DNA from: Opitutales bacterium
Lineage (GTDB): Bacteria > Verrucomicrobiota > Verrucomicrobiia > Opitutales > PNEW01
DNA length: 64,000 bases
Reading direction: 5' to 3'
Assembly (NCBI GenBank): GCA_965197745.1
Contig: CBDANS010000007.1
Location: 576,001 to 640,000 of the forward strand
In this document: one piece after another, positions 1 to 64,000 of the stretch
Layout: the number at the start of each line of letters is the position of its first letter
How positions within the stretch are numbered: the stretch's first letter is position 1
The notes under the pieces: generated by a model
Database searches by the model: none
The model's input: the letters and a program-made list of their open reading frames with translations, nothing else
What the model was told of the DNA's origin: nothing
Program-made: the position numbers and the translations under genes

Positions 1-596
1 ACCTGGCGGTCAAAGCCGATCCCGCAGAAAGACAGGCGATGTTAAAAGCGCGACCCATTGCGGGTGAAATTGAAAGGGCAAAGCAGTTTCTGCAGCAGAT
101 CAAACCGGTATTGTATTCCGATGCCATTCAAGCACGCAGCCAGATTCGAAAATTGAAAGAGCGAATTGAGCGACAGCTTACAAGAAAGAAAGGCATGGCG
201 GGGAATGTAAAGTTGGCACCTGGCGGTATTCGAGATATCGAATTTATAGTTCAATCACTTCAACTTGAAGCGGGACAAGACAACCCCAAATTACATACCG
301 GTAACACCCTTGATGCTATTTCCGTTCTCATTGAAACCGGTGCTCTTTCTCATGATGAGGCGATGGATCTACGTGAGGCCTATAAGTTCTTGAGGATAGT
401 TGAGCATCGTATGCAGATGATGAACAACCGACAAGTGCATCAGTTACCAAAAGATGAATATGCCTGTCTTATATTAGCAAGGATAATGGGATATTGCGCG
501 TTTGAAGAAGGAGTGCAGTTTATAAATCTGTATAATGATCAGGCAGGTAAAGTACGGACAATATTTGATCGCATTCTTCCTGCAGTAAAAGAATAG
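1..596 (+). CDS. glnE: GlnE-type glutamine synthetase adenylyltransferase, C-terminal part (5' end lies outside the window)
   Basis: Frame is open from base 3 (LAVKADPAERQAMLKARPIAG). Motifs NVKLAPGGIRDIEFIVQSLQL and AYKFLRIVEHRMQM. Confidence 0.8.
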   Translation, partial: LAVKADPAERQAMLKARPIAGEIERAKQFLQQIKPVLYSDAIQARSQIRKLKERIERQLTRKKGMAGNVKLAPGGIRDIEFIVQSLQLEAGQDNPKLHTGNTLDAISVLIETGALSHDEAMDLREAYKFLRIVEHRMQMMNNRQVHQLPKDEYACLILARIMGYCAFEEGVQFINLYNDQAGKVRTIFDRILPAVKE

Positions 597-600
597 CACT

Positions 601-2778
601 ATGTCGATTGAGTCTGAAAGCAACGTTATCGACATGATCCTTGCCCAACATGGGGCTGCTTATAATTGTTTCAGCGAAATTCAGCAATCTGAGCACGCTC
701 AGTTACTCGGGGAAATAAATAAGCCGGGTGATTTACAGTTACACGCGCAACGCCGAGATTCCCAACTCTGGACGATAACGGTATCAGCTGAGGATTCCCT
801 GGGTATTCTATCGATTATTACCGGCTTATTTGCAGCACAACGAATCGATGTCATAAGCGGGGATTTTTTCACGGTTCACATTAAGAAACGATTGGAATCC
901 GTGAAGTCCGATCGTTTTAAGCGGCGGCGTGGTCCACGTCATCATAGGTCTCGAACGGTTTATCGTAAGATCCTTGACCTATTCGAAGTTCGCACGGAGG
1001 TGGAAGTGAATGATGACTATTGGAAAGCATTAGGGAATGAGCTGGTTGCATTGGTGGCTATGGTTGCCAAGGGGAATTTGGAGCAGGTGCGTGAAGATAT
1101 AATTTATCGAGTTTGTTCTATAACACGGGAGAGAGATAATTTTGACGAGCGACTTCTACCCATTACCATTTCCATGGACAATGAGTCCTCACCTAATTTT
1201 ACCGGACTACGTATTCAGACCATTGATACCCCGGGGTTTATATTTGAATTTTCTAATGCTCTGGCCCTGCTTAATGTTAATATTGAGCGCGTTGAGGTAC
1301 GTACTGATGACGATGGTGTCCATGACACTTTTTGGGTGAGTGATTCGCAGAGGCGAAAAATAGACGATAAAAATCGATTAAATGAGCTCCGGTTAGCGGC
1401 CACTTTGATAAAACAGTTTACCCATTTGCTTCCTCGTGCGCCCAATCCCGCACAGGCACTTAGTCAATTTAGCGCCTTAACAATCCAGATGCTATCCAAT
1501 CCGGATTGGATTCGTGAGGCCCAGGCGCTCCAATCCAGCCTTGTCTTGCGCACCATAGCTGACCTGATGGGGACAAGTCAGTTTCTGTGGGAAGACTTTC
1601 TGCGAATGCAGCATGAAAATTTATTTCCGGTCCTCAGCGATGTGTCAGGACTGGATGAGAAAAAGTTAAAGGTAAATTTATTAAAGGAGTTGGAAGATAA
1701 TTTGCGTGGAACAGGTGATGAAGCAGAACGGATTTCCCAATTAAATAAAATCAAGGACCGCGAGATGTTTCACATCGATCTTCGACATATTACTCAACGG
1801 ATAAACTTTGTGGAATTCTCGATTGAATTGAGTGACCTTGCCGAAGTGATTGTTCAACACGCGGTTGAACTTTGTCAATCGATGCTCCAAAAGAAATATG
1901 GTTACCCAGTTGATGCCAATGGCAAAGTGTGTCCCTGGTGTGTTTGCGCTCTGGGAAAATTCGGCGGGCGTGAATTGGGCTTCGCTTCGGACATCGAATT
2001 GATCTTTGTCTACGAAGGAAATGGGTTTACAGATGGTGAGCATAGCGTTGACAACACCCACTTTTTTGAAGAATCGGTGAGCACATTTCTGCAGATTATA
2101 ACCGCCCGGCAGGAAGGAATATTTCATATCGATTTGCGCCTGAGGCCCTATGGCAAGAGCGGAAAGTTGGCTACTACCCTGGCTGGTTTCCAGAAATATT
2201 TTTCGACAAGCGGCGATGCCGCTCAATTTGAACGCATGGCCCTGGTTAAATTGCGCCCCGTGGCGGGTGATCCTGAATTAGGGGAGCACATCCTGATTGC
2301 GCGCGATCAATTTGTTTACTCAGGCAAACCTGTTGATTACGATGACATTTTGCATTTCCGCCACCGCCAGGCAACCGAGTTGGTTCCCACTAAAGCGGTT
2401 AGCGCGAAACTTAGTCATGGGGGCTTAGTCGATGTGGAATATTTTATCCAGGCGCGACAGATAGAGGTGGGAGTAACTGCTCCCCCTGTCCGTGTGGCTA
2501 ACATGCAGGAAGCTATAACTCAGCTTGAAAAGACCGGCGACATTAACGCGTTTCAAGCGGCAGAGTTGCGTACCACCTACGCGTTTCTCCGTCAATTAAT
2601 TGACGCATTACGCTCGGTGCGAGGTAATGCCAAGGATTTAACTCTCCCCTCAACGGAATCCCTTGAGTATGAATATTTAGCCCGCCGCCTCGGATATGAA
2701 TCCGGTTATTCATTGCAGAAAGATGTTACCCTCCGCATGGACTTCGCACGTCATTTGTGGAGCGAAGACCGAAGCTGA
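601..2778 (+). CDS. ACT-domain-containing GlnE-type nucleotidyltransferase (second half of a GlnE-like system)
   Basis: ACT-like segments (DSLGILSIITGLF; DTPGFIFEFSNALALLNVNI). NTase motifs ALGKFGGRELGFASDIELIF, IDLRLRPYGKSG and KLSHGGLVDVEY. Confidence 0.8.
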   Translation: MSIESESNVIDMILAQHGAAYNCFSEIQQSEHAQLLGEINKPGDLQLHAQRRDSQLWTITVSAEDSLGILSIITGLFAAQRIDVISGDFFTVHIKKRLESVKSDRFKRRRGPRHHRSRTVYRKILDLFEVRTEVEVNDDYWKALGNELVALVAMVAKGNLEQVREDIIYRVCSITRERDNFDERLLPITISMDNESSPNFTGLRIQTIDTPGFIFEFSNALALLNVNIERVEVRTDDDGVHDTFWVSDSQRRKIDDKNRLNELRLAATLIKQFTHLLPRAPNPAQALSQFSALTIQMLSNPDWIREAQALQSSLVLRTIADLMGTSQFLWEDFLRMQHENLFPVLSDVSGLDEKKLKVNLLKELEDNLRGTGDEAERISQLNKIKDREMFHIDLRHITQRINFVEFSIELSDLAEVIVQHAVELCQSMLQKKYGYPVDANGKVCPWCVCALGKFGGRELGFASDIELIFVYEGNGFTDGEHSVDNTHFFEESVSTFLQIITARQEGIFHIDLRLRPYGKSGKLATTLAGFQKYFSTSGDAAQFERMALVKLRPVAGDPELGEHILIARDQFVYSGKPVDYDDILHFRHRQATELVPTKAVSAKLSHGGLVDVEYFIQARQIEVGVTAPPVRVANMQEAITQLEKTGDINAFQAAELRTTYAFLRQLIDALRSVRGNAKDLTLPSTESLEYEYLARRLGYESGYSLQKDVTLRMDFARHLWSEDRS

Positions 2779-3023
2779 GGAATTATAATAATCTTCGTCT
2801 ACGTCTGCCTCTCATGCCAAGCCTTAGCTCGATAGTGCGACGGCTGGTTGTCCTCGTCCCTCTTTTGTCCCATTTTATCTCCTCACAGAAGATCTTGCGC
2901 ATTTATTGGGTCCGCTAATGTAAAATCTTTACTCGATGGAGTTACTTGTCGAAAATGAAAGATCAAATCGAGGATACAATCCCTTACATTTTTCGTTCAT
3001 AATCAAACCTGGGTTTTATTATT

Positions 3024-3878
3024 ATGAGTCCAATATCGGCTGATCCGATGGAAGAATACCTGTTCGATCTTCGTGGGTATACGATGATCGAAGAGGCTAT
3101 CGATAGCGACCATCTTCACGCCATTAACGAATGGCTCGATGAACTGCCACCCCTTGAGCCCAACCAGTGGCATGGTAATATCGATGTTCATACATACGGC
3201 GCGGTCGACGGGTTTAATCTTCAGAATATTATTGAAGGAGGAGAAATTTTTGAGCGGTTAATTGATCATCCCTCCTGGATAAGTCGTGTGCGCCATTACC
3301 TGGGGGAAATCCATAGACCCTTTATAAATGAATCGTTCATCAATCTGCGTGGCCCTGGTGGTTATATTGGAGTTCACTCCGGTGGCGAATCGGTTAATTT
3401 TTATCGGGGAAGTGGCCGGAAACGTGGGGAGTGGTGCTGTGGGTATCTCACTTTGATGGTAGCTTTGAATGATGTGGGGGGAGGTGACGGTGCGACGATT
3501 ATCGTTCCGGGCAGTCATAAGTCAGATATTCAGCATCCCGCCCAGGCGGAACACGGGACTAAATGGCTTAAGGATGCAATCCCGATGAAAGTAGACGAAG
3601 GAACCCAGGCGAAAGGGTACCCTGTTGAAGCGGGTATTGAGATACACTTACAGGCCGGAGACGGTATTTTATTTAACGATTCTCTTTGTCATGGATCTGG
3701 GGAAAGAACGAATCCTGGTCAAAGACGGATGATAGTCTTCCGTTATTTACCTTCGCCACTGGCTCACCGGTTTCGCTATGAGCCTTCTCAAGAATTGCTC
3801 GCGCGCTTAACCCCGGAACGCAGGGAGATAATTCAACCCGTAACCCCACGCCGTCGACCGTTAGAAGTTGAAAGCTGA
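3024..3878 (+). CDS. Phytanoyl-CoA dioxygenase (PhyH)-family Fe(II)/2OG enzyme with HxG motif
   Basis: FDLRGY N-terminus, GATIIVPGSHK, AGDGILFNDSLCHGS. First iron motif reads HSG, not HxD. Confidence 0.85.
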   Translation: MSPISADPMEEYLFDLRGYTMIEEAIDSDHLHAINEWLDELPPLEPNQWHGNIDVHTYGAVDGFNLQNIIEGGEIFERLIDHPSWISRVRHYLGEIHRPFINESFINLRGPGGYIGVHSGGESVNFYRGSGRKRGEWCCGYLTLMVALNDVGGGDGATIIVPGSHKSDIQHPAQAEHGTKWLKDAIPMKVDEGTQAKGYPVEAGIEIHLQAGDGILFNDSLCHGSGERTNPGQRRMIVFRYLPSPLAHRFRYEPSQELLARLTPERREIIQPVTPRRRPLEVES

Positions 3879-3893
3879 ATTAATAGCAGAATT

Positions 3894-5048
3894 GTGAAAA
3901 TTACCAAGGTTGAAACTTTTCCTGTTAATATTCCTTATAAACATCCTGAGGTCAGTTACCTTATCTCGCGCCCTGGCATCACCGATATCATCGTAAAAAT
4001 TACTACTGACAATGGACTTGTCGGTTGGGGGGAATGCACACGAGCCGGTGATGCGGCGGGAATCGAGAGCGCGGTTAAGTCGATGGCGCCAATAATAACA
4101 GGGCGCGACCCCTGGGACAAAGAGGCCATTGCTCGCGATATCCAGATTGCCGGTCTATGGATGATCCAGCCGATGACCGGAAACTTTGCCTATGCCGGAA
4201 TCGATATCGCCCTTTGGGATATCTGCGGTAAAGAATGCGGCCAGCCGCTTTACCGTCTGTTTGGCGGTGCGGTGCGTGAAGAGGTTGATTACTTTTATTA
4301 TATGCGCTGGGGAACTGTGGATGAGATCGTGATACAGGCGCAGGACGGGGTTGATCGCGGGTATACCGTTTATTATATTAAAGCCGGGGTTGATCAAAAA
4401 AAGGAAGAGGCGATGCTCGAGGCCCTGCGCGCCACCATTGGTCCGGAAGGAAAAATTCGTATCGATGCGAATATGGCCTGGTCGGTGCCTGATGCCATTC
4501 GCATTATCAATGACTGGCACCAGCGATATACTATCGATTTCGCTGAAGCGCCGGTAGATTTCGATCCCATTGAGAATATGCTCGACGTGAAGTCTAAAGT
4601 GGAAACGGCACTTTGCGTGAACGAAGGGTTATGGAAAGAGCAGGACGTAGCGAGAATCATCAAGAGCCGTGCGGGTGAATATCTGTGCTATAGTGTCTAT
4701 TCCGTAGGTTCAATGCGGCGGTTCCATACTACCATACATGCCGCTAATGTCGAGGGGATGCTGGTCTGCAAGCACACACACGGTGAATTCGGCATAACCG
4801 CCGTCGCCGGTCAGCACATGATGCTCACCGCCCCAAACGCCTGCGATGGACATCAGCAAACCGCTCAATTTATGAAAGATGATATTCTCAAAGAGCCGAT
4901 ACCGATTGCCGAGGGGCCTAAGTGGGGACGTATCGAAGGTCCCGGGCTAGGTGTTGAAGTCGATGAAGACAAAATGATGACCTACCACGAAGATTATTTG
5001 CGTAACGGGATGTTTCCCCCTTACGGTGATTTATATGACCCAGTATAG
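3894..5048 (+). CDS. Mandelate racemase/muconate lactonizing enzyme (enolase superfamily)
   Basis: GLVGWGE, AGIDIALWDICGK..GQPLYRLFGG, IRIDAN, EAPV, GPGLGVEVDE. Confidence 0.9.
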   Translation: MKITKVETFPVNIPYKHPEVSYLISRPGITDIIVKITTDNGLVGWGECTRAGDAAGIESAVKSMAPIITGRDPWDKEAIARDIQIAGLWMIQPMTGNFAYAGIDIALWDICGKECGQPLYRLFGGAVREEVDYFYYMRWGTVDEIVIQAQDGVDRGYTVYYIKAGVDQKKEEAMLEALRATIGPEGKIRIDANMAWSVPDAIRIINDWHQRYTIDFAEAPVDFDPIENMLDVKSKVETALCVNEGLWKEQDVARIIKSRAGEYLCYSVYSVGSMRRFHTTIHAANVEGMLVCKHTHGEFGITAVAGQHMMLTAPNACDGHQQTAQFMKDDILKEPIPIAEGPKWGRIEGPGLGVEVDEDKMMTYHEDYLRNGMFPPYGDLYDPV

Positions 5049-5072
5049 GATTAAGAAAAGGTTGGCATTGAC

Positions 5073-5268
5073 AATCTTCGTCTTCGTCATCCTCTTGGTC
5101 TGCGTCCCCCCCAATATTTACATCAATATCAGGGTAGAACGCGCTGTCCCTGGCGCGTTTGAAAAAGTCGTAATGGAAGAAGCGTGCTAGGGACAGCCCG
5201 CTCCACCTTATTTTCAAGAGATATAACACAAAAATTACCTGAGATTATCTGAGACGAAGACAAAGATT
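5073..5268. repeat. Element with AATCTTCGTCTTCGTC-type inverted ends enclosing a GTAG/GTGG REP doublet (5134-5159, 5180-5206)
   Basis: Left end AATCTTCGTCTTCGTC, right end GACGAAGACAAAGATT. Inside: GTAGAACGCGCTGTCCCTGGCGCGTT and inverted AAGCGTGCTAGGGACAGCCCGCTCCAC. Confidence 0.7.
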
Positions 5269-5345
5269 TGTTGCTTATCTCGACACCATTTATATATGAC
5301 CCATTAGAAACACATAACTCAACTAAGACTGAAAGGATAGATTGT

Positions 5346-6062
5346 ATGACTGAACTTGAAATGCTGGAAGAACTGAAGAATTTTGACACACCCTCAATTA
5401 CCAATGTCGTCGCGACCTACCCGGACTCCCCGCTCTGTCTCGGACTTTATGATCCCTGGTACGATAACTGGTACACCGATCAGAGTATTCGCTGCATGTA
5501 CCCGGAACTCGGAAGGACCGTGGGTTATGCCGTAACCAGTGTTCATGGGTTACCTGATCCGGATAACAGTACGACCATGGCTGATTTGTTCGATGCTGTG
5601 GATGCCTCCAAAAAACCATCGATTCTCGTCTTCGAGCAACGATTTCCGCCAGAAATTGCGGGAAAGGTAGGTCTTGCCGGAGGTATGTTTTCGACCTCAT
5701 TGAAGGCTTTGGGTTGTGTTGGCGCAGTGTCTAACGGTCCGTCGCGAGACCTCGATGAGATCCGACCGATGAAATTTCAGTATATGCTGAGTGGGGTGAC
5801 CGCCGGTCATGGGAACATGGCAGTACACGAAGTTAATGTCCCGGTAAAAGTGGGGGGGATGGAAGTCAATCCCGGTGAGATCATTCACATGGATGAATCC
5901 GGTGCCTGTAAATTTCCAGCCGATAAACTGGAAGAAGTTCTGGATCTGGTAACTAAACTCCAAAAGGAAGAAGCGGTAAGAATGGAAGCGCTGCAAAAGG
6001 CTGATTCCGCTGCCAAACTTCGGGATTTAATGGGATTGAGCTATTCATCAAAGAGAAAATAG
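5346..6062 (+). CDS. RraA/HMG-aldolase family protein
   Basis: FDTPSITNVV, GRTVGYAVT, GCVGAVSNGPSRD, VNPGEIIHMDESG. Start placed at ATG 5346. Confidence 0.85.
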   Translation: MTELEMLEELKNFDTPSITNVVATYPDSPLCLGLYDPWYDNWYTDQSIRCMYPELGRTVGYAVTSVHGLPDPDNSTTMADLFDAVDASKKPSILVFEQRFPPEIAGKVGLAGGMFSTSLKALGCVGAVSNGPSRDLDEIRPMKFQYMLSGVTAGHGNMAVHEVNVPVKVGGMEVNPGEIIHMDESGACKFPADKLEEVLDLVTKLQKEEAVRMEALQKADSAAKLRDLMGLSYSSKRK

Positions 6063-6083
6063 GAAATAAATGGAGACAGTCGG

Positions 6084-6455
6084 GTGAAATTCATTAAGAC
6101 GAAACAAGATTTTCCGATGAGCGCTGCTGTCGTGCATGAAGGTAAAGTTCTTGAAACGGTGTTAACAGGTATACCAGACGGAGAAGCTAATCCAATAGAA
6201 GGGGGAGTGGGCGCGGAGATGCGAGAGATCTTTCGACAGCTTGATGCCATACTCACCAAGGTCGGTTTAGAAAAAACCGCGATCTGTTCAGCGCGGCTTT
6301 ATTTGCAGGATGTCAACCGCGATATTGCTGAAGTGAATGAAGAGTATAAATCTTACTTTGGTTCTCACCCTCCCAACCGGCGCGCTTATGGAGTGGATTT
6401 ACAGGTTGGCATGGTGATTGAAGCTGCCTTTATCGCCGAATTTCCCAACGACTGA
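6084..6455 (+). CDS. RidA/YjgF family protein
   Basis: About 120 aa. EVNEEYKSYF..HPPNRRAYGV.L..GMVIE pattern. Confidence 0.8.
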   Translation: MKFIKTKQDFPMSAAVVHEGKVLETVLTGIPDGEANPIEGGVGAEMREIFRQLDAILTKVGLEKTAICSARLYLQDVNRDIAEVNEEYKSYFGSHPPNRRAYGVDLQVGMVIEAAFIAEFPND

Positions 6456-6507
6456 TTTCTGTTATAAAGTAATACTATAAATATCAAACATCACGGAGGA
6501 ATGGATC

Positions 6508-7533
6508 ATGGGATTCAATAAACAACAACTCTTATTAATTATACTCACGGGGCTACTGGTTACAACCGTATCGGCAACTCCCAAGCAATGGGAGGAGGGA
6601 AAAGGCTGGGGATGGGTCTGGGGTGATGACGATGAAGTGGGGTCACTTAACGAAATGACAACAAAAAGCATTCTTAAAGCTATCAATCTGGTGAAAAAAG
6701 GCGAGGTCCGGGACATGGGAATTCTTTATGATCGAACTTCTTACAAGTGGCCGGGACACTCACCGGCTGAAATTATAACTTTTCGCAGTCCCGAGGGAGT
6801 TAAACGTCAAAAAGATCTCGATTTTACTTTGCCCGAAAATGGCAACACTTCTCAAACGACATGGCACAGTTGCGCGCTCTTTATGAATGATAATGTGGCA
6901 ACCCAGATCGACAGTCTTGGCCATATCGCTGTGGGCGAAGACAATCATTGGTACAATGGTTTCCGCGAAGATGATTGGGGCGGTAACTGGGGTATTCGCA
7001 AGTGCGGCGCAGAAACCATACCTCCGGTGATCGCACGCGGCGTGCTCATTGACGTTGCCGGGGACAAAGGGGTTCAAGCATTAGCGAGTAAATATGTAAT
7101 CACTGTGGAGGACTTAAAAAGTGCGCTTAAGCGTCAAGGCACAAAGCTGAAATTTGGTGATGTCGTTCTTATCCGTACAGGGACGTTGAGCTACTGGGGT
7201 GAGACCGGAGCCGATCTTGAAAAGGTTGGAGAGCACGATTCCGCAGGAATTCAATTACCCGCGGCGAAGTGGCTCGTTGAGGAGAAGGGTTCTCTAATGA
7301 TCGGTTCAGATACTTCAGGTTTGGAGATGGTGCAGCCTCCCCATGATGGCAGTACCAGCTTTGTTCCCGTGCATAAGTACCTGTTAGTTGAGCAGGGCGT
7401 GCATATCGCTGAGTTTCATTACCTCGAGGACCTGGCCGAAGAAGCGGTTTATGAATTTCTATATGTCGGGGTAACGAATAAAATCAAAGGGTCTACTGCA
7501 GGGTTTACAATGCGCCCCCTGGCCATCTTTTGA
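6508..7533 (+). CDS. Secreted cyclase-family (kynurenine formamidase-like) metal hydrolase
   Basis: Signal peptide; WGDDDEVGSLN, TQIDSLGH, RGVLIDV, GDVVLIRTG, GSD, VHKYLL..GVHIAEF. Confidence 0.85.
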   Translation: MGFNKQQLLLIILTGLLVTTVSATPKQWEEGKGWGWVWGDDDEVGSLNEMTTKSILKAINLVKKGEVRDMGILYDRTSYKWPGHSPAEIITFRSPEGVKRQKDLDFTLPENGNTSQTTWHSCALFMNDNVATQIDSLGHIAVGEDNHWYNGFREDDWGGNWGIRKCGAETIPPVIARGVLIDVAGDKGVQALASKYVITVEDLKSALKRQGTKLKFGDVVLIRTGTLSYWGETGADLEKVGEHDSAGIQLPAAKWLVEEKGSLMIGSDTSGLEMVQPPHDGSTSFVPVHKYLLVEQGVHIAEFHYLEDLAEEAVYEFLYVGVTNKIKGSTAGFTMRPLAIF

Positions 7534-7664
7534 GTGTGAAGGGGGGAGTTAAAATGTCAAAACGTTGGATGATGCTGGTTGGCTAGACAGTAATCAGTGT
7601 CCAGTGATCAGTCACCATCGTTCTTCCGTGGTGAAATTAAAGCTGAAGTGTTCGCACCCTTTCT

Positions 7665-7698
7665 TGTCATTGCGAGAAGCAACGCGACGAAGCAATCC
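7665..7698 (+). repeat. GTCATTGCGAG...GCGACGAAGCAATCC short palindromic element (RPE-like)
   Basis: TGTCATTGCGAGAAGCAACGCGACGAAGCAATCC matches a widespread intergenic palindromic repeat pattern. Confidence 0.6.
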
Positions 7699-7802
7699 AG
7701 GGGGGATGTCTGATGTGTAACTACAGCCCCTGGGTGCAAGGCTTCACTCAATAGGACGATTGCTGATCTATATTATTCAAAAAAGTTACTCATGTTTTTA
7801 GG

Positions 7803-7861
7803 GGCCACGACGGAGCGTGGCCCTCCAGTAAAAAAGGGAGGGCCACGCTCCGTCGTGGCCG
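7803..7861. repeat. REP-like doublet, GGAGGGCCACGCTCCGTCGTGGCC family
   Basis: Two inverted 24-bp palindromic copies between convergent genes. The same unit occurs at 32715, 58016-58081 and 63696-63857. Confidence 0.85.
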
Positions 7862-7922
7862 TTTCTTAGAAGATTGATCGATTTTTGGTAAATTCTTAAG
7901 GGATAAAGATGATGACTAAGAT

Positions 7923-9293
7923 TCATATTATTTTATAAATCCCATAGACACCGATGAGAACAATGACGATAGCGCTGGTCCAGAATGCGGTATCATAAAA
8001 TTTGCTGGGTTTTAGCTGTTCCGAAAGTCTCTTATAACGGAAATGGAACGCGGCGAAGACCACGAGCAGAAGAATAATCGAAGTAGAGACTCCACCGATC
8101 ATGACCATCAGGACCGGTAGTTTTATAAAAAGAAAGAGAAGGGACCAGATTATGGGAAATACCCATGCAAGGATGGCGATGGTCCGCATGCGTATTCTCG
8201 GGTCATAAAAATTAATTAAACCCATTTGACCGAGGGTGTCAGAGAAAACGCGGGTCCATGCCGCGAGGCCCGCAAAAAGCGTCGAGTATAAAACGACAAA
8301 GGCCCCAAGCAAATAAATGGCTTTAGCCTCAGCACCCAAGGTTTTAGTATACATTTCGGAGAGTATTTCAACCATAGCGTATCCCTGGGGAATATTGCTT
8401 TGGGCATGTAAGACGGCGGCACCAAGGAGGTAAAAAGCGGCGGTGACTAAAGTGTAGACCAACATGGCGAGAAGTGCATCGATATACATAACTTTAATCC
8501 AACCCTTCGCTCTATTCGTCCATTCCACTGTATTTTTACGAGGTCCAGTGTAAGTCGCATACCCTTTTTCTATGCACCAATAGTTGTAATACATGATCTC
8601 ATCTCCGCCCACGCCAGTGATACCAAAAGCCGCGATGGCGAAAACAACAGCTTCTGGAGGGAGTTTAAATTGAAGACCTTCAAGGATATTTACCCACGAA
8701 ATCGCGAAGGGAGTATATTGAAGATAGGCCAGCGAGATAAAAGTGAATATCGTAAAAAAGCCGATCATGATGATAGAAAATTTTTCTACGAATTGGTAGT
8801 ACCCGCGAAATACTAACAGTGATACAGAGAAAGCCACTATCCAGGTCCAGAGAGAGACGCTGATCTGATCAAAGGCTATATTCAATGTCAGCGCTACACC
8901 TCCAACGATACCGCCAACCTGCAGAAGCTTAAATATCATCAAAAACAACCACGTGCATATTGACCAGCTTACGACACCCAGTTTTGGTCCGGGCAGCTTG
9001 TTGAGCGATGCCATCGTCGATTCACCGGTATTTATAGCATGCTTACCGAATTCAAGCTGAAGCGCTACTTTTACAAAACAACTGACGAGGATTACCCAGA
9101 AAGTAACAAATCCAGCTCTGGCACCCAGCGTAGTGGTGGCTATCAATTCACCGGATCCTACAATTCCTGCTGATAAAATAAATCCCGGCCCAAGGTATTT
9201 AATCGTTTCCCGCAGAGACTGGGGAGGGTCCTTGACTGTCGAATCAGATATAAGATAGGGATTGGGGTTTTCCCCCACTGGATTCTTGTTCAT
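7923..9293 (-). CDS. Nramp-like/APC-superfamily transporter
   Basis: YLGPGFILSAGIVGSGELIATT..GA.AG; about 11 hydrophobic segments. Confidence 0.85.
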   Translation of the reverse strand: MNKNPVGENPNPYLISDSTVKDPPQSLRETIKYLGPGFILSAGIVGSGELIATTTLGARAGFVTFWVILVSCFVKVALQLEFGKHAINTGESTMASLNKLPGPKLGVVSWSICTWLFLMIFKLLQVGGIVGGVALTLNIAFDQISVSLWTWIVAFSVSLLVFRGYYQFVEKFSIIMIGFFTIFTFISLAYLQYTPFAISWVNILEGLQFKLPPEAVVFAIAAFGITGVGGDEIMYYNYWCIEKGYATYTGPRKNTVEWTNRAKGWIKVMYIDALLAMLVYTLVTAAFYLLGAAVLHAQSNIPQGYAMVEILSEMYTKTLGAEAKAIYLLGAFVVLYSTLFAGLAAWTRVFSDTLGQMGLINFYDPRIRMRTIAILAWVFPIIWSLLFLFIKLPVLMVMIGGVSTSIILLLVVFAAFHFRYKRLSEQLKPSKFYDTAFWTSAIVIVLIGVYGIYKII

Positions 9294-9357
9294 GCAAGCC
9301 TATGATTTCCAATACAAGGCAGTACAGAAAGTTTCTGAGTTAAAGGTGGTGCGAGAA

Positions 9358-9446
9358 AATCTTCGTCTTCGTCTGCCTCTTCGTCACTGAAGTAATTAAT
9401 AAATATGTATGTTACAATTTTTTAGAATTAGATAAAGATGAAGATT
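9358..9446. repeat. Empty element with AATCTTCGTCTTCGTC-type inverted ends
   Basis: AATCTTCGTCTTCGTCTGCCTCTTCGTC ... GATAAAGATGAAGATT with an AT-rich interior. Confidence 0.55.
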
Positions 9447-9475
9447 TAATGCTTATAGATGACGGTATTGGGCAG

Positions 9476-9898
9476 TTAATTATCGACCGGCTCTCTAAGT
9501 GAAAACCAGGGTTCCTCACTGCTCACATCCACCAGCGCCGGTCCGGTGAATATTGCCGGACTGAGAATGGCAAGAAAGACGAGCGCACTATTGCTCGTAT
9601 TATAGGTGCCGTGGACTTTATTGACGGGTATGTGCGCCATCTCACCGGCGCCCAGGATCCGATGATCACGCTCAACCCACTGCTCCGCCTCGCCTTCTAA
9701 AACGTAAATAATTTCTTCCATCGCGGGATGGCGATGAAACGCATGAGCCTTGCCTGGCGGCATATGAACGCGTACGAGAAGCAATCCTTCTGCTTCAGTC
9801 AACCCTGGCCGACACATCCAATGATGAGGGCCCCAGGGCAATTGCTCGACTTGAATATCGTTATTGGAGACAAATCGAAGCAACTGTTCTTTGCTCAT
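9476..9898 (-). CDS. Cupin domain protein
   Basis: HAFHRHPAMEEIIYVLEG ... GEMAHIPVNKVHGTYN cupin motifs. Confidence 0.85.
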   Translation of the reverse strand: MSKEQLLRFVSNNDIQVEQLPWGPHHWMCRPGLTEAEGLLLVRVHMPPGKAHAFHRHPAMEEIIYVLEGEAEQWVERDHRILGAGEMAHIPVNKVHGTYNTSNSALVFLAILSPAIFTGPALVDVSSEEPWFSLREPVDN

Positions 9899-9991
9899 AG
9901 CGGCAGCATATCCCCCTCGACCTTGCAATTGATCGAAGCCGTCCCATCAAGACAGGCGATGGTCTATGCCCTATTCTGAAGAATCTATAAT

Positions 9992-10189
9992 CTACTCAGA
10001 TGCTGAAAAATCTCTATCTTTTACGGTTTTACGGCGGTCTTTGCGTGCATTCTCGATAGCCTGATCGCAGAGGCCTTTCACGATATCAGATAGCGCTGAT
10101 GCCGCGCTTGCGGATGTATTCATTGACGCTTTTTCGCGAACATATTTTTTAAGCTTCGATATGACTACCAATATATCAGAATTACTCAT
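9992..10189 (-). CDS. Bacterial histone-fold protein (Bd0055/HBb-like singlet)
   Basis: 65 aa, basic. LVVISKLKKYV..KASMNTS, a long central helix, then ARKDRRKTVKDRDF (RxTxxxxD motif). RBS GGAGA 6 nt upstream. Confidence 0.85.
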   Translation of the reverse strand: MSNSDILVVISKLKKYVREKASMNTSASAASALSDIVKGLCDQAIENARKDRRKTVKDRDFSASE

Positions 10190-10756
10190 GTTTTATCTCC
10201 AATTTTTATTTATTTTATGGATGATTAGGGTTAACTTAATCGTTAATATTATGGCAATAGTATTTTATTGCTCTCTAATTCAATCCCTAGGGGTTTCTCT
10301 GCTTTCAGTCAACCTTTGAGCAAAAATAATTATTCACCTCACTTTTATTCATTTTTGTGAATTTCTCACTTGGTTTAGAATTTATAGATCACCACGTATG
10401 CCCAATGTTCATCGTGAAGGTTACTTATTTTTTGATTCGATGCTGGTTCATGAATGGTATTATTAATAATATTTTTCCTCAAGTTTCTCCCCATGATCTT
10501 TACTGAAGAATATTCCGTTCATATTTTATTGATTCAGAAATATCAATAAATAGTGTCTTTGCTTTATATAAAATTGGGTCATTTACCCAGGGGAAAGGTG
10601 TTTTAAAAGCTTTATTGCTTGATATTAGCGAAAAATCTCTGATAAATTATTATCGTTACGTCCCGAAAGCTAGATTACTATCCCAATCGGCTGTTTAAAG
10701 TACCTGAAGATTTCACGTTTAAAAGAGGTGAAAACAGTCCCATTTTCTGGCTATAA

Positions 10757-13700
10757 ATGAGATTAGATAAAAGATATTTTAAGTTTCTTATACGTGCATT
10801 AACTTTGTTTGCACTATGCTGCTGTTTATCGCCAAAACTTCGGGCGCAAGTATTTGACTGGAACCTCAATGGCAATGGCAACTGGAGTGTGGCCGGCAAC
10901 TGGACACCGGGTGGAGGTCCCCCCAACGCCATCGGTGACACCGCCAACTTTGGAACCGTTAGTACCGGCAACAACCGTAATGTCACGGTAGACATTAATG
11001 TCGTGGTCGGGCAGATGGATTTCTTTCACGACACGAATAACAAAGAATACAATATCATTGGCACCAACACCATCACCTTTGATGTGAGCAGCGGCAATGC
11101 CTCGCTCACTGTGGACATGCAGGACAAGAGCAGAATATTAGCCCCTATAGCCCTCAATGACGACCTCGATTATTTTAACGCCAACACACAGAACTTCCGT
11201 ATCCAGGGAAACATCTCGGGTACGGGGGGAATCACCCACCAGGGAGGACAACTGACTTTTGAAAACGGAGGCACCAATACCTACAGCGGAGACACCGTTG
11301 TCGAAGACGGGACCCTGTCTTTAGATAGAAGCAGTGTCAATGGAGCGATTGACTCAGATCTTACTATAGGTGACGGAGTGGGAGCAGCGGGCAGTGCCAT
11401 TGTCGAATACGCCAATCGCAATGATCAGATCTCTGACACCAGCGCGGTCACGATACTGTCGGATGGACTGCTCGATCTCACCAATGAGGACGAAACGATC
11501 GGGTCGCTCTCCAGTTCGAGCACGGCTGCAGAAGTGCAGTTGGGGACTTCACCACAAGGAACGCTTACCGTGGGCGATGCTACGAATGCGACATTTGACG
11601 GTGTCATTTCGGAGAGTGGCGATATTGTCAAGCAGGGCGACGGGACCTGGACTTTAACCAATAATAACACCTATGACGGGACCACGACGATCAACAATGG
11701 TGTCCTCGAAATCGAAGACGCCAGTGCCCTCGGCGATACCACCAGCGACACAACGGTCAACAGTGGTGGCACCTTAGCCCTCGATACGGGAATCACGGTT
11801 ACAGGAGAAGGCCTCACTTTAAACGGCACCGGAGAGGCTGGCACTGCGGGAGCCTTACAGAACATTTCCGGCACCAACGAATGGCAGGGAGCCGTCGACT
11901 TGGGATCGACTGCCACTATCATTTCACTAGCTGGCAGCATAGATATCAGTGGTGACATTGACAATCAGACATTTGATATTACTGTAGACGGCGCTGGAAA
12001 CACGACTTTCAGTGGTGTTGTATCCGATTCGGGTGATCTGATCAAAGACGGTGCGGGCACGCTCACCATATCAGGCATCAATACCTACACCGGTTCCACT
12101 ACAATTAATAATGGTACTGTAAGTATCAGCGCAGACAGTGGTTTAGGGACAGCGCCAGGAGCGGCAACTCCCGGCCATCTCACCTTTGACGGAGGTACCC
12201 TAAATACAAGTGCCACCTTCTCTCTGGACAGTAATCGGGGAATCACCTTAAATGCAGGAAACGGCACGATCGATACGGATTTTGGAGCGACGTTGACCTA
12301 TGGGGGAATCATTGCCGGGACCGGAGATTTAACTAAGGACGGAACGGGCACGCTCACGCTTTCAGGGGTCAACACTTACACCGGATCGACGACCATCGAT
12401 GGGGGCACCTTAAGCATCAGCGCCGACAGTGGTTTAGGGACAGCCCCCGGAGCGGCCACCCCCGGCCACCTTACCTTTGACGGAGGCACGCTTAATACCA
12501 CTGCTACCTTCACTTTAGACAGCAACCGTGGAATCGCCTTAAACGCGGGCGGCGGAACAATTGAAACCGATGCTGCCACGACGTTGACCTACGGGGGAAT
12601 GATGGCCGGCACGGGAAGCTTCGATAAGACCGGTACGGGGACCCTGTCCTGGATGGCGTCAATACTTACACCGGCACGACCACGGTGCAGGCGGGGACCC
12701 TCGAGGTCACCGATCCGAGCGCCCTGGGCGGCACCGGCAGTGGGACCGTGGTCCAGTCCGGAGCGACGCTGGAGGTATCTACCATAGCCGCGAACATGTC
12801 AGCGGAGCCATTGACCATCAATGGCACCGGAGTGGGCGGCGTAGGCGCGCTGTATTGGACCGATGTAGGATTTGATGAATGGACCGGAGACATCAACCCT
12901 CGGCTCCAATGCCACGATCACTAATGCTGCGGGAGGGATCATGCCCATCAGTGGGAATATTGATCTGAACGGAAGCACGCTGACCGTTGATACCGGTGAT
13001 TTAGCCGGGATGGTTTCAGGTTCAGTGATCAGTGGAACAGGTAATTTTGTAAAAGATGGCACGAGCACCTGGTTTGTCCAGGGAGGGACTAATACCTACA
13101 CCGGATCAACGACCATTAACGACGGGACCATGAATCTGAACGTAGCCGGTGGATCCTCTGTTCCCGGAGCCCTGGTCATTGGTGACGGCGTGGGGGCAAC
13201 CGGATCAGCCATTGCCTTTGTCGGCAGCAGCGAACAGATCGCTGACACCTTGGCAGCGACCATCGATTCTGACGGACGCCTCGACGTAAACAGTTTCAGT
13301 GAAACGATCGGTTCCTTAAGCAGCGGCAGTGCCACGGCCCAGGTCTTCCTCGATGCGGGGACCCTGACCGTAGGAGATGCCACGAGCACCACTTTTGCGG
13401 GCGTAATCTCGGAGACCGGAGACCTTGTGAAAGAGGGCACGGGCACCTTGACCTTAACCGGCACGAACAGTTTCAGCGGAGACACCACGGTCAATGCGGG
13501 AACCCTGGAACTGAACAACGGAGCGGGCAATGCCCTCGACGGCACGGCAACAGTGATCATCACCGGGGGCAGTTTGCTCTTAAGTGGTGATGACCAGGTC
13601 GTGGACACCGCGAACATGGAATTGGATGGAGGGATCTTTGACAGCGACGGTTTCGATGAAGTGTTGGGAACGCTTACCCTGTCCTCGGACTCGTCAATCG

Positions 13701-14059
13701 ATTTAGGCACCGGAACAAGCATTATAGACTTTGACGACAGCAGCGGGTTGGAACTGGCGTGGACGGACTCGGGACAGATACTGTCAATACTGGACTACAC
13801 CGGTGACACCAACGGGGGAGGCATCGACCAGATTATATTTGGATCGGCGGGGTTGACCGACTCGCAGTTAGCGCAGATAAGGTTCGTCAATCCGTGGGGA
13901 ACGAGTAAGACCTTTCACGCGCGTTTTCAAGGGGACGAGATCGTTCCTGTCCCCGAAACCTCGACTTACCTCTACGGTGGCTTGATCCTAACCCTCATCG
14001 GTTGGCGTGAACGCCACCGCTTGTCTGGTTGGATAAAAAAAATTCAGACTCGAAGGTAG
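10757..14059 (+). pseudogene. Autotransporter-associated beta-strand (passenger) repeat surface protein with C-terminal PEP-CTERM-like sorting signal; broken by two compensating 1-bp indels
   Basis: Signal peptide, many L.K.G.GTLTLSG.NTYTG.TTI..GTL repeats, and [26 protein letters not shown]. Frame slips near 12647 (-1) and 12895 (+1). About 1100 aa if repaired. Confidence 0.85.
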
Positions 14060-14066
14060 ATTACGT

Positions 14067-15098
14067 TTAATCTTTCCACTTAAATATTACACCGAGCATT
14101 GATTTTTCTCTATTGAAGGCCATTTCATAGGCCTTTTTCATCTCAGTATATTGAAATTGATGGGTGATAAGACGCTTGGGTTCAAGAAGGCCATCGGCCA
14201 TTAAGGATAGCATATGAGCGCAGGCTCGATCTGCCGAAAAGCGTTCAACATCGAGTTCACGATGACCACTTTCATCAGGATATAAATAGCCAGCAGGACC
14301 AGAAACTGCGATGAGAGATATACCTTTAAAATAAAAGAGTTCTGTAGGTAACGGATTGTCTTCGAGAGGTGGTTCACCGCGACCGAGGAGACTGACATTT
14401 GAAATGCGACCATTGGGACGAACAATTTCTAAAGCCGTTCGCAATGCAGGCCAGGGATTAGCCGCGAGTATTACGAGATCGATCCCTTCTCCATTTGTAA
14501 AAGTGTCTAATTCTTGTTTCAAATTCGGATCATCTGACAAATAAGTTGCATGAGCCCCCATGCGATCAGCCATTTCCAGTCGAGCTGGGCTGTTGCCTAA
14601 CCCCACAACCCGTCCTCCAAAGAGTGGACCCAGGGCAATTGCTCCCAGGCCGAGGACCCCTAACCCGATGACGGCTACATTTTCCCCGGCGCGAAACTGC
14701 GCCTTGTGATAACAATGAGCACTGAGTCCGTAGAGATGAGCATAGACTGCGTCCTCGGAATGAACGTTATGAGGGACCTTGACGATGCTTGCTGACAGGT
14801 TGGTTATGTACTCGGATTGATGATGTTGCCGGGTTACCACGCGATCGCCGATTTTAAAGCGGGTAACATTACTTCCAATGCCTCTTACAATTCCCAAATT
14901 ACTATCCCCCACTGAACGGGGATACATGGGGACTCCGGGAGTATATTCAGCACCTTCGTAATTACCTCGATCAGTCCCAATCTTAAAAGCGCTTATTTCT
15001 GTTTCAATCCAGAGTTCGTCCGGTTTAAGATTACTGGTATCAAGATCCTCTTCAACCAATTGCAGGTCCCGAGGACCATAAAGCATAGCGATTTTCAT
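14067..15098 (-). CDS. Medium-chain (zinc-binding type) alcohol dehydrogenase
   Basis: GENVAVIGLGVLG Rossmann motif, GIDLVILAA, LITHQF. Confidence 0.85.
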   Translation of the reverse strand: MKIAMLYGPRDLQLVEEDLDTSNLKPDELWIETEISAFKIGTDRGNYEGAEYTPGVPMYPRSVGDSNLGIVRGIGSNVTRFKIGDRVVTRQHHQSEYITNLSASIVKVPHNVHSEDAVYAHLYGLSAHCYHKAQFRAGENVAVIGLGVLGLGAIALGPLFGGRVVGLGNSPARLEMADRMGAHATYLSDDPNLKQELDTFTNGEGIDLVILAANPWPALRTALEIVRPNGRISNVSLLGRGEPPLEDNPLPTELFYFKGISLIAVSGPAGYLYPDESGHRELDVERFSADRACAHMLSLMADGLLEPKRLITHQFQYTEMKKAYEMAFNREKSMLGVIFKWKD

Positions 15099-15127
15099 AG
15101 AATTATATTAGCGATTAAACAGTACCG

Positions 15128-17713
15128 CTATTTCTTATCTTTGGCACGAATTGTTTTTGTTCTTTTCTTCAAATCTTTCACTGCCTGCCTGTTACCCATA
15201 GCTTTGTGAAGGTTTATCATTAAGTCCAAGACATTTAATAATTTAAGGCTTTCATTGCCGAAATGTTTTTCCTTGATATCCAGAGAACGTTTGAGCAGAC
15301 GTTCAGTATTGGCATAATCTTCCATGGTGTAATACAATTCCGCAATTTTATATAATGATTCCGCGGTTTTAGGGTGGTCAGATCCGAGGGCTTTTTCATT
15401 TAAGGCCAGCGCCCGATTATGCATTTTTTCTGCTTCGTCATATCTTTTCATAGAACTATAGAGTCCCGCTAGATCATGCAGAATTAACGCCACCTGAGGG
15501 TGCTCGGGTCCAAGAGCATTTTCTTCAATGTCCAGCGCTCGTTTATACAGGCGTTCAGCTTTTTTATAATTACTCTGAATTTTATATAAATCAGCCAGAT
15601 TGTGGAGTGATGACGCGACCTGGACATGGTCAGGACCCAAGGCTTTTTCTAAAATCGAAAGTGAACGCAGAAATAGAGGTTCGGCTTCTATATAATTACC
15701 CTCGGATGATAAATGTTCGCCTAAATCATTAAGTGATTTAGCGACAAATGGAAATTTAGTGCTTTGTGATTTTTCTTCCAGCATGAGGGTCTTGTTATAA
15801 GCAGCCTCTGCCTCAGCATATCTACCCTGATTGGAATAGATAATTGCCAGTTTATTTACAATGAAAGTAACTTCTGCGCTTTCAGGCCCAATCGATTTTT
15901 CGAAAATTGCCAGCGCTCGATTAAACAAGGATTCAGCTTCATCATATTTCCGTTGGCTTTTATAAAGATCGGCCAATTCATTTAAGGTTTTCCCTATTTC
16001 GGGATGGTCAGGACCTAAAGATTTTTCTTCTATCAAGAGAGCACGATTGAAAAGGGGCTCTGCCTGGCTGAATTTATTCTGATCTTTATAAAGACTTGCC
16101 AATCGTTCTAATGTTCTCCCTACTTCAGAATGTTGAGAATCGTAAGCATTTTCAATTATCGTTAAGGCACGATTTAATAACGGTTCAGCCTCGGAATACC
16201 TTTCCTGTAATACGTAAAATTCGGCCAGTTTGATCAGCGATTCACCTACTTCAGGATCATACCGTTTATGGATTTTTTCTCTAAAGTCGAGGGCCTGTTT
16301 ATAAAGGTTTTCGGCAATTTCATAGTCACCTTTGGCATTATTCAACGCCGCTAAGTCACTTAAGGATTGCGCCACTAGTGGGTGATTGGGCCCATAGGTT
16401 TTTTCTCTTATATTCTGTACTCGTTTAAGGAGTTGCTCAGCTTCTCCATATTTCTCCTGGAAAGAATAAAGAGCGGCTAATTTATCAAGGGGTATAGTGA
16501 TCTGAGGATGATTAGATCCCAGAGCATTCTCTAATATACCCAGTGAACGTTGATAAAGGAGCTCAGAGGAGGAATACTTTGCTTGATTAAAATAAACTTC
16601 AGCCAATTCATTCACATAAATAACGCAGTCGGGATGGTCCGGCCCGAAAGTATTTTCGGCAATGGACAAACCTCGTTTTAAAAGGGGCTCAGCTTGATCA
16701 AATTTGCCTTCAATAGAATAAAGTTCAGCTAAATTTTTTAGAAAAGCTGCAACCGATGGATGTTCCTGACCAAGCTTCGTCTCCAGTAAAATAAGTGCTC
16801 GCTTATAATACTGTTCAGCCTCGCTATAACGGCCTTGAATTTTATAAAGATCTGCCATGTTATTTAAGGAAGCTCCTACATCGGGATGGTTGGTGCCCAG
16901 CGTTTTCTCTCTAATTTCCAAAGCCCGTATATGGAGATGCTCTGCTTCAGTATACTCTCCCTGGGCTTTGTAGAGTTCGGCTATGTTATTGAAAGATTGT
17001 CCGACATCCGGATGCATCGATCCCAATGCTTTTTCTCTAATCGCCAATGCCCGTGTGAAATACGGTTCCGCTTCCGTATACTTTCCCTGGTAAAATAAAA
17101 TACCAGCAAGATTATTATAGGAGTTTGCCAACTTCAGGTGGTCGGGTCCAAGCGCCATTTCTTCTATAATCAGAGCGCGTTTGAAAAGCGGTTCTGCCTC
17201 GGTGTATTTACCTTGATCTTTATATAATTCTGCCAGGTTGTAGATTGATTGTCCGATATCGGGGTGTTTGGGGTCATGCGCTTTTTCCCTGATCGCCAGG
17301 GCGCGTATGAGGAGGGGTTCCGCTTTAGCATAGTTTCTTTGCATCCTGTAAAGTTCTCCTAAATTGTTCATCGATTGGGCCACAAAAGGATGATCGGGCC
17401 CGAGAATCTTTTCTCTCAAGCGCAGTGCTTGTTTATGATAATTCTCTGCTTCGTCATATCTACCGATAGAAAAATAAAATACACCCAGATTATTCAGCGC
17501 TGTAGCCACTCTGGGGTGTTCCGGCCCGAATGTTTCTTTAGCAACTTTTAGAACTTCCTTGGTTACTTTTATCGCTTCGGTATGCTTCCCCTGCTGATAT
17601 AGGGACACCGCCTGGGTATTTAGCTGTTCCCACAATGATTCCTGGGCATGGGAAGACACTGAAAACAATAAAAGGAGAACTGTAAATATTCCCTTAAATT
17701 CTCGCGCCTTCAT
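15128..17713 (-). CDS. Secreted 42-aa TPR repeat protein (kinesin-light-chain-type TPR)
   Basis: Signal peptide then about 19 repeats of LGP.HP.VA.SLNNLA.LY..QG.Y.EAEPL..RAL.I.EK. Confidence 0.9.
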   Translation of the reverse strand: MKAREFKGIFTVLLLLFSVSSHAQESLWEQLNTQAVSLYQQGKHTEAIKVTKEVLKVAKETFGPEHPRVATALNNLGVFYFSIGRYDEAENYHKQALRLREKILGPDHPFVAQSMNNLGELYRMQRNYAKAEPLLIRALAIREKAHDPKHPDIGQSIYNLAELYKDQGKYTEAEPLFKRALIIEEMALGPDHLKLANSYNNLAGILFYQGKYTEAEPYFTRALAIREKALGSMHPDVGQSFNNIAELYKAQGEYTEAEHLHIRALEIREKTLGTNHPDVGASLNNMADLYKIQGRYSEAEQYYKRALILLETKLGQEHPSVAAFLKNLAELYSIEGKFDQAEPLLKRGLSIAENTFGPDHPDCVIYVNELAEVYFNQAKYSSSELLYQRSLGILENALGSNHPQITIPLDKLAALYSFQEKYGEAEQLLKRVQNIREKTYGPNHPLVAQSLSDLAALNNAKGDYEIAENLYKQALDFREKIHKRYDPEVGESLIKLAEFYVLQERYSEAEPLLNRALTIIENAYDSQHSEVGRTLERLASLYKDQNKFSQAEPLFNRALLIEEKSLGPDHPEIGKTLNELADLYKSQRKYDEAESLFNRALAIFEKSIGPESAEVTFIVNKLAIIYSNQGRYAEAEAAYNKTLMLEEKSQSTKFPFVAKSLNDLGEHLSSEGNYIEAEPLFLRSLSILEKALGPDHVQVASSLHNLADLYKIQSNYKKAERLYKRALDIEENALGPEHPQVALILHDLAGLYSSMKRYDEAEKMHNRALALNEKALGSDHPKTAESLYKIAELYYTMEDYANTERLLKRSLDIKEKHFGNESLKLLNVLDLMINLHKAMGNRQAVKDLKKRTKTIRAKDKK

Positions 17714-17931
17714 TGATTTCTATATACTTTATAGGCGGATTAAGAGGAGAGAAAATAAAAAAAGTCTGCATAAAATTAAATTTCAGTCAGTCAAGTAGTT
17801 TACTTTAAAGATCACAAGTAAAATGCCGGCTCAACCTATGGAGAACTTCAGGATACGGGTCTCAAGAGGAAGGTTATTGCTTAAAATTATTCGAGTATAA
17901 TCACTCCAATCAATTACAAAAAATGGATTCT

Positions 17932-19212
17932 TCAGATCTTTAGGGCTTCGATTTTACTTCGAATTAATACTTTCTCAGTCTCGGTTTGCGAAAGCGATAA
18001 TGCTTCTTCCAAGTAAGAATGGGCCTGTTTGATATCAGCCACTTGAGAGTAAAATTCTCCTAAAGTTGCCGGTAGCAAAAAATAGTTTTTAAGCGTTCCC
18101 TCTCTTTCTATTTCCTTTAATGATTTAATAGCTTCATGCGGTCCTTGAATATGACCTAGAGCGATGGCACGATTTAATTGAATGACTGGTGTCTGGTAGT
18201 GTCTGAGAAGTGTGTCGTATAATCTTAAAATGCTTTTCCAATCGGTTTCTTCAAAACTGGGTGCAGCGCAATGATACCCGGCGATACTTGCTTCAAGATA
18301 ATATCTTGAAAAAGTTTTACTTTGTGTCGCCGATTTAAAGTGGGCAAAACCTTTAGCTAGAAGCCGTTTATCCCACAGTGAACGATTTTGATCTTTCAAT
18401 AGATTTATGGTGCCTCGATCGGTAAGTCGTGCGGGTAACCTACATGATTGAAAATAAAAGAGAGCGAGAAGAGCATGGAGCGTGGGTTCCTGATCGCCGG
18501 TGTGACCGATCAATATTTCTCCCAGGCGAATTGATTCAGCACAAAATTCTACGCGTATATATTTATTTGCATCAGAGCTCTTATATCCTTCATTAAACAA
18601 TAGATAAATAACGCTGAATAGTGCGTGAAGGCGTTTATAAAGTTCTTCTCCACGGGGTGCTTCAAACGGAATGATACCTGTTCTAAATTTGTCCTTGGCA
18701 CGGTATAACCGCTTATTAATTGTTGATTTCGCGTTTTAAAAGGCAGCAGCAATTTCGTTTACGCTTAATCCACATAGAACATTTAAAGTAAGTGCTAATT
18801 GAGCTTCAATCGATAAAGAAGGATGGCAGCAGGTAAACATCATGCGAAGCAAATCGTCTTCAACCTCGTGCTCTGCAAATGCTCGCTCTACGGTGGTATT
18901 CAGGCTCCATTCCGAACTTAAAAAACGTTGAAGTTCAGGTGAAAACCTCTGCGAGTATTTTTCTTTACGAATATAATCAATAGCCTTCCGTTTAGCCACT
19001 TGCATTAACCAGGCTTCGGGGTTGTCAGGTATTGTATGGTAGGGCCAAACCTGAAGCGCTTTTAGTAGAGTTTCCTGTACAATATCTTCAGCAACATCTA
19101 AGTTATGTGTTCCTAAAATATGGACTAAAACGGAAACCATCTTTCCAGACTGATGCCTGAAAAGATGGTTCACTAATTCGTAAGTCAATTGTTGGGATGA
19201 AACTTCAGTCAA
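17932..19212 (-). pseudogene. ECF sigma factor with C-terminal extension (YciI-associated, DUF6596-like); in-frame TAA at 18736-18738
   Basis: AEDIVQETLLKAL..WP...PDNPEAWL, DDLLRMMFTCCHPSL, EIAAAF*NAKSTINKRLYRAK, IYLLFNEGY. Both ORF pieces are in the same frame (426 codons in total). Confidence 0.85.
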
Positions 19213-19216
19213 AACA

Positions 19217-19561
19217 TTACATGTTCATTTCCTGGACAGGTCGAATTTCGACCGCCCCGTCATTATCGAAAATAGGGCATCCCTTGGCAAGTTCTGCAGC
19301 TTCATCGAAGCTATTTGCCTTGATTAAGAGATAACCGCCCACCAGTTCTTTTGCTTCAGAATAGGGACCATCGGTAACTACCTTATCGGCACGGATTGAT
19401 TTTGCGTCATTTTCGAGAGGTTCACCTGAGAGAAAGTGTCCTTTTTCTTTCAGTTCTTGCATCCAGGTTCCCCATTTTTGCATATGTTGCTGAATCTCTT
19501 CTGGCGACAGTTGCTCCCATTTCTCGTCTCCTCCATAAATCAGATACATGTAGTCCTTCAT
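19217..19561 (-). CDS. YciI/DGPF family protein
   Basis: VTDGPYSEAKELVGGYLLI.A.S.DEA.ELA..CP....VEIRP. Confidence 0.9.
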   Translation of the reverse strand: MKDYMYLIYGGDEKWEQLSPEEIQQHMQKWGTWMQELKEKGHFLSGEPLENDAKSIRADKVVTDGPYSEAKELVGGYLLIKANSFDEAAELAKGCPIFDNDGAVEIRPVQEMNM

Positions 19562-19669
19562 TGTTGTTCTCCTTTAAGAATTTTATTCAGTAATGATTTA
19601 GATACTTAGATAATGTATTTATTGATAAATCGAAATATCTGAACCTTATATGTGATTGTTCATATATAT

Positions 19670-19696
19670 GACGCATAGGAAGCTGTAAATAGGACA
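19670..19696 (-). promoter_or_regulatory. Putative ECF-type promoter TGTCCTA-N16-CGTC upstream of yciI-ECF operon
   Basis: Minus strand reads TGTCCTA TTTACAGCTTCCTATG CGTC, about 110 bp upstream of the yciI start. Confidence 0.5.
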
Positions 19697-19945
19697 CGTC
19701 ATTACTAATTTTATAATATGCTAAGTGATAGACATCGATTGACTCCCGTGTAATGTGTCCCGTTTCGTTTATTTGTCAGGATATATGCGTAAAATTAGTT
19801 ACGCACCTATTTTAAATTCGAGATAAATATAATTGAGGTTAATTCACAATATCTGGATTGGTAGATGTCGGACTAAAGCCCTCGATTGCTGTAGCGCGCT
19901 GATCTTCGCATTGACCAACAATCAATTTAACTTCAGGTCCGATTA

Positions 19946-20776
19946 TTATTCAATTCCGTAGAATTTTGCCGCGTTGAGACCAAGAATGGCCTCTTGTATC
20001 TCGATTGGGTATTGCTGGATATAATCCTGCACAATAAATAATACTTCATCGTAAGTGGCAGAGAGCGTAGAAACTGGCCAGTCAGATCCAAACATCAGTC
20101 GGTCCGGTCTGAAACATTCAAAAATGATATCCAGATAGGGCTTAAAATCTGCTGTTCTCCATTGTTTCCAGGAAGCTTCCGTCACCATTCCCGAAACTTT
20201 GCAATAAACGTTTTCAATTTTTGCAAGTTCCCTGATCGCTTTGTCCCATGGTGACATCGTTCCATCTTTAATCAGTGGTTTTGAAATATGATCCAGGACA
20301 AATTTCTGGTTTGGAAGTTGCTTAACAACCTCGATAGCCATGGGTAGATGTTTAGGGTAGAGAAGAAGATCGTAAGTTAATTCGTAAGAACCGAGCGCAC
20401 TGAGCCCTCTTAAAAAATCAGGATCTAAGATAAAACGGTCGTCAGGTTCATCATGAATCACATGGCGGATCCCTTTTAATTTCGAGTGTTGGGAAAAGGA
20501 TTCAAGATGTTCCTCAACCCGAGGTGACTTTAAATCAAACCAACCGACTACGCCTTTGATAAAATCAAAGGTATCGGAAAGCTCCAGTAACCATTCTGTC
20601 TCCGTCAGATTTTGACGTGCCTGGACCGCGATCGTTCCCTCAATCCCGGTTCGATCCATGAGGATTTTCAATTCGTGGGGGAGATAATCCCTTTTAAGAT
20701 CAGACATGGAGTCGTTCATCCACCCATACTCTTTTGGATTGTATAGCCAAAAATGTTGATGAGAATCGAGATGCAT
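19946..20776 (-). CDS. Amidohydrolase_2 family (L-fucono-lactonase-like)
   Basis: LDSHQHFW, FIKGVVGW, LKGIRH, FVLDHISKP, VYCKVSG, RLMFGSDWPV. Confidence 0.9.
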   Translation of the reverse strand: MHLDSHQHFWLYNPKEYGWMNDSMSDLKRDYLPHELKILMDRTGIEGTIAVQARQNLTETEWLLELSDTFDFIKGVVGWFDLKSPRVEEHLESFSQHSKLKGIRHVIHDEPDDRFILDPDFLRGLSALGSYELTYDLLLYPKHLPMAIEVVKQLPNQKFVLDHISKPLIKDGTMSPWDKAIRELAKIENVYCKVSGMVTEASWKQWRTADFKPYLDIIFECFRPDRLMFGSDWPVSTLSATYDEVLFIVQDYIQQYPIEIQEAILGLNAAKFYGIE

Positions 20777-20905
20777 TAAGGTCCTGTCTAATTTATTGTT
20801 GGATATTTTCAAGCTTCAACCCTCGTCCCGAAATTATCGTTGAACGCAGGACCAAGGAGCAAGTCACTCCGCACCCGATTCTCGATACGACACTGCGGGA
20901 GGGGG

Positions 20906-20990
20906 TGGTGCCCGGGAAAGGACTCGAACCTTCACGCCTTGCGGCACTAGAACCTAAATCTAGCGTGTCTGCCAATTCCACCACCCGGGC
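20906..20990 (-). tRNA. tRNA-Leu (anticodon TAG)
   Basis: GCCCGGGTGGTGGAATTGGCAGACACGCTAGATTTAGGTTCTAGTGCCGCAAGGCGTGAAGGTTCGAGTCCTTTCCCGGGCACCA; long variable arm, encoded CCA. Confidence 0.97.
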
Positions 20991-21509
20991 ACACCATGAA
21001 AATAACACTCAAAGAACTATAAGAAAAATACCACAGGATTGAATGAAAGATGAGCTAAAGAGAAAGAATTCTCTCTTTAGAGAATAATAACCGGTGAAAT
21101 TCAGCTTAAGTAAAGCCAGAAAGTTATGTATGGATTTAATCCTGTGAGTGGTCCTATAAAAGGGTATAGCATAAAGCGAAGGCAATTTTCAGCAAACCGA
21201 TCCTATGCCATCGCCACCCTTTTTGAAAGGTGAAAACAACAGGCAACTATCTAATGCCGACTGTCTCTTGAATACGGGAGATAATAATTAGATAATGTGA
21301 ATCTAATATTTCAAAAAACATCTGAAATATACAATAAGTGAAAACTCAAGCTGCGATAAGATGACAGACGTGGAGAAATTGTATTATTGACATTATCGGG
21401 AAATCTTTAATTAATTTAGCTCCTCGGTTATATTTAACACCATTTGGTTAAGACTAATTATATAGTTTCTTTACTGAGTAATATTAACAACACCGTAGAC
21501 GTTTTATTC

Positions 21510-22478
21510 ATGTCAGCACAAATTTATAATAATATAATAGATACCATTGGGAAGACTCCGCTTATCAAACTCAATCAAATTGCGGAAGGATTACCTGCGG
21601 ATCTTTATCTCAAGTGTGAATTCAACAACCCCCTTTTCAGTGTAAAAGACCGTATTGGCATGTCGATGATCGACGCGGCGGAAAAAGACGGTAAACTCAA
21701 GCAGGGCAATGTCGTTGTCGAACCCACTTCCGGTAATACCGGAATCGCCTTAGCCTTTGTCTGTGCTGCGAGAGGTTACAAATGTCTCCTCACGATGCCG
21801 GAAACGATGTCCATGGAACGACGCATTTTATTGCGCATGCTCGGCGCGGAGATCGTTCTTACACCCGGACCCAAAGGGATGCCTGGCGCAATTGCCAAGG
21901 CCCAGGAAATATTTGAAGAAAATAGCAGTGGTGCCTTTATGCCTCAGCAATTTGAAAACCCGGCTAATCCGGACATTCATCGCCGCACTACAGCCGAAGA
22001 AATTTGGGAGGATACGGAAGGTAAAATCGATGTCCTCATTTCCGGAGTGGGTACCGGAGGCACGATCAGTGGTGTTTCCGAAGTCATTAAGTCGCGCAAG
22101 AAATTGACATCGATTGCGATTGAACCGAAAGCCAGTCCGGTAATTTCGGGAGGAAAACCCGGACCTCACAAGATTCAGGGAATCGGTGCAGGATTTATTC
22201 CGATGAACCTCAACCTCGATATCGTCGATGATATTGTCCAGGTTGACAATGATGATGCCTTCGCGACTGCGCAAAATTTAGCGGTTACCGATGGTATACC
22301 CGGAGGGATATCCACCGGCGCTGCAGTTTGGGCGGGAATGGAAGTGGCGAAACGCCCGGAAATGGAGGGGAAAATGATTGTAATAATTGGACCGAGCCCA
22401 ACAGAGCGTTATATTAGTACACCACTCGCGGAAAAGGCTCGTGCTGAAGCTTCCAAAATGGCAGCAGTAGGAGAATAA
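21510..22478 (+). CDS. cysK: Cysteine synthase A
   Basis: IGKTPLIKL, NPLFSVKDRIG (PLP lysine), EPTSGNTGIALA, GVGTGGT, GPHKIQGIGAGF. Confidence 0.95.
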   Translation: MSAQIYNNIIDTIGKTPLIKLNQIAEGLPADLYLKCEFNNPLFSVKDRIGMSMIDAAEKDGKLKQGNVVVEPTSGNTGIALAFVCAARGYKCLLTMPETMSMERRILLRMLGAEIVLTPGPKGMPGAIAKAQEIFEENSSGAFMPQQFENPANPDIHRRTTAEEIWEDTEGKIDVLISGVGTGGTISGVSEVIKSRKKLTSIAIEPKASPVISGGKPGPHKIQGIGAGFIPMNLNLDIVDDIVQVDNDDAFATAQNLAVTDGIPGGISTGAAVWAGMEVAKRPEMEGKMIVIIGPSPTERYISTPLAEKARAEASKMAAVGE

Positions 22479-22550
22479 GACACAACAATTTAGGGCAAAA
22501 ATTATTCAGCGTGGTTTTTGCCCATAAAAACAGGTAGTAGTAGTAATAAA

Positions 22551-22584
22551 GAGCCGCCAACTTCGGTTGGCGGCTTCTTTTTTG
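22551..22584 (+). terminator. Rho-independent terminator after cysK
   Basis: GAGCCGCCAAC-TTCG-GTTGGCGGCTTC followed by TTTTTT. Confidence 0.85.
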
Positions 22585-22655
22585 TATTGGTGGATTTCAA
22601 ATTAAGCGTATATTTCTGGTCTGATTAGTTACATTTCAAGTAGCTTACATCTGTC

Positions 22656-23549
22656 ATGGATATTCTGGTAACGGGTGCCACTGGATTGATCGGAAACGCG
22701 CTGATTCCCTATTTGCGGGCTTCAGGTCATAATGTTTATGCTTTGACGCGAAATCCAATCGGGAAGCAGGACCTGGGATGGGACCCGGATTCCGGTCAAT
22801 TGGATTTATCTCACTTTCAGAGTTTGGATGCTGTCGTGCATCTGGCTGGTGAAAATATTGCAGGTGGGCTTTGGACGAAGGCGCGTAAAGAAAGGATTTA
22901 TAAAAGCCGAGAAGCGGGAACACGACTGTTAATTAATAATTTAACTGCACTTGAAAAACTACCCAGCGTTCTCATCAGCGCATCAGGTATTCATTATTAT
23001 CCTCATACGGGAGGAGCGGATTACGATGAATCGGGTCCCTGTGGTAAAGGGTTTCTAAACGAAGTATGTCAAGTTTGGGAGGCTGCGACTGCGCCCGCGA
23101 ATGAGAAAGGGGTACGGGTAGTCAATTTACGATTAAGCGTAGTCTTAAGTCCGTCGGGTGGCGCACTGGCTAAAATGCTTCCGGCCTTTAAACTAGGACT
23201 GGGTGGACGCGTTGGCGATGGGAGGCAGCATATGAGTTGGATCGCCATTGATGATGTTGTAGATATAATATATCAATGCTTAAACGATGAGCGATTACAA
23301 GGGCCGGTAAATGCTTGTTCGCCCGAGGTGGTATCGAATAGAGAATTCACGCATATCCTGGGTGAGGTATTGCGGCACCCAACATTAGTTCCACTCCCTG
23401 AAAGAGTTGTAAGAATACTCCTTGGGCAGCTGGGTGAAGAGACCTTGCTTGCTGACTTTCGAGTTTACCCCCGTAAACTACTGGAGGCTGGCTATACATT
23501 TCGTTTCTCTTCACTTAAGAAAGCTCTCTCGCATCTGCTTGAACGATAA
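22656..23549 (+). CDS. TIGR01777-family NAD-dependent epimerase (YfcH-like)
   Basis: ILVTGATGLIG, AVVHLAGENI, GGALAKMLPAFKLGLGG..GDGRQ.MSWI. Confidence 0.9.
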   Translation: MDILVTGATGLIGNALIPYLRASGHNVYALTRNPIGKQDLGWDPDSGQLDLSHFQSLDAVVHLAGENIAGGLWTKARKERIYKSREAGTRLLINNLTALEKLPSVLISASGIHYYPHTGGADYDESGPCGKGFLNEVCQVWEAATAPANEKGVRVVNLRLSVVLSPSGGALAKMLPAFKLGLGGRVGDGRQHMSWIAIDDVVDIIYQCLNDERLQGPVNACSPEVVSNREFTHILGEVLRHPTLVPLPERVVRILLGQLGEETLLADFRVYPRKLLEAGYTFRFSSLKKALSHLLER

Positions 23550-23626
23550 TTCAGGTATATCTAAAAGCTTGCGAAGGCATTACTGGGTTGTTTATTGCTC
23601 AATGCGTTTTTGCCTTATACCTAAGA

Positions 23627-24082
23627 ATGAGAGTAGTTGTTCAGCGTGTATCTCAAGCTTCTGTCACAATTAACGGAAAGGTAAAATCTACGATCGGTAC
23701 CGGATTATTGATATTCGTCGGCATCATGAATGATGATGGACTAGAGGATATTGACTGGTTGAGCAGGAAGATTCCACAAATTCGCATTTTCCCCGATAAT
23801 GATGGATTAATGAATCAGTCGGTGGTCGACATAAATGGAGAGATCCTCTTAATAAGCCAGTTCACACTTTATGGTAATTTAAATAAAGGCTCGCGCCCCT
23901 CGTTTAATCGATCCGCTCCACCTGATATAGCGGTGCCGCTTTATGAAGCGTTTATCCAAGCGCTCTCTGACACTTGCGGGAAATCTGTCGCGACCGGTGA
24001 ATTCGGAGCCATGATGAAAATTGACGCCCTGCATGATGGTCCGGTTACGTTGATCATCGATAGTAAAGAGAAAAAGTTTTAG
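23627..24082 (+). CDS. dtd: D-aminoacyl-tRNA deacylase
   Basis: MRVVVQRV, ISQFTLY, G.RPSF, TGEFGAMM, DGPVT. Confidence 0.95.
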   Translation: MRVVVQRVSQASVTINGKVKSTIGTGLLIFVGIMNDDGLEDIDWLSRKIPQIRIFPDNDGLMNQSVVDINGEILLISQFTLYGNLNKGSRPSFNRSAPPDIAVPLYEAFIQALSDTCGKSVATGEFGAMMKIDALHDGPVTLIIDSKEKKF

Positions 24083-24097
24083 TAAAACCGATCCACC

Positions 24098-24637
24098 ATG
24101 TTAAAGAGAGACAGTCCCATCTTGAACCCTCGGTTTTTTAATCGTCCCACCCTTGAAGTAGCGCGTGATCTACCCGGTAAATACCTCTGCCGCCGAATTA
24201 AAGGGGATATATTATCCCAGCTATTAGTAGAAGTAGAAGCCTATGATGGTTTTGATGATAAAGCATCACATGCTCATCGCGGAACCACCCCGCGTAATGC
24301 CGTAATGTTTGGTCCTGCTGGATACTGGTACGTCTATCTTTGTTACGGTATGCATTGGATGCTGAATATTGTCACGGGGCCGCGTGAATATCCCGCGGCC
24401 ATCTTAGTCCGGGGCGCGGGTGAATACTCGGGTCCGGGGCGCTTAACCAAAGCGTTGCAGATAAATAAAAATTTCAATGGGAAGAAAATCACCCGCGCCA
24501 ATGGTCTCTAGCTGGAGGATCGAGGAGTGGTTGTTCCTTCCCATGAGGTAAAGCGATTGCCACGTGTTGGGATCAACTACGCGGGGCCGCTCTGGACGAA
24601 AAAACCTTATCGATACGTTTGGAATGCCAGCGCATAA
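24098..24637 (+). pseudogene. mpg: 3-methyladenine DNA glycosylase (AAG/Mpg family) with in-frame TAG at 24509-24511
   Basis: FF.RPTLEVARDL.GK, VEVEAY, YVYLCYGMH.MLNIV, GPGRLTKAL. After the stop the frame continues LEDRG...PRVGINYAG..W..KPYRY to TAA at 24635-24637. Confidence 0.85.
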
Positions 24638-24684
24638 AGAAATAAATTTATTGTTATAACCCTTAATAAAGGTATAATGCGCTT

Positions 24685-25623
24685 ATGATTTCACACCCAT
24701 TTCACCAACTTTATAGTGGTGGACATCAATTAGACACATCGCCGGAATGTTTTGGGGAGTTTTGCTCTTCAATTGATATTTTAGATGATACGCATGCGCT
24801 TCACGCCCGAATAAAACGAGATGGTTACCTTTACTTGCCGGGTTTCTGGCCGCGTGAAGAGGTATTAAAACGGCGTATTATGATTACGGATCAAATGGCG
24901 AAAAAAGGGTATTTGAATTTGGATTACCCGGTAATAGATGCGGTAGCGAAAGAGAATGTAGAGATTAATTCTTTCAGTTCCCATTTTAAGAATAAAGATA
25001 GACGGGATAGCATGTTCCTTGAAATGAGTCGCTTGCTTTTTTCAGGTAAAATTATAACTTTCCTTGAAACCTATCTTGGAGGAGCGGTTCAACCTTATGA
25101 GTACACCTGGTTTCGTGTACGTAAACCAGGCATGGGGACTAAACCACACAGTGATATCGTCTTTTTTAACCGGGGGACACACAATATCTACAGTGCTTGG
25201 GTGCCCTACGGTGATATCGATCAGGAGTTGGGTGGCTTGATGATTCTCGAGGATTCTCATAAGAAGCGACACCGCTTAAAAAATTACCTGAAACGCGATT
25301 CGGATACTTATTGTAAGAACCGAAAGGGCGCCGAGCAATATGCGTCACAGAAGACTAAAGTTTGGAGTGGAACGCTTTCAAGCAACCCGGTGACTTTAAG
25401 AGAAAAGTTGGGGGGTAGATGGCTGAGAGCAAATTATGGTATGGGTGATCTGTTGCTCTTCCCGCCCTATACGGTGCATTGCAGTCTTGATAATAATTCA
25501 GATCGCTTTCGTATCTCCACGGATACACGCTACCAATTGGCTTCTGACCCATATGACAAGCGCTGGGTAGGACCCAACCCGGTGGGCCATGGAGCGGGTG
25601 GCAAGCGGGGAGTGATATGCTGA
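24685..25623 (+). CDS. PhyH-family dioxygenase
   Basis: RDGYLYLPG, TKPHSD, AWVPYGDI...GGLMILEDSH, GDLL..VHCS.DN...R.STDTRYQ. Confidence 0.85.
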   Translation: MISHPFHQLYSGGHQLDTSPECFGEFCSSIDILDDTHALHARIKRDGYLYLPGFWPREEVLKRRIMITDQMAKKGYLNLDYPVIDAVAKENVEINSFSSHFKNKDRRDSMFLEMSRLLFSGKIITFLETYLGGAVQPYEYTWFRVRKPGMGTKPHSDIVFFNRGTHNIYSAWVPYGDIDQELGGLMILEDSHKKRHRLKNYLKRDSDTYCKNRKGAEQYASQKTKVWSGTLSSNPVTLREKLGGRWLRANYGMGDLLLFPPYTVHCSLDNNSDRFRISTDTRYQLASDPYDKRWVGPNPVGHGAGGKRGVIC

Positions 25624-25653
25624 TATTCAGTTGAGGCTATACAGTCGGTATAC

Positions 25654-26934
25654 TTGAGTTCAATTAAGTTGAACAAATATTTTATATTAATATCGCTTAC
25701 CTTTTTTTGTCGACTGGCACTCGACGCTTACGGGGAGCGATTGACATCACTGGGGCAAACTCCGGACTGGTCTCAATTGGAGAAGTATCAGGAAACGATT
25801 ACAAGGGTAAGATTCAAACGACTGCTCGACGAAATATATGCTCCCGACAATGCCTATGCCGATACCATTACCCTCAATAAGAATCATGCACGAATAAATA
25901 CCCGTAATGGTGATCCCAATTCTATTTTTCTCCTTGGCTTTGCCAGCGATGAAAGTTCTGCACGCGTGCGTCCGGTTAACTACTGGCGGCGGCGGACCTC
26001 ATTACCAAAAGCCCCAGAGGAAAAACCACTGGGATATTTAAAGATCATCCTGGATCCAGGGCATATCGGCGGCGATTTTGCCATTATGGAGAATCGCTCC
26101 TTTAAAATTGGCGAGAGTAAACCTCTACGTGAAGGCGATCTTACTTTAACCGTCGCGCAACGATTAAAAATCAGGTTGGAAGAATTGGGAGCAAAAGTTT
26201 GGTTAAGCCGAGAGACAACCGAACCCACGACGGAAGAGACGCCCGAGAGTTTAAGGTATATAGCCGAGCGACTTCTCTTAAAAAATAGTGATAATCCTTC
26301 TTTGCTTTTAACGCTCAATAAGGCAGACGCAAAAGAAGTAGAGCGGTTAAGCGAGTTGCTTTTTTATCGCGTGAGTGAAATCCGTACTCGTGCGATTAAA
26401 ATAAACCAGCATTTTCAACCGGATGTAGTCATTGCCATACACTTCAATGCTGAATCATGGCCAGATAATCAAAGAAAAACGCTGGTGAACAGCAATCACC
26501 TGCATGTTCTAATCAACGGCGCATACAGTAGGGAAGAATTAACCTATGATGATATTCGGTTTCAAATGTTGCGTAAACTTCTCAGTGGAACAACACAGGA
26601 AGAGATTGCGCTAGCCCGAGCAATCATTTCAGAAATGGCTGAGAATACAAAACTTCCTCCCTATAGTTATCCAGGGAACAACGCTGTAAAAGTGGGCGAC
26701 AATCCCTATATATGGGCGCGCAACCTGATCGCCAATCGTCTTTACCAATGCCCGGTAGTATTTCTGGAGCCCTACGTGATGAATGGTAAGGAAGCTTTCT
26801 CACGTATTCAAGCTGGAGACTATGAAGGGAAACGACTCATCAATGGATCTCTCCGAAAAAGTATATTTCGGGAATACGTTGATAGTGTAGTCACAGGACT
26901 GATTGATTATTACGGAAATGGTGACGACAATTAA
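25654..26934 (+). CDS. N-acetylmuramoyl-L-alanine amidase-like protein (Amidase_3)
   Basis: IILDPGHIGG, E.DLTL.VA..LK..LE.LGA.V.L.R, IAIHFNA, PVVFLE. Confidence 0.75.
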   Translation: MSSIKLNKYFILISLTFFCRLALDAYGERLTSLGQTPDWSQLEKYQETITRVRFKRLLDEIYAPDNAYADTITLNKNHARINTRNGDPNSIFLLGFASDESSARVRPVNYWRRRTSLPKAPEEKPLGYLKIILDPGHIGGDFAIMENRSFKIGESKPLREGDLTLTVAQRLKIRLEELGAKVWLSRETTEPTTEETPESLRYIAERLLLKNSDNPSLLLTLNKADAKEVERLSELLFYRVSEIRTRAIKINQHFQPDVVIAIHFNAESWPDNQRKTLVNSNHLHVLINGAYSREELTYDDIRFQMLRKLLSGTTQEEIALARAIISEMAENTKLPPYSYPGNNAVKVGDNPYIWARNLIANRLYQCPVVFLEPYVMNGKEAFSRIQAGDYEGKRLINGSLRKSIFREYVDSVVTGLIDYYGNGDDN

Positions 26935-26981
26935 CGAATAAACTTCCGATCAGCTCTAATATGCTATGGCAGATCGAAGCC

Positions 26982-28040
26982 TTAAATGACGAGGATTATC
27001 AAAAGAGCCGCGAGTATGATTCGATAATAGGCAAAAATGCTCAAACCATGCCGTGTCAGGTACTGAACCATCCATTTTACGGCAATCGCTGCAGACAATG
27101 CTGCCACCAGGCATCCGAATAAAACGGGACCCAAGCCAAATGATTCAAGAAGCACAGGGCCTTTTTTAACTCCGATATAAAATGCCGCCCCGGTAAGAGT
27201 GGGAAGCCCAAGCAAAAAACTGAACTCGGCCGCATGACGCGGGCTTAGACCGACCAGGTAGCCACCGACAATAGCCATCATCGAACGACTTGTTCCCGGC
27301 CACATGGCAATACATTGAAGTATTCCAATGAGCAAGGCTTTCCCAGGAGTTAGTTCATGGAGATCAAGTCCGGCATTATGATTGGACAGACGTTTATGGC
27401 GCCAGTGTTCTACGCCAAGCATGAGCACGGAGCCTGTGAGGAGAGCAGTGATTACCGTCCAGGTATTAAACAGGTGCTGACCAATCCAATTTTCAAGAGC
27501 TAGCCAAAAAAAAACGGCGGGGATCAGGGCAATGAGCAGATTGCGACCCAATAACAATCCTTCACGATTTTTTCCGATTAACCCTAGGATAATAGACCAG
27601 ACCTTTGCCCAGTAGAGAATCAATACCGCGGCAATAGCTCCCGCTTGTATTATCACGGTGTAAGCATCTACAGCAGATTTCAGGGTAAAAGCTTCACCCT
27701 CAGGAAAATTATCAGACGGGGGTTCTTGGAGGTGGGCGGCGCCGGCTTGATTGTTGAGCGGTTGTTCCCGGTTGAGACCTAGCAACTGATTGGTGATTAT
27801 AAGATGACCGGTTGATGAGATAGGTAAAAATTCGGTTATCCCCTCGACCAATCCTAAGATTAAAGCCTCTCGATAGTTCAAAGTATTAGTATCTGATCTA
27901 TTTTCATCTTCTCTAATGATTAATGATGTATTTTCGCTACTATCATCGGTCATACCGGATGACGGTAATTGTGCGCTTACCAGAGGCACCAAAGCCAAAC
28001 TCATGATCAAAACAATTGTTGCCTGGTGTAATAATCTCAC
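26982..28040 (-). CDS. uppP: Undecaprenyl-diphosphate phosphatase with N-terminal extension
   Basis: LGLVEGITEFLPISSTGHL, IQAGAIAAV, PGTSRS, AAEFSFLLGLP, FAYYRI. Confidence 0.9.
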   Translation of the reverse strand: MRLLHQATIVLIMSLALVPLVSAQLPSSGMTDDSSENTSLIIREDENRSDTNTLNYREALILGLVEGITEFLPISSTGHLIITNQLLGLNREQPLNNQAGAAHLQEPPSDNFPEGEAFTLKSAVDAYTVIIQAGAIAAVLILYWAKVWSIILGLIGKNREGLLLGRNLLIALIPAVFFWLALENWIGQHLFNTWTVITALLTGSVLMLGVEHWRHKRLSNHNAGLDLHELTPGKALLIGILQCIAMWPGTSRSMMAIVGGYLVGLSPRHAAEFSFLLGLPTLTGAAFYIGVKKGPVLLESFGLGPVLFGCLVAALSAAIAVKWMVQYLTRHGLSIFAYYRIILAALLIILVI

Positions 28041-28268
28041 AATACCGTTTCTTTTTTAGCTCCGATCATAAAAACATAGTGTCACATTTTCGAGGGAAGT
28101 AACGATTAATTTTAAAGAAAGTAAATTTGATTTTTAATTGGGCGGAAAAAATAATAATTTATCTCAATAGATCATTCCCGCCGAAAGCTGGTACCTACTC
28201 TCGGCCCAAGTCCTTCAATACTACCGCAACCACAGCCCTGAATCATGGATCGTTAAAAATTGGATCTG

Positions 28269-29867
28269 TTATGACGCAATATCTTCGGGATTGATGTAGA
28301 CTCCGACGATATGACTTTGTCCAGGTATGTCGCCACAGTTGGTGTAGTCGATGAAAATGATCCGGCCATCGGGCAGTGTGAGCCAGGAGGAATAGCCGTG
28401 ATCGGGGTGAGGTTTTTGGTCGGGGTGATTTCCGTGGATTTGTACCATCCGGTTACGTTGATACTGATCGGGGTAGTCGCCGGATGAAGCGGACCAGTTC
28501 CACGACCAGTCATCGAGTGTTTTGTTTTGGGAGGAGAAAGAGACTGCTCTCCAGGTGCTCGTGCCCGTATCACCCCATTGTCCAAACATGGTGCGCATGT
28601 CGGTGCGAGCAGTTTGGAAGTCTGAGATGTTTGTTTCTCCACGAAAGACATTGCGATAGATGAGGTCTTCGCCGTCCAGTTGTATGCGTAGTAATCCACT
28701 TTTGTGTCGCATGGCGACTTTTCTCGGACGGGAGAAGTCAGCCTTTTTGTAAAGGTCGGAGCGCTGCACTTCGCCGAGCGAAATGAAGTCGGAACCGATA
28801 GTGATAAAGGCATTCACGCTTCCGCAGGACATAAATGAGATCGGTTTGCCAGGTGGGCCTTCAACTTTTATTTCGGTTTTGAAGTCGACGGTGCTGAAAC
28901 GATTCTGAGGTGGCAGGAGGCTGTATCGGCATTCGTGTTCGGGCTTGTTTTCGATGATCAGCGCGCCATTATTCAGCGTTGCACTGTATTTTCTGCGTGG
29001 GCCTCCGATTGCATAGGTACCTGCTTCCTGTTTCAGGTCACCGATCCAGGCGTAGCAACCCAGGCCACCATTTACGTGACGGCCGGTGACCATACAACGT
29101 CCGTCGGCGAGTTGCTTCACATAAGGACGGTGGAGCGCGAAGGGGCACATTTGTGGATCGCTCCAGGTCTGACCATTGTCCTGTGAATAGGTGACAAAGC
29201 TGGGGATGCCGCCCGATTGATTTTCCCGCATGACACAGGCCAGTTCATTGCCACCATCGAGGATCACGAGGGCGCCTTCACAAAAGCGGTGATAGCCGTC
29301 ATGTGCTACGATGACCTGATCGCCCCAGGTTCTACCGCCGTCAGTGGAGGTGGTCATTATTTCGGCGAATTCCTGGCTTTCGCGCATCATGATGTGTGAG
29401 CAAACGGCGAGGCGACCATCTGGCAGTTCCATCATACGGTCGGGTTCAAAGCCCATGATATTGGGCTTGTGTGGGCCGTCCCAGGTTTTGCCTTCGTCGG
29501 TGCTCCACCAGATCCAGTTACCGGGGGGCTGGTCTACGTGAAAGTGGCCGAAATCGTCGTGGTCACAGATAACTGCAATTCTATTGTCTCGTAGCAAACT
29601 TATGCGCGGTGTGACCAGACGTTCGTCTCCTTTACTGCGATCGGCAGTTGCTACTTCATTCAATTTGTCCCATGTCTGACCATCATCGTCACTATAAAGG
29701 ATTGTGAGTATCTGTGTTGTTTCTCCCCAGTGGGCTTCGGTGTCGGAGTAGACGAGAAGGAGACGGCCGGATGTGAGGCGTATGATATCGGGATTTTTTG
29801 TGAATCGATCGGGACTTCGCCAGGCTTCGAATACTTTGTGGGCTACAGATCGGGGAGGGATGTACAT
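28269..29867 (-). CDS. Sialidase-like/BNR (Asp-box) beta-propeller protein
   Basis: Four Asp-boxes: YSDDDGQTW, WSTDEGKTW, TSTDGGRTW, YSQDNGQTW. C-terminal DHGYSSW..LPDG. Confidence 0.75.
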   Translation of the reverse strand: MYIPPRSVAHKVFEAWRSPDRFTKNPDIIRLTSGRLLLVYSDTEAHWGETTQILTILYSDDDGQTWDKLNEVATADRSKGDERLVTPRISLLRDNRIAVICDHDDFGHFHVDQPPGNWIWWSTDEGKTWDGPHKPNIMGFEPDRMMELPDGRLAVCSHIMMRESQEFAEIMTTSTDGGRTWGDQVIVAHDGYHRFCEGALVILDGGNELACVMRENQSGGIPSFVTYSQDNGQTWSDPQMCPFALHRPYVKQLADGRCMVTGRHVNGGLGCYAWIGDLKQEAGTYAIGGPRRKYSATLNNGALIIENKPEHECRYSLLPPQNRFSTVDFKTEIKVEGPPGKPISFMSCGSVNAFITIGSDFISLGEVQRSDLYKKADFSRPRKVAMRHKSGLLRIQLDGEDLIYRNVFRGETNISDFQTARTDMRTMFGQWGDTGTSTWRAVSFSSQNKTLDDWSWNWSASSGDYPDQYQRNRMVQIHGNHPDQKPHPDHGYSSWLTLPDGRIIFIDYTNCGDIPGQSHIVGVYINPEDIAS

Positions 29868-30051
29868 AGAGTTCCTTTAATTTGAAATGCTGGGTGGTCG
29901 AGCGTCAATTCGGTATTTTGATAGAAGGATTCATACCTACAAGAGTTAGATACTATGACACCTGAAAAATTATATCGATAAATAATTCAGTAGTGATTTT
30001 ATCTTGTGGTATTTCCAGGAAGCGTTACCACACGGAAAGATAATAAGTACG

Positions 30052-31101
30052 ATGTTGGTATTAGATGCATTAACGGTTGAACTTCGAAAAGGAGCTGACT
30101 TAGACAACGCACAGTCTGAAGAAGCTGCCAATTCACTGACTTCAGCGGATATCTCCGCTGAATCAAAAGAAGATTTTTTAATTGCCCTAGCCGAAAAAGG
30201 GGAGTCTGCCGGTGAAGTTGCCGCCTTCGCTCATATATTTCGCAATCATGCCCGTGACCCTGGAGTGTCTGCTTACGCGGACAAAGCAATTGATGTTGTC
30301 GGAACCGGGGGCGATCACTCAGGCAGTTTCAATATTTCAACGACTGTAAGTTTTGTCGTGGCAGCTGCTGGTGTCACTGTCATCAAACACGGTAGCAGTG
30401 CAATCACCTCGAAAAGTGGAAGCGCAGATCTTCTACACGCTCTCGGTATTAATCTTCAAGCAGATAACGAATTGATCCAACGATCGCTTGAAGTTCTGAA
30501 CTTTTGCTTTTTATTTGCTCCCGCCTTTCACCCTGCATTTAAGGAGATAATGCCCGTGCGAAAGTCTCTCGCCGAGAAAGGACGGCGCAGCATATTTAAT
30601 ATATTGGGCCCCCTTATTAATCCAGGCCGGCCGGCCTATCAGCTCCTTGGTGTATATGCTGAACACTGGGTCGAACCCCTGGCTGAATGCCTCCAAACAT
30701 TGGGAATTAAACGCGGTATCGTGGTACACGGAATCGTGAACACCGATACGGTGATGGATGAACTTACCTGCTCTGGGGTAAACCGTGTAGCCGGGGTGGG
30801 TGAACTGTGTCAAACGAACACGACGTGGGTTCCTGAAGATTTTGGTCTCGAAACCTGCGAATTTTCAGAATTAAGGGGTGGATCAGCAGAGGATAATCTT
30901 AGGCTCCTCCATGAAATACTGGAGGGGAGAGGCCGGCCCGGGCTCCTTAACTCAATTTTATGGAATGCCGGTGCTGCTCTCTGGATTGCCGAAAAAGTAA
31001 AAGACCCACATGAGGGAATTGATATGGCTCGGTCACTTATACAAGACGGTGTGGTTCGAAAGTGGTTACAGCGCGCGCGCGATTTTTACCTGACGTCATG
31101 A
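30052..31101 (+). CDS. trpD: Anthranilate phosphoribosyltransferase
   Basis: DVVGTGGD.SGSFNIST, KHG...TSKSGSADLL, FLFAPAFHPA, RSIFNILGPLINP. Confidence 0.95.
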   Translation: MLVLDALTVELRKGADLDNAQSEEAANSLTSADISAESKEDFLIALAEKGESAGEVAAFAHIFRNHARDPGVSAYADKAIDVVGTGGDHSGSFNISTTVSFVVAAAGVTVIKHGSSAITSKSGSADLLHALGINLQADNELIQRSLEVLNFCFLFAPAFHPAFKEIMPVRKSLAEKGRRSIFNILGPLINPGRPAYQLLGVYAEHWVEPLAECLQTLGIKRGIVVHGIVNTDTVMDELTCSGVNRVAGVGELCQTNTTWVPEDFGLETCEFSELRGGSAEDNLRLLHEILEGRGRPGLLNSILWNAGAALWIAEKVKDPHEGIDMARSLIQDGVVRKWLQRARDFYLTS

Positions 31102-32453
31102 GCCTGAAGTATTTTGGAACGGACGGGATACGCGGTGAGTTTGGAGGATCGCTTATATCAACGGATATGTTTCGACGTCTAGGTTGTGCGGTGGGCAAGT
31201 ACCTTGAGGAAACCAGGAACCATCGTGATCATAAAATTGTCGTTGCGCGTGATACTCGTGATTCAGGTAAAGAACTTGAAAAAGCTTTTTGCGAAGGGGT
31301 AGCCACACCTGATATTGAGATTGTGGCTCTAGGTGTTCTTCCTACTCCTGCGGTATCGATGGCAACGCGTGAGCTTCACGCTGACCTGGGGGTGGTTATT
31401 ACTGCATCCCACAATCCCTCAACCGATAATGGTATCAAGCTCTTGTCCTCTGACGGTCGAAAGCTCGACGAAGGCGCGGAAAGCAGAATAGAGCAACTTG
31501 TTGAAGAAATAGATGAGGTGCCGGCAAGCACAGGTATAAATTATTCCTGCGATTTCGATGGAATAGAATTTTATGTTCGTTACGCTCAATCCTTATTAGC
31601 GGAGAATTGCTTGAAAGGATGGAAAATAGTTGTCGATGCCGCGAATGGCGCCGCTTATAGAACCACGCCATCAACCCTTGCCAATCTTGGGGCGGAAGTG
31701 ATAGAGATCGGAGATACACCTGATGGCGTTAATATTAATGAAAGCTGCGGCAGTGAACATCCTGAAAGGTTAGCAAATGAGGTAAAGAAGGTTAATGCGA
31801 GATTAGGGATGGCGCACGATGGCGATGGCGATCGTCTTGTGGTCTGTGATGAAAGCGGTGATTTGGTCGATGGTGATGAGTTGTTGGCTATTCTTGGACT
31901 GCATTACATAGGACAAGAAACATTGTCAGCTAATGCCCTGGTTGCTACAATAATGAGCAACATGGGACTTGATCGGGCAATCGAAAATGCCGGTGGAAAA
32001 GTAATACGTGTGCCAGTCGGTGACCGACAGGTTGTCAATAAAATGATAGAGGGGGGCTACAATTTGGGAGGTGAATCGTCGGGACATGTCATTTTCAGTG
32101 ATCACTCTCTCATAAGTGATGGATTATTAGCGGCAATTAAGATTATTGAAGTGATGCTTCAAAGAGGAGAGCCACTCTCTCAATTGCGAAAATGTATAAC
32201 GCACTTTCCTCAATCCCGGTGTGATCTTTATGTTAAGGAAAAAGTGCCTTTAATGGATAAATCGCAGTTAGTAGCGGAAATGACTCTTTTGGAAAACTCA
32301 CTTTCAGGTTCCGGGCGGATACTCGTTCGTTATTCTGGGACAGAACCGAAAATCCGATTGCTGGTCGAAGGTGAAAACGCGGAGCAGGTAGAGAATTGCC
32401 TGATCGAACTTAAAAAAGCGGTGGCCACTCATCTCAATGTAATCGAAGGGTGA
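31098..32453 (+). CDS. glmM: Phosphoglucosamine mutase
   Basis: YFGTDGIRG, ITASHNP..DNGIK, HDGDGDR, GGESSGH, RYSGTEP.IR; ATGA overlap with trpD. Confidence 0.93.
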   Translation: MSLKYFGTDGIRGEFGGSLISTDMFRRLGCAVGKYLEETRNHRDHKIVVARDTRDSGKELEKAFCEGVATPDIEIVALGVLPTPAVSMATRELHADLGVVITASHNPSTDNGIKLLSSDGRKLDEGAESRIEQLVEEIDEVPASTGINYSCDFDGIEFYVRYAQSLLAENCLKGWKIVVDAANGAAYRTTPSTLANLGAEVIEIGDTPDGVNINESCGSEHPERLANEVKKVNARLGMAHDGDGDRLVVCDESGDLVDGDELLAILGLHYIGQETLSANALVATIMSNMGLDRAIENAGGKVIRVPVGDRQVVNKMIEGGYNLGGESSGHVIFSDHSLISDGLLAAIKIIEVMLQRGEPLSQLRKCITHFPQSRCDLYVKEKVPLMDKSQLVAEMTLLENSLSGSGRILVRYSGTEPKIRLLVEGENAEQVENCLIELKKAVATHLNVIEG

Positions 32454-32485
32454 GGCGTTCAGCTTGAAGGCACTAATAAGCAGTA

Positions 32486-32739
32486 CCTGCCGTAATTCAG
32501 AAGTCGACGAACTCCCTTCGACTTGAACTCAGGCAAAAGCAGGTAACCAGAGGTGAAGCAAAGCGAAACCTCTGGCTATTTTCCGGCGCCCCTCCGGGGC
32601 TTAGGCGTTAAGATAATCTAACTTTCAAGCGGACACGATCAGCTGTCGTCCCGTCCCGCAGTCGCGGGAGGACTATGGCTGACAGGCATCGTGCGTCCCT
32701 CCGGAATTAAAAATGGAGGGCCACGCTCCGTCGTGGCCG
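32486..32739. repeat. Cluster of different short palindromic repeats downstream of glmM
   Basis: CCCTTCGACTTGAACTCAGG; CCAGAGGT..ACCTCTGGCTA..GCCCCTCCGGGGCT; a REP copy interrupted by a GTCGTCC..GGACTATGGC element; an intact REP at 32715-32739. Confidence 0.6.
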
Positions 32740-32903
32740 TGAAATTATATTTTACGCAGTCTAACAATCTACGTCCAGCGAGGGGAATATTGCTTACAAG
32801 AAGCACCGAATTACTGCGAGTTCATATAAGCAAAATGTGGCAATATCATAGGGCATGCACTTCCAGCTCTTAATTTAGGGAAATAAGCATCCGATACTAA
32901 TAT

Positions 32904-34319
32904 ATGCCGGAAGTTTGTCTCAACGCGCTTGATTCTCGCTATCGCAACCATATCGATAAAGCTGAAAAAGCCTTGGATAAGGGAAATCCAGGCTATGCTA
33001 TTGATGTTTATTCTGCGCTGTTAAAAAAACATCCCGAATGTCTTGAGGTTCGAAAAGTATTGCGAAGAGCCCAACATAAAAATCCAGCAAATAATCAACG
33101 GATAAGCACAAAGATCAAATCTAAGCTGATTTCGGTTATTTATAGATTCAGGGGGTGGTTTTTGCTCAATTACCCGAAAAAAAAGATAATTTTAGCTGAG
33201 CGAATACTCAGTTCTAACCCTAATGATACTTTTGCCCACCAATACCTTGCGCGGTCCGCGCTGGCATTGGGGCTAAATGAAACGGCAATATTTGCTTATG
33301 AATCAGTAAGGAGTTTGAAACCGGAGAATAAACGCATTCTTTTGAATTTAGCGAAAACATACTTTTTGGCAAAACGTAACCGTGAAGCTATTCAAATATG
33401 TGATTCCATCCTCAGTAAGAATCCCTCGGGTAGTGAAGCTCAATTGCTCATAAAACAGGCATCAGTAGCGCTTTCCATAGAGCAAGGACAGTGGGAAGAA
33501 GATTCGAATTTCCACTCCAAACTTCACAATAAGACAGAATCTCAGAATCTCGAACTGACCGGTCATTTAATCAAAGATGAGAGTGAGTTAAAAAAACTAA
33601 TTGCGATCACCAGGGTTAAAATAGAAAGAGAACCGGATAATATTAATAATTATCGGACCATCAGTCAGTATTATCAACAGCTGGGTGAATACGATGAGGC
33701 TATTCACTGGATTCGTCAGGTTCGTAAAACAAATCATGGTGCTTCCGATGCGGCTCTCGAACACCTTGAAATCGATCTCGAAGTTGGCAAAGAGGAACAT
33801 TTCATCAGCAGTATCAAACAACGTCTATCTGAATATCCTTCGGATAATTCATTGAAGCAGCAATTAAAGGAAGCGCAGGAAACATCTACTGAACTAAACT
33901 TTAGGAGAATAGAATTACTCGTAGAAAAGTACCCCAATGATAATCGCTATCATTTCGAATATGGCGAACTGCTCTACGGTGAATGTCGGTTGAGAGCGGC
34001 AGCAGAACAATTTCAATTGACGCAGCGAGATCCAAAATTCCGACTGCTTTCTTATGCTTATCTAGGCAGGATTTTTAAGAGAGAAAAGAAATACGATCTT
34101 GCCGTGAATCAACTTTACACCGTTAAAAATAATACACCTGTAATGGATGAATTTAAAAAAGATGTCGTTTACGAGTTGGCAGATTGTTATGCCAAACTGG
34201 GTGAGAAGGAAAAAGCGATAGCAGAATATAAACAGATTTATGCCTGCGATATCGCGTTCCGAGATGTTACCGTGATTGTTAACAATCACTATCAGAAGTC
34301 CGCACCGCCTTCGGCATGA
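32904..34319 (+). CDS. TPR repeat protein
   Basis: Helical TPR-like repeats; C-terminal K..YELADCY..LG..EKAI.EYKQIY..DI.FRDV. Confidence 0.75.
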   Translation: MPEVCLNALDSRYRNHIDKAEKALDKGNPGYAIDVYSALLKKHPECLEVRKVLRRAQHKNPANNQRISTKIKSKLISVIYRFRGWFLLNYPKKKIILAERILSSNPNDTFAHQYLARSALALGLNETAIFAYESVRSLKPENKRILLNLAKTYFLAKRNREAIQICDSILSKNPSGSEAQLLIKQASVALSIEQGQWEEDSNFHSKLHNKTESQNLELTGHLIKDESELKKLIAITRVKIEREPDNINNYRTISQYYQQLGEYDEAIHWIRQVRKTNHGASDAALEHLEIDLEVGKEEHFISSIKQRLSEYPSDNSLKQQLKEAQETSTELNFRRIELLVEKYPNDNRYHFEYGELLYGECRLRAAAEQFQLTQRDPKFRLLSYAYLGRIFKREKKYDLAVNQLYTVKNNTPVMDEFKKDVVYELADCYAKLGEKEKAIAEYKQIYACDIAFRDVTVIVNNHYQKSAPPSA

Positions 34320-34342
34320 AAATGGGAGCGCCTCTTTAAAAA

Positions 34343-36037
34343 CTATATGCGAAAAATAGCCCCCAGCTTTTTACCCAACAACATGCTGGCTCCAATAATA
34401 GTCGCACTCAGGAAAATCATGGCCCAAACACCAAGTGCACTCGCGATGTAACGGCCATCGCCAAGAAAGTGCATCAGCTCGTAAATAGCCTTAGTGATAG
34501 GGAAGTATTCGGCTTTTTGCGCTAGAATTAACGAATCGGAAACTTCCAGCATAGCCTGAGAAAAGGCGAGAAGGCCGCCAGCCAGCAAGTTTGCTATAAT
34601 GAGCGGTATGGTAACCAGGAGTGCTGCTTTTAATGGTGGGCAACCGAGGTTTTGCGCGGCCTCTTCATAGGTTTCACTCGTCTGTTGCAATCCGGCTACT
34701 GCAGAGCGGACGACAAATGGCAGACGACGAACAGCGTAGGCGATGATAAGAAGCGCAGTCGGGTTTTCCACCGGATTGATGAAACTAAAAAACTTTCCTT
34801 CACGACTCATCGCCATGTAGCCAAACGCCATAACCAGGCCAGGAACAGCCAGGGGCAGCATGGCCATGGCATCGAGTCCGTTTCTCCCGGGGAGCCGTGT
34901 CCTCACCACGATGTAAGCAATGCTGACCCCCAGCACCATATTCAGAGCCGTAGCCGCACTTGCGTAAATAAGACTATTTCTGATTGAAGGCACGGTGAGA
35001 CTATGGCCAAGAGCAAGTTCATAGTTGTGCCATGTCAATTTCTGGGGTAAAATGGATTGATACCAGTCAGTCGAAAATGAAAGCATGATAACTCCAAAGT
35101 GGGGAAGGAGAGAGACAAATATAATAATACTGAAAAAGCTTATACATAGGATGGAACCGGTTAGACCTGGCTTTTTAGGGTCAGATTGGGCGCTGGCCTT
35201 TGCCATCATTGAATAGGTATCTCGCCCGAACAACCCTTTGCCTAAAACATAGAAAAGCATCGAAAAAATAAGCATGACGGTGACTAAGGCATATGGAAAC
35301 GGGTTGCCCCCTATATCCCTGATTCCATAAAAAATCTGCACCGAAGTAAGCCTGCTGTAATCAAAGATGAGCGGCACCCCCAGCTCTGTGAACGACCATA
35401 TAAAAACAATTGTGCATCCCGCGAACAACCCGGGTCGCATTAAGGGCAAGGTAATGCGATAAAATTTTTTAAATCCGCGGCAGCCTAAATTTTCGGCTGC
35501 TTCTTCCATCGCGGGGTCGATATTGGCAAGGGAAGCTAGAGCGTTTAAGTAAAGGATGGGAAAAAGACTCAGCGCACTCACAATCACGACGCCCCAGAAC
35601 TGTCCTTTTCCCAGCCAGTCGATAGTCTGTCCTTCGGGCAATAAACCGATAAGATTCAGTAGGGCATTAAGGGCACCATATTGACCGAGAATTTGCCTGA
35701 CTCCGATGGCTCCGACAAAGGGTGGGAGCATAATGGGTAAGAGAATCAACCCCATCATTATAGAACGCCCGGGAAAGACATAACGATCGGCGATCAATGC
35801 CAGGGGTAGGGAAATAAGTAAGGCGAGAAGGGTCGAAAAAACAGCGAGACCAAATGAATTGTAAAGGCCTTCCAGGTATAATGAATTCGCGAATACCTCA
35901 AAAAAATAGACGAGGGTAAAGTGACCATCAGCGTCTATAAATGCCCCGTGCAGGATTTGGCCGATAGGCCAGATAAAAAAAGTGGCAAAGAATATGAAGC
36001 ATAATAAGTAAATACTTATAGCAACAGCCTTGGTCAT
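34343..36037 (-). CDS. Iron(III)-type ABC transporter permease (FbpB-like, duplicated TM domain)
   Basis: Two EAA motifs (MEEAAENLG; YEEAAQNLG), LPPFVGA, LPLAVPG. Confidence 0.9.
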   Translation of the reverse strand: MTKAVAISIYLLCFIFFATFFIWPIGQILHGAFIDADGHFTLVYFFEVFANSLYLEGLYNSFGLAVFSTLLALLISLPLALIADRYVFPGRSIMMGLILLPIMLPPFVGAIGVRQILGQYGALNALLNLIGLLPEGQTIDWLGKGQFWGVVIVSALSLFPILYLNALASLANIDPAMEEAAENLGCRGFKKFYRITLPLMRPGLFAGCTIVFIWSFTELGVPLIFDYSRLTSVQIFYGIRDIGGNPFPYALVTVMLIFSMLFYVLGKGLFGRDTYSMMAKASAQSDPKKPGLTGSILCISFFSIIIFVSLLPHFGVIMLSFSTDWYQSILPQKLTWHNYELALGHSLTVPSIRNSLIYASAATALNMVLGVSIAYIVVRTRLPGRNGLDAMAMLPLAVPGLVMAFGYMAMSREGKFFSFINPVENPTALLIIAYAVRRLPFVVRSAVAGLQQTSETYEEAAQNLGCPPLKAALLVTIPLIIANLLAGGLLAFSQAMLEVSDSLILAQKAEYFPITKAIYELMHFLGDGRYIASALGVWAMIFLSATIIGASMLLGKKLGAIFRI

Positions 36038-36239
36038 AACAATTTAGTCTGCTTTTTAATAAAAAAATTCGAGATTGATGTCACGAAAATCAGATCATTC
36101 AAGAAAGTGTAATATTATTGGGAACAATAACTAACCTTTGACAATCTAAATTAGATAAAGGGTTAATCGTTAATGACTCACAGCGATAGTTAAAATGACG
36201 AAATTCAGCGAGGATATAAAGTTACTTTTTATATGATAC

Positions 36240-36473
36240 ATGAAACGATTGAATGAGACATTAACCCTGGACATCATCTGTGATGTGACAGGGAGGCGTT
36301 ATAAACAAGTGGATTTACCTTCGGAATTAGTAAATCAATTATCCCTGTCCGAGAAAGAGCAGGGCGTAACGACCACGGAACTTGCGAAAGTAATTATCCG
36401 GTATTTGGCAAAGAAGTCTAAAAAAGCAAATGCGTCGCATAGTGCGCAGTCGCTGCAGAATCAAATTAATTAA
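36240..36473 (+). CDS. Small hypothetical protein, possibly ribbon-helix-helix-like
   Basis: VDLPSELVNQL...EKEQGVTTTELAKVIIRYL resembles the RHH pattern. Confidence 0.4.
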   Translation: MKRLNETLTLDIICDVTGRRYKQVDLPSELVNQLSLSEKEQGVTTTELAKVIIRYLAKKSKKANASHSAQSLQNQIN

Positions 36474-36538
36474 GTAATACCGTAGTGTTCGCATTTTGGC
36501 TGAGCGTTTGCTCAAGCTCCATGTCATCAATCTCAATG

Positions 36539-36823
36539 CTACTCTATTCTATCAAAAGGTTCGTAAATATTATCAGAATCTCTGTTTCGTTCACGTTCTT
36601 CAGACAACCGCTCATTGGTTTCTTTTACTTTTTTCAGAAACCCCTTAGCACCCTTTGTCTCGCCGCTGATAACGGAACCTAAAGCGGTCTCCTTATCCAC
36701 TGCATTAATGGGCGCTTTTACACCGTAGGCAACCGTGTCCACGGGAGCACTCACGACCTTGCAACCGTTAAATGCAAGAGGAGAAATAAACACCAACAGG
36801 ATTTTTCTGAATAGACCTCTCAT
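36539..36823 (-). CDS. Small putative lipoprotein
   Basis: Basic N-terminus, hydrophobic stretch, lipobox-like FNGC. Confidence 0.5.
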   Translation of the reverse strand: MRGLFRKILLVFISPLAFNGCKVVSAPVDTVAYGVKAPINAVDKETALGSVISGETKGAKGFLKKVKETNERLSEERERNRDSDNIYEPFDRIE

Positions 36824-37006
36824 AGTTATAAGGTGTACTCCAATTAGGGTAATTTCAAACGGCTATTATAGATTTTAGCAGTTAGGAAAATAATTCGATA
36901 AGCCGAAAACATTGCTTTCTGTAGTTAATACAATGGTGATTCCAAATGCTTTAGCTCGTATTCAATTGAATTCTGTGCATCTAATTGACTCTATTTTAAT
37001 GAATCG

Positions 37007-37780
37007 ATGATAGCCAATTTTATTGCTTCGCTTGGTGAATATGGAATCCTGAGAATCAGACGCATAGGTAGATCGGGCATATTTCTTTACCATAGCCTCA
37101 TCAGCCTTTTTACCACGCCTTTGAAATGGGAACGGGTGCTGAAGCAGATTGAATTTATCGGGTGGCAATCGACGGGGCTCATTTGCCTTACCGGAGCATT
37201 TACCGGAATGGTCCTCGGACTCCAGGGGTATAATACCTTGTCAAGAGTCGGTTCGGAGACATTGCTGGGACCACTGGTGGCACTTTCTCTCATTCGGGAG
37301 TTAGGCCCTGTCCTCGCTGCACTGCTTATGACGGGTCGAGCCGGATCTGCTATTACCGCGGAAATCGCAATCATGCGAAATAATGAGCAAATCGATGCGA
37401 TTGAACTTATGGGATTGAATCCATTGCGCTACTTGGTTGTTCCCAATATTGTTGGCAGTGTCATCGCTCTAACTGTCCTTACCTGGATTTTCGATTTTGT
37501 GGGTATAATTGGCGGTTACCTCGTGGGCGTAAAAATGTTGGGGTTACCTTCCGGTTCATACTTTGGAGAAATCAGCCGTTACCTGGAAATGGATGATATT
37601 ATGGGGGGTGCTTATAAATCGCTCAGCTTCGGGCTGCTCATTGCCTGGGTATGTTGTTATAAAGGTTTTAATACCGGATTCGGGGCAGAAGGGGCAAGCA
37701 AGGCCACTACCCAGGCCGTCGTCAACTCATCTGTCCTCATCCTCGTGTGGGACTTTTTTGTCACTTCCCTCGTATTTTAA
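37007..37780 (+). CDS. mlaE: MlaE-type ABC permease
   Basis: FTGMVLGLQ, IRELGPVLAALL.TGRAGSAITAEI..M...EQIDA. Confidence 0.92.
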   Translation: MIANFIASLGEYGILRIRRIGRSGIFLYHSLISLFTTPLKWERVLKQIEFIGWQSTGLICLTGAFTGMVLGLQGYNTLSRVGSETLLGPLVALSLIRELGPVLAALLMTGRAGSAITAEIAIMRNNEQIDAIELMGLNPLRYLVVPNIVGSVIALTVLTWIFDFVGIIGGYLVGVKMLGLPSGSYFGEISRYLEMDDIMGGAYKSLSFGLLIAWVCCYKGFNTGFGAEGASKATTQAVVNSSVLILVWDFFVTSLVF

Positions 37781-37784
37781 TGCT

Positions 37785-38531
37785 ATGATTGAGATTGATA
37801 ATCTACACAAGCAGCTTGCTGGAAAAGATGTTTTGCGCGGTGTTTCCCTGCGTGTTGAAAAAGGTGAATTTTTCGCGCTTATCGGCCAAAGTGGCTGTGG
37901 AAAGAGTGTGCTTCTTAAACACGTCGCCGGGTTAATGCAGCCGGACCGCGGGCGCATTTTTATTGATGGAGAAAATCTATCGACAGCCCGCGGTAAAGAC
38001 CTGGAGCGCATCCGCGGGCGCTATGGCTTTGTCTTTCAAAATGGTGCTCTTTTTGACTCCATGAATGTCTACGATAACCTGGCATTTCCGCTTAGAGAAA
38101 GAACGCGATTGAGCGAAAAAGAGATTCGGGATAAAGTGACAAAGGGCTTGGATCAGGTAGGTCTAAAAGATGTGGATTCGATATTTCCGGCACAGTTAAG
38201 TGGAGGAATGACTAAAAGGACAGCCCTTGCCAGGGCCCTGATCATGGAACCGGAGATCATTTTTTTCGATGAACCGACGACCGGTCTGGATCCTATCATC
38301 GCTAAAGCGATACTCAATATGTTTGAAACCTGTCATCAACAATTGAATCTGACTGGAATCATAGTATCCCATCAGGTTCCAGACATATTTCAAATCGTGC
38401 AAAAGATAGGCATGCTTCATGAAGGGAAAATAATCACAGCTGAAATCAAGGGAGGAAAAGTTGAAACGGATAACCCCATTATTCAGCAATTCGTGGAAGG
38501 AAGCATTGATGGTCCCGTTCAGTATAAATGA
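37785..38531 (+). CDS. mlaF: MlaF-type ABC ATPase
   Basis: GQSGCGKS, FQNGALFDS, LSGGM.KR.ALARAL, DEPTTGLDP. Confidence 0.92.
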   Translation: MIEIDNLHKQLAGKDVLRGVSLRVEKGEFFALIGQSGCGKSVLLKHVAGLMQPDRGRIFIDGENLSTARGKDLERIRGRYGFVFQNGALFDSMNVYDNLAFPLRERTRLSEKEIRDKVTKGLDQVGLKDVDSIFPAQLSGGMTKRTALARALIMEPEIIFFDEPTTGLDPIIAKAILNMFETCHQQLNLTGIIVSHQVPDIFQIVQKIGMLHEGKIITAEIKGGKVETDNPIIQQFVEGSIDGPVQYK

Positions 38532-38584
38532 AGTTTATCTTTTTGTTGTCCTTTTATTATGGCTGAATAAATATATTACACACC

Positions 38585-39031
38585 ATGAAAACGAAGCCCC
38601 TCTACCTTGAATTTACGGTGGGAGTATTTCTCCTCCTCGGTGTTCTTTGCCTTGCCTATCTCAGTGTTAAGCTCGCTAAAAAAGAGATATTTAATCCGGA
38701 TGGCTATACCGTCCACGCTCTATTTACCAACATCAGTGGACTCAGCACAGGGGCCCCAGTCGAGATCGCCGGGGTTGAAATCGGCCATGTTAAAAAGATT
38801 ACATTGGATGATTATGAGGCTTACGTTCTCATGGTTATTAAAGATAACATCCAACTGCAGACCGATGTTATCGCTTCCATAAAGACAAAGGGATTATTTG
38901 GTGAGAAATATGTGGAAATTATGCCGGGAGGGAACGAGGAGTTTATCAAACTAAACGGAAAAATACGATATACGGAACCAGCCATGGATATTGAAGGTCT
39001 CATTTCAAAATTCGTTCATGGTCAAATCTAA
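38585..39031 (+). CDS. mlaD: MlaD/MCE domain protein
   Basis: N-terminal TM; F.NISGL..GAPVEIAGVEIG.V, IKTKGLFGEKYV. Confidence 0.92.
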   Translation: MKTKPLYLEFTVGVFLLLGVLCLAYLSVKLAKKEIFNPDGYTVHALFTNISGLSTGAPVEIAGVEIGHVKKITLDDYEAYVLMVIKDNIQLQTDVIASIKTKGLFGEKYVEIMPGGNEEFIKLNGKIRYTEPAMDIEGLISKFVHGQI

Positions 39032-39176
39032 CGAGACAATTTTGGATTTGGTAATTCACGCAAGGCGCAATGCCTTTATCAGCCACTCGGCGTTATTGAT
39101 AATCCCTGTCATATTTACCTTTTTTTATGACGTTTATCAGCAATAGAGCCTATATTACTATGACCTCATTGATTTA

Positions 39177-39818
39177 ATGATAATGAATAAGGCCGCTCTA
39201 AAATATTTTATCGCAATAGCTACAAGTTTTCTCCTTTTATTCACTTTTCTTCAAGCGGGATTGCCAACCGATCAGGTTAAGGAGACCACAGACAAGCTGA
39301 TTGCCATTCTCAGGGATCCTTATTTCAGCGACTTAAGCAATTCCGTCGAAAAGAGAAATCGTATAATCGAAGTAGCTGATGAGCGTATAGATTGGTATGC
39401 CCTGTGCCGGAGTTGTCTGGGACGGCATTGGTCGAAAAGAACACAGGAGGAAAAAAAAGAGTACATCGATCATCTCTCCCGATTTCTGCAGAATAATTAC
39501 TCCACACTTATTATAGAAAATTTTTCTAATTTAAAAGAGATTGAATATCTCGACGAAAAAATTGATGAAAATTACGCAGTCGTTCGCATAAATGCCATCG
39601 ACACCGATAATATTGCCTATCCCATCGGTTATCTCTTGAAAGAAAAAAAGGACGGATCCCAATGGGAAGTATTTGATATTATTATCGAAGGGGTGAGTAT
39701 GGTTAAAAATTACCGCACTCAATTCTCAGAGATTTTACGAAAATCAAATTTTGAGGATTTAATCCAAAGATTAAAAAAGAGAATCGAGGAGCTGGATAAA
39801 GAGCAAAGCGTCCTTTAA
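39177..39818 (+). CDS. mlaC: MlaC/Ttg2D substrate-binding protein
   Basis: LGRHW, W.VFDIIIEGVSMVKNYRTQF; follows mlaEFD. Confidence 0.88.
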   Translation: MIMNKAALKYFIAIATSFLLLFTFLQAGLPTDQVKETTDKLIAILRDPYFSDLSNSVEKRNRIIEVADERIDWYALCRSCLGRHWSKRTQEEKKEYIDHLSRFLQNNYSTLIIENFSNLKEIEYLDEKIDENYAVVRINAIDTDNIAYPIGYLLKEKKDGSQWEVFDIIIEGVSMVKNYRTQFSEILRKSNFEDLIQRLKKRIEELDKEQSVL

Positions 39819-39976
39819 GACTTCCTTCGCCAGGAATCACTTCATATCTCAGTGAAGTTCGCTTACGATAGGTTACAGTAAATTGTCTAAGCCTTTGATT
39901 GATATACAAATATATCAGTGATATAGGATAACTCTTTTCTCAGCTAGGGGTAAAGGCTAAGTCGTATTTCTCAAGG

Positions 39977-40441
39977 TTAATATTCCAAAATCATGGTATA
40001 GCGATTTATTGCGGTACGCTGAAAGTTGCCTGTGCTCACATCACCATCATCGAAAGCTTCATCAAGATACGCCATCTGTTGAACACCATAATTCGTATTA
40101 ATTATACTAATACCCGCCGTGATTCCAAAAGCGCCAAAGTCCCAGTCCCAGTTACCTCCGGATGGTGTTATTTCAGTCCATACTGTATTGCTTAGGTATG
40201 CATCCATACCATTGGGGATAACTGCGAATGGAGAATCGGGCGGATAGCCACCCTCTGCCTGGGCATATTGTTCAAAGGCGCCCGCGAAAACACGCCAGTT
40301 GTTTATAAGATATGTATTATGGGCTCTATCACGTGCACGTCGAATATAAGGAATAGCGAAAGTAGTGAGTATTCCAATAATGACGACGACGATCATCATT
40401 TCGACGAGGTTAAACCCCAGCGAGTTTCTGTAATGCTTCAT
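39977..40441 (-). CDS. Prepilin-type N-terminal cleavage/methylation domain protein
   Basis: G|FNLVEMMIVVVIIGIL...AIP. Confidence 0.85.
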   Translation of the reverse strand: MKHYRNSLGFNLVEMMIVVVIIGILTTFAIPYIRRARDRAHNTYLINNWRVFAGAFEQYAQAEGGYPPDSPFAVIPNGMDAYLSNTVWTEITPSGGNWDWDFGAFGITAGISIINTNYGVQQMAYLDEAFDDGDVSTGNFQRTAINRYTMILEY

Positions 40442-40495
40442 ATGATTAAAATCTTTAAGAAAGCCTGTGCTTCATGATTGTATTATTATTAGAAT

Positions 40496-41137
40496 TCACG
40501 AGGTGCCCGCGAGAATTATTTCATTTGTTAATTTCCATCCCCTTCTGGTCAGGATAATAGTTTCAACCCCATATAGAATACACGTAAATAATGCTAAGTA
40601 CGCTCCTGTCTCCAGGTTATCTCTAAAACTGACAAGGCAAAAGACAGCATTGGGAATATAGGCTAAATGGATGGATGCTGAAGCGTTTATTTCATGCGGC
40701 ACATGCTTTCGCTGATTGATGAATACCAAAAATATACTGATTAGTATCAGTATCAAAGTAATATATAATAAAAAGTTTTCTACGCGGTCTAACCGATATA
40801 AAGTTGCGACAAGGATAGAAACTAATGCTAATATTGACAAGAGGTAGCCAATGGCGATTTCTGCTTTGGTCAATTGATTTTTATTTAATACCCTTATACT
40901 CCAGAGTAAAATAAGGCATGGCAGGAACAACGGATATGAAATAAGTAATATTTCTCTACCGACAGTATGGTTATCATTTTCGAAAACAATATTTAGAGGG
41001 CTGTGAAAGAATTTATCCAGTAGTCCCAGGATGGCATTCATGGTTGAAATGCCATCCGTAAGAGGCATGAAAAGTGAAATGATACCGGGTATGGTCAGTA
41101 TAGGGTATAAGAATTTAAATTGAATAAAATTCCTCAT
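40496..41137 (-). CDS. Hypothetical membrane protein
   Basis: 213-aa AT-rich ORF with several hydrophobic segments. Confidence 0.5.
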   Translation of the reverse strand: MRNFIQFKFLYPILTIPGIISLFMPLTDGISTMNAILGLLDKFFHSPLNIVFENDNHTVGREILLISYPLFLPCLILLWSIRVLNKNQLTKAEIAIGYLLSILALVSILVATLYRLDRVENFLLYITLILILISIFLVFINQRKHVPHEINASASIHLAYIPNAVFCLVSFRDNLETGAYLALFTCILYGVETIILTRRGWKLTNEIILAGTS

Positions 41138-41295
41138 GTATTTAACGGGAATTAGATAGATAATTTATTTTTCATCCATTTTTTTCAGAAAGATTCGCAT
41201 ACATCGGAAACCCACCAGTGAAGTTATAAGTAATTGAATTTCAATCAAAGGAGAGGTGGCAACGTTTCTCAGTTCTACAGCTTTGCGATATCATT

Positions 41296-41667
41296 TTAAG
41301 GCTTCGCCAGAATCCCGAGATTGAATTGGGCTTGGATGTGTCCCTGTTCGGCAGCTTTACTATACCATTTAACAGCTCTTCTTGAAATTTTATCTACATC
41401 TATACATTTTTCATATTTTACCCCAAGATAATATTGGGCGTCGGCGTATTTCTCACCAGCCATTTTACGAATCCATTTAAATGCTTCGGAGTGTTTCTGA
41501 ATATCTGCCTTGCGAAACCAATTGAAAGCCTGTGCATAATCTTGTTCTACACCTTCGCCTATGTAATGCATCATCCCAAGACTGAATTGGGCACCAGCAT
41601 ATCCTTTTTCAGCTGCTTTCTGAAACCACTTGAGTGCCTCGGCAAAATCCTGTTCTACGTACAAGCC
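41296..41667 (-). pseudogene. Sel1-like repeat protein fragment, 5' end truncated by IS3
   Basis: VEQDFAEALKWFQKAAEKGYAGAQFSLGMM; the frame abuts the IS end at 41668. Confidence 0.8.
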
Positions 41668-41696
41668 TGATTGGACCCCGTTTTTCGTACCAATTA

Positions 41697-42693
41697 TTAA
41701 GTGAGAGAGTTCCCGGGTATTAATGGTTTTAGGATTGATGTATATGAGAGATCTTGGCGAAGTGAGGGCGTAGCCCGAACGCGGCCAAGATCTGAAAGGA
41801 ATGTGACAAACTCTTGTGGGCTTTTAAAGCCTAAACGACTGTGGGGATGATCATGGTTATAGGTCTGGCGCCATTGTTCGATTACAACTTGTGCTTCAGC
41901 CACGCTGAGCAACACTTCACGGTTCAAACACTCATCGCGTAAGCGGTTGTGAAACGACTCGATGAAACCGTTTTGCCAGGGACTGCCCGGATCGATATAT
42001 ATCGCCTTGATCTTTTTGTCGGACAACGACTGCTGCACTTGATGAGCAATGAATGGCTTCGCATGTCGTCGCTTCGCTCCTCGGAACACTGCCGTTGTCA
42101 CTACGGATATAGCTGGGAGCTCCCTCCTTTTCAATGGCCTCGCTAAGCACAGAGAGGACATCCGATGAGGTGAGTTCACGAGCGACCCGGATATCCAGAC
42201 ATTCACGCGTATATGTCTTCGCTTCGCTTGAGTGTCGTCGCTTTCAGCTCCTCGGTACATCGATCAGAGTCATCATCTTTAATGGACCGCCATGGTCTGT
42301 GCGATCATGGACAAAGTCCCAGGACCAAAGGTGATTGCGACCGGTTGCTTTAGTAGGCGACCCCGTAGAGACCCCTTGACGGTGTCTACGCTTTTTAGGT
42401 GGCTTTACCTGCAACCCTTCTGAACGTCGTACTGCCTGAACAAACTTCCTGTTTGTTGTCCAGCCTTCCTTTACGAGCAAGGCACGGATGCGCCGGTAAC
42501 CGTAGCAGGGATGTTCCCAGGACAGGGTTATAATCCGCTCGGCCAACCGCTGAGCTTTCTTACTGGCCTGCTTGGGCTGGTAGCTGAAAGTTGACCAACT
42601 GAGGCTGAGGTAGGAACAAGCCCTTCGCAACGAGCACAGCCCTCTCTCAGCCGCATCTTTTACTACTCGCTTCTTCTGCTTGGGGCTCACCAC
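41697..42693 (-). pseudogene. IS3 OrfB DDE transposase, interrupted by two short insertions (about 42055-42086 and 42215-42257)
   Basis: YGYRRI, WSWDFVHD, LID[ins]YTRECL, IRSDNGS[ins]FIA, PGSPWQNGFIESF..RLRDECL. Confidence 0.88.
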
Positions 42694-42953
42694 TTTTTTG
42701 ACAGCGTTTCCTCCATTACCTGATTCTTAAGCATTTGATCAGCGAGCATCTTCTTCAACTCGGTGTTTTCTTTTTCCAGCTCTTTAAATCGCTTCGCATC
42801 GGCTAGTTCCAAATTGCCATACTTTTTACCCCAGCGATAGAAGGTCTGTTCACTCACGTTGTTGCCTCGGCAGATTTCCTCTACCGTTTTTCCGGTATCG
42901 GCTTGCCGCAGTATTGCGATGATCTGTTCTGTTGTGTATCTTTTTCTTTTCAT
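42687..42953 (-). CDS. IS3 OrfA (HTH)
   Basis: MKRKRYTTEQII.ILRQ...EICR..NVSEQTFYRW..KY...LEKEN.ELKK. Confidence 0.92.
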   Translation of the reverse strand: MKRKRYTTEQIIAILRQADTGKTVEEICRGNNVSEQTFYRWGKKYGNLELADAKRFKELEKENTELKKMLADQMLKNQVMEETLSKKW

Positions 42954-43332
42954 GAGGTTATCTGTTTATCCCGATAACCTCTCTCTGTTAATGATACCAT
43001 TTTTGGGGGTCACTCCACCGTTTATACAGGCATATTGTGACCAATGGAATACAAGCCGTGTATACGATGGTATACTTCTGATGATGCTGAAATGCGAAGG
43101 GGTACAGTAATTAATATCTGCCCATCACCCTTATTGCAAAAAATGTAGTATCTGCCTAAACCGATTAGATGAGACCGAGGGTAGGGAACATTGACACCCC
43201 CGCCCCTCTTGATGAACTTGATATTATAGGCACAATTTATCCTTTATATTGAATATCAGAATGTTTTTAATGCACCAGAAATGCACCAGTGAATTTATAA
43301 GTTTAATTATTGCTGTCTTAAGTATTTGAATA

Positions 43333-43713
43333 TCAAGCTGAGGAGAGGTGGCAGAGTGGCTGACTACGAAGGTTAGAAACCTGAGACCCCATGTGCCTGG
43401 CTGCATCAGGCACAGTAGAAGTAAAATCGACTTTACATTATTCCATGAGTCGCAAATCGTCAGGCTGAGGAAAGGTGGCAGAGTGGCTGACTACGAAGGT
43501 TAGAAACCTGAGACCCCATGTGCCTGGCTGCATCAGGCACAGTAGAAGTAAAATCGACTTTGCATTATTCCATGAGTCGCAAATCGTCAGGCTGAGGAAA
43601 GGTGGCAGAGTGGCCGACTACGAAGGTTGAAAACCTGAGACCCCATGTGCCTGGCTGCATCAGGCACAATAGAAGTAAAATCGACTTTACATTAATCCAT
43701 GAGTCGCAAATCG
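43333..43713 (+). repeat. Three tandem 127-bp units, each containing a modified 5' half of tRNA-Ser
   Basis: GCTGAGG recurs at 43337, 43464, 43591 and 43718 (period 127). Units differ by a few SNPs. Confidence 0.95.
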
Positions 43714-43722
43714 TCAAGCTGA

Positions 43723-43812
43723 GGAGAGGTGGCAGAGTGGCCGAATGTGCCTGACTCGAAATCAGGTGGTGGAGCAATCCACCCGGGGGTTCGAATCCCT
43801 CCCTCTCCGCCA
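43723..43812 (+). tRNA. tRNA-Ser (anticodon CGA)
   Basis: GGAGAGG...CCTCTCC-G-CCA acceptor, anticodon arm CCTGA-CTCGAAA-TCAGG, long variable arm, GGTTCGAATCC. Confidence 0.97.
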
Positions 43813-44356
43813 GTTCAATTGCGGATTGTCGATTGTCGATTGGATAAGATTTATCAATGGCGGATTTATTTTTGCTTCGAGTTGGCTCTGGCGGATTTGC
43901 GTGAGGTCACGACAATGGCGGTAATTTCGTTTGCTTCTTGTTTTACTTCTTGGAGGTAGTTGTAAGGAAGAATTCCCGATTCTTCGGTTAGCTCTAACCA
44001 GAATAGAGTTTCGTCAGCTTCTTCTTCAACAATACCAAGTTTTGCTATGAACTCCGTTTTGCTTCTTGCTCTACAAGCTGATCGATAATTCGAAGCTACA
44101 GATGTTCCACATCGTACGATTTGATTGCTTATAATTCTTGCGGTTGAAGTTTTGGGTAATGCTTCAACCATTTTCAGTATTTTCAAAGCAAAAATTTTAG
44201 TCCTATTCTTCATTATATCTGGATTCATATAATGTAAGAATTCGGATAAACTCTGTTTTTTATTAAGGCTTTAATCGAATTTCTCAATCAGCAATCGAAA
44301 ATCGAAAATCGAAAATCGAAAATTCCCCAAGATCCCTCCCTCTCCGCCAGTTCAAT
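43795..44356. mobile_element. tRNA 3'-anchored mini-element: 25-bp direct repeats, inverted heptamer arms, four-helix-bundle gene
   Basis: ATCCCTCCCTCTCCGCCAGTTCAAT is identical at 43795-43819 and 44332-44356. Arms are (GATTGTC)n at 43817-43844 and (AAATCGA)n at 44285-44324. Confidence 0.7.
43866..44228 (-). CDS. Four helix bundle protein (23S rRNA intervening-sequence protein/TIGR02436-like)
   Basis: RTK.FAL.I...V..LP......I..QI.RCGTSVASNYR.ACRARSK.EFIAKL.IVEEEADET.FWLEL ... EANEI.AI. Confidence 0.92.
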   Translation of the reverse strand: MNPDIMKNRTKIFALKILKMVEALPKTSTARIISNQIVRCGTSVASNYRSACRARSKTEFIAKLGIVEEEADETLFWLELTEESGILPYNYLQEVKQEANEITAIVVTSRKSARANSKQK

Positions 44357-44791
44357 GTTAGATGTCGCCCACGCGGTAGCGGGGCTTGGTAGTCGATTTC
44401 GGATTTTCGATGAGGGATGTCGGGCTGTGCCCTCGGTAGTCGATTGGATAGAATAGCCACCAGCCGTCGTCCCGCGGTGGCGGGACTATGGCCGGCAAGC
44501 AAAAGGCACTACCAGAGCGCAGCGAGATCTTCCAAAGGCAGAAGAGATAATAATTTAGATAAGTATTTTTCAAGATAAGCTGTTTGGTAACCGACAGGAA
44601 CAATCGGCATTCGTACCGAGGGCGTTGCCCGACATCTTCCAAATCGACAATTGGCTCGTCCCTGAGATGCAAAATTAGGACCGTGACCAACCATCGCTTC
44701 TCTTCCCTGCGTGTGAAGGAAATTAGTCATTGAAATCCTGTCGCCGGTGCAGTTATAATGCTGATTAAATTTTAAAGCGAGGAAAGTTCAA

Positions 44792-45667
44792 ATGCTTGAT
44801 TTCAAAGTGAGTCCGTTACCCGGTAATTTCGGAGCCGAGGTCACGAATATTGACGTCTCATCTGATAAATTTACGGATGTGACGTTTAAAGAATTATTAC
44901 AGGTATTATATGATAACCGGCTAGTGGTTATTCGTGATCAAATGCTATCCAAGGCGGAATATCTGGCATTTGGAAAGCGATTTGGAACGCCCATTCCCCA
45001 CGTCCTCACGGAAGTGCGAATGCCGAATTTTCCGGAAATGTTGGCTATTACCAATACCAAAAAAAGTGATGATAGCGACAAACCGCGCAATGGTGCTGCT
45101 CAGTGGCATACCGACCAATCCTACGATGCGGAACCGGCAACAGCGACTATGCTCTATTCCATAAAAGCACCCAAATACGGTGGAGAAACGCTTTTCTGTG
45201 ATATGATGAGTGCTTATGAAGCTTTACCTGAAAAAACGCGGGCACAAATTGATGATCTTGAAGTTGAACATCTCTGGGGTAGAGGAGTTGCCGCGCGCCC
45301 GGAAGATATAGCGCCTCAGAAACTCAGTCGGAATCAGGCTAATACGGTGCCCAGAATCACACACCCGCTTGTAAAAAGACATCCGATTACAGGAAAGAAA
45401 ACCCTCTATTCAGTGATTGGAACAAGTCGTGGGATAATAGGTATGTCCCACGTAAAGGCTAAAAAGCTGCTAAATGAGCTTGGGAATCATGCCTTTCAAG
45501 ACTGTTACAGGACGATGCATAAGTACCGTGAGAATGATATCACTATTTGGGATACGACAGCAACGATGCATAGTGCGTCTCCCATATCGGAATTCCCGCA
45601 ACCGGAGGATGTCCGTTTGCTATACCGTATCAGCGTGCGGGGGCTTCCAACTGTTTTCCATAACTGA
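44792..45667 (+). CDS. TauD/TfdA family 2OG dioxygenase
   Basis: FGAEV, WHTDQSY, GGETLFCDM.SAYEAL, HPLVKRHP.TG.K.LY, IWD...TMH. Confidence 0.92.
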   Translation: MLDFKVSPLPGNFGAEVTNIDVSSDKFTDVTFKELLQVLYDNRLVVIRDQMLSKAEYLAFGKRFGTPIPHVLTEVRMPNFPEMLAITNTKKSDDSDKPRNGAAQWHTDQSYDAEPATATMLYSIKAPKYGGETLFCDMMSAYEALPEKTRAQIDDLEVEHLWGRGVAARPEDIAPQKLSRNQANTVPRITHPLVKRHPITGKKTLYSVIGTSRGIIGMSHVKAKKLLNELGNHAFQDCYRTMHKYRENDITIWDTTATMHSASPISEFPQPEDVRLLYRISVRGLPTVFHN

Positions 45668-45855
45668 TTATCGGTGTAAGGGCATTCAGTATGCCCCCGC
45701 TACTATCAGGACTTAGGCCGATCGATATCCATGCGTCCCTCCAATATGCATCCTTTAATTACTGGTATTTAGGGCGTAAACCGAGACGAAGACGAAGCTT
45801 ATTGTGACTGGTCCTTATCTAAAACCCATTAGGGTTAAAACCTTTTATTAACTCC

Positions 45856-46683
45856 TTAATTAATTTCGGGAACAAGATGCCGGCGGTCCACGGGTAAATG
45901 ATGGGTCATTTCTTTGAAAAAATTGACTAACTCTGTCCTGCTCTTGTTTCGTTCAGGGACCTTGTATTCGAGAGCTTTCGGTTTCAATCCGAGATACAAT
46001 ACCTTGCGAGCTTCGGTATCCGTGTTTTCAGAAGCGCCGTGTAATATCGAACTGATAAAGAAAGTGATTTGGCCGGCCTTAGCTAAAACTATAGTGGGGT
46101 CACCAAAAGGGTAATCAGGCAGATCAGGTCTCCGCGATCCAGTAGTGTCTATTAATTCCGGGTGCTCATCGTAATACTTCCCAATGGGGATATGACTTCC
46201 CGGCCAGATTTTAATGGGCGCGCGGTCCGGGTTGACATCGGTCAAATAGATCATCGAACTTATTCCGATACGGCGCGGCCTGGCAGTAATTTCGGAATAG
46301 CGAAATTTGCTGTCAACATGCTCTATCGATACTTTTTTAGAAATTCGAAGGGGATAGGTCTTGCTCATGGCGAACCCGTTAAAGGTTACCTCGTCGGTAA
46401 ATAATAATTGTTTAGCGGCTCCTTCAATAAAAGGATGATAATAAATATTCAGGAGTGCCGGATTATAATATTCATGTAATTTACCGCCCTTGGAAACGAT
46501 ATCACGCGTGACCCTGGTGGCATCATAGATGTCTTTTTTACTCTCCTCATAGGGCAACATTTCATCCATTACCATTGCTGCGGCTTCAATTTCCTCCGCG
46601 GTGAAGGGACCGTCGACAGTGACAGCTCCATCCGTATCAAATCGATTAACCTGCTCTTCACTTAAGCTCTGGGGCGCGATCAT
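45856..46683 (-). CDS. PhyH-family dioxygenase
   Basis: LSEEQVNRFDTDG, EHVD, YLTDV...AP..IWPGSH, AGQ..FF....LHGA..N....R. Confidence 0.8.
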   Translation of the reverse strand: MIAPQSLSEEQVNRFDTDGAVTVDGPFTAEEIEAAAMVMDEMLPYEESKKDIYDATRVTRDIVSKGGKLHEYYNPALLNIYYHPFIEGAAKQLLFTDEVTFNGFAMSKTYPLRISKKVSIEHVDSKFRYSEITARPRRIGISSMIYLTDVNPDRAPIKIWPGSHIPIGKYYDEHPELIDTTGSRRPDLPDYPFGDPTIVLAKAGQITFFISSILHGASENTDTEARKVLYLGLKPKALEYKVPERNKSRTELVNFFKEMTHHLPVDRRHLVPEIN

Positions 46684-46761
46684 GATTTGGCTTTCTCTTT
46701 AAAATTATTTACATAAATCTAATAGGAGTGACCATATACAATAATAAAGTATAGTAATACC

Positions 46762-47163
46762 ATGAATGTTAGCAATCTGGAATTTTCATTCGAGCGAGAA
46801 ATTCAAGGGGAAGATCTTCACCGTTTAATGATTCAATCGACCTGGGGAAACAGGAGAACGGTAACTGGCCTGGGCAAAATGTTGCAACATTCCACGCTAA
46901 AGCTTGGAGTTTGGGAGGGCGAGAAGCTTGTTGGATTTGCTCGAGCATTTTCATATGGCGCCTACCGGTCGTTGATAGAGGATGTTATTGTGGACGAGGC
47001 CTATCGTGGAAAAGGTATCGGCACGAAAATAATGCAGCTTATGATAGAAAAATTATCCAAGGTGGATGAAATTTATCTATTTTGTGGTGAAAACCGAGAA
47101 ACCTATTATCACCGTTTTGGATTCAGCTTGACTCCACATCTCAGCATGCGTCTATGCCCATAA
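46762..47163 (+). CDS. GNAT family acetyltransferase
   Basis: LVGFAR, DVIVDEAYRGKGIG, YYHRFGF. Confidence 0.9.
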   Translation: MNVSNLEFSFEREIQGEDLHRLMIQSTWGNRRTVTGLGKMLQHSTLKLGVWEGEKLVGFARAFSYGAYRSLIEDVIVDEAYRGKGIGTKIMQLMIEKLSKVDEIYLFCGENRETYYHRFGFSLTPHLSMRLCP

Positions 47164-47202
47164 GTGATAACAAATTCTTCAATAATATAAATAAATTTAA
47201 TT

Positions 47203-48675
47203 ATGCGCGTAGGTATAGTTTCCCTCATCCACGAATCCAATACATTCATCAGTATTAAAACTGATTTAGAGATGTTCAAATCCAGTTTTCTCTTATTCGG
47301 AGAGGATGTTTATAAGGCTTTTGCCGGTGGACATCATGAGATCAGCGGTTTTTTCAAGGGTCTCGAAGAAAACAATCTTGAAGCAGTACCTATATTTTAT
47401 GCTTCAACTCCACCATCGGGAACGATCACCCACGAGACTTGCGATGAACTGATGAGATTGATTTTTGCAGGTGTTGAAGAGGCCGGAAGTCTTGATGGCA
47501 TGCTGATTGCGCCACATGGAGCGAATGCGGGTGAAGGGGACGAATATCGTGATCTCGACGGTCATTGGCTTTCTCGTCTGCGCCAGACAGTAGGCGCTGA
47601 TTTTCCGATAATCTGTACCATTGATCCGCACGCCAACCTTTCGCCGAGAATGGTTGAATCTTGTGATGCAACCATTGCCTATCGAAGCACTCCGCACCTC
47701 GATCAAAAGGAACGTGGAATCGAAGCAGCGCAGCTCATGGTTAGGATGCTTCGCGATGAAATCAAACCGACGCAGGCGGCGTCATTCGTGCCCCTTGCCA
47801 TGAATATTGAAGCTCAGCGTACCCTCGAACCACCCTGTTTACCCCTGTATGAGTTGACTGACCAATTACTTTCTCAACCCGGCGTTCTATCGAACAGTGT
47901 TGTCCAGGGGTTTCCCTACGCCGATGTCGAGGAAATGGGAACGGCTTTTATCACCGTCACCGACAATAATCCCGAATTGGCTCAACAACTGTCGAATCAA
48001 CTGGCTGATTACCTTGTCGCTCATCGCAAAGATTTTGCGGGTCAACTAATCAGCGTCGATGATGCGGTCAGCGAGGCGCTTGCGCAGGAAGGCCCGGTGT
48101 GTCTTCTCGATATGGGAGATAATGCTGGGGGCGGTTCAGCGGGAGATGGAACGGTGATCGCCCATGAATTGCTGTGTCGTGGTGAAGTGAAAGCTTTTCT
48201 CTGTCTCTATGATCCGGAATCAATGAATGCTGCCAATAACGCGGGCGTAGGCAAGCGACTTAAATTACGCATGGGAGGTAAAGTCGATAACCAGCATGGG
48301 TCGCCGATAGAAGCAGAAGTCACGGTGCGCAGCCTGCATGAAGGAAAGTATCAAGAAACGGAAGTTCGCCATGGGGGGCATACCCATTTTGATATGGGAC
48401 CAACCGCGATTGTTGAGACTGATTCAGGATTAACCGTCAGCTTGACGACCCGACGCATTATACCCGTAAGCCTGGGATTAATGACGAGTTGCGATTTGGA
48501 TCCCGCTAGTTTTCACATCATTATCGCGAAGGGTGTGCACTCGCCCGTGCCCGCCTATGAACCGGTGTGTAAAAGTTTGATTCGAGTTAATACCCCGGGC
48601 ACCACCACAGCAAATATACGGAAATTCATTTATCACCACCGGCGCAAACCCTTGTATCCCTTTGAGGAGATATAA
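47203..48675 (+). CDS. M81 family metallopeptidase (MlrC-like)
   Basis: HESNTF, PHGA, DPHANLS, YRSTPHLD, GFPYADV, DMGDNAGGGS.GD, AKGVH. Confidence 0.9.
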   Translation: MRVGIVSLIHESNTFISIKTDLEMFKSSFLLFGEDVYKAFAGGHHEISGFFKGLEENNLEAVPIFYASTPPSGTITHETCDELMRLIFAGVEEAGSLDGMLIAPHGANAGEGDEYRDLDGHWLSRLRQTVGADFPIICTIDPHANLSPRMVESCDATIAYRSTPHLDQKERGIEAAQLMVRMLRDEIKPTQAASFVPLAMNIEAQRTLEPPCLPLYELTDQLLSQPGVLSNSVVQGFPYADVEEMGTAFITVTDNNPELAQQLSNQLADYLVAHRKDFAGQLISVDDAVSEALAQEGPVCLLDMGDNAGGGSAGDGTVIAHELLCRGEVKAFLCLYDPESMNAANNAGVGKRLKLRMGGKVDNQHGSPIEAEVTVRSLHEGKYQETEVRHGGHTHFDMGPTAIVETDSGLTVSLTTRRIIPVSLGLMTSCDLDPASFHIIIAKGVHSPVPAYEPVCKSLIRVNTPGTTTANIRKFIYHHRRKPLYPFEEI

Positions 48676-48699
48676 GGGGTGAAAATCCTATGATTTTCA

Positions 48700-48765
48700 G
48701 TGTTAAGTTTTAGGTGTTAGGTTTTAAGTAAATTGACCTAAAACATAAAACCTTACACATAACAC
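48700..48765. repeat. Inverted pair of heptamer tandem arrays with no intervening gene
   Basis: GTGTTAA GTTTTAG GTGTTAG GTTTTAAG ... CCTAAAAC ATAAAAC CTTACAC ATAACAC. Confidence 0.7.
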
Positions 48766-49507
48766 GCGCATCAGCGCTCCATCGCTTTGCCTTCGACCTT
48801 CGGCCTTCGACTTTTGACTCCTTACCTCAAATATATACCGGGCGTCCGGTTTATTTCTGTAGCGGGACAGCCGGTTGGTTCGTCAACAGCTAAAGGTCTC
48901 AATGGGTCACCGATATTCCCTTCCCACCAATTTGAAATCTTCGATTTGTAGGTATTGGCATAAGCTTCTTTAATAGAGGATGGATAAATATCATAATCGA
49001 AAAGAAACCATCCTAGGAGGAGAGGGCGATGTTGAGGTGTATTATTAGCATTAGCCGAGTGGAGTAGCCGTGCATCTCCCATAACTATCGATCCTTCACT
49101 GGTCGGTACATTTACGGCATCGGGAACATCTTCAAATACAGGGTGATCCGATGGAAGATTTTCAGTTTTTGAATCATGCGCGATGGGTATTTTGTCATGA
49201 AGGGCGTTGCGCTTCAAATGACTCCCCGGGATGACGCGGAAGCAACCATTCTCGATCGTGGTCTCTTCAAGATAGTAGGAAAGAAACACCTGCATCGGTC
49301 GTGGTTCACTGCTGACGGGTTCGTCCCACCAAAGCCAATCCTGATGCCAATATAAGCGGGGACTGAAGGGGGGCTTATTGATAAGAAATAAGTTACCCAT
49401 CCAACGCACATCGTCGAACCCCATCAATGTTAATCGCGTTTATAACCTTTACACAAGTTTAATTGTGTGTTATATTTACCCTCAATTAAACCAAAATTAA
49501 GGACAAT

Positions 49508-50362
49508 ATGAAAAGTTTCTATGAATTCCAAAAGCAATTCCCTAACGATGAAGCATGTTTGCAACGTATTATGGTTGAGCGCTATGGTGGCACAGAGCTT
49601 GACTGCCCAAAATGTGACGCTTTTAGTAAGTTTTATCGCATGACAAGAGATCGTGGATATGTATGCCAACACTGTGGTCATCATCTTTACCCATGTGTTG
49701 GAACACTTATGGGGAATACCCACCTTCCTCTCCATAAGTGGTTCTACGCCATGTATTTGTTTTCTACTTCTCGGCATGGTGTTGCAGCAATGGAACTGAG
49801 TCGGCAACTTGACGTGCCATACAAAACCGCATGGCGTATGGCGCACGAAATTCGCAAATATATGGCGGACGTTGACGGTGAAAATACTTTGAAAGGTATT
49901 GTAGAAGCCGACGAAATCTATATTTGGGGGAGACATTCTGGGGGCAAGCGTGGACGTGGTGCATCTAATAAAACGGTGGTCTTTGGGATGCTTGAACGTA
50001 ACGGCGAAATAATGACTAAAATTGTTCCTAATGTTCGCAAACACGTCCTTCAACCCATTGTTAAAGAAAACGTGAAACAAGGAAGCATAATGCATACTGA
50101 TGAACTCCGATCTTATAATGGGATTAATAAAATTGGTTATAGGCATAGAACTGTTAATCACGGGGATGGCGAATATAGTCGGGGAGATATTCATGTTAAC
50201 GGGATTGAGGGGTTCTGGGCGCGCTTGAAGCTTTCGATACGCGGGACGCACGTCCACGTTTCGAAGAAGCATCTCCAGAAATATGTGAAGGAGTTTGAAT
50301 ATCGCTACAATCGTCGGGATTGGCCGAACGCGATTTTTGGGGATTTGGTCGCAAATCTTTAG
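49508..50362 (+). CDS. IS1595 family transposase
   Basis: Zn ribbon CPKC..CQHC, HTH, VEADE, GKRGRGA, MHTDE, VNH, NGIEGFW, Y..EF.YRYN. Confidence 0.95.
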   Translation: MKSFYEFQKQFPNDEACLQRIMVERYGGTELDCPKCDAFSKFYRMTRDRGYVCQHCGHHLYPCVGTLMGNTHLPLHKWFYAMYLFSTSRHGVAAMELSRQLDVPYKTAWRMAHEIRKYMADVDGENTLKGIVEADEIYIWGRHSGGKRGRGASNKTVVFGMLERNGEIMTKIVPNVRKHVLQPIVKENVKQGSIMHTDELRSYNGINKIGYRHRTVNHGDGEYSRGDIHVNGIEGFWARLKLSIRGTHVHVSKKHLQKYVKEFEYRYNRRDWPNAIFGDLVANL

Positions 50363-50442
50363 AGCACGCTGCTTTGATCAGTGCATTAAACCTCGCCTGT
50401 GATTTAGTTGTCATTTTGAGTCATTAAGCGTTCTATTTCTGA

Positions 50443-50850
50443 TCATGGTATGGTAACAAAGCAATCAACGAGTAATTGATAAGCTCCTTTCCTCTTACAG
50501 CCACGTTTACCACGTACATATACTACAGTTCCAACATCGTATGGAGGGCGTTTATAATCTTTTGTAGAGCATTGAATGTCGTATAAAAATTCGCCTTGCA
50601 TATCTCGAGCAAAAAAGTGATCGAGACCATCAATATTCTCAACTCTCAAAACATATATCACATAGTTTTGTTTGAAAACAAAAAGCCACGTTTTTAATTC
50701 AGGAATAGCACATAAAAGAACACACAAAAGCATCAAACTTGCAAAGCCAAACAATATCATTGTGGACTCCTGGTGGATGTAGAACTCGATAATAAGACCA
50801 ATCCCGACTCCAAAGCCAAACAGGAAACAGTTTCTAAGTCTTTTAACCAC
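50443..50850 (-). CDS. Hypothetical membrane-anchored passenger protein inside IS1595
   Basis: Two N-terminal hydrophobic helices; lies between the transposase and the right TIR. Confidence 0.5.
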   Translation of the reverse strand: MVKRLRNCFLFGFGVGIGLIIEFYIHQESTMILFGFASLMLLCVLLCAIPELKTWLFVFKQNYVIYVLRVENIDGLDHFFARDMQGEFLYDIQCSTKDYKRPPYDVGTVVYVRGKRGCKRKGAYQLLVDCFVTIP

Positions 50851-51348
50851 TTATGTTTCATAATTAATGGTTGTTGTCTTGTGTTAAGGTTATAAACGCG
50901 ATGTTAATAGGTCTAATGTCGGCTGCCAGGCAAGTAAACGGGCAAAGGAAGGATCGCGAAAGGGACAGTCAATTATCAGCCCGCCAAAATTTTTAATCGC
51001 TTCAGTATATTCATCTTCTTCTTCGATAATGCGCGCAGAAGCTTTTTTTAAATCTGAGAGTATATCCTGATCAAGGATGCCGTCGACGAGACAGTATCCC
51101 TCTTCAGTAAGTTGATTTCGTTTTTCTTGAGCCTCGTTATGAGCGATCATGGGTTCTAGTCAAAAGGTCATAGGGTAAAAGCGATAAAGAGAATATGCAT
51201 CTATGCGGAAAGATACTGAATACAGGATGCAGGATACAGGATGCAGGATACAAGTAAATCATAGAGCTATCCACTATTGAGGATGTGTGGCTTTGCTCTT
51301 AGTACGTTTATCCTCTTTGTCGCATTCACACTTATACGCATAACCCCA

Positions 51349-53382
51349 TTATCCCTTATATGCCGCCCGCAATTCGCGGCGCATGATTTTATTAGAAGCT
51401 GTTCTTGGAAGATCAACGGTTAAAACGACATCAAATATGCGAAATAGAGGGTTGAGGTAATTTTTTATGGTATTCTGCATTTGCTGTTTTAATGACTCCT
51501 TTTTCAATAAAACATCCGGTTCTAGAACCGTAAAAATGACGAGCGACTCCGGACCTCCATTGGGAGGTGAAACAGAAATCGCGGCAGTTTCACTAACCCC
51601 TTCAATCTGGTTGAGAGTGCGTTCAATTTCAGCAGAGCTTATTTTAATACCGCCCAGGTTCATTGTGTCATCGACGCGACCGTGCGCGCGATAATAGCCA
51701 TCTCCAAGGCGTTCCATCTGGTCTCCATGGCGACGCAAAGCAATTCCGGATACTCCCCGGGGTGTTCCATCATAATAAACTTCATGATGATCGCGATTCA
51801 AAAGTTCTCGGGATAATCCTATGGCTGGTGGGACAAGGAATAATTCTCCATTATCTGTTTCAATTGCGTTTTCATCGAGAATGACAACATCAAGTCCAAG
51901 CGCTGGAGTGGAAAAGGTGGCAGGTGACGCCGGTTGAACCAGGGTCCCGGTAATATAGCCGCCGCCGATCTCTGTCCCTCCGCAATATTCAATTATTGGC
52001 TTATAACCCGCAAGCGACATTAAAAAAAGCATATCAGTAGCATTGGAACTTTCACCGGTTGAGCTGAAAGCTTTAATCTTGCTCCAGCTTAATCCACTTA
52101 TGCAGTTGGAATTTTTCCAGGCTTTAACGATGCTGGGAACGAGGCCGAGCATTGTGATCTCCGCGTCCTGAACAAATTTTCCAAATCCCCTTCCCGTGGG
52201 AACACCATAATACAACCCCATGGATGCTTTATTGACCAAGCTCGCAAAGATCAACCATGGTCCCATCATCCATCCCAGGTTAGTGGGCCATGCGACTCTG
52301 TCACCTGCTTGAATGTCCTGGTGAAGAAATCCATCTCCTGCGCTCTTAATGGGTGTTGTCTGTGTCCAGGGAATCGCTTTCGGTTCTCCCGTCGTTCCCG
52401 ATGAATAGAGAATAGTAATGTGATCGTCGGGTGAACGGGGTATTGATTCGAATTGAAGGTTATCACTTAAGAACGCATCCCATTCGCAATCTTCATCGCG
52501 TAGTTTGACTGTCTCCACCTCATCATCGGAGAGAACGATCGAGCGAGGTGCATCAGCCGATACTATTTTTTCATACAAGGGTAGTTTTTTCCCATCACGA
52601 TATATAAAATCCTGGGTAAAGACACCAATTGCTTTAGCAATCTCAATGCGCAGAGCGATCGCATCCGGGGCAAAACTGTCGGCAATAGAGACAGCAACAC
52701 ATCCAGCTTTAATAATACCCAGGTAAATAGCAACGCACTCGACGGTCATCGGCATACAAATAGCAAGCGAATCACCCGGAGAGAAACCAGCATTGACAAC
52801 TCCGTTGGCTACGCGATTAGTCAGCGCTTCAAGCTCACTATAGCTAGTTGTGAGTATATCACTTTTTTCACCTTGAGTGATAATTGCCATGGCATCCTCG
52901 GGCGCTTGAAAACAGCTATCGACGATATTGAACTTAGCGCTGGTTAACCAGCGTGGTGATTCTATGGGAGTTGAGTGATCAAGTATATCTGTAGGAGATT
53001 CCTTAAAAAGGATATTTAACTTTTTGATTATGAAGTCCCAGAAAGCTTCTCGATTTTGAATAGACCATTGAAAGAACGCATCGTAAGAATCTATATTTAA
53101 CGCTTTCATCACCACGGCGATGTTGGTTGCGTTTCTGATCTCGTCTGTAGGTATCCATGCTGGTGGGGGCCCTTTTGTTGAATCCCAGTTGGCAAATACG
53201 GAATTATATAAATACAAGTGCAGTTCAAAAGGGTGCTCCCGGGTCAGTATTTTTTTTGAAATTACCTGCCAAAGTTGTGCCTCTGAGAGTGACAATGAGA
53301 GCTCATTGATCTGTTGCGCCATTGAATTCGCCGCGGACCTTTCCAATCCTATTTCTGCAATACGCTCAATTTTCAAATTCAT
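51349..53382 (-). CDS. AMP-dependent acyl-CoA synthetase (acetate/acetoacetate-CoA ligase-like)
   Basis: ILYSSGTTGEPK, EYCGGTE, RHGD, HGRVDDTMNLGG, LPRTASNK. Confidence 0.9.
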   Translation of the reverse strand: MNLKIERIAEIGLERSAANSMAQQINELSLSLSEAQLWQVISKKILTREHPFELHLYLYNSVFANWDSTKGPPPAWIPTDEIRNATNIAVVMKALNIDSYDAFFQWSIQNREAFWDFIIKKLNILFKESPTDILDHSTPIESPRWLTSAKFNIVDSCFQAPEDAMAIITQGEKSDILTTSYSELEALTNRVANGVVNAGFSPGDSLAICMPMTVECVAIYLGIIKAGCVAVSIADSFAPDAIALRIEIAKAIGVFTQDFIYRDGKKLPLYEKIVSADAPRSIVLSDDEVETVKLRDEDCEWDAFLSDNLQFESIPRSPDDHITILYSSGTTGEPKAIPWTQTTPIKSAGDGFLHQDIQAGDRVAWPTNLGWMMGPWLIFASLVNKASMGLYYGVPTGRGFGKFVQDAEITMLGLVPSIVKAWKNSNCISGLSWSKIKAFSSTGESSNATDMLFLMSLAGYKPIIEYCGGTEIGGGYITGTLVQPASPATFSTPALGLDVVILDENAIETDNGELFLVPPAIGLSRELLNRDHHEVYYDGTPRGVSGIALRRHGDQMERLGDGYYRAHGRVDDTMNLGGIKISSAEIERTLNQIEGVSETAAISVSPPNGGPESLVIFTVLEPDVLLKKESLKQQMQNTIKNYLNPLFRIFDVVLTVDLPRTASNKIMRRELRAAYKG

Positions 53383-53395
53383 CTCTTACGCTTTA

Positions 53396-55084
53396 CTATC
53401 GTACGTGCCGGCTTTGGATGGAATTCAATACTTTGAGGTTACGCCATTTTGCCGTAGCCCCTTGTCCGAAAATAGTTTGTTTATATTCAGGATCCAGTCC
53501 CGGGATGATTCCGCCCCGGCCATTCGGAAGATCATCAAGGAGGGTGAAGATCGCTATCGCCACGCGGAAATGGGCAGGTTTGACGATGGGAGCGGCGGGA
53601 GGTCCGAGGCTTGTGATCCAGGTTACTTTATGGACTAACTCACTATCGACTAACCATCTGGCTTGGTCCGGGCCAGGAGTGAACCATCCGTCATCACCCG
53701 GGTCGTAAATAATCTCATAGCGATGCCACGAACCTGGATTGATTTCAAGTTCAGTGAGGACTGGATCAGCTAATGGAAGGTCTGACCCTGGGCCACCGGG
53801 AGCATTTACGGAAAATCGTTCACGCAAAGCGAGAACACGCCTGTTCGAAACTTCAAAATTCAGAACTGAGCCCGATGCATCGTCGATTAGGGCAATCGAA
53901 CCGCTGGCCAGTCGAGGATCATCAGGATCAGCGCCAAATGGATTTTTCTCAGTGCCATAGGTATCAACAGCGAGTTCCACCGATACGGTTAGGCCACCAC
54001 TGGTAGGGAAGCGACGATCGGTAATAACCATAGCTTTTACATGATCGAGAGGATTGTCCTGCCCGAGGGTGAAGCGAGGAATATCAATTTTAAATTCCGG
54101 AAGCTCATGAGTTGGAGCAGTAATTGTTGCCGCGGGATCATGAATGTCTACGCCATCGATATTAAATAGATTCCAACCGGAACCGATAACCGGGGAACCA
54201 GAAGACCAGTCATTAAATTCTCGTCCTTCACCTTCCATGAAATAAGAAGGTGCGGGGATTCCGCGCCAGACATCCACGGTTTTGGGTTCGTTTTTCCATG
54301 CACGGGGTTGATAATTATCTTCATCCTCGATCAGAATCATTTCCGTACTTAATTCAATCACATTTCCAGCGGCATCGGGGATATAGAGAAAAAGATTTCC
54401 GCCCGGTCCATGGCGGCTCGGTCCGTAGATGATTGGAATGTCATTAGTGTAAAGGGAATCACAGATATTTTTAAAGACGCTCCAATCAGATAAATCAAAA
54501 CAGTAGTGATTCACTTTTGAGATTCCAGCGTTGATAATTGCGATACCATGGTGTTCCTGGTTACACCGAATCCAGGCGAGAGAATCATCCTCTAAAGTGT
54601 CAGAGATGCGAAAACCCAATAACTCGGTATAAAAGGCGAGGGAAGTCTCCAAATCTTTTGCCATAAATGTGATGTGGCCGAATTTAAGAGGTCGAACATC
54701 GTTTGCTGGGAGGGTTTGCTTAATGGATTCCATACCCTCGTATAATTCGAGTAGAAATCCATCCGGATCCCGGTAACAATAAGCTTCGCCCTGACCCGGC
54801 TCCTCGTAGTCTCTCTTTATGGGTTCATGCCCATGGCTGGCTAATACATCCCGCGCCGCTAGTAACGCTTCCTTGTCATTTACTTCCAGTCCAAGATGAT
54901 GCATCCCTCTCTTTTCGCCTGGATATAATGCGAGACAATGATGTTCATTGTTACAGCGGAGAAAAACGGCTTCGCCGGCCCGATCCGAAATCTCCATGCC
55001 TAATATCTTTTCGTAAAAAGAAGCCGTTTCCTCGACATCGTGAACGGTAAAGGCAACGTGTCCGAGGCGTTTGATATTTATCAT
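53396..55084 (-). CDS. Extradiol dioxygenase-like two-domain VOC protein fused to a C-terminal beta-rich domain (DUF6081-like)
   Basis: RLGHVAF, FLRCNNEHH, KFGHIT, RCNQEHH, GPSRHGPG.N.FLY..D..GNVIE. About 270 extra aa with DHVK..DPDDPRLAS. Confidence 0.75.
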   Translation of the reverse strand: MINIKRLGHVAFTVHDVEETASFYEKILGMEISDRAGEAVFLRCNNEHHCLALYPGEKRGMHHLGLEVNDKEALLAARDVLASHGHEPIKRDYEEPGQGEAYCYRDPDGFLLELYEGMESIKQTLPANDVRPLKFGHITFMAKDLETSLAFYTELLGFRISDTLEDDSLAWIRCNQEHHGIAIINAGISKVNHYCFDLSDWSVFKNICDSLYTNDIPIIYGPSRHGPGGNLFLYIPDAAGNVIELSTEMILIEDEDNYQPRAWKNEPKTVDVWRGIPAPSYFMEGEGREFNDWSSGSPVIGSGWNLFNIDGVDIHDPAATITAPTHELPEFKIDIPRFTLGQDNPLDHVKAMVITDRRFPTSGGLTVSVELAVDTYGTEKNPFGADPDDPRLASGSIALIDDASGSVLNFEVSNRRVLALRERFSVNAPGGPGSDLPLADPVLTELEINPGSWHRYEIIYDPGDDGWFTPGPDQARWLVDSELVHKVTWITSLGPPAAPIVKPAHFRVAIAIFTLLDDLPNGRGGIIPGLDPEYKQTIFGQGATAKWRNLKVLNSIQSRHVR

Positions 55085-55087
55085 GGA

Positions 55088-55978
55088 TTATTTATCCTCA
55101 ACTTCATCAATTATTCTTTGAAGGTTTATACAGCTTGTTCGAGTCCCTTCGATCAAAGTTTCCAAAGTACTGTTTACTTTTCGCTCGTACTCAATCGACC
55201 ATAACCCGTTAAAAGATTTTGAAAGCTTGCCAATAATGGGTGGCCAGTCGATATCACCCTCACCAAATGCCCGGTACTCGACACCTTTGTCTGTATGAGC
55301 GACATCTTTCCAATGGGTATATTTAATTCTATCTTCTATCTGAAGCAGTGCATGATAGGGATCTTCACCTCCATAGGCAAAATTAGCGGGATCGAAAGTC
55401 ACCCCCACTGATTCATAGGGAATCATATCAAGTAGCCTTTTCAAGCGCGCTCCCGTTGCCGAGCTGCCCCCATGATTTTCGATGGCTAGGGATACATTTT
55501 TTCCCTGTGCATAATCCCCGACTTTATTAAAGGCTTCCCCGAGTGTAGAGTAGAGAGCATCAGTTACTCTTTCCGCAGGTAGGACATAATGTTGGGAAGC
55601 AGTAAAATCATGTTCGGTGAATACCCTGATCACGCGTGCATCCAAGGCATCGGCAATATCTATGACTTTCATTATCTCAGTGGATTGGTCATTCGCATTA
55701 TTTCCATCGAGCGCTACCACGGCTCCACCTCCCAGGGCAGCTACTTTCACTCCTGCTTCGGTAGCCAAATGCCTGACTTTTTCTATTTCTTCTGGAGTAG
55801 CATCTAATGAGATCGCGTTTTTCGCTTCCCCCACCAGCCAACCAGCGTCAATTTCCACTGACGATATCCCGGATTTTATTGAGGCCTCAAAAAAATCATT
55901 CAAGTTATATTCCCTGAACCCATAGGATGCATTACCAAGCGTAATTGCTGTATGCTTAGCCATCATATTTCTCTTCAC
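55088..55978 (-). CDS. Sugar phosphate isomerase/epimerase (xylose isomerase-like TIM barrel)
   Basis: LAIENHG, TFDPAN, HWKD, FGEGDIDW, SIEYE. Confidence 0.88.
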   Translation of the reverse strand: MKRNMMAKHTAITLGNASYGFREYNLNDFFEASIKSGISSVEIDAGWLVGEAKNAISLDATPEEIEKVRHLATEAGVKVAALGGGAVVALDGNNANDQSTEIMKVIDIADALDARVIRVFTEHDFTASQHYVLPAERVTDALYSTLGEAFNKVGDYAQGKNVSLAIENHGGSSATGARLKRLLDMIPYESVGVTFDPANFAYGGEDPYHALLQIEDRIKYTHWKDVAHTDKGVEYRAFGEGDIDWPPIIGKLSKSFNGLWSIEYERKVNSTLETLIEGTRTSCINLQRIIDEVEDK

Positions 55979-56000
55979 ATATAATTGTAAAAATCAGGAT

Positions 56001-56750
56001 CTATTTGGCGGAGATACCACCGTCAACTGCCATGATATGACCGGTGACAAAAGATGCAGCATCGGAACAAAGCCACACCACTGTTTCAGCAATCTCTTCC
56101 GGTTCACCTATTCTACCCACGGGATGCTCCTTGATAAATCCTTCTACCGCCTCCGGGTTAATCTCCTTCTGGCGGTGGACCATGGGTGTGGCTATGAGAC
56201 CGGGATTGATAGCGTTCACCCGAATACCCGAAGCTGCAGTTTCTACAGCAGCCGTGCGTGTTAACTGCAATACACCACCTTTTGATGCGCTGTAGGCCGG
56301 CAATTCCGGAACCCCTCGGACGGCGGCGTTAGATGCGGTATTAACAATCGCTCCACCGCCCTGCTTAACCATTTGCGGTATTTCATATTTCATGCACAAC
56401 CATACACCTTTGAGATTGGTGTTTATGATCCGATTAAAGTTGTCTTCGCTACAATCTGCAGTCGTAGACATTTCACCTAGAATACCGGCATTGTTAAAGG
56501 CACAATCCAGGTGACCGAATTTTTCTACACTGTGATTTATCAGCGTTTCAACTTCAGATGCGATTGAAACATCGCATTTTATAAATATTCCTTTACCTCC
56601 CATTTCTTTAATGAGGGCAACGGTCTCATTTCCATTTTCATCATCAATATCAGCAACCACAACTTCGGCCCTTTCACGCGCAAAAACCAGAGCCGTCGCA
56701 CGACCAATCCCTGATCCCCCTCCGGTCACGAGTGCTACTTTATTTTTCAT
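56001..56750 (-). CDS. Short-chain dehydrogenase/reductase
   Basis: TGGGSGIG, NNAG, YSASK, NAINPG. Confidence 0.95.
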   Translation of the reverse strand: MKNKVALVTGGGSGIGRATALVFARERAEVVVADIDDENGNETVALIKEMGGKGIFIKCDVSIASEVETLINHSVEKFGHLDCAFNNAGILGEMSTTADCSEDNFNRIINTNLKGVWLCMKYEIPQMVKQGGGAIVNTASNAAVRGVPELPAYSASKGGVLQLTRTAAVETAASGIRVNAINPGLIATPMVHRQKEINPEAVEGFIKEHPVGRIGEPEEIAETVVWLCSDAASFVTGHIMAVDGGISAK

Positions 56751-56894
56751 TTTTCAGCCATCCACTTTAAATAAAAAGCATTCATCAAAATTCGATATTT
56801 TCTTCTTCCTGATGATTTTCAATAGTTTTTGTTAGTTGATCAAAATTCTATGAATCTATTGACTCATGCTTCTTAGAAGAATATAAGAGTTATT

Positions 56895-57884
56895 ATGTTT
56901 AAAGTAACTGAAAATGATTTAAAATCATTTGAGGATCAAGGATTCATGGTCATTAATGGCGTGCTCGATCCTGAAAAAGACATTAAATCGGTAGAAGAAG
57001 AATACTCAGTCGTTCTCGATTCAATTATTGATGAGTTAATTGATGGAAAAGAACGCTATTCATCCTACCGGGAGCTGCCTTTTCTCGAGCGATACTCTGA
57101 AATGATCTGCGCAGAGATTATCTCGGCCCGAGAATTAGACATTACCTTGCCACCCAATTTTACTGAGGATACACCGATACATTTAGGGCCGGCTGTATTC
57201 CACCATGTTTTGCGCAATCAGAGAATTCTCGATATTATCGAAACATTAATTGGACCGGAAATTTATTGCAACGCCATCCAGCATACACGCATTAAACCGC
57301 CACAAAGAATTATCCCCGAAGCAATGCAGCAGAGTAATATTATTGCATCCACCCTCTGGCACCAGGATATAGGCGTTATAGAGCCCGCGGGTGACGATTC
57401 TGAATTAATTTCTGTATGGATTGCGATGACAGATGTGAATGAGGATAATGGGTGCCTGGTTTTAATTCCTGGAAGTCATAAACAACATTTGGTCCAGCAT
57501 TGTTTTAAGAGGGAACCCGATGGAGTATTCAGGGCTTATCGTATACCCGATGAAAAACTTGATGATGGAGAGCTCACGCCCATGGTCATGAAGGCCGGCG
57601 ACGCCCTTTTTTTTCACAAATCAATGATGCATTCCGCTCATCCGAATAGAAGTGATACCGTTCGCTGGAGTTTTGACTTGCGCTATAATCCGATTGGCGA
57701 GAACGACGGTCGTTCATGGCTACCGGGTTTTGTGGCGCGTAGTTCAGCGAATCCGGAGAGTGTATTGACCGACGCTGAGGTCTGGGCCCAAAACTGGCGG
57801 GAAGCGCGCACCCGGTTGCTAAAAAATGGCGATTCGAAGCGACCGCACAATCGCTGGCATCCAGATGATCCCGGTTGCGCGTGA
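56895..57884 (+). CDS. PhyH-family dioxygenase
   Basis: FEDQGF, LWHQD, WIAMTDV...NGCL.LIPGSHK, AGDALFFH...MHSA.PN.S...RWS.DLRY. Confidence 0.9.
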   Translation: MFKVTENDLKSFEDQGFMVINGVLDPEKDIKSVEEEYSVVLDSIIDELIDGKERYSSYRELPFLERYSEMICAEIISARELDITLPPNFTEDTPIHLGPAVFHHVLRNQRILDIIETLIGPEIYCNAIQHTRIKPPQRIIPEAMQQSNIIASTLWHQDIGVIEPAGDDSELISVWIAMTDVNEDNGCLVLIPGSHKQHLVQHCFKREPDGVFRAYRIPDEKLDDGELTPMVMKAGDALFFHKSMMHSAHPNRSDTVRWSFDLRYNPIGENDGRSWLPGFVARSSANPESVLTDAEVWAQNWREARTRLLKNGDSKRPHNRWHPDDPGCA

Positions 57885-58015
57885 ATTAGCGGTAATGGGT
57901 TTATGTGAATAAGCGTGTATGCGGCGAGAGGGAAGAGCTATCTTCGTCTTCGTCAACCTCTTCGTCTGCTGTTATAAATATGGATACCTACTGTTGGTTA
58001 ATTATTACTTTAAAC

Positions 58016-58081
58016 GGCCACGACGGAGCGTGGCCCTCCAGGAAAGAGACAAAAATGGAGGGCCACGCTCCGTCGTGTCCG
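58016..58081. repeat. REP-like doublet, GGAGGGCCACG family, preceded by TCTTCGTC arm (57940-57969)
   Basis: GGCCACGACGGAGCGTGGCCCTCC ... GGAGGGCCACGCTCCGTCGTGTCCG between convergent genes. Confidence 0.85.
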
Positions 58082-58114
58082 CTCTTTTGTTCCATGCGAG
58101 TGCAGCAATTTAAT

Positions 58115-59242
58115 TCAGCAGCACCAGTGGCGAATAAGATTACGATACATGGCTGTCCCTTTCTCTAACTGATCGAGAGCAATCCATTCATCATGGGTGT
58201 GTGCCTGTGCGATATTCCCCGGCCCGAAGACAACCAGTTTTTTCATCGCGGAAAACATGGTGCCGTCAGTTCCATAGGAGACGGTTTGTGCTGTTTTTTT
58301 TCCTGCAAGCTGCAACACTTCTTTAACAAAATCGGACTGAGGATCGACATATAGTGGTGAAGCATGAGAGCGAAGATCGAATTCAATTCCATTGTCTTCC
58401 GCCGCTTTTCGTACTCTTTCGACAAGAGAATCAGCATCCTGACCTGGCATGGGGCGAAAATAAACAGTGCACACACTTTGCGGCGGCGTAATATTTATCG
58501 CTTTGGTATGATCGTTGATCCCGATATTCCAACTCATTGTAGGTGGATCAAACTCTTCATTTTGCCAGGACGGATCTGATTCCAACTCGTCGTGGATACG
58601 CTTCATTTCACCGAGGAAAGGGATCATCGCTAAATTTGCATTGATGCCCTCGCGGGTGCTGGAATGAGCCGCTCTCCCTTTCGATGTTGCAACGAATCCA
58701 AAAGTGCCTTTGTGTGCATAGACAACCTCGAGCATCGTCGGTTCGCCGATAATACCGTTGCTTCCCCCTTCGACCATTTCACGGTATAACCGTGAGTTTT
58801 GAGCTACATTAGCTGCACCTCCATAACCGATTTCTTCATCAGCAGTACAGGTAATATAGACTGGATTTTTAAGTTCCGAGTCGGAGATCTGCTCAACTGC
58901 GGCCAACATACAGGCAATAGATCCTTTCATGTCACAGCTGCCTCGTCCATAGAGTTTATCGCCTTTAACTGTTGGAGTAAAGGGACCGTGTTCATCCGTA
59001 AACCAGGGATCAGCCGGCACCACATCGGTATGTCCAAAATAAGCCATTCCTCCTGTACCTTCCCCTTTTTTGCCGATGACATTGATCTTTTTAACCCCGT
59101 TTTCATCGTTATACTCAAGGCGTTCGGTTTCGAAACCCAGTTTTGTCAGCGTCTCCTGCACATAATCGTTTACAGCGGCATTGGATAATACACTGGTAGA
59201 TTCAAATGCAACTAAATCCTGATCATACTGTAGTGAGTTCAT
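58115..59242 (-). CDS. M20 family metallohydrolase (acetylornithine deacetylase ArgE-like)
   Basis: GHTDVVP, YGRGSCDMKG, ADEEIG, GEPT, HKG, AAHSS, QAHTHDE. Confidence 0.9.
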   Translation of the reverse strand: MNSLQYDQDLVAFESTSVLSNAAVNDYVQETLTKLGFETERLEYNDENGVKKINVIGKKGEGTGGMAYFGHTDVVPADPWFTDEHGPFTPTVKGDKLYGRGSCDMKGSIACMLAAVEQISDSELKNPVYITCTADEEIGYGGAANVAQNSRLYREMVEGGSNGIIGEPTMLEVVYAHKGTFGFVATSKGRAAHSSTREGINANLAMIPFLGEMKRIHDELESDPSWQNEEFDPPTMSWNIGINDHTKAINITPPQSVCTVYFRPMPGQDADSLVERVRKAAEDNGIEFDLRSHASPLYVDPQSDFVKEVLQLAGKKTAQTVSYGTDGTMFSAMKKLVVFGPGNIAQAHTHDEWIALDQLEKGTAMYRNLIRHWCC

Positions 59243-59347
59243 AACTTTCTTATTTAAGGTATAAAAACCGGTTTGAAAGTGATTAGATTGATAGTACTCA
59301 ATGCGACGGTCGACTCCTAATTTTAAGTGAGCTTTTGTTTGTTATTA

Positions 59348-60109
59348 TTATTGGATACTGAATCCACCGTCGATAACAAGATGATGTCCATTGAGATAGG
59401 AGGCCCTTTCGGAACATAACCAGATTACCGATTCTGCCACTTCCTCCGGTTCAATGAGGCGTTTAAAGGGGTAATCCGCGGTTAATCCTGCCGCCACTTC
59501 TTTATCACCCTGTGTAAAACGGTCGAGCATAGGGGTAGCGACGATAGCCGGACACACCGCGTTGACGCGTATATTATTCTCGATAGATTCCAGCGCGGCG
59601 GCTCGGGTTAAACCAAGCACTCCATGTTTTCCCGCAACGTATGAGGCCATGTCTTTTTGACCGAGAAAACTGACTACAGAGGCAGTGTTAACAATTGCTC
59701 CCGCTCCTGCTGTTCTCATATATGGAATCTCAAATTTCATACACAGCCAGATACTTTTCAGGTTGATGGAAAGCACCTTGTCCCAATCTTCTTCCGTGAT
59801 TTCTGTCAGTGGCGCCATTCGCGGTTCGATGCCGGCATTATTATGAGCGATATCGAGGCGGCCATAGGTTGAAGTGACCTGGTTTACCATCGATTCAACC
59901 TCGCCACTTTGAGATACATCACAGTGGATAAATACTGACCTTCCACCATTTTCTTCGATTTGATGAACCGTTTCTTCACCGTTTTCACTGTCGATGTCGA
60001 CGACCCCGACACGCGCGCCTTCACGGGCAAAGGCAATGGCTGAAGCCCGCCCGATACCGGATCCTCCGCCGGTAACTAATGCCACTTTATCACAAAATAA
60101 TTCTGCCAT
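59348..60109 (-). CDS. Short-chain dehydrogenase/reductase
   Basis: TGGGSGIG, NNAG, YVAGK, NAVCP. Confidence 0.95.
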   Translation of the reverse strand: MAELFCDKVALVTGGGSGIGRASAIAFAREGARVGVVDIDSENGEETVHQIEENGGRSVFIHCDVSQSGEVESMVNQVTSTYGRLDIAHNNAGIEPRMAPLTEITEEDWDKVLSINLKSIWLCMKFEIPYMRTAGAGAIVNTASVVSFLGQKDMASYVAGKHGVLGLTRAAALESIENNIRVNAVCPAIVATPMLDRFTQGDKEVAAGLTADYPFKRLIEPEEVAESVIWLCSERASYLNGHHLVIDGGFSIQ

Positions 60110-60191
60110 CTTTGGTCAGAAATAACAGAACAAGGTGATCTGTCTATAAATAAGTAATTCCTTCAAATCACTGAAGAAATTAATACCTGAA

Positions 60192-61439
60192 TTAAGGAAT
60201 AAATGGAGTCTCGCGTTCTTGCTTAACGAGAGGCCGGTTTCCGTTTTCGGTTACGACAACCGCCTGTTCCGTATGAATCGCACTAGATCCGAGGTACGAG
60301 ATCATAGATTCCAAGTTGAATACCATTCCCGCCTCAAGGATGATATCTGAAGGTATATCCACGCAATCGTCGCGAATGCGCAGTCCGTTGTCTGCGACAA
60401 TAATAGGGTACTCGCGAACTTCCAGTCCATAACTGTGCCCATGGGGAAAAGAATCCATGATTCCGTTATCGTCGAGTGTCTGACGCATCGCATGCTGTAC
60501 TTCCGATGTTTTAACACCAGGATTGATTACTCCTTCAGCTGCATGCATCGCTGCGCGTAAGGCTCCATGCCGATCAAGAATCTCTTTCGATGGTTCACGC
60601 ATGGCTACGGTTGTGCCAGTATCGGAAAACTGGTGATTAAAGTAACAGCCATAATCGACATAAAACACATCGTCATCGCTGAACGCATATTCCACTTCGG
60701 CGGCGATACCAAATCCCCGGATCGAGTATAAAAAATGTTCAAAGTCACCGCCCTGTTCTGATACGCAGACACGGAAGTTTTGAACGAGTTCACTGGTGAG
60801 GCTTCCTGGTTTTAAAAGCGCGAGGCTTTCCATTGCCGCTTTCTCACTGATTTCAGCGCCGCGGGTTAAACTGGCGAGATCATCTTCGCTTTTCACCATT
60901 CTGATGAGCCGAATGAGATTCGTGCAATCTTTTACCGATGCCTTGGGTATTCCTTTGACAATCGCCGCTTCGGTATCCGCGGGTAAATTTTCCTTTTCCA
61001 GGCCGATGCGGGCTTCCAGCAATCCGCGGTCTTTTAAAATCTGGTGCAGAGCTTCGGTAGGGGTGGAACAGTTGTAAGGGTTTTTATGCAATTCGTGGAA
61101 GCTTTGAAATTGGTCAGGGAATTCCAGGGGGGAGAATGTCGAACGGTTAAATTCTGTAGAACCGCCGTAGGTATATATCTCGCGCACCCAATTGTCCGCC
61201 GCATTTAATGAAAAAAGGGGGTTGATGACGACCGCGGGATTACCTTCAAGAGGATAAACCGCGTAACCCTGAGCCAGTCGACTCGGAGCACCGGGAACCA
61301 TCATGTAGTCTTTGAAGAGCGGATCGATCCAGCAGTAGAAATCGGTGAAATAGGTGATATTGACGAAGGATGTAGCGATAAGAACATCCAGATCGTAGTT
61401 GCGCATATAGTCATCCGCGCGAGATTTATTAAAAAACAT
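60192..61439 (-). CDS. M24 (Xaa-Pro peptidase/creatinase-like) family protein
   Basis: IRMVKS, VDYG...SD, HGHSYGLEVREYP, GMVFNLE, EQAVVVTENG. Confidence 0.85.
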   Translation of the reverse strand: MFFNKSRADDYMRNYDLDVLIATSFVNITYFTDFYCWIDPLFKDYMMVPGAPSRLAQGYAVYPLEGNPAVVINPLFSLNAADNWVREIYTYGGSTEFNRSTFSPLEFPDQFQSFHELHKNPYNCSTPTEALHQILKDRGLLEARIGLEKENLPADTEAAIVKGIPKASVKDCTNLIRLIRMVKSEDDLASLTRGAEISEKAAMESLALLKPGSLTSELVQNFRVCVSEQGGDFEHFLYSIRGFGIAAEVEYAFSDDDVFYVDYGCYFNHQFSDTGTTVAMREPSKEILDRHGALRAAMHAAEGVINPGVKTSEVQHAMRQTLDDNGIMDSFPHGHSYGLEVREYPIIVADNGLRIRDDCVDIPSDIILEAGMVFNLESMISYLGSSAIHTEQAVVVTENGNRPLVKQERETPFIP

Positions 61440-61493
61440 TAACTCTTTATAAAATAATATGAAAAACAGAGCGAGGGAAAGACGGAGCAGGTC

Positions 61494-62405
61494 TCAAGTA
61501 ATGCGTTGGCTGTCTTTTATATCAAAGGTAGGATTTTCGAGCGCTAATTGCTGATGATAGATTGAACTCGGTTTGTCTTCCCCGGGAACAGGAAAACGGA
61601 CGGGAACTTCGGCTACCCGCGGCTCGATGTTAATATCGCCCCGGATAAATTCTTCCTTAAACTGCTCCGTTCGATCATTTGCATTAGGTTTACCAAGGGT
61701 AATGAGCGGCCATGCGTCTAACGCACAGTATTGAGCGAGGAGAAGCCTGCGCGGGCGATTAGAGCTGTTAATGGATGAACCGTGAAGCGTGCGGACGTGA
61801 TGGATGGATATGCCACCGGCTTTCAGTTCAATCGGTACTGCACCCTCAGGTTTAAAATTGGGATCGGTTACTGCTCCGATAAATTTTCCGTTCTGATGAT
61901 GACTGTATATTTTACCTTTATGTGAACCGGGAATTACCATGAGACAACCATTTTCAGTGGTCATGTCGTCGATGGCGACGCCTACGGCAAGGAGGTCTTC
62001 ATTAGTGTGAGGATAAAAGGCCCAGTCCTGGTGCCATTGCACCGGGCTGCCTAGTTTATCCAATTTCATATTTAATTTATGCCCGTTACAGCGAAGATCA
62101 TAACCGATTAATTGTGATACGATATTAAGTATCAACTCGTGACGACGTGTGGCTTCATAAACTGGATGGTGTTTAAAAGGATTTTTAACGCGCCTGAGCT
62201 GAGGATTTTTCGAAGTGTGTTCAGGCTCCAAGTCGAAAACATCGTCCGATTCCGTAACGGCACGTGATTTCTCTACCAATTCGTCTGTCACCCGGCGAAG
62301 ATCGTTAACCTCCTTTTCAGTCAAGACTCCTTCGATACCCAAATATCCCTGGGTATTATAAAATTCTACTTGTTCTTCGGTTAGTGTGAGTTCGTCTATA
62401 AGCAT
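61494..62405 (-). CDS. PhyH-family dioxygenase
   Basis: LTEEQVEFY..QGY, WHQDWAFYPH, ENGCLMVIPGSHK, AGG...HH..TLHGS..N.S.RPRR. Confidence 0.92.
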   Translation of the reverse strand: MLIDELTLTEEQVEFYNTQGYLGIEGVLTEKEVNDLRRVTDELVEKSRAVTESDDVFDLEPEHTSKNPQLRRVKNPFKHHPVYEATRRHELILNIVSQLIGYDLRCNGHKLNMKLDKLGSPVQWHQDWAFYPHTNEDLLAVGVAIDDMTTENGCLMVIPGSHKGKIYSHHQNGKFIGAVTDPNFKPEGAVPIELKAGGISIHHVRTLHGSSINSSNRPRRLLLAQYCALDAWPLITLGKPNANDRTEQFKEEFIRGDINIEPRVAEVPVRFPVPGEDKPSSIYHQQLALENPTFDIKDSQRIT

Positions 62406-62576
62406 GATAGAACCTTTGTCTGTTTAATAATGTATAATACAGAATAATAATTAAATAACCAACAAGGAGATAATATAGCTGTTACTCTGTGGCTGGCGAT
62501 AAGTCATTTTGAAGGTATTTTCGCGATTGTGAAGTTTATTTTTCACAAATGATTATTTATGTGTAATGCTCGTAAA

Positions 62577-63617
62577 ATGATACTGGGCATTGAAAGTTCC
62601 TGTGATGAATCTGCTTTAGCTCTATTTGATGAGAGAAACGGTCTCATCGGAGAATGGGTCCATTCCCAGATTGCTCTCCATGGAGAGTACGGGGGTATAG
62701 TTCCCGATTTAGCCAGTAGGGAACATTTAGATAATTTCCCCCATTTACTGGAAAAAATGCAATCATCACTCGATGGAAACAAAGTTGAAAGCATTGCCGT
62801 GACTTGTGGACCGGGACTTGCCGGTTGCCTGGCCCTGGGATTAGCGCTTGCTAAAAGCCTGGCCGTGGCGTGGAAGATCCCTGTAGTTGGAATCAATCAT
62901 TTGCGGGGACATGTTTTTTCTCCCTTTATTGCATTGCACCGTGACGATCCATTTAATTTCGATAAAAATCTACAGCAGCACTTACCCCATCTCGGTCTTA
63001 TTGTTTCGGGGGGTAATACCTTGCTCTTCAGATTGAATGAAGATCGTTCAATAAATGTGCTCGCCCAGACTATGGATGACGCTGCGGGGGAAGCCCTTGA
63101 TAAGGGCGCTAAACTGATGGGTATGAAATATCCGGGAGGCCCTCTAATCGAAGAACGCGCCAGGCAGGGTGATAAAAATGCTTTTGATTTCCCCAAAGCC
63201 TATTTCGATAGCGCTGAGCTGAAATTCAGTTTTTCCGGTTTGAAAACAAGCTTACGCTATCGCCTGGAAAAAATGACGGACTCCGAATTTGAAGCTTCAA
63301 GGGACGATATCTGTGCCAGTTACCAGGAAGCGGTCATCCAGGCTCTGGCTCGTAAAACTTACCAGGCGATAGAGAGTCAATCGTTTGCCAGTTTAGGACT
63401 TTCCGGCGGAGTCGCTAACAATAAATATTTACGCGCTGTTTTTTCGCGTATGGGTGATAGGAAAAGCATTCCCTTGTTTATCGCCGATCCATCCCACACC
63501 GGTGATAATGCTGCGATGATCGCTTTTGCTGCTTATGCCGATCCGTCCGGTACTTTGTCCGCGTCCCATCTGAACCTCCCTCTTTATGCATCAATGCCTT
63601 TGGGTTCTGACCCTTAA
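62577..63617 (+). CDS. tsaD: tRNA N6-adenosine threonylcarbamoyltransferase
   Basis: ILGIESSCDE, YGGIVPDLASREH, GPGL, NHLRGH, VSGG, DDAAGEA.DK, FSFSGLKT, GGVANN, DNAAMIA. Confidence 0.95.
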   Translation: MILGIESSCDESALALFDERNGLIGEWVHSQIALHGEYGGIVPDLASREHLDNFPHLLEKMQSSLDGNKVESIAVTCGPGLAGCLALGLALAKSLAVAWKIPVVGINHLRGHVFSPFIALHRDDPFNFDKNLQQHLPHLGLIVSGGNTLLFRLNEDRSINVLAQTMDDAAGEALDKGAKLMGMKYPGGPLIEERARQGDKNAFDFPKAYFDSAELKFSFSGLKTSLRYRLEKMTDSEFEASRDDICASYQEAVIQALARKTYQAIESQSFASLGLSGGVANNKYLRAVFSRMGDRKSIPLFIADPSHTGDNAAMIAFAAYADPSGTLSASHLNLPLYASMPLGSDP

Positions 63618-63695
63618 CCTCCAATCGAGGGGTGTGAATGAAGTAGTAATGACGCTTCTTCCATGGATTATTTATAGATGATCATACATCCCTGC

Positions 63696-63857
63696 GGCCA
63701 CGACAACGCGTGGCCCTCCCGAAGAGGTTAATTGTGGGGAGGGCCACGCGTTGTCGTAGCCGATCCGGGTGAGAGTTAAAACATGGAGGGCCACGCATCG
63801 TCGTGGCCGGTTACGGAAGAGTTTAATACATCGAGGACCACAGAGTCGTCGTGGCTG
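63696..63857. repeat. Cluster of four GGAGGGCCACG-family REP-like copies (BIME-like)
   Basis: Copies at 63696-63719 (reverse), 63738-63762, 63785-63809, and a degenerate one at 63833-63857. Confidence 0.85.
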
Positions 63858-64000
63858 TTTAGAAGCATGAGCGGACCCTGTTTTCCCCTCGTTGAGTTGA
63901 CCTTAAGACGATTCATATTATCCCGGTCTTCGTCTTTATTCCGATTGTAATTAATTATGGTGATTCAATTTTCCGGATGATGAGATGGGAAAAAATATCA

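Follow-up and report, generated by a model that had tools for sequence, protein, structure and literature searches.

An HBb-type histone gene conserved within one Opitutales family of the Verrucomicrobiota

The window analysed here is a 64,000-nucleotide stretch of DNA from an Opitutales bacterium. It carries on its minus strand a short gene for a histone, followed downstream by two further minus-strand genes and preceded by a long AT-rich region. The features of this locus, with the evidence by which each was recognised, are the following:

7923..9293, minus strand: NRAMP-family divalent-metal transporter gene, next downstream after the cupin gene (NCBIfam NF037982, 105 bits for a cut-off of 50)
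9476..9928, minus strand: gene with a Cupin_2 domain, next to the histone gene downstream (Pfam PF07883, E 5.7e-17)
9992..10189, minus strand: histone gene, encoding a 65-aa HBb-type alpha3-truncated histone (ORF, phmmer against the PDB and AF2 model)
10190..10756, no strand: AT-rich intergenic region of 567 bp with a GC content of 0.30-0.35, separating the histone gene from a divergently oriented PATR-repeat gene (composition profile)
10197..10200, minus strand: Shine-Dalgarno sequence GGAG, 7 nt before the ATG (sequence and upstream alignment)
10248..10277, minus strand: promoter-like candidate, TAGAGA, 18 nt, CATAAT, with TG before the -10 (consensus scan)
10306..10321, minus strand: invariant 16-nt block GCTCAAAGGTTGACTG with a TTGACT -35-like hexamer (upstream alignment)

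The histone ORF comprises 65 codons from its ATG start. Its frame extends over only 66 aa from stop to stop, which leaves no room for a longer or fused form, so that the protein is a true singlet without N-terminal extension. The first-pass annotation of this DNA had placed the ORF correctly at 9992..10189 but did not give its strand, and the peptide it printed was right in its residues but lacked the last four. Its description of a basic 65-aa protein with a good ribosome binding site and about 570 bp of AT-rich upstream sequence agrees with the ATG ORF, with a pI of 9.5 (13 K+R versus 9 D+E), with the position of the GGAG and with the length and composition of the intergenic region, the GC content of the 4.45-Mb genome being 0.455. 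Used as queries against the source genome, PF00808, PF09123 and the protein sequence all led to this locus only, and hence to no second histone or histone doublet. Pairwise comparisons with three orthologues gave dN/dS values of 0.089-0.093 at a dS of about 1.2-1.3 (Nei-Gojobori). The histone gene is under strong purifying selection and is more than a chance ORF.

The upstream alignment revealed conservation close to the gene. The sequence AATTGGAGA around the ribosome binding site does not differ between the four orthologous loci. The 16-nt block, located 117-132 nt ahead of the histone start codon, is likewise identical in four of four loci despite near-saturated synonymous sites in the gene, and neither the window nor the rest of the 4.45-Mb genome contains a second copy of it. 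Judged by its sequence, the block may be a candidate promoter, with TTGACT as the -35-like hexamer, or an operator element. The consensus scan detected 2 promoter-like sites in the region versus 4.1 expected, which is not significant alone; the site at 10248..10277 is the sole one on the minus strand, and its CTATTG...TAA part is conserved in the orthologues. Scanning positions 9300-10800 against Rfam gave no match at E <= 1. On the far side of the AT-rich region, three plus-strand ORFs with PATR repeats (autotransporter-associated; 10757-12787, 12685-12924 and 12872-14059) overlap in different frames, and the tail of the first of them appears to be out of frame. These ORFs may represent one large gene broken by frameshifts or assembly errors.

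Downstream, the histone and cupin genes are separated by 63 nt, in which the scan found no terminator site and the folding z-score was -0.15; co-transcription of the two genes is possible. The order histone-cupin-NRAMP is conserved in three relatives, with amino acid identities of 72-79% for the cupin protein and 73-87% for the transporter, while relatives in other phyla were identified via the histone alone. The NRAMP-family protein itself had no Pfam match even at E <= 10 and appears to belong to a divergent NRAMP clade.

In a phmmer search of the PDB, the best matches of the histone were chains of HBb (Bd0055) from Bdellovibrio (8cmp_A, E 5.9e-12; 8fvx_A, 7.2e-12), with a gap-free alignment over residues 4-61 in which 27 of 58 positions are identical. 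Weaker matches were obtained for HLp of Leptospira (9qt0, 5.7e-6), HmvA (1e-3), Asgard histone A (5e-3) and HMfB (0.75). Seventy of 71 candidate proteins matched the histone at E <= 0.001, and a family profile, A1, was assembled from the window protein and 49 of these 70 homologues (50 rows). The profile matched HBb at E 2.6e-22, and by phmmer and family profile HBb was ahead of the other PDB matches by at least six orders of magnitude. Residues S11, K12, K14, R53, T55, D58, R59 and D60 are invariant in all 50 rows. They include R53, T55 and D60, which form the R-x-T-x-x-x-x-D motif that the first-pass annotation had read as a histone-fold signature.

An HMM comparison with CBFD_NFYB_HMF, DUF1931 and Bd0055, which the same annotation had proposed, gave a strong match to Bd0055/HBb and scores below threshold for the curated models: 17.4 bits for PF00808 (CBFD_NFYB_HMF; cut-off 21.4) and 14.6 bits for PF09123 (DUF1931; cut-off 21.8). 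The score for NCBIfam archaea_histone (NF043032) was also below its cut-off (23.9 bits; cut-off 50). PF00808 matched 29 of the 50 family members at E <= 0.01, and the deposited HBb structures bear the CBFD_NFYB_HMF name. The Pfam PF00808 and NCBIfam archaea_histone models fit the HBb-type subfamily poorly, and it is because scores fall under the Pfam and NCBIfam cut-offs that the relatives are mostly named 'hypothetical protein'. The expectation that a gene of this kind is easily missed by annotation is thus correct as regards domain models and protein names, but the protein collection already contains an identical sequence, from 4 contigs, and an orthologue is listed in Table S1 of Hocher et al. 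2023 (PMC10627809).

An AF2 model built on A1 (mean pLDDT 88) consists of alpha1 (residues 10-21), alpha2 (27-50) and a one-turn alpha3 (58-60). The five best Foldseek matches in the PDB were all HBb (9ezz, 8fvx, 9f0e, 8cmp), with TM scores of 0.83-0.89 by query and 0.89-0.95 by target and an rmsd of 0.8-1.1 A. HLp and HTkC followed, and HMfB reached a TM score of 0.60 only. Relative to HmvA and Asgard histone A, alpha2 of the histone has a 4-residue gap. The AlphaFold dimer model that had been suggested for this protein predicts a homodimer, with a score of 0.61 (0.61, 0.66 and 0.61 in three runs) versus 0.00 for the best of three controls, a partner pLDDT of at least 80 and contacts that agree between runs to at least 98%. 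The best-supported contacts run between the chains, from L1 (residues 23-26) to L2 (54-57), as in the histone handshake. In calibration, the mark was reached by 20 of 30 solved homomers and by 1 of 23 solved single chains. The histone-fold dimer is a prediction only, whose score indicates likeness, not binding; as HBb dimers have already been solved, the network may be reproducing a similar complex that it has encountered before.

Schwab et al. 2024 (PMC11390915), in the available portions of the article, describe alpha3-truncated histones as having an alpha3 reduced to 3-4 residues and an alpha2 that is also shortened, by about 4-5 residues relative to nucleosomal histones, and define a 'bacterial dimer' category via sequence clustering with HBb. 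The window histone clusters by sequence with HBb, and its AF2 model has the short alpha3 and alpha2. Its S-K motif (S11-K12), K14, R53-K54-T55 and D60 are (nearly) invariant in the 50 family members, and it is a bacterial singlet without extra domain, as seen from the 66-aa frame and from the HU genes, the PATR-repeat protein and the Opitutales relatives. It is an HBb/Bd0055-type alpha3-truncated 'bacterial dimer' singlet. The first-pass annotation had made this assignment, and it is supported alike by phmmer (5.9e-12), by the profile (2.6e-22) and by the top rank of HBb in Foldseek. Two other classes were considered and rejected. Against the nucleosomal archaeal (HMfB-type) class stand the one-turn alpha3, the TM score of 0.60 to HMfB and the E-value of 0.75; against the DUF1931 (PF09123)/face-to-face HLp class stand the 14.6 bits for a cut-off of 21.8 and an HLp match (5.7e-6) far weaker than that to HBb.

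With the gap-free alignment, residue numbers of the window histone equal those of HBb plus 2, which allows the DNA contacts of HBb to be transferred directly. The ten main DNA-contact residues named in the available text of Hu et al. 2024 (PMC11317129) are T8, S9, K10, K12, K16, N22, S24, K52, T53 and R57. Eight of these ten (S9, K10, K12, N22, S24, K52, T53 and R57) are identical in the window histone, K16 is replaced by Arg and T8 by Ile (I10 in the histone's own numbering). The RD clamp of HBb, R51-D58, and the additional D49 are retained as R53, D60 and D51.

In a collection of species-representative genomes at least 550 relatives were confirmed, of which the best 80 were kept. Among these best 80, the phyla given in record titles comprise Bdellovibrionota, Planctomycetota, Myxococcota, Nitrospirota, Gammaproteobacteria, Chlamydiota, Latescibacterota, Gemmatimonadota and others. 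Among the 80, the named records nearest to the window histone are an Opitutales MAG with two loci (82% and 71% identity) and Verrucomicrobia bacterium Opi.OSU.00C, also with two loci (85% and 64%). These Opitutales and Verrucomicrobia relatives, syntenic at the 82-85% loci, agree with the 'probable Verrucomicrobiota lineage' to which the DNA had initially been ascribed. The histone gene is present in all four genomes of the GTDB family, the other three carrying two copies each. Of the order's 36 other sampled families, 35 had no match and the remaining one had a single weak match (E 7.6e-4), and among 400 other genomes across the phylum none matched at E <= 1e-5; 380 of the 401 phylum genomes searched are at least 90% complete. 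Presence throughout the family and absence elsewhere in the searched part of the phylum points to one old acquisition. The weak match (L090, G007:C82:11696-11827) covers profile positions 7-51 within a 258-aa frame. It was not counted as a histone, and could be due to chance or to a fused histone-fold domain.

A quick maximum-likelihood tree was computed from 67 columns and 83 rows, after seven others had been left out: L001-L003, which represent the same place as L088, and L087, L089, L092 and L093, whose ORFs scored the same as L035, L007, L006 and L034. The seven sequences of the family fall on one side of a branch with an SH-aLRT support of 76, and divide into paralogue A (the window histone, L006, L035 and L086; support 86) and paralogue B (L007, L091 and L034; support 96). 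Of the inner branches, 48 of 80 are unresolved and no sister group is supported. A transfer from Bdellovibrionota or Planctomycetota had been put forward as a question for phylogeny; with 67 columns and no supported sister, the tree supports neither as donor and names no other. A histone from a further record titled Verrucomicrobia (isolate SZAS-1, L049:3001-3183) falls in a distant part of the tree, and may stem from an independent acquisition or from a genome that was mis-binned or is classified differently.

Paralogue B (60-71% identical) occurs in the sister genus, in Opi.OSU.00C and two other genomes. The genes flanking it in L007 map to C4:90129-95446 of the source genome with 81-91% amino acid identity. 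At this syntenic site the intergenic gap measures about 170 bp in the source genome versus about 500 bp in L007; the difference is a clean indel of about 330 bp, which spans all of paralogue B and the sequence upstream of it, no trace of either being left in the source genome (G000:C4:92834-93006 versus L007:2849-3343). Because B branches outside the A clade, loss of paralogue B in the genus of the window is the simpler reading, and the branching order tentatively suggests that it took place.

Taken together, we consider it likely that the protein is an HBb-like dimeric DNA bender or coater which acts as a nucleoid-associated protein alongside HU, and whose gene was acquired a single time and inherited vertically. 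This reading builds on the family membership, fold, conserved contacts, predicted dimer, selection and distribution described above. In mechanistic terms, two histone chains would form a histone-fold handshake dimer that binds the DNA backbone without sequence specificity. The backbone would be contacted by the first turn of alpha1 (S11-K12, K14, R18) and by the paired L1/L2 loops (N24-T25-S26; K54-T55, R59), with R53 held in place by D60, as the RD clamp, and by D51. The dimer would thereby grip the backbone at minor grooves and bend or coat the DNA. Because alpha3 is a single turn, no four-helix bundle is expected, nor are tetramers, nucleosomes or hypernucleosomes, and without a four-helix bundle the histone would act as a nucleoid-associated protein beside HU rather than as a nucleosome former. 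The gene would have entered an ancestor of the Opitutales family once and passed vertically under purifying selection ever since. It is by analogy to HBb that we infer DNA binding and bending, as well as abundance and a global role. For HBb, the available portions of Hu et al. 2024 (PMC11317129) report dimers that bend DNA, by about 84 degrees over 36 bp in MD, with no nucleosome or hypernucleosome wrapping. Two HU/IHF-family (PF00216) genes accompany the single histone gene in the genome (G000:C7:746601-746873, minus strand; G000:C5:245317-245586, plus strand). Given that HBb dimers form no nucleosomes in that account (PMC11317129) and that two HU/IHF genes coexist with the histone, the initial proposal of a histone-based chromatin goes too far. 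Against the HBb-like bender or coater stand the replacement of the HBb contact T8 by Ile and the sub-threshold Pfam and NCBIfam scores, and the tight conserved linkage to the cupin and NRAMP genes would also fit a more local role.

How an HBb-type dimer engages DNA is itself disputed, as bending dimers and straight filaments have both been put forward for HBb according to the available text of two studies (PMC11390915, PMC11317129). At high density, dimers of the window histone might cover the DNA end-on, giving nucleohistone filaments that are straight and stiff. The available accounts relate that the first HBb-DNA co-crystal suggested filaments which neither bend nor wrap DNA (PMC11390915, PMC11317129), and the interface residues K12, T23, S24, A25, K52, T53 and R57 of HBb are all conserved here. 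We nonetheless regard this mode as unlikely, in view of the TPM, ligase-circularisation and MD results in the available portions of Hu et al. 2024 (PMC11317129), according to which single dimers bend DNA; sequence alone does not discriminate between the two modes. Somewhat less probable still is a locus-specific regulator that acts mainly on its own operon with the cupin and NRAMP genes, or on a small regulon, and has no global nucleoid role. Such a function would be in keeping with the gene order kept in three relatives, the 63-nt gap to the cupin gene without terminator-like structure and the invariant 16-nt element upstream. It is at odds with the retention of the HBb contact residues (8 of 10 identical), given that HBb binding is not sequence-specific in the available text of PMC11317129, and with the location of the second paralogue of the sister genus in an unrelated neighbourhood.

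A histone that forms nucleosome-like particles or hypernucleosomes is very improbable. Histone fold, RKT motif and RD clamp are indeed common to archaeal histones, but alpha3 has one turn (58-60), alpha2 lacks 4 residues that HmvA and Asgard histone A possess, the TM score to HMfB is 0.60 versus 0.9 for HBb, and HBb has neither tetramerisation residues nor wrapping according to the available portions of Hu et al. 2024 (PMC11317129). That the ORF is spurious or decaying and functionless could be argued from its very short length; the chance of this is close to nil, since the dN/dS of about 0.09 at near-saturated dS, the conserved ribosome binding site, the frame intact across all genomes of the GTDB family and homologues in the hundreds all speak against it, and the selection signal has already effectively refuted it. 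Beyond the HBb-like bender or coater, one may imagine that the histone is a major nucleoid protein whose gene one family of free-living Opitutales acquired horizontally and retained, with a duplication in a sister genus, and whose expression is wired through the conserved cupin-NRAMP operon and the invariant upstream element to metal or oxidative-stress status. We give this idea little credence; if true, a bacterium that is neither predatory nor pathogenic would be using a histone as a stress-responsive chromatin protein.

Bacterial histones have been characterised only recently, in Bdellovibrio and Leptospira. In its available portions, Hocher et al. 2023 (PMC10627809) describes bacterial singlets with the S-K and RKTV motifs and a patchy phyletic distribution, and stresses persistence in Bdellovibrionota, Leptospirales, Planctomycetota and Elusimicrobia. 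Supplementary Table S1 of that study contains the two Opi.OSU.00C proteins, PNEW01000051.1-7 and PNEW01000170.1-2. Among 89 occurrences of 'Verrucomicrobi' in the supplement, these two proteins are the only rows of Table S1, occurrences 3-32 all belonging to the genome list of Table S4. By word search, 'Verrucomicrobi' is absent from the main texts of Hocher 2023 (PMC10627809) and Schwab 2024 (PMC11390915), and both 'Verrucomicrobi' and 'Opitut' are absent from three of the four supplementary files of the latter. Verrucomicrobiota is not among the phyla listed in the available portions of Schwab 2024 (PMC11390915) and Hu 2024 (PMC11317129), and a full-text literature search, judged by titles and abstract openings, found no paper treating Verrucomicrobial histones. 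The histone is a new member of a known family, and its host lineage is catalogued but not discussed or characterised. The locus adds a clean case of family-level persistence within a phylum otherwise without the gene in the genomes searched, and its combination of presence, synteny and purifying selection is of the kind on which arguments for a functional bacterial histone, as opposed to a contaminant, are based. The gain is incremental, as the family, the fold and the likely mechanism are known and an orthologue already stands in a published table.

With archaeal nucleosomal histones (HMfB, 1A7W; HPhA, 1KU5; Asgard HHoB, 9QV5) the window histone has in common the fold, the RKT motif and the RD clamp, but it matches them at E 0.005-1 and a TM score of about 0.6 only; their own alpha2 is 4 residues longer and their alpha3 is of full length, which allows tetramers and hypernucleosomes. 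Closer in structure is HLp of Leptospira perolatii (9QT0-9QT2; DUF1931/face-to-face), which has a similar alpha3-truncated fold (TM 0.80-0.92), the S-K motif and an R-x-T-V L2 loop. It differs in its weaker match (E 5.7e-6 versus 5.9e-12 for HBb), one gap in L1 and an identity of 34-35%, and the available portions of Schwab et al. 2024 (PMC11390915) treat HLp-type histones as a separate category with dimer-dimer contacts. The orthologue from Opi.OSU.00C (PNEW01000051.1-7, L035) shows 85% identity to the window histone across the full 65-aa length, and the same cupin and NRAMP genes follow it; the difference between the two genomes lies in the second paralogue, present in Opi.OSU.00C and missing at the syntenic site in the genome of the window. 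Among characterised proteins, HBb of Bdellovibrio bacteriovorus (8CMP, 8FVX, 8FW7, 9EZZ, 9F0E) is the nearest match. The window histone differs from it in its host, a member of the Verrucomicrobiota (Opitutales), in its setting upstream of a cupin-NRAMP pair, and in the changes of T8 to Ile and K16 to Arg. It resembles HBb in length class (65 aa) and in the gapless alignment with 27 of 58 identical residues, and according to the model it has the same fold with a one-turn alpha3 and a short alpha2. Likewise common to both are the S-K at the start of alpha1, the N-T-S of the L1 loop, the RKT of the L2 loop, the RD clamp with its extra Asp, the coexistence with HU and the handshake dimer, which is predicted for the window histone.

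Follow-up and report, generated by a model that had tools for sequence, protein, structure and literature searches.

We found that the tRNA-Ser(CGA) gene of the studied genome (G000, 4.45 Mb), the sole gene with that anticodon among its 44 tRNAs, is directly preceded by an array of 127-bp tandem units, each of which joins the first 22 nucleotides of the tRNA to a 27-nt segment, a hairpin, and a promoter-like box. The array lies in the window, that is, the whole stretch of 64,000 nucleotides that was analyzed. Comparison with related sequences makes it very probable that the array arose via tandem duplication of a promoter module and that it is common by descent to G000 and to L051, a metagenome contig from the sister genus.

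The presence of three 127-bp tandem units directly 5' of tRNA-Ser(CGA), claimed in a preliminary description of this DNA, was reproduced by Tandem Repeats Finder and ARAGORN. The former delimited a repeat at 43333-43741 (period 127, 3.2 copies, 96% matches, no indels, score 748), the 3' end of which lies 22 nt inside the tRNA gene. The 22-mer GGARAGGTGGCAGAGTGGCYGA occurred four times (starting at 43342, 43469, 43596, and 43723), with none expected according to 100 shuffles, and the fourth copy forms the 5' start of the intact tRNA. Each unit comprises, in this order, tRNA nt 1-22, the 27-nt segment, an A followed by hairpin H, a stretch with TTTACA, a 17-nt spacer, AATCGT, and an 8-nt leader (Table 1). 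Hairpin H has the form TGTGCCTGG-CTGCA-TCAGGCACA in the units, its 5' strand being the same as tRNA nt 23-31, and the stretch that follows it reads GTAAAATCGACTTT(A/G)CATT, with TTTACA inside. The finer anatomy given in the preliminary description was also borne out: the 27-nt segment after nt 22, the AGGTT-N3-AACCT motif, ATGTGCCTG, the 9-bp hairpin, the GTAAA..TTTAC pair, and TTTACA-N17-AATCGT with its end 8 nt ahead of the following GGA were all present in the sequence. Eight positions vary among the three units. In a genome-wide search, the 127-bp unit and its parts were found at this single site of G000.

Two other identities of the units were rejected. They are not coding sequences, as their GTG frames of 50-51 aa shift with each 127-bp period, and in the L051 units the GTG and ATG frames run for only 22 and 11 codons, respectively, before a stop. 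Nor could they be assigned to a known RNA family, as Rfam at E up to 10 gave only a chance match to mir-218 (E 5.9).

Table 1. Positions of the array, its parts, and the features around it (window coordinates unless a contig or locus is named).
Feature	Position	Strand	Remarks
Sel1 Pfam match	41296-41664		
IS3-family element	41697-42953	-	between the Sel1 gene and region X
Left flank X	43123..43332	.	intergenic region common to G001, where X abuts the tRNA
Copy 0	43333..43363	+	9-nt leader TCAAGCTGA and tRNA nt 1-22; remainder of the first module replaced by X
Unit 1	43342..43468	+	counted from the tRNA-like 5' end (G1)
Unit 1, tRNA nt 1-22	43342-43363		
Unit 1, 27-nt segment	43364-43390		
Unit 1, hairpin H	43392-43414		loop 43401-43405
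Unit 1, -35-like TTTACA	43432-43437		
Unit 1, -10-like AATCGT	43455-43460		
Unit 1, leader	43461-43468		
Unit 2	43469..43595	+	layout as unit 1; -35-like hexamer is TTTGCA; tRNA-like position 4 is A
Unit 3	43596..43722	+	C at position 20, G at position 34; promoter-like box serves the intact tRNA
tRNA-Ser(CGA), intact	43723-43812	+	ARAGORN; Rfam tRNA 55.6 bits
Heptamer repeats	43824-43842, 44293-44323; L010 about 1670-1705; L011 about 1500-1535		
tRNA 3' fragments	C5:236592-236609, C6:355593-355610, C7:491929-491945, C7:1342420-1342445		island-type or RtT-type

The array is not an assembly stutter, as had been argued before from the differences between copies; the unit-to-unit junctions were recovered in contigs of four public runs. 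Logan contigs from these runs, which belong to three studies, covered the junctions between the flank and unit 1, between units 1 and 2, and between unit 3 and the tRNA, and contigs of run X3 covered the junction between units 2 and 3. The junction contigs listed showed no other letters, with the exception of one X1 contig that showed one. The stretch identical in units 1 and 2 was sequenced to about twice the depth of the flank (38.1 versus 19.8 in run X1 and 29.2 versus 13.8 in run X2). None of the contigs reaches across the entire array, and the best-matching run may itself be the source sample, so that the number of exactly three copies is not independently proven. Run X1 additionally contained an A>G variant at 43435, which turns the TTTACA of unit 1 into TTTGCA. 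Joints from 43363 to 43782-43786, considered as deletions of the array, were discarded, as they had 22 letters on one side and represented other tRNA-bearing contigs.

The family of G000 has three other species representatives (G001, G002, and G003), all of them in the sister genus, and the comparison also comprised two metagenome contigs, L051 and L078. G002 has a single copy, with mlaC directly before the spacer, and the order of elements is the mlaC stop, AGATTACACCGAGGT, the hairpin TGTGCCTGG-GAGAT-TCAGGCACA, GTAAAATCAACTTTACATT, CAAATCGT, the leader, and the tRNA. L078 resembles G002 in being single-copy and carries the hairpin TGTGCCTGG/TCAGGCACA in a shortened form; G003 has a single copy in the same arrangement as G002 but with another hairpin. 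The box GTAAAATCRACTTTRCATT ... CAAATCGT precedes tRNA-Ser in G002, L078, and G003, and the promoter-like box and leader with which each unit ends were found before tRNA-Ser in all family relatives but G001. In L051, mlaC is followed by a first module from which some 21 nt are missing, the -35 box among them, and next by two 127-bp units with the identical junction at tRNA nt 22 and the same 27-nt segment as in G000. The L051 flanks are 88-89% identical to those of G001/G002 and 70-75% identical to the window (the G001 and G002 flanks share 96% identity), and the L051 array begins at its natural place behind mlaC. The array was thus found in both genera, in G000 and L051, and was missing in four of the six related lineages examined (G001, G002, G003, and L078).

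Wider searches were also conducted. When 401 genomes of the order were searched at the DNA level, the upstream part was recovered in G000 and a stretch of 47 nt from it in G002, besides three short matches (20-26 nt, E 0.002-0.009). On 141 genomes, the unit's covariance model exceeded 100 bits only on the three G000 units and reached at most 26 bits elsewhere. Scans with the 19-nt box gave at least 80 metagenome loci and 43 genome loci, and a filter flagged five of the 123 listed; among the five, L051, L078, and L142 (the last being G003) were real, and L035 and L059 were chance matches to the box.

According to the preliminary description, the hairpin of each unit was a remodelled anticodon arm of the tRNA. 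We instead regard H as the resident intergenic hairpin, because it also occurs in G002 and L078, both single-copy, and its loop differs by lineage (CTGCA, TAGAT, GAGAT, and ATATT). When the G000 unit was compared with tRNA nt 23-44, the likeness was significant, as 12 of 3000 shuffles reached its score (2988 did worse); for the same hairpin in G002 609 of 3000 did, which is not significant, and in this likeness test the hairpin was absent in L078 and G003.

The duplicated module would consist of the intergenic hairpin H, the sigma-70-like promoter box, the 9-nt leader, and tRNA nt 1-22. In G002, the core (T)GTGCCTG is present both in H (1501-1508) and in tRNA nt 24/25-31 (1601-1608), exactly 100 bp apart, and GTGCCTG was the best match between the G002 spacer and its own tRNA in local alignment. 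This core of 7-8 nt, common to H and the tRNA, could have mediated the original unequal crossover. Such an exchange would yield a repeat of 100 bp, with tRNA nt 1-31 leading into H; the 27-nt segment would then sit between nt 22 and 23, in agreement with the unit length (100 + 27 = 127), and later unequal crossover would keep the copies alike within each genome. The anatomy given in the preliminary description and the likeness of the G000 unit to tRNA nt 23-44 are both compatible with this scheme. Alternatively, the 27 nt may represent the old spacer in diverged form and the break may have taken place at the stop codon of mlaC, a scheme that suits the lengths equally well. MAFFT aligned the 27-nt segment with the old mlaC-proximal spacer, with a similarity not above that of shuffles. 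In the comparison of the 27-mer with the conserved element found at the same position in the single-copy relatives (AAAGATTACACCGAGG type), shuffles reached the score in 337-1866 of 2000 cases. The 27-mer is not significantly similar to the element of these relatives, and hence its conservation needs a reason of its own.

At its left edge, the G000 array has been truncated. Region X abuts copy 0 of the 22-mer, and it is the Sel1-X insertion that cut the first module, leaving 9 nt in front of the 22-mer. In blastn, 43123-43363 matched G001 with 82.6% identity over 242 nt. The hairpin, promoter, and leader of G001 are replaced by 1.7 kb of Sel1-gene DNA and region X, and this insert ends in the G000-type leader TCAAGCTGA, directly at the tRNA. 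Sel1-repeat DNA and non-coding X between mlaC and the tRNA (window 39819-43332) are thus common to G000 and G001, and G002 is devoid of them. The sharing of Sel1-X, together with the G000-type leader in G001, looks like intergenus exchange through recombination at the head of the tRNA. Region X is located upstream of a Sel1-repeat gene that runs divergently, and in G000 an IS3-family insertion separates the two. This element contains an orfA with HTH_Tnp_1 (42687-42953) and HTH_21 and rve_3 domains that are distributed between a pair of overlapping ORFs (41697-42693) in the customary frameshift layout. Its depth in public runs amounts to thousands, which suggests many copies or many carriers. 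Partial copies of X were found at C6:759905-760086 and C6:744736-744802 of G000, near other tandem arrays. On the other side of the locus, the tRNA is succeeded in G000, G001, and G002 by heptamers in tandem, among them GATTGTC, AATCGAA, and related ones like GCGGATT.

Comparison of the G000 and L051 units revealed a mosaic of identity. High identity was observed in tRNA nt 1-22 (20-21 of 22 positions), the 27-nt segment (24-25 of 27), the H stems (18 of 18), the -35 box (17-18 of 19), and the -10 box (8 of 8). In the H loop 1 of 5 positions was identical, in the linker 3-4 of 7, in the spacer 4-5 of 13-14, and in the leader 2-4 of 9. Tested against the pooled background of loops, spacers, and leaders (32-37%), the 24-25 of 27 identities of the 27-mer gave a binomial P of 1e-10 to 6e-9 for segments drawn after the alignment was seen. 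Such a pattern is in favor of purifying selection and argues against the whole unit having been transferred recently. With the 27-nt segment conserved and the loops, spacers, and leaders free to change, the array is therefore old and partly constrained. The preliminary description had named strain-specific occurrence and lack of structural conservation as findings that would count against it. This was not what we observed: L051 keeps the nt-22 junction and the 27-nt segment, so that the array is neither strain-specific nor unconserved.

Both covariation and fold stability of the unit were weak. A fold that pairs the 22-mer with the 27-mer was preserved throughout the five units, with 99% of the cells paired, and 1 of its 21 pairs covaried, a score that 47 of 500 shuffles reached. 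The covarying pair is U20-A34 in G000 units 1 and 2, and C20-G34 in unit 3 and both L051 units. The Z-scores of this hairpin were -2.55, -0.97, +0.14, and -0.44, so that in three of the four units tested it was no more stable than shuffles. A four-way cloverleaf-like fold of the whole unit could be drawn in G000 and was not kept in L051; its closing stem was broken at pair 3:102 in two of the five units, and the L051 leader differs. A search for targets by complementarity found 160 perfect 11-mer matches genome-wide versus about 146 estimated by chance, and thus gave no signal.

The promoter-like box is nearly invariant across the family and stands at the right distance in every unit. Upstream 75-mers of the G000 tRNA genes contained TTGAC or TTTACA in 19 of 44 cases, mostly at -37 to -54, versus 382 of 5000 random 75-mers (7.6%). 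AATCGT matches TATAAT at three of six positions, and a scan of 43000-44000 with the strict sigma-70 consensus detected neither a promoter nor a terminator. In every unit, 8 nt separate the -10-like hexamer from the tRNA-like G1, and hence RNA polymerase would start at about -2 to +1 in each of them. H has no U tract, and U-tract terminators were absent from 43000-44000. Judged on a crude ORF set, hairpins were found in G000 downstream of long ORFs in 211 of 2236 cases versus 238 of 2236 intragenic ones, and T-rich tails were likewise not enriched. Canonical intrinsic terminators seem to be rare in this genome. Since hairpins are not enriched after genes in G000, H is not callable as a terminator. 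The predicted RNA of an upstream unit would start with the 22-nt tRNA head, continue with the conserved 27 nt, and enter H. It would have about 75 nt if it ended at H, or about 127 nt if transcription read on and the RNA was released by the RNase P cut at the tRNA. The promoter of the last unit would drive tRNA-Ser(CGA) itself.

Because the 27-nt segment was kept between genera and the loops, spacers, and leaders were not, at least one unit RNA, or a DNA site in it, appears to be under selection, and the array is probably more than a neutral stutter. We consider the chances slightly below even that each unit is a small transcription unit and that its RNA or its 27-nt DNA site is under selection. 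The array may function either via the extra promoters or via the RNA. The earlier proposals that it multiplies the promoter or yields repeated small RNAs both remain plausible, as each unit keeps the box GTAAAATCRACTTTRCATT ... CAAATCGT. The sample on which conservation can be judged is very small, with two lineages carrying the array, and homogenization within the array could mean that selection on the tRNA-proximal unit alone explains the conservation of all units. The extra copies are dispensable, because G001, G002, G003, and L078 do without the array and the first module of L051 has lost its -35 region.

It is possible, although less likely than not, that the array reflects promoter dosage only or neutral repeat turnover, with the extra units acting, if they do so, as added promoters from which transcription reads through to the tRNA, the RNA pieces being waste and the 27 nt a DNA upstream element of the tRNA-proximal promoter copied by homogenization. 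The family-conserved promoter box kept in every unit, the lack of a terminator-like site between units, and the weak structural support all agree with this explanation, as do the absence of the array from four of the six related lineages examined and the state of the first module, decayed in L051 and truncated in G000. The pseudogene arrays of plastid trnF also fit in, being inherited clade-wide, with the promoter-like elements in Brassicaceae judged non-functional according to PMC3786074. However, the segment at the same position in the single-copy relatives has no significant similarity to the 27-mer, so an inherited element fails to explain why the 27-mer was kept, and a freely collapsing 127-bp repeat would not be expected to persist in two genera.

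A duplication of the promoter that gave a new small-RNA gene, with the tRNA-Ser(CGA) promoter now driving two to three tandem copies of a trans-acting RNA some 75 nt long, is a somewhat unlikely reading of the same sequences. Such an RNA might act, for instance, by base-pairing through AACCUGAGACCCCAUG, which is invariant, or by binding away a factor that recognizes the 5' end and D-arm of tRNA-Ser. For small-RNA arrays with a promoter in each repeat in general, and as a precedent for our preferred reading, the model is NsiR1 of heterocystous cyanobacteria; for Anabaena PCC 7120, 12 tandem copies, each with its own promoter and short RNA, are described in PMC4030482. The transcription of NsiR1 was shown experimentally and its RNA is not built from a tRNA, whereas transcription of the units described here is inferred.

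The tRNA heads may also be regarded as scars of site-specific integration or decoys, i.e., as duplicates of the attL/attR type that remained from an integrative element with the 5' part of the gene as its target, which we find very unlikely. An upstream 5' fragment in direct orientation has the right configuration, being, like the tDNA fragments of Islander islands, a direct partial tRNA copy on the expected side of the intact gene. Islander includes 159 islands of 3919 with a 5' tDNA fragment, as given in PMC4383910. The replacement of the G001 locus by 1.7 kb of Sel1-X DNA up to the tRNA indicates that recombination at the tRNA head happens, and other partial tRNA copies are present in the G000 genome. 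However, Pfam detected no integrase in the nine ORFs from mlaC to just past the tRNA; they comprised only an IS3-type transposase, Sel1, a pilin-like N_methyl protein, a weak DUF2157, and a 23S_rRNA_IVP protein. Four further downstream ORFs scanned with Pfam included no integrase either. The units are 127 bp long and devoid of a conserved ORF, whereas the spacing in Islander islands is 2-200 kb and 5' fragments are rare among them (PMC4383910). The break lies in the D-loop and not in the anticodon-loop or T-loop/junction subsites that PMC4383910 describes. Moreover, the units carry the ancestral promoter of the locus instead of foreign DNA, and their parts occur nowhere else in the genome. The earlier suggestion of decoy att sites consequently found no backing, given the lack of an integrase, the 127-bp unit size, and the position of the break.

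That the unit RNAs are tRNA-half decoys, as proposed in the preliminary description, is hardly credible. In this scheme they would imitate tRNA-Ser and sequester an anticodon nuclease or some other factor that binds tRNA. In its favor, nt 1-22 (nt 1-31 with the 27 nt looped out) are identical to the tRNA or nearly so, the whole unit is drawable as a four-way junction, and the 17-26-bit matches to our covariance model, where their places were compared, coincide with tRNA-Ser genes. Against it, the loop CTGCA stands against the anticodon loop CTCGAAA and differs in every lineage, the T arm, variable arm, and 3' acceptor strand are missing, L051 does not preserve the stem that closes the four-way fold, the A at position 4 of units 2 and 3 would break the acceptor stem, and no nuclease or defence gene was seen adjoining the array among the Pfam-scanned ORFs. 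Only 22 nt (31 with the common core) are derived from the tRNA, and neither program called a unit a tRNA; ARAGORN reported only 43723-43812 in the region, and Rfam tRNA (E up to 10) only the intact gene.

Tandem partial copies of a tRNA gene have reportedly been described behind tyrT of E. coli. This RtT array (tyrT-tyrV; rttR, tpr) likewise has about three tandem units of 100-200 bp, the last of which overlaps a tRNA gene end. Tandem Repeats Finder delimited it in E. coli K-12 as 178 bp x 3.1 with 95% matches and an overlap of 19 nt with tyrV, and the annotated small RNA RttR lies inside it. RtT is a mirror image of the array described here: in E. coli, the tRNA's 3' end is shared and the array lies downstream, co-transcribed behind the tRNA, whereas here the 5' end is shared, the array lies upstream, and each unit has its own promoter box. 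The two have no sequence relation, and Rfam RtT gave no match in a scan of the region at E up to 10. To our knowledge, the function of RtT is still unclear.

The closest case in position and inheritance is that of the plastid trnF(GAA) arrays as described in PMC3786074, although the copied part of the tRNA differs. According to that article, one to seven tandem partial tRNA copies lie close 5' of the intact gene in Solanaceae, Brassicaceae, and others; the arrays have a single origin and are inherited clade-wide, and sigma-70-type -35 motifs were multiplied in some taxa (PMC3786074). The same article reports that Koch et al. judged the promoter-like elements of Brassicaceae non-functional. The array of G000 and L051 is of the same type in that tandem partial copies, common to both, stand directly 5' of a functional gene. 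The plastid copies have 32-73 bp, center mainly on the anticodon domain, and are for the most part devoid of the 5' acceptor strand, as stated in PMC3786074. In contrast, the 5' acceptor strand and the start of the D-arm are fused here to a complete promoter module, in a bacterial genome of free-living size.

The preliminary description had proposed a search for analogous arrays at other tRNA loci. No such tandem array was found at the other 43 tRNA genes among the 27 genome-wide rows of Tandem Repeats Finder with a period of at least 40 bp. Overall, six of the 44 tRNA loci of G000 have partial copies of themselves nearby. A second duplication of promoter plus head was found outside the window at tRNA-Met(CAT), on the minus strand (C7:1845968-1846757). 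There, a 268-bp block, 87% identical, comprises the region upstream of the gene together with tRNA nt 1-39, so that the break falls in the anticodon loop; its repeat, which lies 486 bp upstream, is capped by the hairpin TCCCGCAACTGCGGGA. A small ORF beside this block has a GIY-YIG-like start (MRTDPLYHVYVLQN...), as read by eye. The last 17-18 nt of tRNA-Gln(CTG), tRNA-Asn, and tRNA-Ser(GCT) recur as exact copies 127-204 nt downstream of the genes, and a copy of the last 26 nt of tRNA-Pro(GGG) was found 2.3 kb downstream.

Our non-exhaustive search of the literature found no bacterial array with a complete promoter and a tRNA 5' end in each copy, an absence that carries little weight. The single-copy relatives may preserve the state before the duplication and are available for comparison. 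If the units are not transcribed, the array would be a useful marker of how tRNA loci breed repeats. If they are transcribed, it would clearly exemplify the birth of a small RNA through microhomology-mediated duplication of a promoter.

Follow-up and report, generated by a model that had tools for sequence, protein, structure and literature searches.

A tRNA-Ser(CGA) gene and the unit behind it

We analyzed a 64,000-nucleotide stretch of the genome of an Opitutales bacterium (referred to as the window), in which a gene for tRNA-Ser(CGA) lies on the plus strand at positions 43723..43812 (ARAGORN; Rfam tRNA model, 55.6 bits). The 3′-end of this gene is the anchor, or attachment core, of a small unit that follows it. 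A repeat search of the window found the 25-mer ATCCCTCCCTCTCCGCCAGTTCAAT in two copies that are 100% identical and 537 nt apart, the first at 43795..43819 and the second at 44332..44356, both on the plus strand. Each copy runs from the last two bases of the T-loop to the CCA, covering 18 nt of the tRNA, and continues for 7 nt into the trailer to take in the first heptamer, GTTCAAT, with copy 2 reproducing the 3′-end of the tRNA at a displaced position. The two copies are the only occurrences of the 25-mer in the 4.45-Mb genome, and by our own arithmetic the chance of a 25-nt identity within 2 kb is of the order of 1e-9.

The sole long open reading frame (ORF) between the copies is on the minus strand at 43866..44228, antisense to the tRNA, and encodes a 120-aa four-helix-bundle (4HB) protein of the PF05635/TIGR02436 family (S23p/Avd fold). 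It is enclosed by two heptamer arrays: a left arm at 43813–43843 on the plus strand (GTTCAAT TGCGGAT TGTCGAT TGTCGAT TGG), and a right arm at 44285–44324 on the same strand (CAATCAG CAATCGA (AAATCGA)x3 AAATT) that is the inverse of the motif GATTNNN. An earlier interpretation of this DNA made from its letters alone (the sequence-only reading) had described a perfect 25-bp duplication, a single 120-aa gene on the opposite strand and heptamer arms, and our repeat, ORF and profile searches confirm this 537-bp tRNA-anchored unit as described. The locus, including both repeats, was found without differences in public-run contigs from three studies, though one of these runs may be the source sample; one such contig spans 43788–44488 without differing from the window.

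Downstream of repeat copy 2, a 36-nt GC-rich piece containing GATGTCGCCCAC (44357..44392, plus strand) separates the repeat from the next arm. A 12-mer within it has at least 12 exact copies among the genome matches listed by blastn-short, along with one 25-nt relative, and the piece is probably a tiny REP-like insert. It is followed by a second unit without a gene (44393..44654, plus strand), which consists of left heptamers (44393–44411), a noncoding core, and right heptamers (44637–44654), with 23-nt inverted ends at 44416–44438 and 44614–44636. This gene-less unit is homologous to the lone unit found after tRNA-Ser(CGA) in two related genomes, G001 and G002, and its core is 94% identical to that of the unit after the tRNA-Ser(GCT) of the same genome. 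The right flank of the array is a TauD gene, which differs from the flank in the relatives, and orthology on the right side of the array is therefore not demonstrated.

The repeat search also found three tandem 127-nt units upstream of tRNA-Ser(CGA) (43333..43744, plus strand). Each comprises the leader of the tRNA together with the initial 22 nt of the tRNA itself, an insert of 27 nt and a piece resembling the anticodon arm, and the last of them continues into the genuine tRNA-Ser(CGA). We regard these units as context of the cassette; the same repeat structure is present at the metagenome locus L177.

The four-helix-bundle gene and its heptamer arms

By both sequence cut-offs and fold, the 4HB protein belongs to the PF05635/TIGR02436 family. 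It matches PF05635 with an E-value of 1.2e-16 (61.3 bits, cut-off 33.8), TIGR02436 with 2e-24 (85.9 bits, cut-off 24) and the sequence of PDB entry 2rld with 4e-15. The AlphaFold model has four helices (pLDDT 92.6), and Foldseek returned TM-scores of 0.86 to 2rld, ∼0.8 to 2gsc and 0.77 to bAvd (4dwl), the last bearing out the structural relationship to Avd claimed in the sequence-only reading. Avd of diversity-generating retroelements is described in PMC10053308 as a nucleic-acid- and enzyme-binding scaffold (PDB 4dwl, 8ub7). The window protein has the same four-helix-bundle fold as Avd but only ∼10% sequence identity to it, and its locus has no template/variable repeat pair. A search for reverse transcriptase (PF00078) found no match in the genome, which is 92% complete, making a retroelement route unlikely.

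The 4HB gene is functional and under purifying selection, with a dN/dS of 0.07–0.10 in comparisons with its closest relatives and 0.07–0.14 among the closest four; the 4HB copy in the atp operon gave 0.19–0.28. A promoter scan found no sigma-70-like promoter for the gene, with a scan model that may not suit this host.

A related arrangement is described for the intervening sequence (IVS) found in the 23S rRNA of Coxiella burnetii, in which an S23p/PF05635 ORF lies within complementary termini and is adjoined by three tandem heptamers, GACAGAT (PMC4990558). The idea that IVSs are mobile is old (Ralph and McClelland 1993, cited for it in PMC4990558), and where that paper takes up transposition remnants and a mobile element, it does so as hypotheses only. 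The window unit resembles the IVS in combining a PF05635-family ORF with heptamers and with ends of modest complementarity. Unlike an IVS, it occupies the tRNA-Ser(CGA) trailer instead of a 23S or 16S rRNA helix, its ORF reads antisense to the surrounding transcript, it is flanked by the tRNA end duplicated in direct orientation, and its stem is weak (19 nt with 2 mismatches). Its gene is under purifying selection, whereas the Coxiella gene is described as decaying (PMC4990558). The sequence-only reading had held that this family is encoded antisense within rRNA IVSs, which does not agree with the discussion of the Coxiella ORF in PMC4990558 as translatable from the IVS RNA. Our literature search found no paper describing heptamer-armed 4HB cassettes outside rRNA.

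The left arm bears TTCAATTG at its outer end, a motif that is frequent at the outer ends of arrays. The two arms had been proposed to form a long stem, and an inverted match between them does exist: the best is 19 nt with 17 identities (Smith–Waterman score 28), compared with a mean of 16.7, a 99th percentile of 24 and a maximum of 30 in 1000 random sets of the same geometry. In minimum-free-energy folds of 43806–44340 (535 nt), however, the arms did not pair with each other on either strand (z −1.8 and −2.7). An earlier duplexfold run on the 200-nt flanks gave only uninformative long structures. Given this modest complementarity and folds in which the arms stay unpaired, a long stem is possible but is not predicted for the window copy.

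Arms are nevertheless a trait of the 4HB family, in which the combination of gene and arms is general: good scores were obtained for 10 of the 12 4HB copies in the same genome and, across many phyla, for 53 of the 71 relatives that could be tested, in line with the expectation in the sequence-only reading that other family members would carry arms; the search for related cassettes used a four-sequence alignment as its query. In a permuted-partner control on the 71 loci, the 99th percentile was as high as 46, a score reached by just 21 of them, because the arms of different loci have the motif in common. Relative to the gene, an ATT/AAT motif of period 7 pointed in the expected direction at 13 of the 71 loci and in the opposite one at 2, under a strict pattern that few loci pass. 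The same genome contains 41 GATTNNN arrays (3 in a shuffled control), and the window 4HB gene is its only intact 4HB gene of the GATTNNN class. Since ∼33 of the 41 arrays do not adjoin a Ser-type core, tRNA anchoring is merely one of the situations in which arrays are found.

Arrays of small modules behind tRNA-Ser genes

The new part of our finding is the tRNA anchoring of heptamer-armed modules. In the same genome, tRNA-Ser(GCT) is followed by heptamers, a noncoding core of ∼150 nt, inverted heptamers and a perfect 24-nt repeat, TCCCTCCCTCTCCGCCATTTCGAT, directly after which unique DNA begins. Gene-less heptamer units with the same tRNA-end repeat are also found in G001 and at the metagenome locus L178. 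Behind the tRNA-Ser(GCT) of G001 the order is element A, repeat, unit, repeat, unit, while at a second G001 locus (L016) it is tRNA fragment, element A, repeat, unit, repeat, 4HB unit, with a 4HB gene 82% identical to the window gene at the nucleotide level. Element A is an unrelated structured module without heptamer arms that is bounded by the same tRNA-Ser 3′-end repeat, and its conserved closing helix arises from pairing of the repeat with GG(A/T)GGGAT (one compensatory pair across three sequences). At L178 (identical to L182), tRNA-Ser(GGA) is followed by a gene-less unit, repeat, 4HB unit, repeat and flank, and the 4HB gene is again antisense, with 82.6% nucleotide identity to the window gene. 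Several arrays lack a repeat after their final unit.

The minimum shared by the tRNA-end repeats is CCTCTCCGCCA, which comprises the 3′-strand of the acceptor stem, the discriminator base and the CCA. The length of tRNA-end identity varies from 11 to 18 nt between loci, and in the window it is 17–18 nt plus the common first heptamer. The duplication as a whole spans a variable 11–25 nt and is in every case a tRNA-Ser end, which is unlike the known footprints of transposases. As for terminal inverted repeats of the MITE or transposon kind, the arms form inverted arrays, with TTCAATTG frequent at their outer ends.

Filled and empty sites could be compared at two tRNA genes. The tRNA-Ser(GGA) locus of G002 (L041) is orthologous to L178, the 1515 nt that end at the CCA being 89.6% identical, and is an empty site with nothing inserted after the tRNA; the next conserved block begins 77 nt past the CCA in G002 and 75 nt past the last repeat in L178. 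At tRNA-Ser(CGA) we found four states: no unit at all in G003; a single gene-less unit without a repeat in G001 and G002; the L177 state; and, in the window, the 4HB unit, repeat and gene-less unit. The L177 locus is exactly 145 nt longer than that of G001, the extra sequence being element A and a 17-nt repeat placed directly after the CCA, and then continues into the same downstream flank. On alignment to G001, the window array fits insertion either at the CCA or at a point flanked by the arm and by the resident unit's inverted end. The recurring repeat together with the filled and empty sites indicates that modules pile up at tRNA-Ser genes, each with the core CCTCTCCGCCA. These comparisons supply the empty tRNA-Ser alleles that the sequence-only reading had suggested looking for, and its proposal of the tRNA-Ser 3′-end as a target is supported by the gain of units with a duplicated tRNA end in relatives.

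This arrangement is narrowly distributed. Heptamers stand right behind the CCA at 2 of the 44 tRNAs of the same genome, both of them Ser and with the same 3′-end. Across 301 genomes of the order, the junction pattern is present in 7, with multiple copies only in the host's family (G000, 6; G001, 6; G002, 2); the matches in the other four genomes are by chance in coding DNA in three cases and genuine in one. A further 46 metagenome stretches have the same acceptor end followed directly by a heptamer hairpin, and in 36 of them ARAGORN places a tRNA ending at that CCA (14 Ser-CGA, 11 Ser-TGA, 4 Ser-GGA and 7 SeC). Among 80 distant 4HB loci, none has a tRNA within 1.2 kb, and flanking direct repeats of at least 12 nt were present at 8 of those tested, mostly as parts of the heptamer arrays. 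The Ser-type core 17-mer lies beside none of the 11 other 4HB copies of the genome. One of the cassettes, between atpG and atpD, is common to G000, G001 and G002; the corresponding atp spacer of G003 is shorter and has arm-like remnants, so it is not a clean empty site.

How the array may have formed

We take the 537-bp element to be an intervening-sequence-type cassette and the tRNA-proximal member of a two-unit array. For the array itself, our main reading, to which we assign a probability of roughly 0.5, is the stepwise addition of modules by recombination with an enzyme acting in trans, with the 4HB gene as cargo. Small modules—heptamer units with or without a 4HB gene, and element A—would be added successively right behind the CCA of tRNA-Ser, each addition leaving one more copy of the tRNA 3′-end. 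The most likely route would be conservative site-specific recombination between a core-bearing circle or donor copy and the tRNA gene, catalyzed by an enzyme that we infer to be supplied in trans. The 4HB protein, as an oligomeric ring, would most likely bind the 7-nt-periodic arms in RNA or single-stranded DNA, a role we propose because of its Avd/S23p fold and the conserved periodic motif. We searched contigs of four runs for a joint skipping the 537 bp between the repeats and found none, although contigs drop rare variants and are uninformative on absence. Joints such as 43843->44515 were considered as excision junctions and rejected, as they fit the paralogous tRNA-Ser(GCT) locus instead.

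Integron cassettes are small, mostly single-gene or gene-less elements with hairpin recombination structures that are stacked at a fixed site, where the newest cassette adjoins the attachment point and the recombinase is encoded off the cassette. The comparison with our modules is an analogy: the window system has no IntI, attI or attC, its fixed site is the end of a tRNA gene, and the heptamer hairpin arms enclose the cargo rather than follow it.

A different explanation, which we regard as unlikely, is that the repeat is no insertion scar but the product of a long-past tandem duplication that took in the tRNA 3′-end and trailer, kept because its tRNA-like ends act as RNA processing signals as in the RtT/tyrT system, with the unit contents turned over by cassette insertion or arm recombination. 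In the RtT/tyrT repeats, each repeat contains a copy of the tRNA 3′-end, and our units likewise lie behind a tRNA gene and each close with such a copy. The E. coli repeats (RF00391) are described as repeated units after the tRNA (Bosl and Kersten 1991, cited in PMC4986893), and RtT RNAs as freed from tRNA operon transcripts (PMC4986893). Several observations fit this explanation: locus L137 of G278, from another family, has the same layout and resembles a plain ∼196-nt tandem duplication including the tRNA end, heptamers and element A; the conserved closing helix of element A involves the repeat; and the repeats are perfect despite diverged surrounding units. An Rfam search of seven loci (E ≤ 0.1) gave tRNAs and sub-threshold matches only, with no RF00391 match at the window locus; the one to RF00391, on G001 element A, was full-length yet weak (28.8 bits, gathering cut-off 45). 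Against a trailer repeat, the tRNA-Ser(GCT) of the same genome carries a single unit with unique DNA straight after the second repeat copy, and the window's two units have only the generic heptamer motif in common. The trailer units differ in content, one of them with a protein gene, and insertion is favored by the filled and empty sites, as L178 versus the empty G002 site and L177 versus G001 resemble discrete insertions at the CCA.

The sequence-only reading had favored an autonomous minimal element, in which the 4HB protein and the heptamer arms are themselves the mobility machinery and the tRNA-Ser 3′-end is their chosen target. The gene and arms do move jointly to unrelated sites and phyla, a family of 4HB units with ∼82% nucleotide identity adjoins tRNA-Ser(CGA) in the window as well as tRNA-Ser(GGA)-type ends in L178 and G001, and the gene is under purifying selection; as the only intact GATTNNN-class 4HB gene among 41 arrays, it could serve gene-less units in trans. 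However, a 120-aa all-helical bundle has no known catalytic motif, and its solved relatives (2rld, 2gsc and Avd) are scaffolds. Gene-less units and the armless element A have the same repeat, tRNA adjacency is 0/80 among distant cassettes, and the genome's other cassettes lack both a comparable flanking duplication and the Ser-type core (0/11). We therefore consider an autonomous element quite improbable and depart from the sequence-only reading on this point: the 4HB gene is conserved cargo that is dispensable in cis for tRNA anchoring.

Islands with tyrosine integrases that target tRNA genes insert at the tRNA 3′-end and duplicate a 3′ segment, and they can pile up in tandem with older ones pushed outward. 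Like them, the window unit has the tRNA 3′ segment directly repeated at its two ends (25/25, with 18 nt of tRNA). The heptamer units differ in having no integrase in cis, in being merely 150–540 nt long, in ends that are inverted heptamer arrays rather than island ends, and in a repeat that runs from the 3′-strand of the T-stem or later to the CCA and into the first heptamer. No recombinase is linked to the units, and the one tRNA-targeting integrase family that we saw belongs to islands with repeats of another geometry, which span GGTTCGA in the T-loop region to the CCA (GGTTCGAATCCAGTATCTCCCACCA around a 41.6-kb island is one example), and with their own conserved ends without heptamers. As the sequence-only reading had said, the unit is integrase-less: within the window we found no match to PF00589, nothing homologous to the 409-aa integrase family that is tRNA-linked in this genome and neither island-end motif (ttatttatcgacattttg and gatgcacg..taaaca). 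That the unit is what is left of a larger island in tRNA-Ser(CGA), nearly all deleted, with the repeats as former attachment sites, is very improbable: although a multi-copy, divergent tyrosine-recombinase family lies ∼70 nt past tRNA CCA ends in this genome (Val, Leu and a Ser-type fragment, C7:1464710) and islands of this type strike tRNA-Ser genes in G002, the 25-bp repeat starts 7–8 nt later than island repeats and extends 7 nt past the CCA, the window holds no integrase gene or fragment, the gene-less siblings share the compact layout, and tRNA-Ser(CGA) carries no island in G001, G002 or G003, in agreement with the earlier view that the unit is not an island remnant.

Stepwise addition by a trans-acting enzyme also admits a bolder version, which is doubtful at present: an integrase-less cassette system, hitherto undescribed, that uses the acceptor/CCA core of tRNA-Ser (and tRNA-Sec), in which a ring of the 4HB protein would read the arms and serve a host or trans-acting recombinase as the specificity or assembly factor that the system itself provides. 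If true, rRNA IVSs, intergenic heptamer arrays and tRNA arrays would all be manifestations of a single mobile system. The mode of movement of ORF-bearing IVSs, and of the heptamer-armed 4HB cassettes related to them, has been a standing question since the 1990s. Most cassettes sit in operon spacers and are scarless, while the tRNA-Ser loci offer a defined core, filled and empty sites, and arrays, all of which are handles for designing excision, integration and protein–arm binding assays. In the host lineage, small modules of several kinds collect in the trailers of tRNA-Ser genes.

Structure of the unit at tRNA-Ser(CGA)

A repeat search of the window, which spans C7:576001–640000 of a 4.45-Mb host genome in 7 contigs, recovered a perfect 25-nt direct repeat, ATCCCTCCCTCTCCGCCAGTTCAAT, at 43795–43819 and 44332–44356, with the two copies 537 nt apart and found nowhere else when the whole genome was searched. 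The repeat joins the final 18 nt of tRNA-Ser(CGA) (43723–43812, plus strand, ARAGORN) to 7 further nt, and its tRNA part covers two T-loop bases, the 3′ strands of the T-stem and acceptor stem, the discriminator G and CCA. The sole long ORF between the copies (43866–44228, minus strand, 120 aa) has heptamer arrays on both sides, at 43813–43843 and 44285–44324. Repeat, ORF and arrays had all been described in the sequence-only reading and were all re-found here. The long stem that it proposed for the arms is weak in the window copy. The best inverted match spans 19 nt with 17 identities and scores 28, where 1000 random controls of the same geometry reached up to 30 and had their 99th percentile at 24, and the arms do not pair with each other in the minimum-free-energy folds of either strand.

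The ORF matches the four-helix-bundle (4HB) families PF05635 (E 1.2e-16) and TIGR02436 (E 2e-24) as well as the sequence of PDB 2rld (E 4e-15), and its predicted model has four helices (pLDDT 92.6) that superpose on 2rld with a TM score of 0.86, on 2gsc with about 0.8 and on the retroelement protein bAvd (4dwl) with 0.77. Since a genome search found no reverse transcriptase, an Avd-like retroelement role is unlikely in this genome. The 4HB genes are under purifying selection, with dN/dS of 0.07–0.14 across the window gene and its three closest relatives and of 0.19–0.28 for a copy between atpG and atpD that is common to this genome and two others of the same family, G001 and G002. We regard the 4HB gene as conserved cargo. 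From the scaffold fold of the Avd/S23p type and from the conserved GATT motif with its period of 7, we infer that the protein most likely binds those periodic arms.

Upstream of tRNA-Ser(CGA), three tandem 127-nt units (43333–43744) each contain the tRNA leader, tRNA nt 1–22, a 27-nt insert in which GGTT-GAAA-AACC forms a hairpin, and a piece resembling an anticodon arm. They look like pseudo 5′ halves of this tRNA; the same structure occurs in a metagenome contig (L177) and is absent from G001. Further upstream lies an IS3-family element (41697–42953, minus strand) whose transposase is broken up over several frames (HTH_Tnp_1, HTH_21 and a piece of rve_3).

Heptamer arms across the genome and the protein family

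A genome search with the 17-mer TCCCTCCCTCTCCGCCA, allowing up to 3 mismatches, turned up further sites besides the window locus. A tRNA-Ser(GCT) at C7:491709 has this type of end, which recurs 220 nt further downstream; the match at C7:1464710 is a tRNA fragment, and degenerate copies adjoin heptamer arrays at C7:1499900, 1519984 and 1520107. The tRNA-Ser(GCT) locus repeats the anatomy of the 537-bp element without its gene: the tRNA is followed by TTTCGAT TTACGAT TTTCGAT TTTCGAT, a noncoding core of ∼150 nt, inverted heptamers, the second tRNA end as a perfect 24-nt repeat, and unique DNA. Its core is 94% identical to that of a second unit in the window. Only Ser(CGA) and Ser(GCT), 2 of the 44 tRNA genes, carry heptamers immediately 3′ of CCA. 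Strict GATTNNN arrays number 41 in the genome, compared with 3 in a shuffle, and the only two that flank a 4HB gene are the arms of the window element.

The 14 PF05635 matches in the genome were taken to represent 12 genes, two of which are split, and the 200-nt flanks of each gene were scored for inverted matching to one another. A score of at least 28 was reached by 10 of the 12, with 4 above all 1000 controls. The heptamer itself varies between copies (GGTTCAG, GATGCAG, GAATTAT and others), while the array on one side of a gene is in every case complementary to that on the other. Relatives were sought in a species-representative genome collection with a pattern built from a four-sequence alignment; among the 573 recovered, the best 80 share 47–64% amino acid identity and, by record titles, span many phyla. 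Both flanks were available for 71 of these 80, and 53 of the 71 reach an arm score of at least 25, with printed arms that are mostly tandem heptamers of the GATTNNN/NNNAATC kind. The permuted-partner control was itself high because the arms of separate loci have a motif in common, its 99th percentile of 46 being attained by 21 of the 71 loci. Heptamer arms around the 4HB gene are, from these comparisons, a trait of the family.

The PF05635 genes without inverted arms, at C6:753553–753990 (score 19) and C7:2054168–2054485 (score 23), have one other conserved upstream region in common, and may therefore form a separate subgroup. The cassette between atpG and atpD (C6:1083934–1084290) has GAATTAT-type arms and lies in sense orientation; it is kept in G001 and G002 at 85–87% nucleotide identity, and the corresponding spacer in G003, the third genome compared, is shorter with arm-like remnants.

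Filled and empty sites behind tRNA-Ser genes

Across these three genomes of the same family, tRNA-Ser(CGA) has no unit in G003 and a single gene-less heptamer unit in G001 and G002, where both the second tRNA end and the 4HB gene are absent. The closest G001 relative of the window gene (82% nucleotide identity) lies at another locus, as the final member of an array that runs from a Ser-type tRNA fragment through element A, a structured module without heptamer arms, to a repeat, a gene-less unit, a repeat and the 4HB unit. At tRNA-Ser(GCT) of G001 the order is element A, repeat, unit, repeat, unit.

A metagenome junction scan yielded 46 stretches (L162–L207) with a compact heptamer hairpin directly 3′ of the acceptor end CCTCTCCGCCA. 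In 36 of the 46, that CCA is the end of a tRNA called by ARAGORN (Ser-CGA 14, Ser-TGA 11, Ser-GGA 4, SeC 7), counts that do not measure Ser specificity because the search pattern itself demanded a Ser-type end; several stretches have a second tRNA-Ser gene ∼150 nt further on. Two stretches are decisive. One of them, L177, has tRNA-Ser(CGA) with the downstream flank of G001 and G002 and is longer than G001 by exactly 145 nt, namely element A plus a 17-nt tRNA-end copy directly 3′ of CCA. L178, identical to L182, reads tRNA-Ser(GGA), gene-less unit, CCCTCTCCGCCATTTTGAT, 4HB unit, CCTCTCCGCCATT and flank, its 4HB unit being antisense like that of the window and 82.6% identical to it in nucleotide sequence. 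The G002 counterpart, 89.6% identical over 1515 nt up to CCA, has no insert; the next conserved block begins 77 nt past CCA in G002 and 75 nt past the last repeat in L178. We conclude from these comparisons that tRNA-Ser genes gain, or lose with precision, at least three kinds of module immediately behind them. Every module brings a copy of the tRNA end, with CCTCTCCGCCA as the shared minimum, and the additional 7 nt of the window repeat are the first heptamer, common to incoming and resident units. The array type is common to 4HB units, gene-less units and element A.

Element A (L031:1078–1222, L016:1105–1250 in G001, L034:∼1396–1502, L177:1367–1511, and L137:∼1313–1508 in G278, a genome from another family) is a conserved stretch of about 125–190 nt that separates a tRNA-Ser gene from the repeated copy of its 3′ end. 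Within it, GGGATGAGAACCC is invariant and GG(A/T)GGGAT pairs with the repeat as a closing helix, with one compensatory pair in 3 sequences only. No Rfam family matched, RtT scoring 28.8 bits, below threshold, and element A may be a small RNA linked to tRNAs that has yet to be described.

Other sequences accompany tRNA ends in this lineage. tRNA-Ser(GGA) (C7:1460569–1460658) and tRNA-Ser(TGA) (C7:2027742–2027829) are 94% identical over 298 nt, a likeness that takes in ∼200 nt of trailer, so that two different Ser genes have the same sequence behind them. The motif GCCTTCGCC...GGCTGGCA(A/G)GCCAG stands directly 3′ of CCA at tRNA-Val(CAC), Arg(CCG) and Arg(CCT), and also at an island end at C5:48147, while several other tRNA trailers start with TTCG(A/G)CTTCGCTCATGGC(A/G)GG instead; these trailer motifs add one more repeat family that goes with tRNA ends. 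The arrays frequently adjoin a large gene at its 3′ end (L031:1800–2716, L033, L034 and G002), a gene whose C-terminal ∼600 nt occurs in at least 40 copies in G002 at 78–84% nucleotide identity.

Origin of the arrays

We favor, at a probability of roughly one half, site-specific capture as the origin of repeat and array, in which modules would be captured at the tRNA-Ser 3′ end by an enzyme acting in trans. No such enzyme is encoded in the element or elsewhere in the 64-kb window. The genome has 14 PF00589 matches and a divergent, multi-copy, tyrosine-recombinase-like family of 409 aa, which is 24–27% identical to several of them and matches XerD and Int_N only weakly. Copies of this family (C7:1464784, C5:6565, C4:100306, C7:1337528) start ∼70 nt after tRNA CCA ends, behind a conserved end motif, following tRNA-Val and tRNA-Leu as well as Ser-type and other tRNA fragments. 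Their islands, such as a 41.6-kb example on C5 with a 25-nt tRNA-Val repeat at its bounds, are bounded by repeats running from GGTTCGA through CCA and have conserved ends of their own without heptamers, and so differ from the small units in both repeat extent and end motifs. The integrases therefore attest that tRNA-Ser ends serve as attachment sites in this lineage, with nothing tying them to the small units. Integrase islands entering the same tRNA genes at a later time explain the displaced Ser-type ends that have heptamer units at places away from tRNAs, since they moved the old tRNA end off together with its trailer.

An alternative that we consider unlikely is a trailer duplication of the RtT/tyrT type whose content turned over later, a reading favored by a locus in G278 that is simply duplicated in tandem, and by the use of the repeat in the closing helix of element A. 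Somewhat less likely again is the autonomous mobile unit of 4HB protein and arms envisaged in the sequence-only reading. Four public runs, drawn from three studies, have contigs in which the element is unchanged, and these contigs, which cannot exclude rare excision, contain no excision joint. That the element is the remnant of an island is very improbable, the island-end motif not having been found in the window.

The protein family and the analogy to intervening sequences (IVS) are already known. The closest published description found is the 23S rRNA IVS of Coxiella burnetii, which likewise has an S23p ORF beside tandem heptamers (three GACAGAT copies), together with a terminal stem of 28 bp that RNase III cuts (PMC4990558). 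A full-text literature search returned no description of such cassettes outside rRNA, and nowhere was an account found of arrays that are anchored at tRNA-Ser, bounded by repeats and represented by both filled and empty sites. The tRNA-Ser arrays offer a useful way into the unsolved problem of cassette movement.
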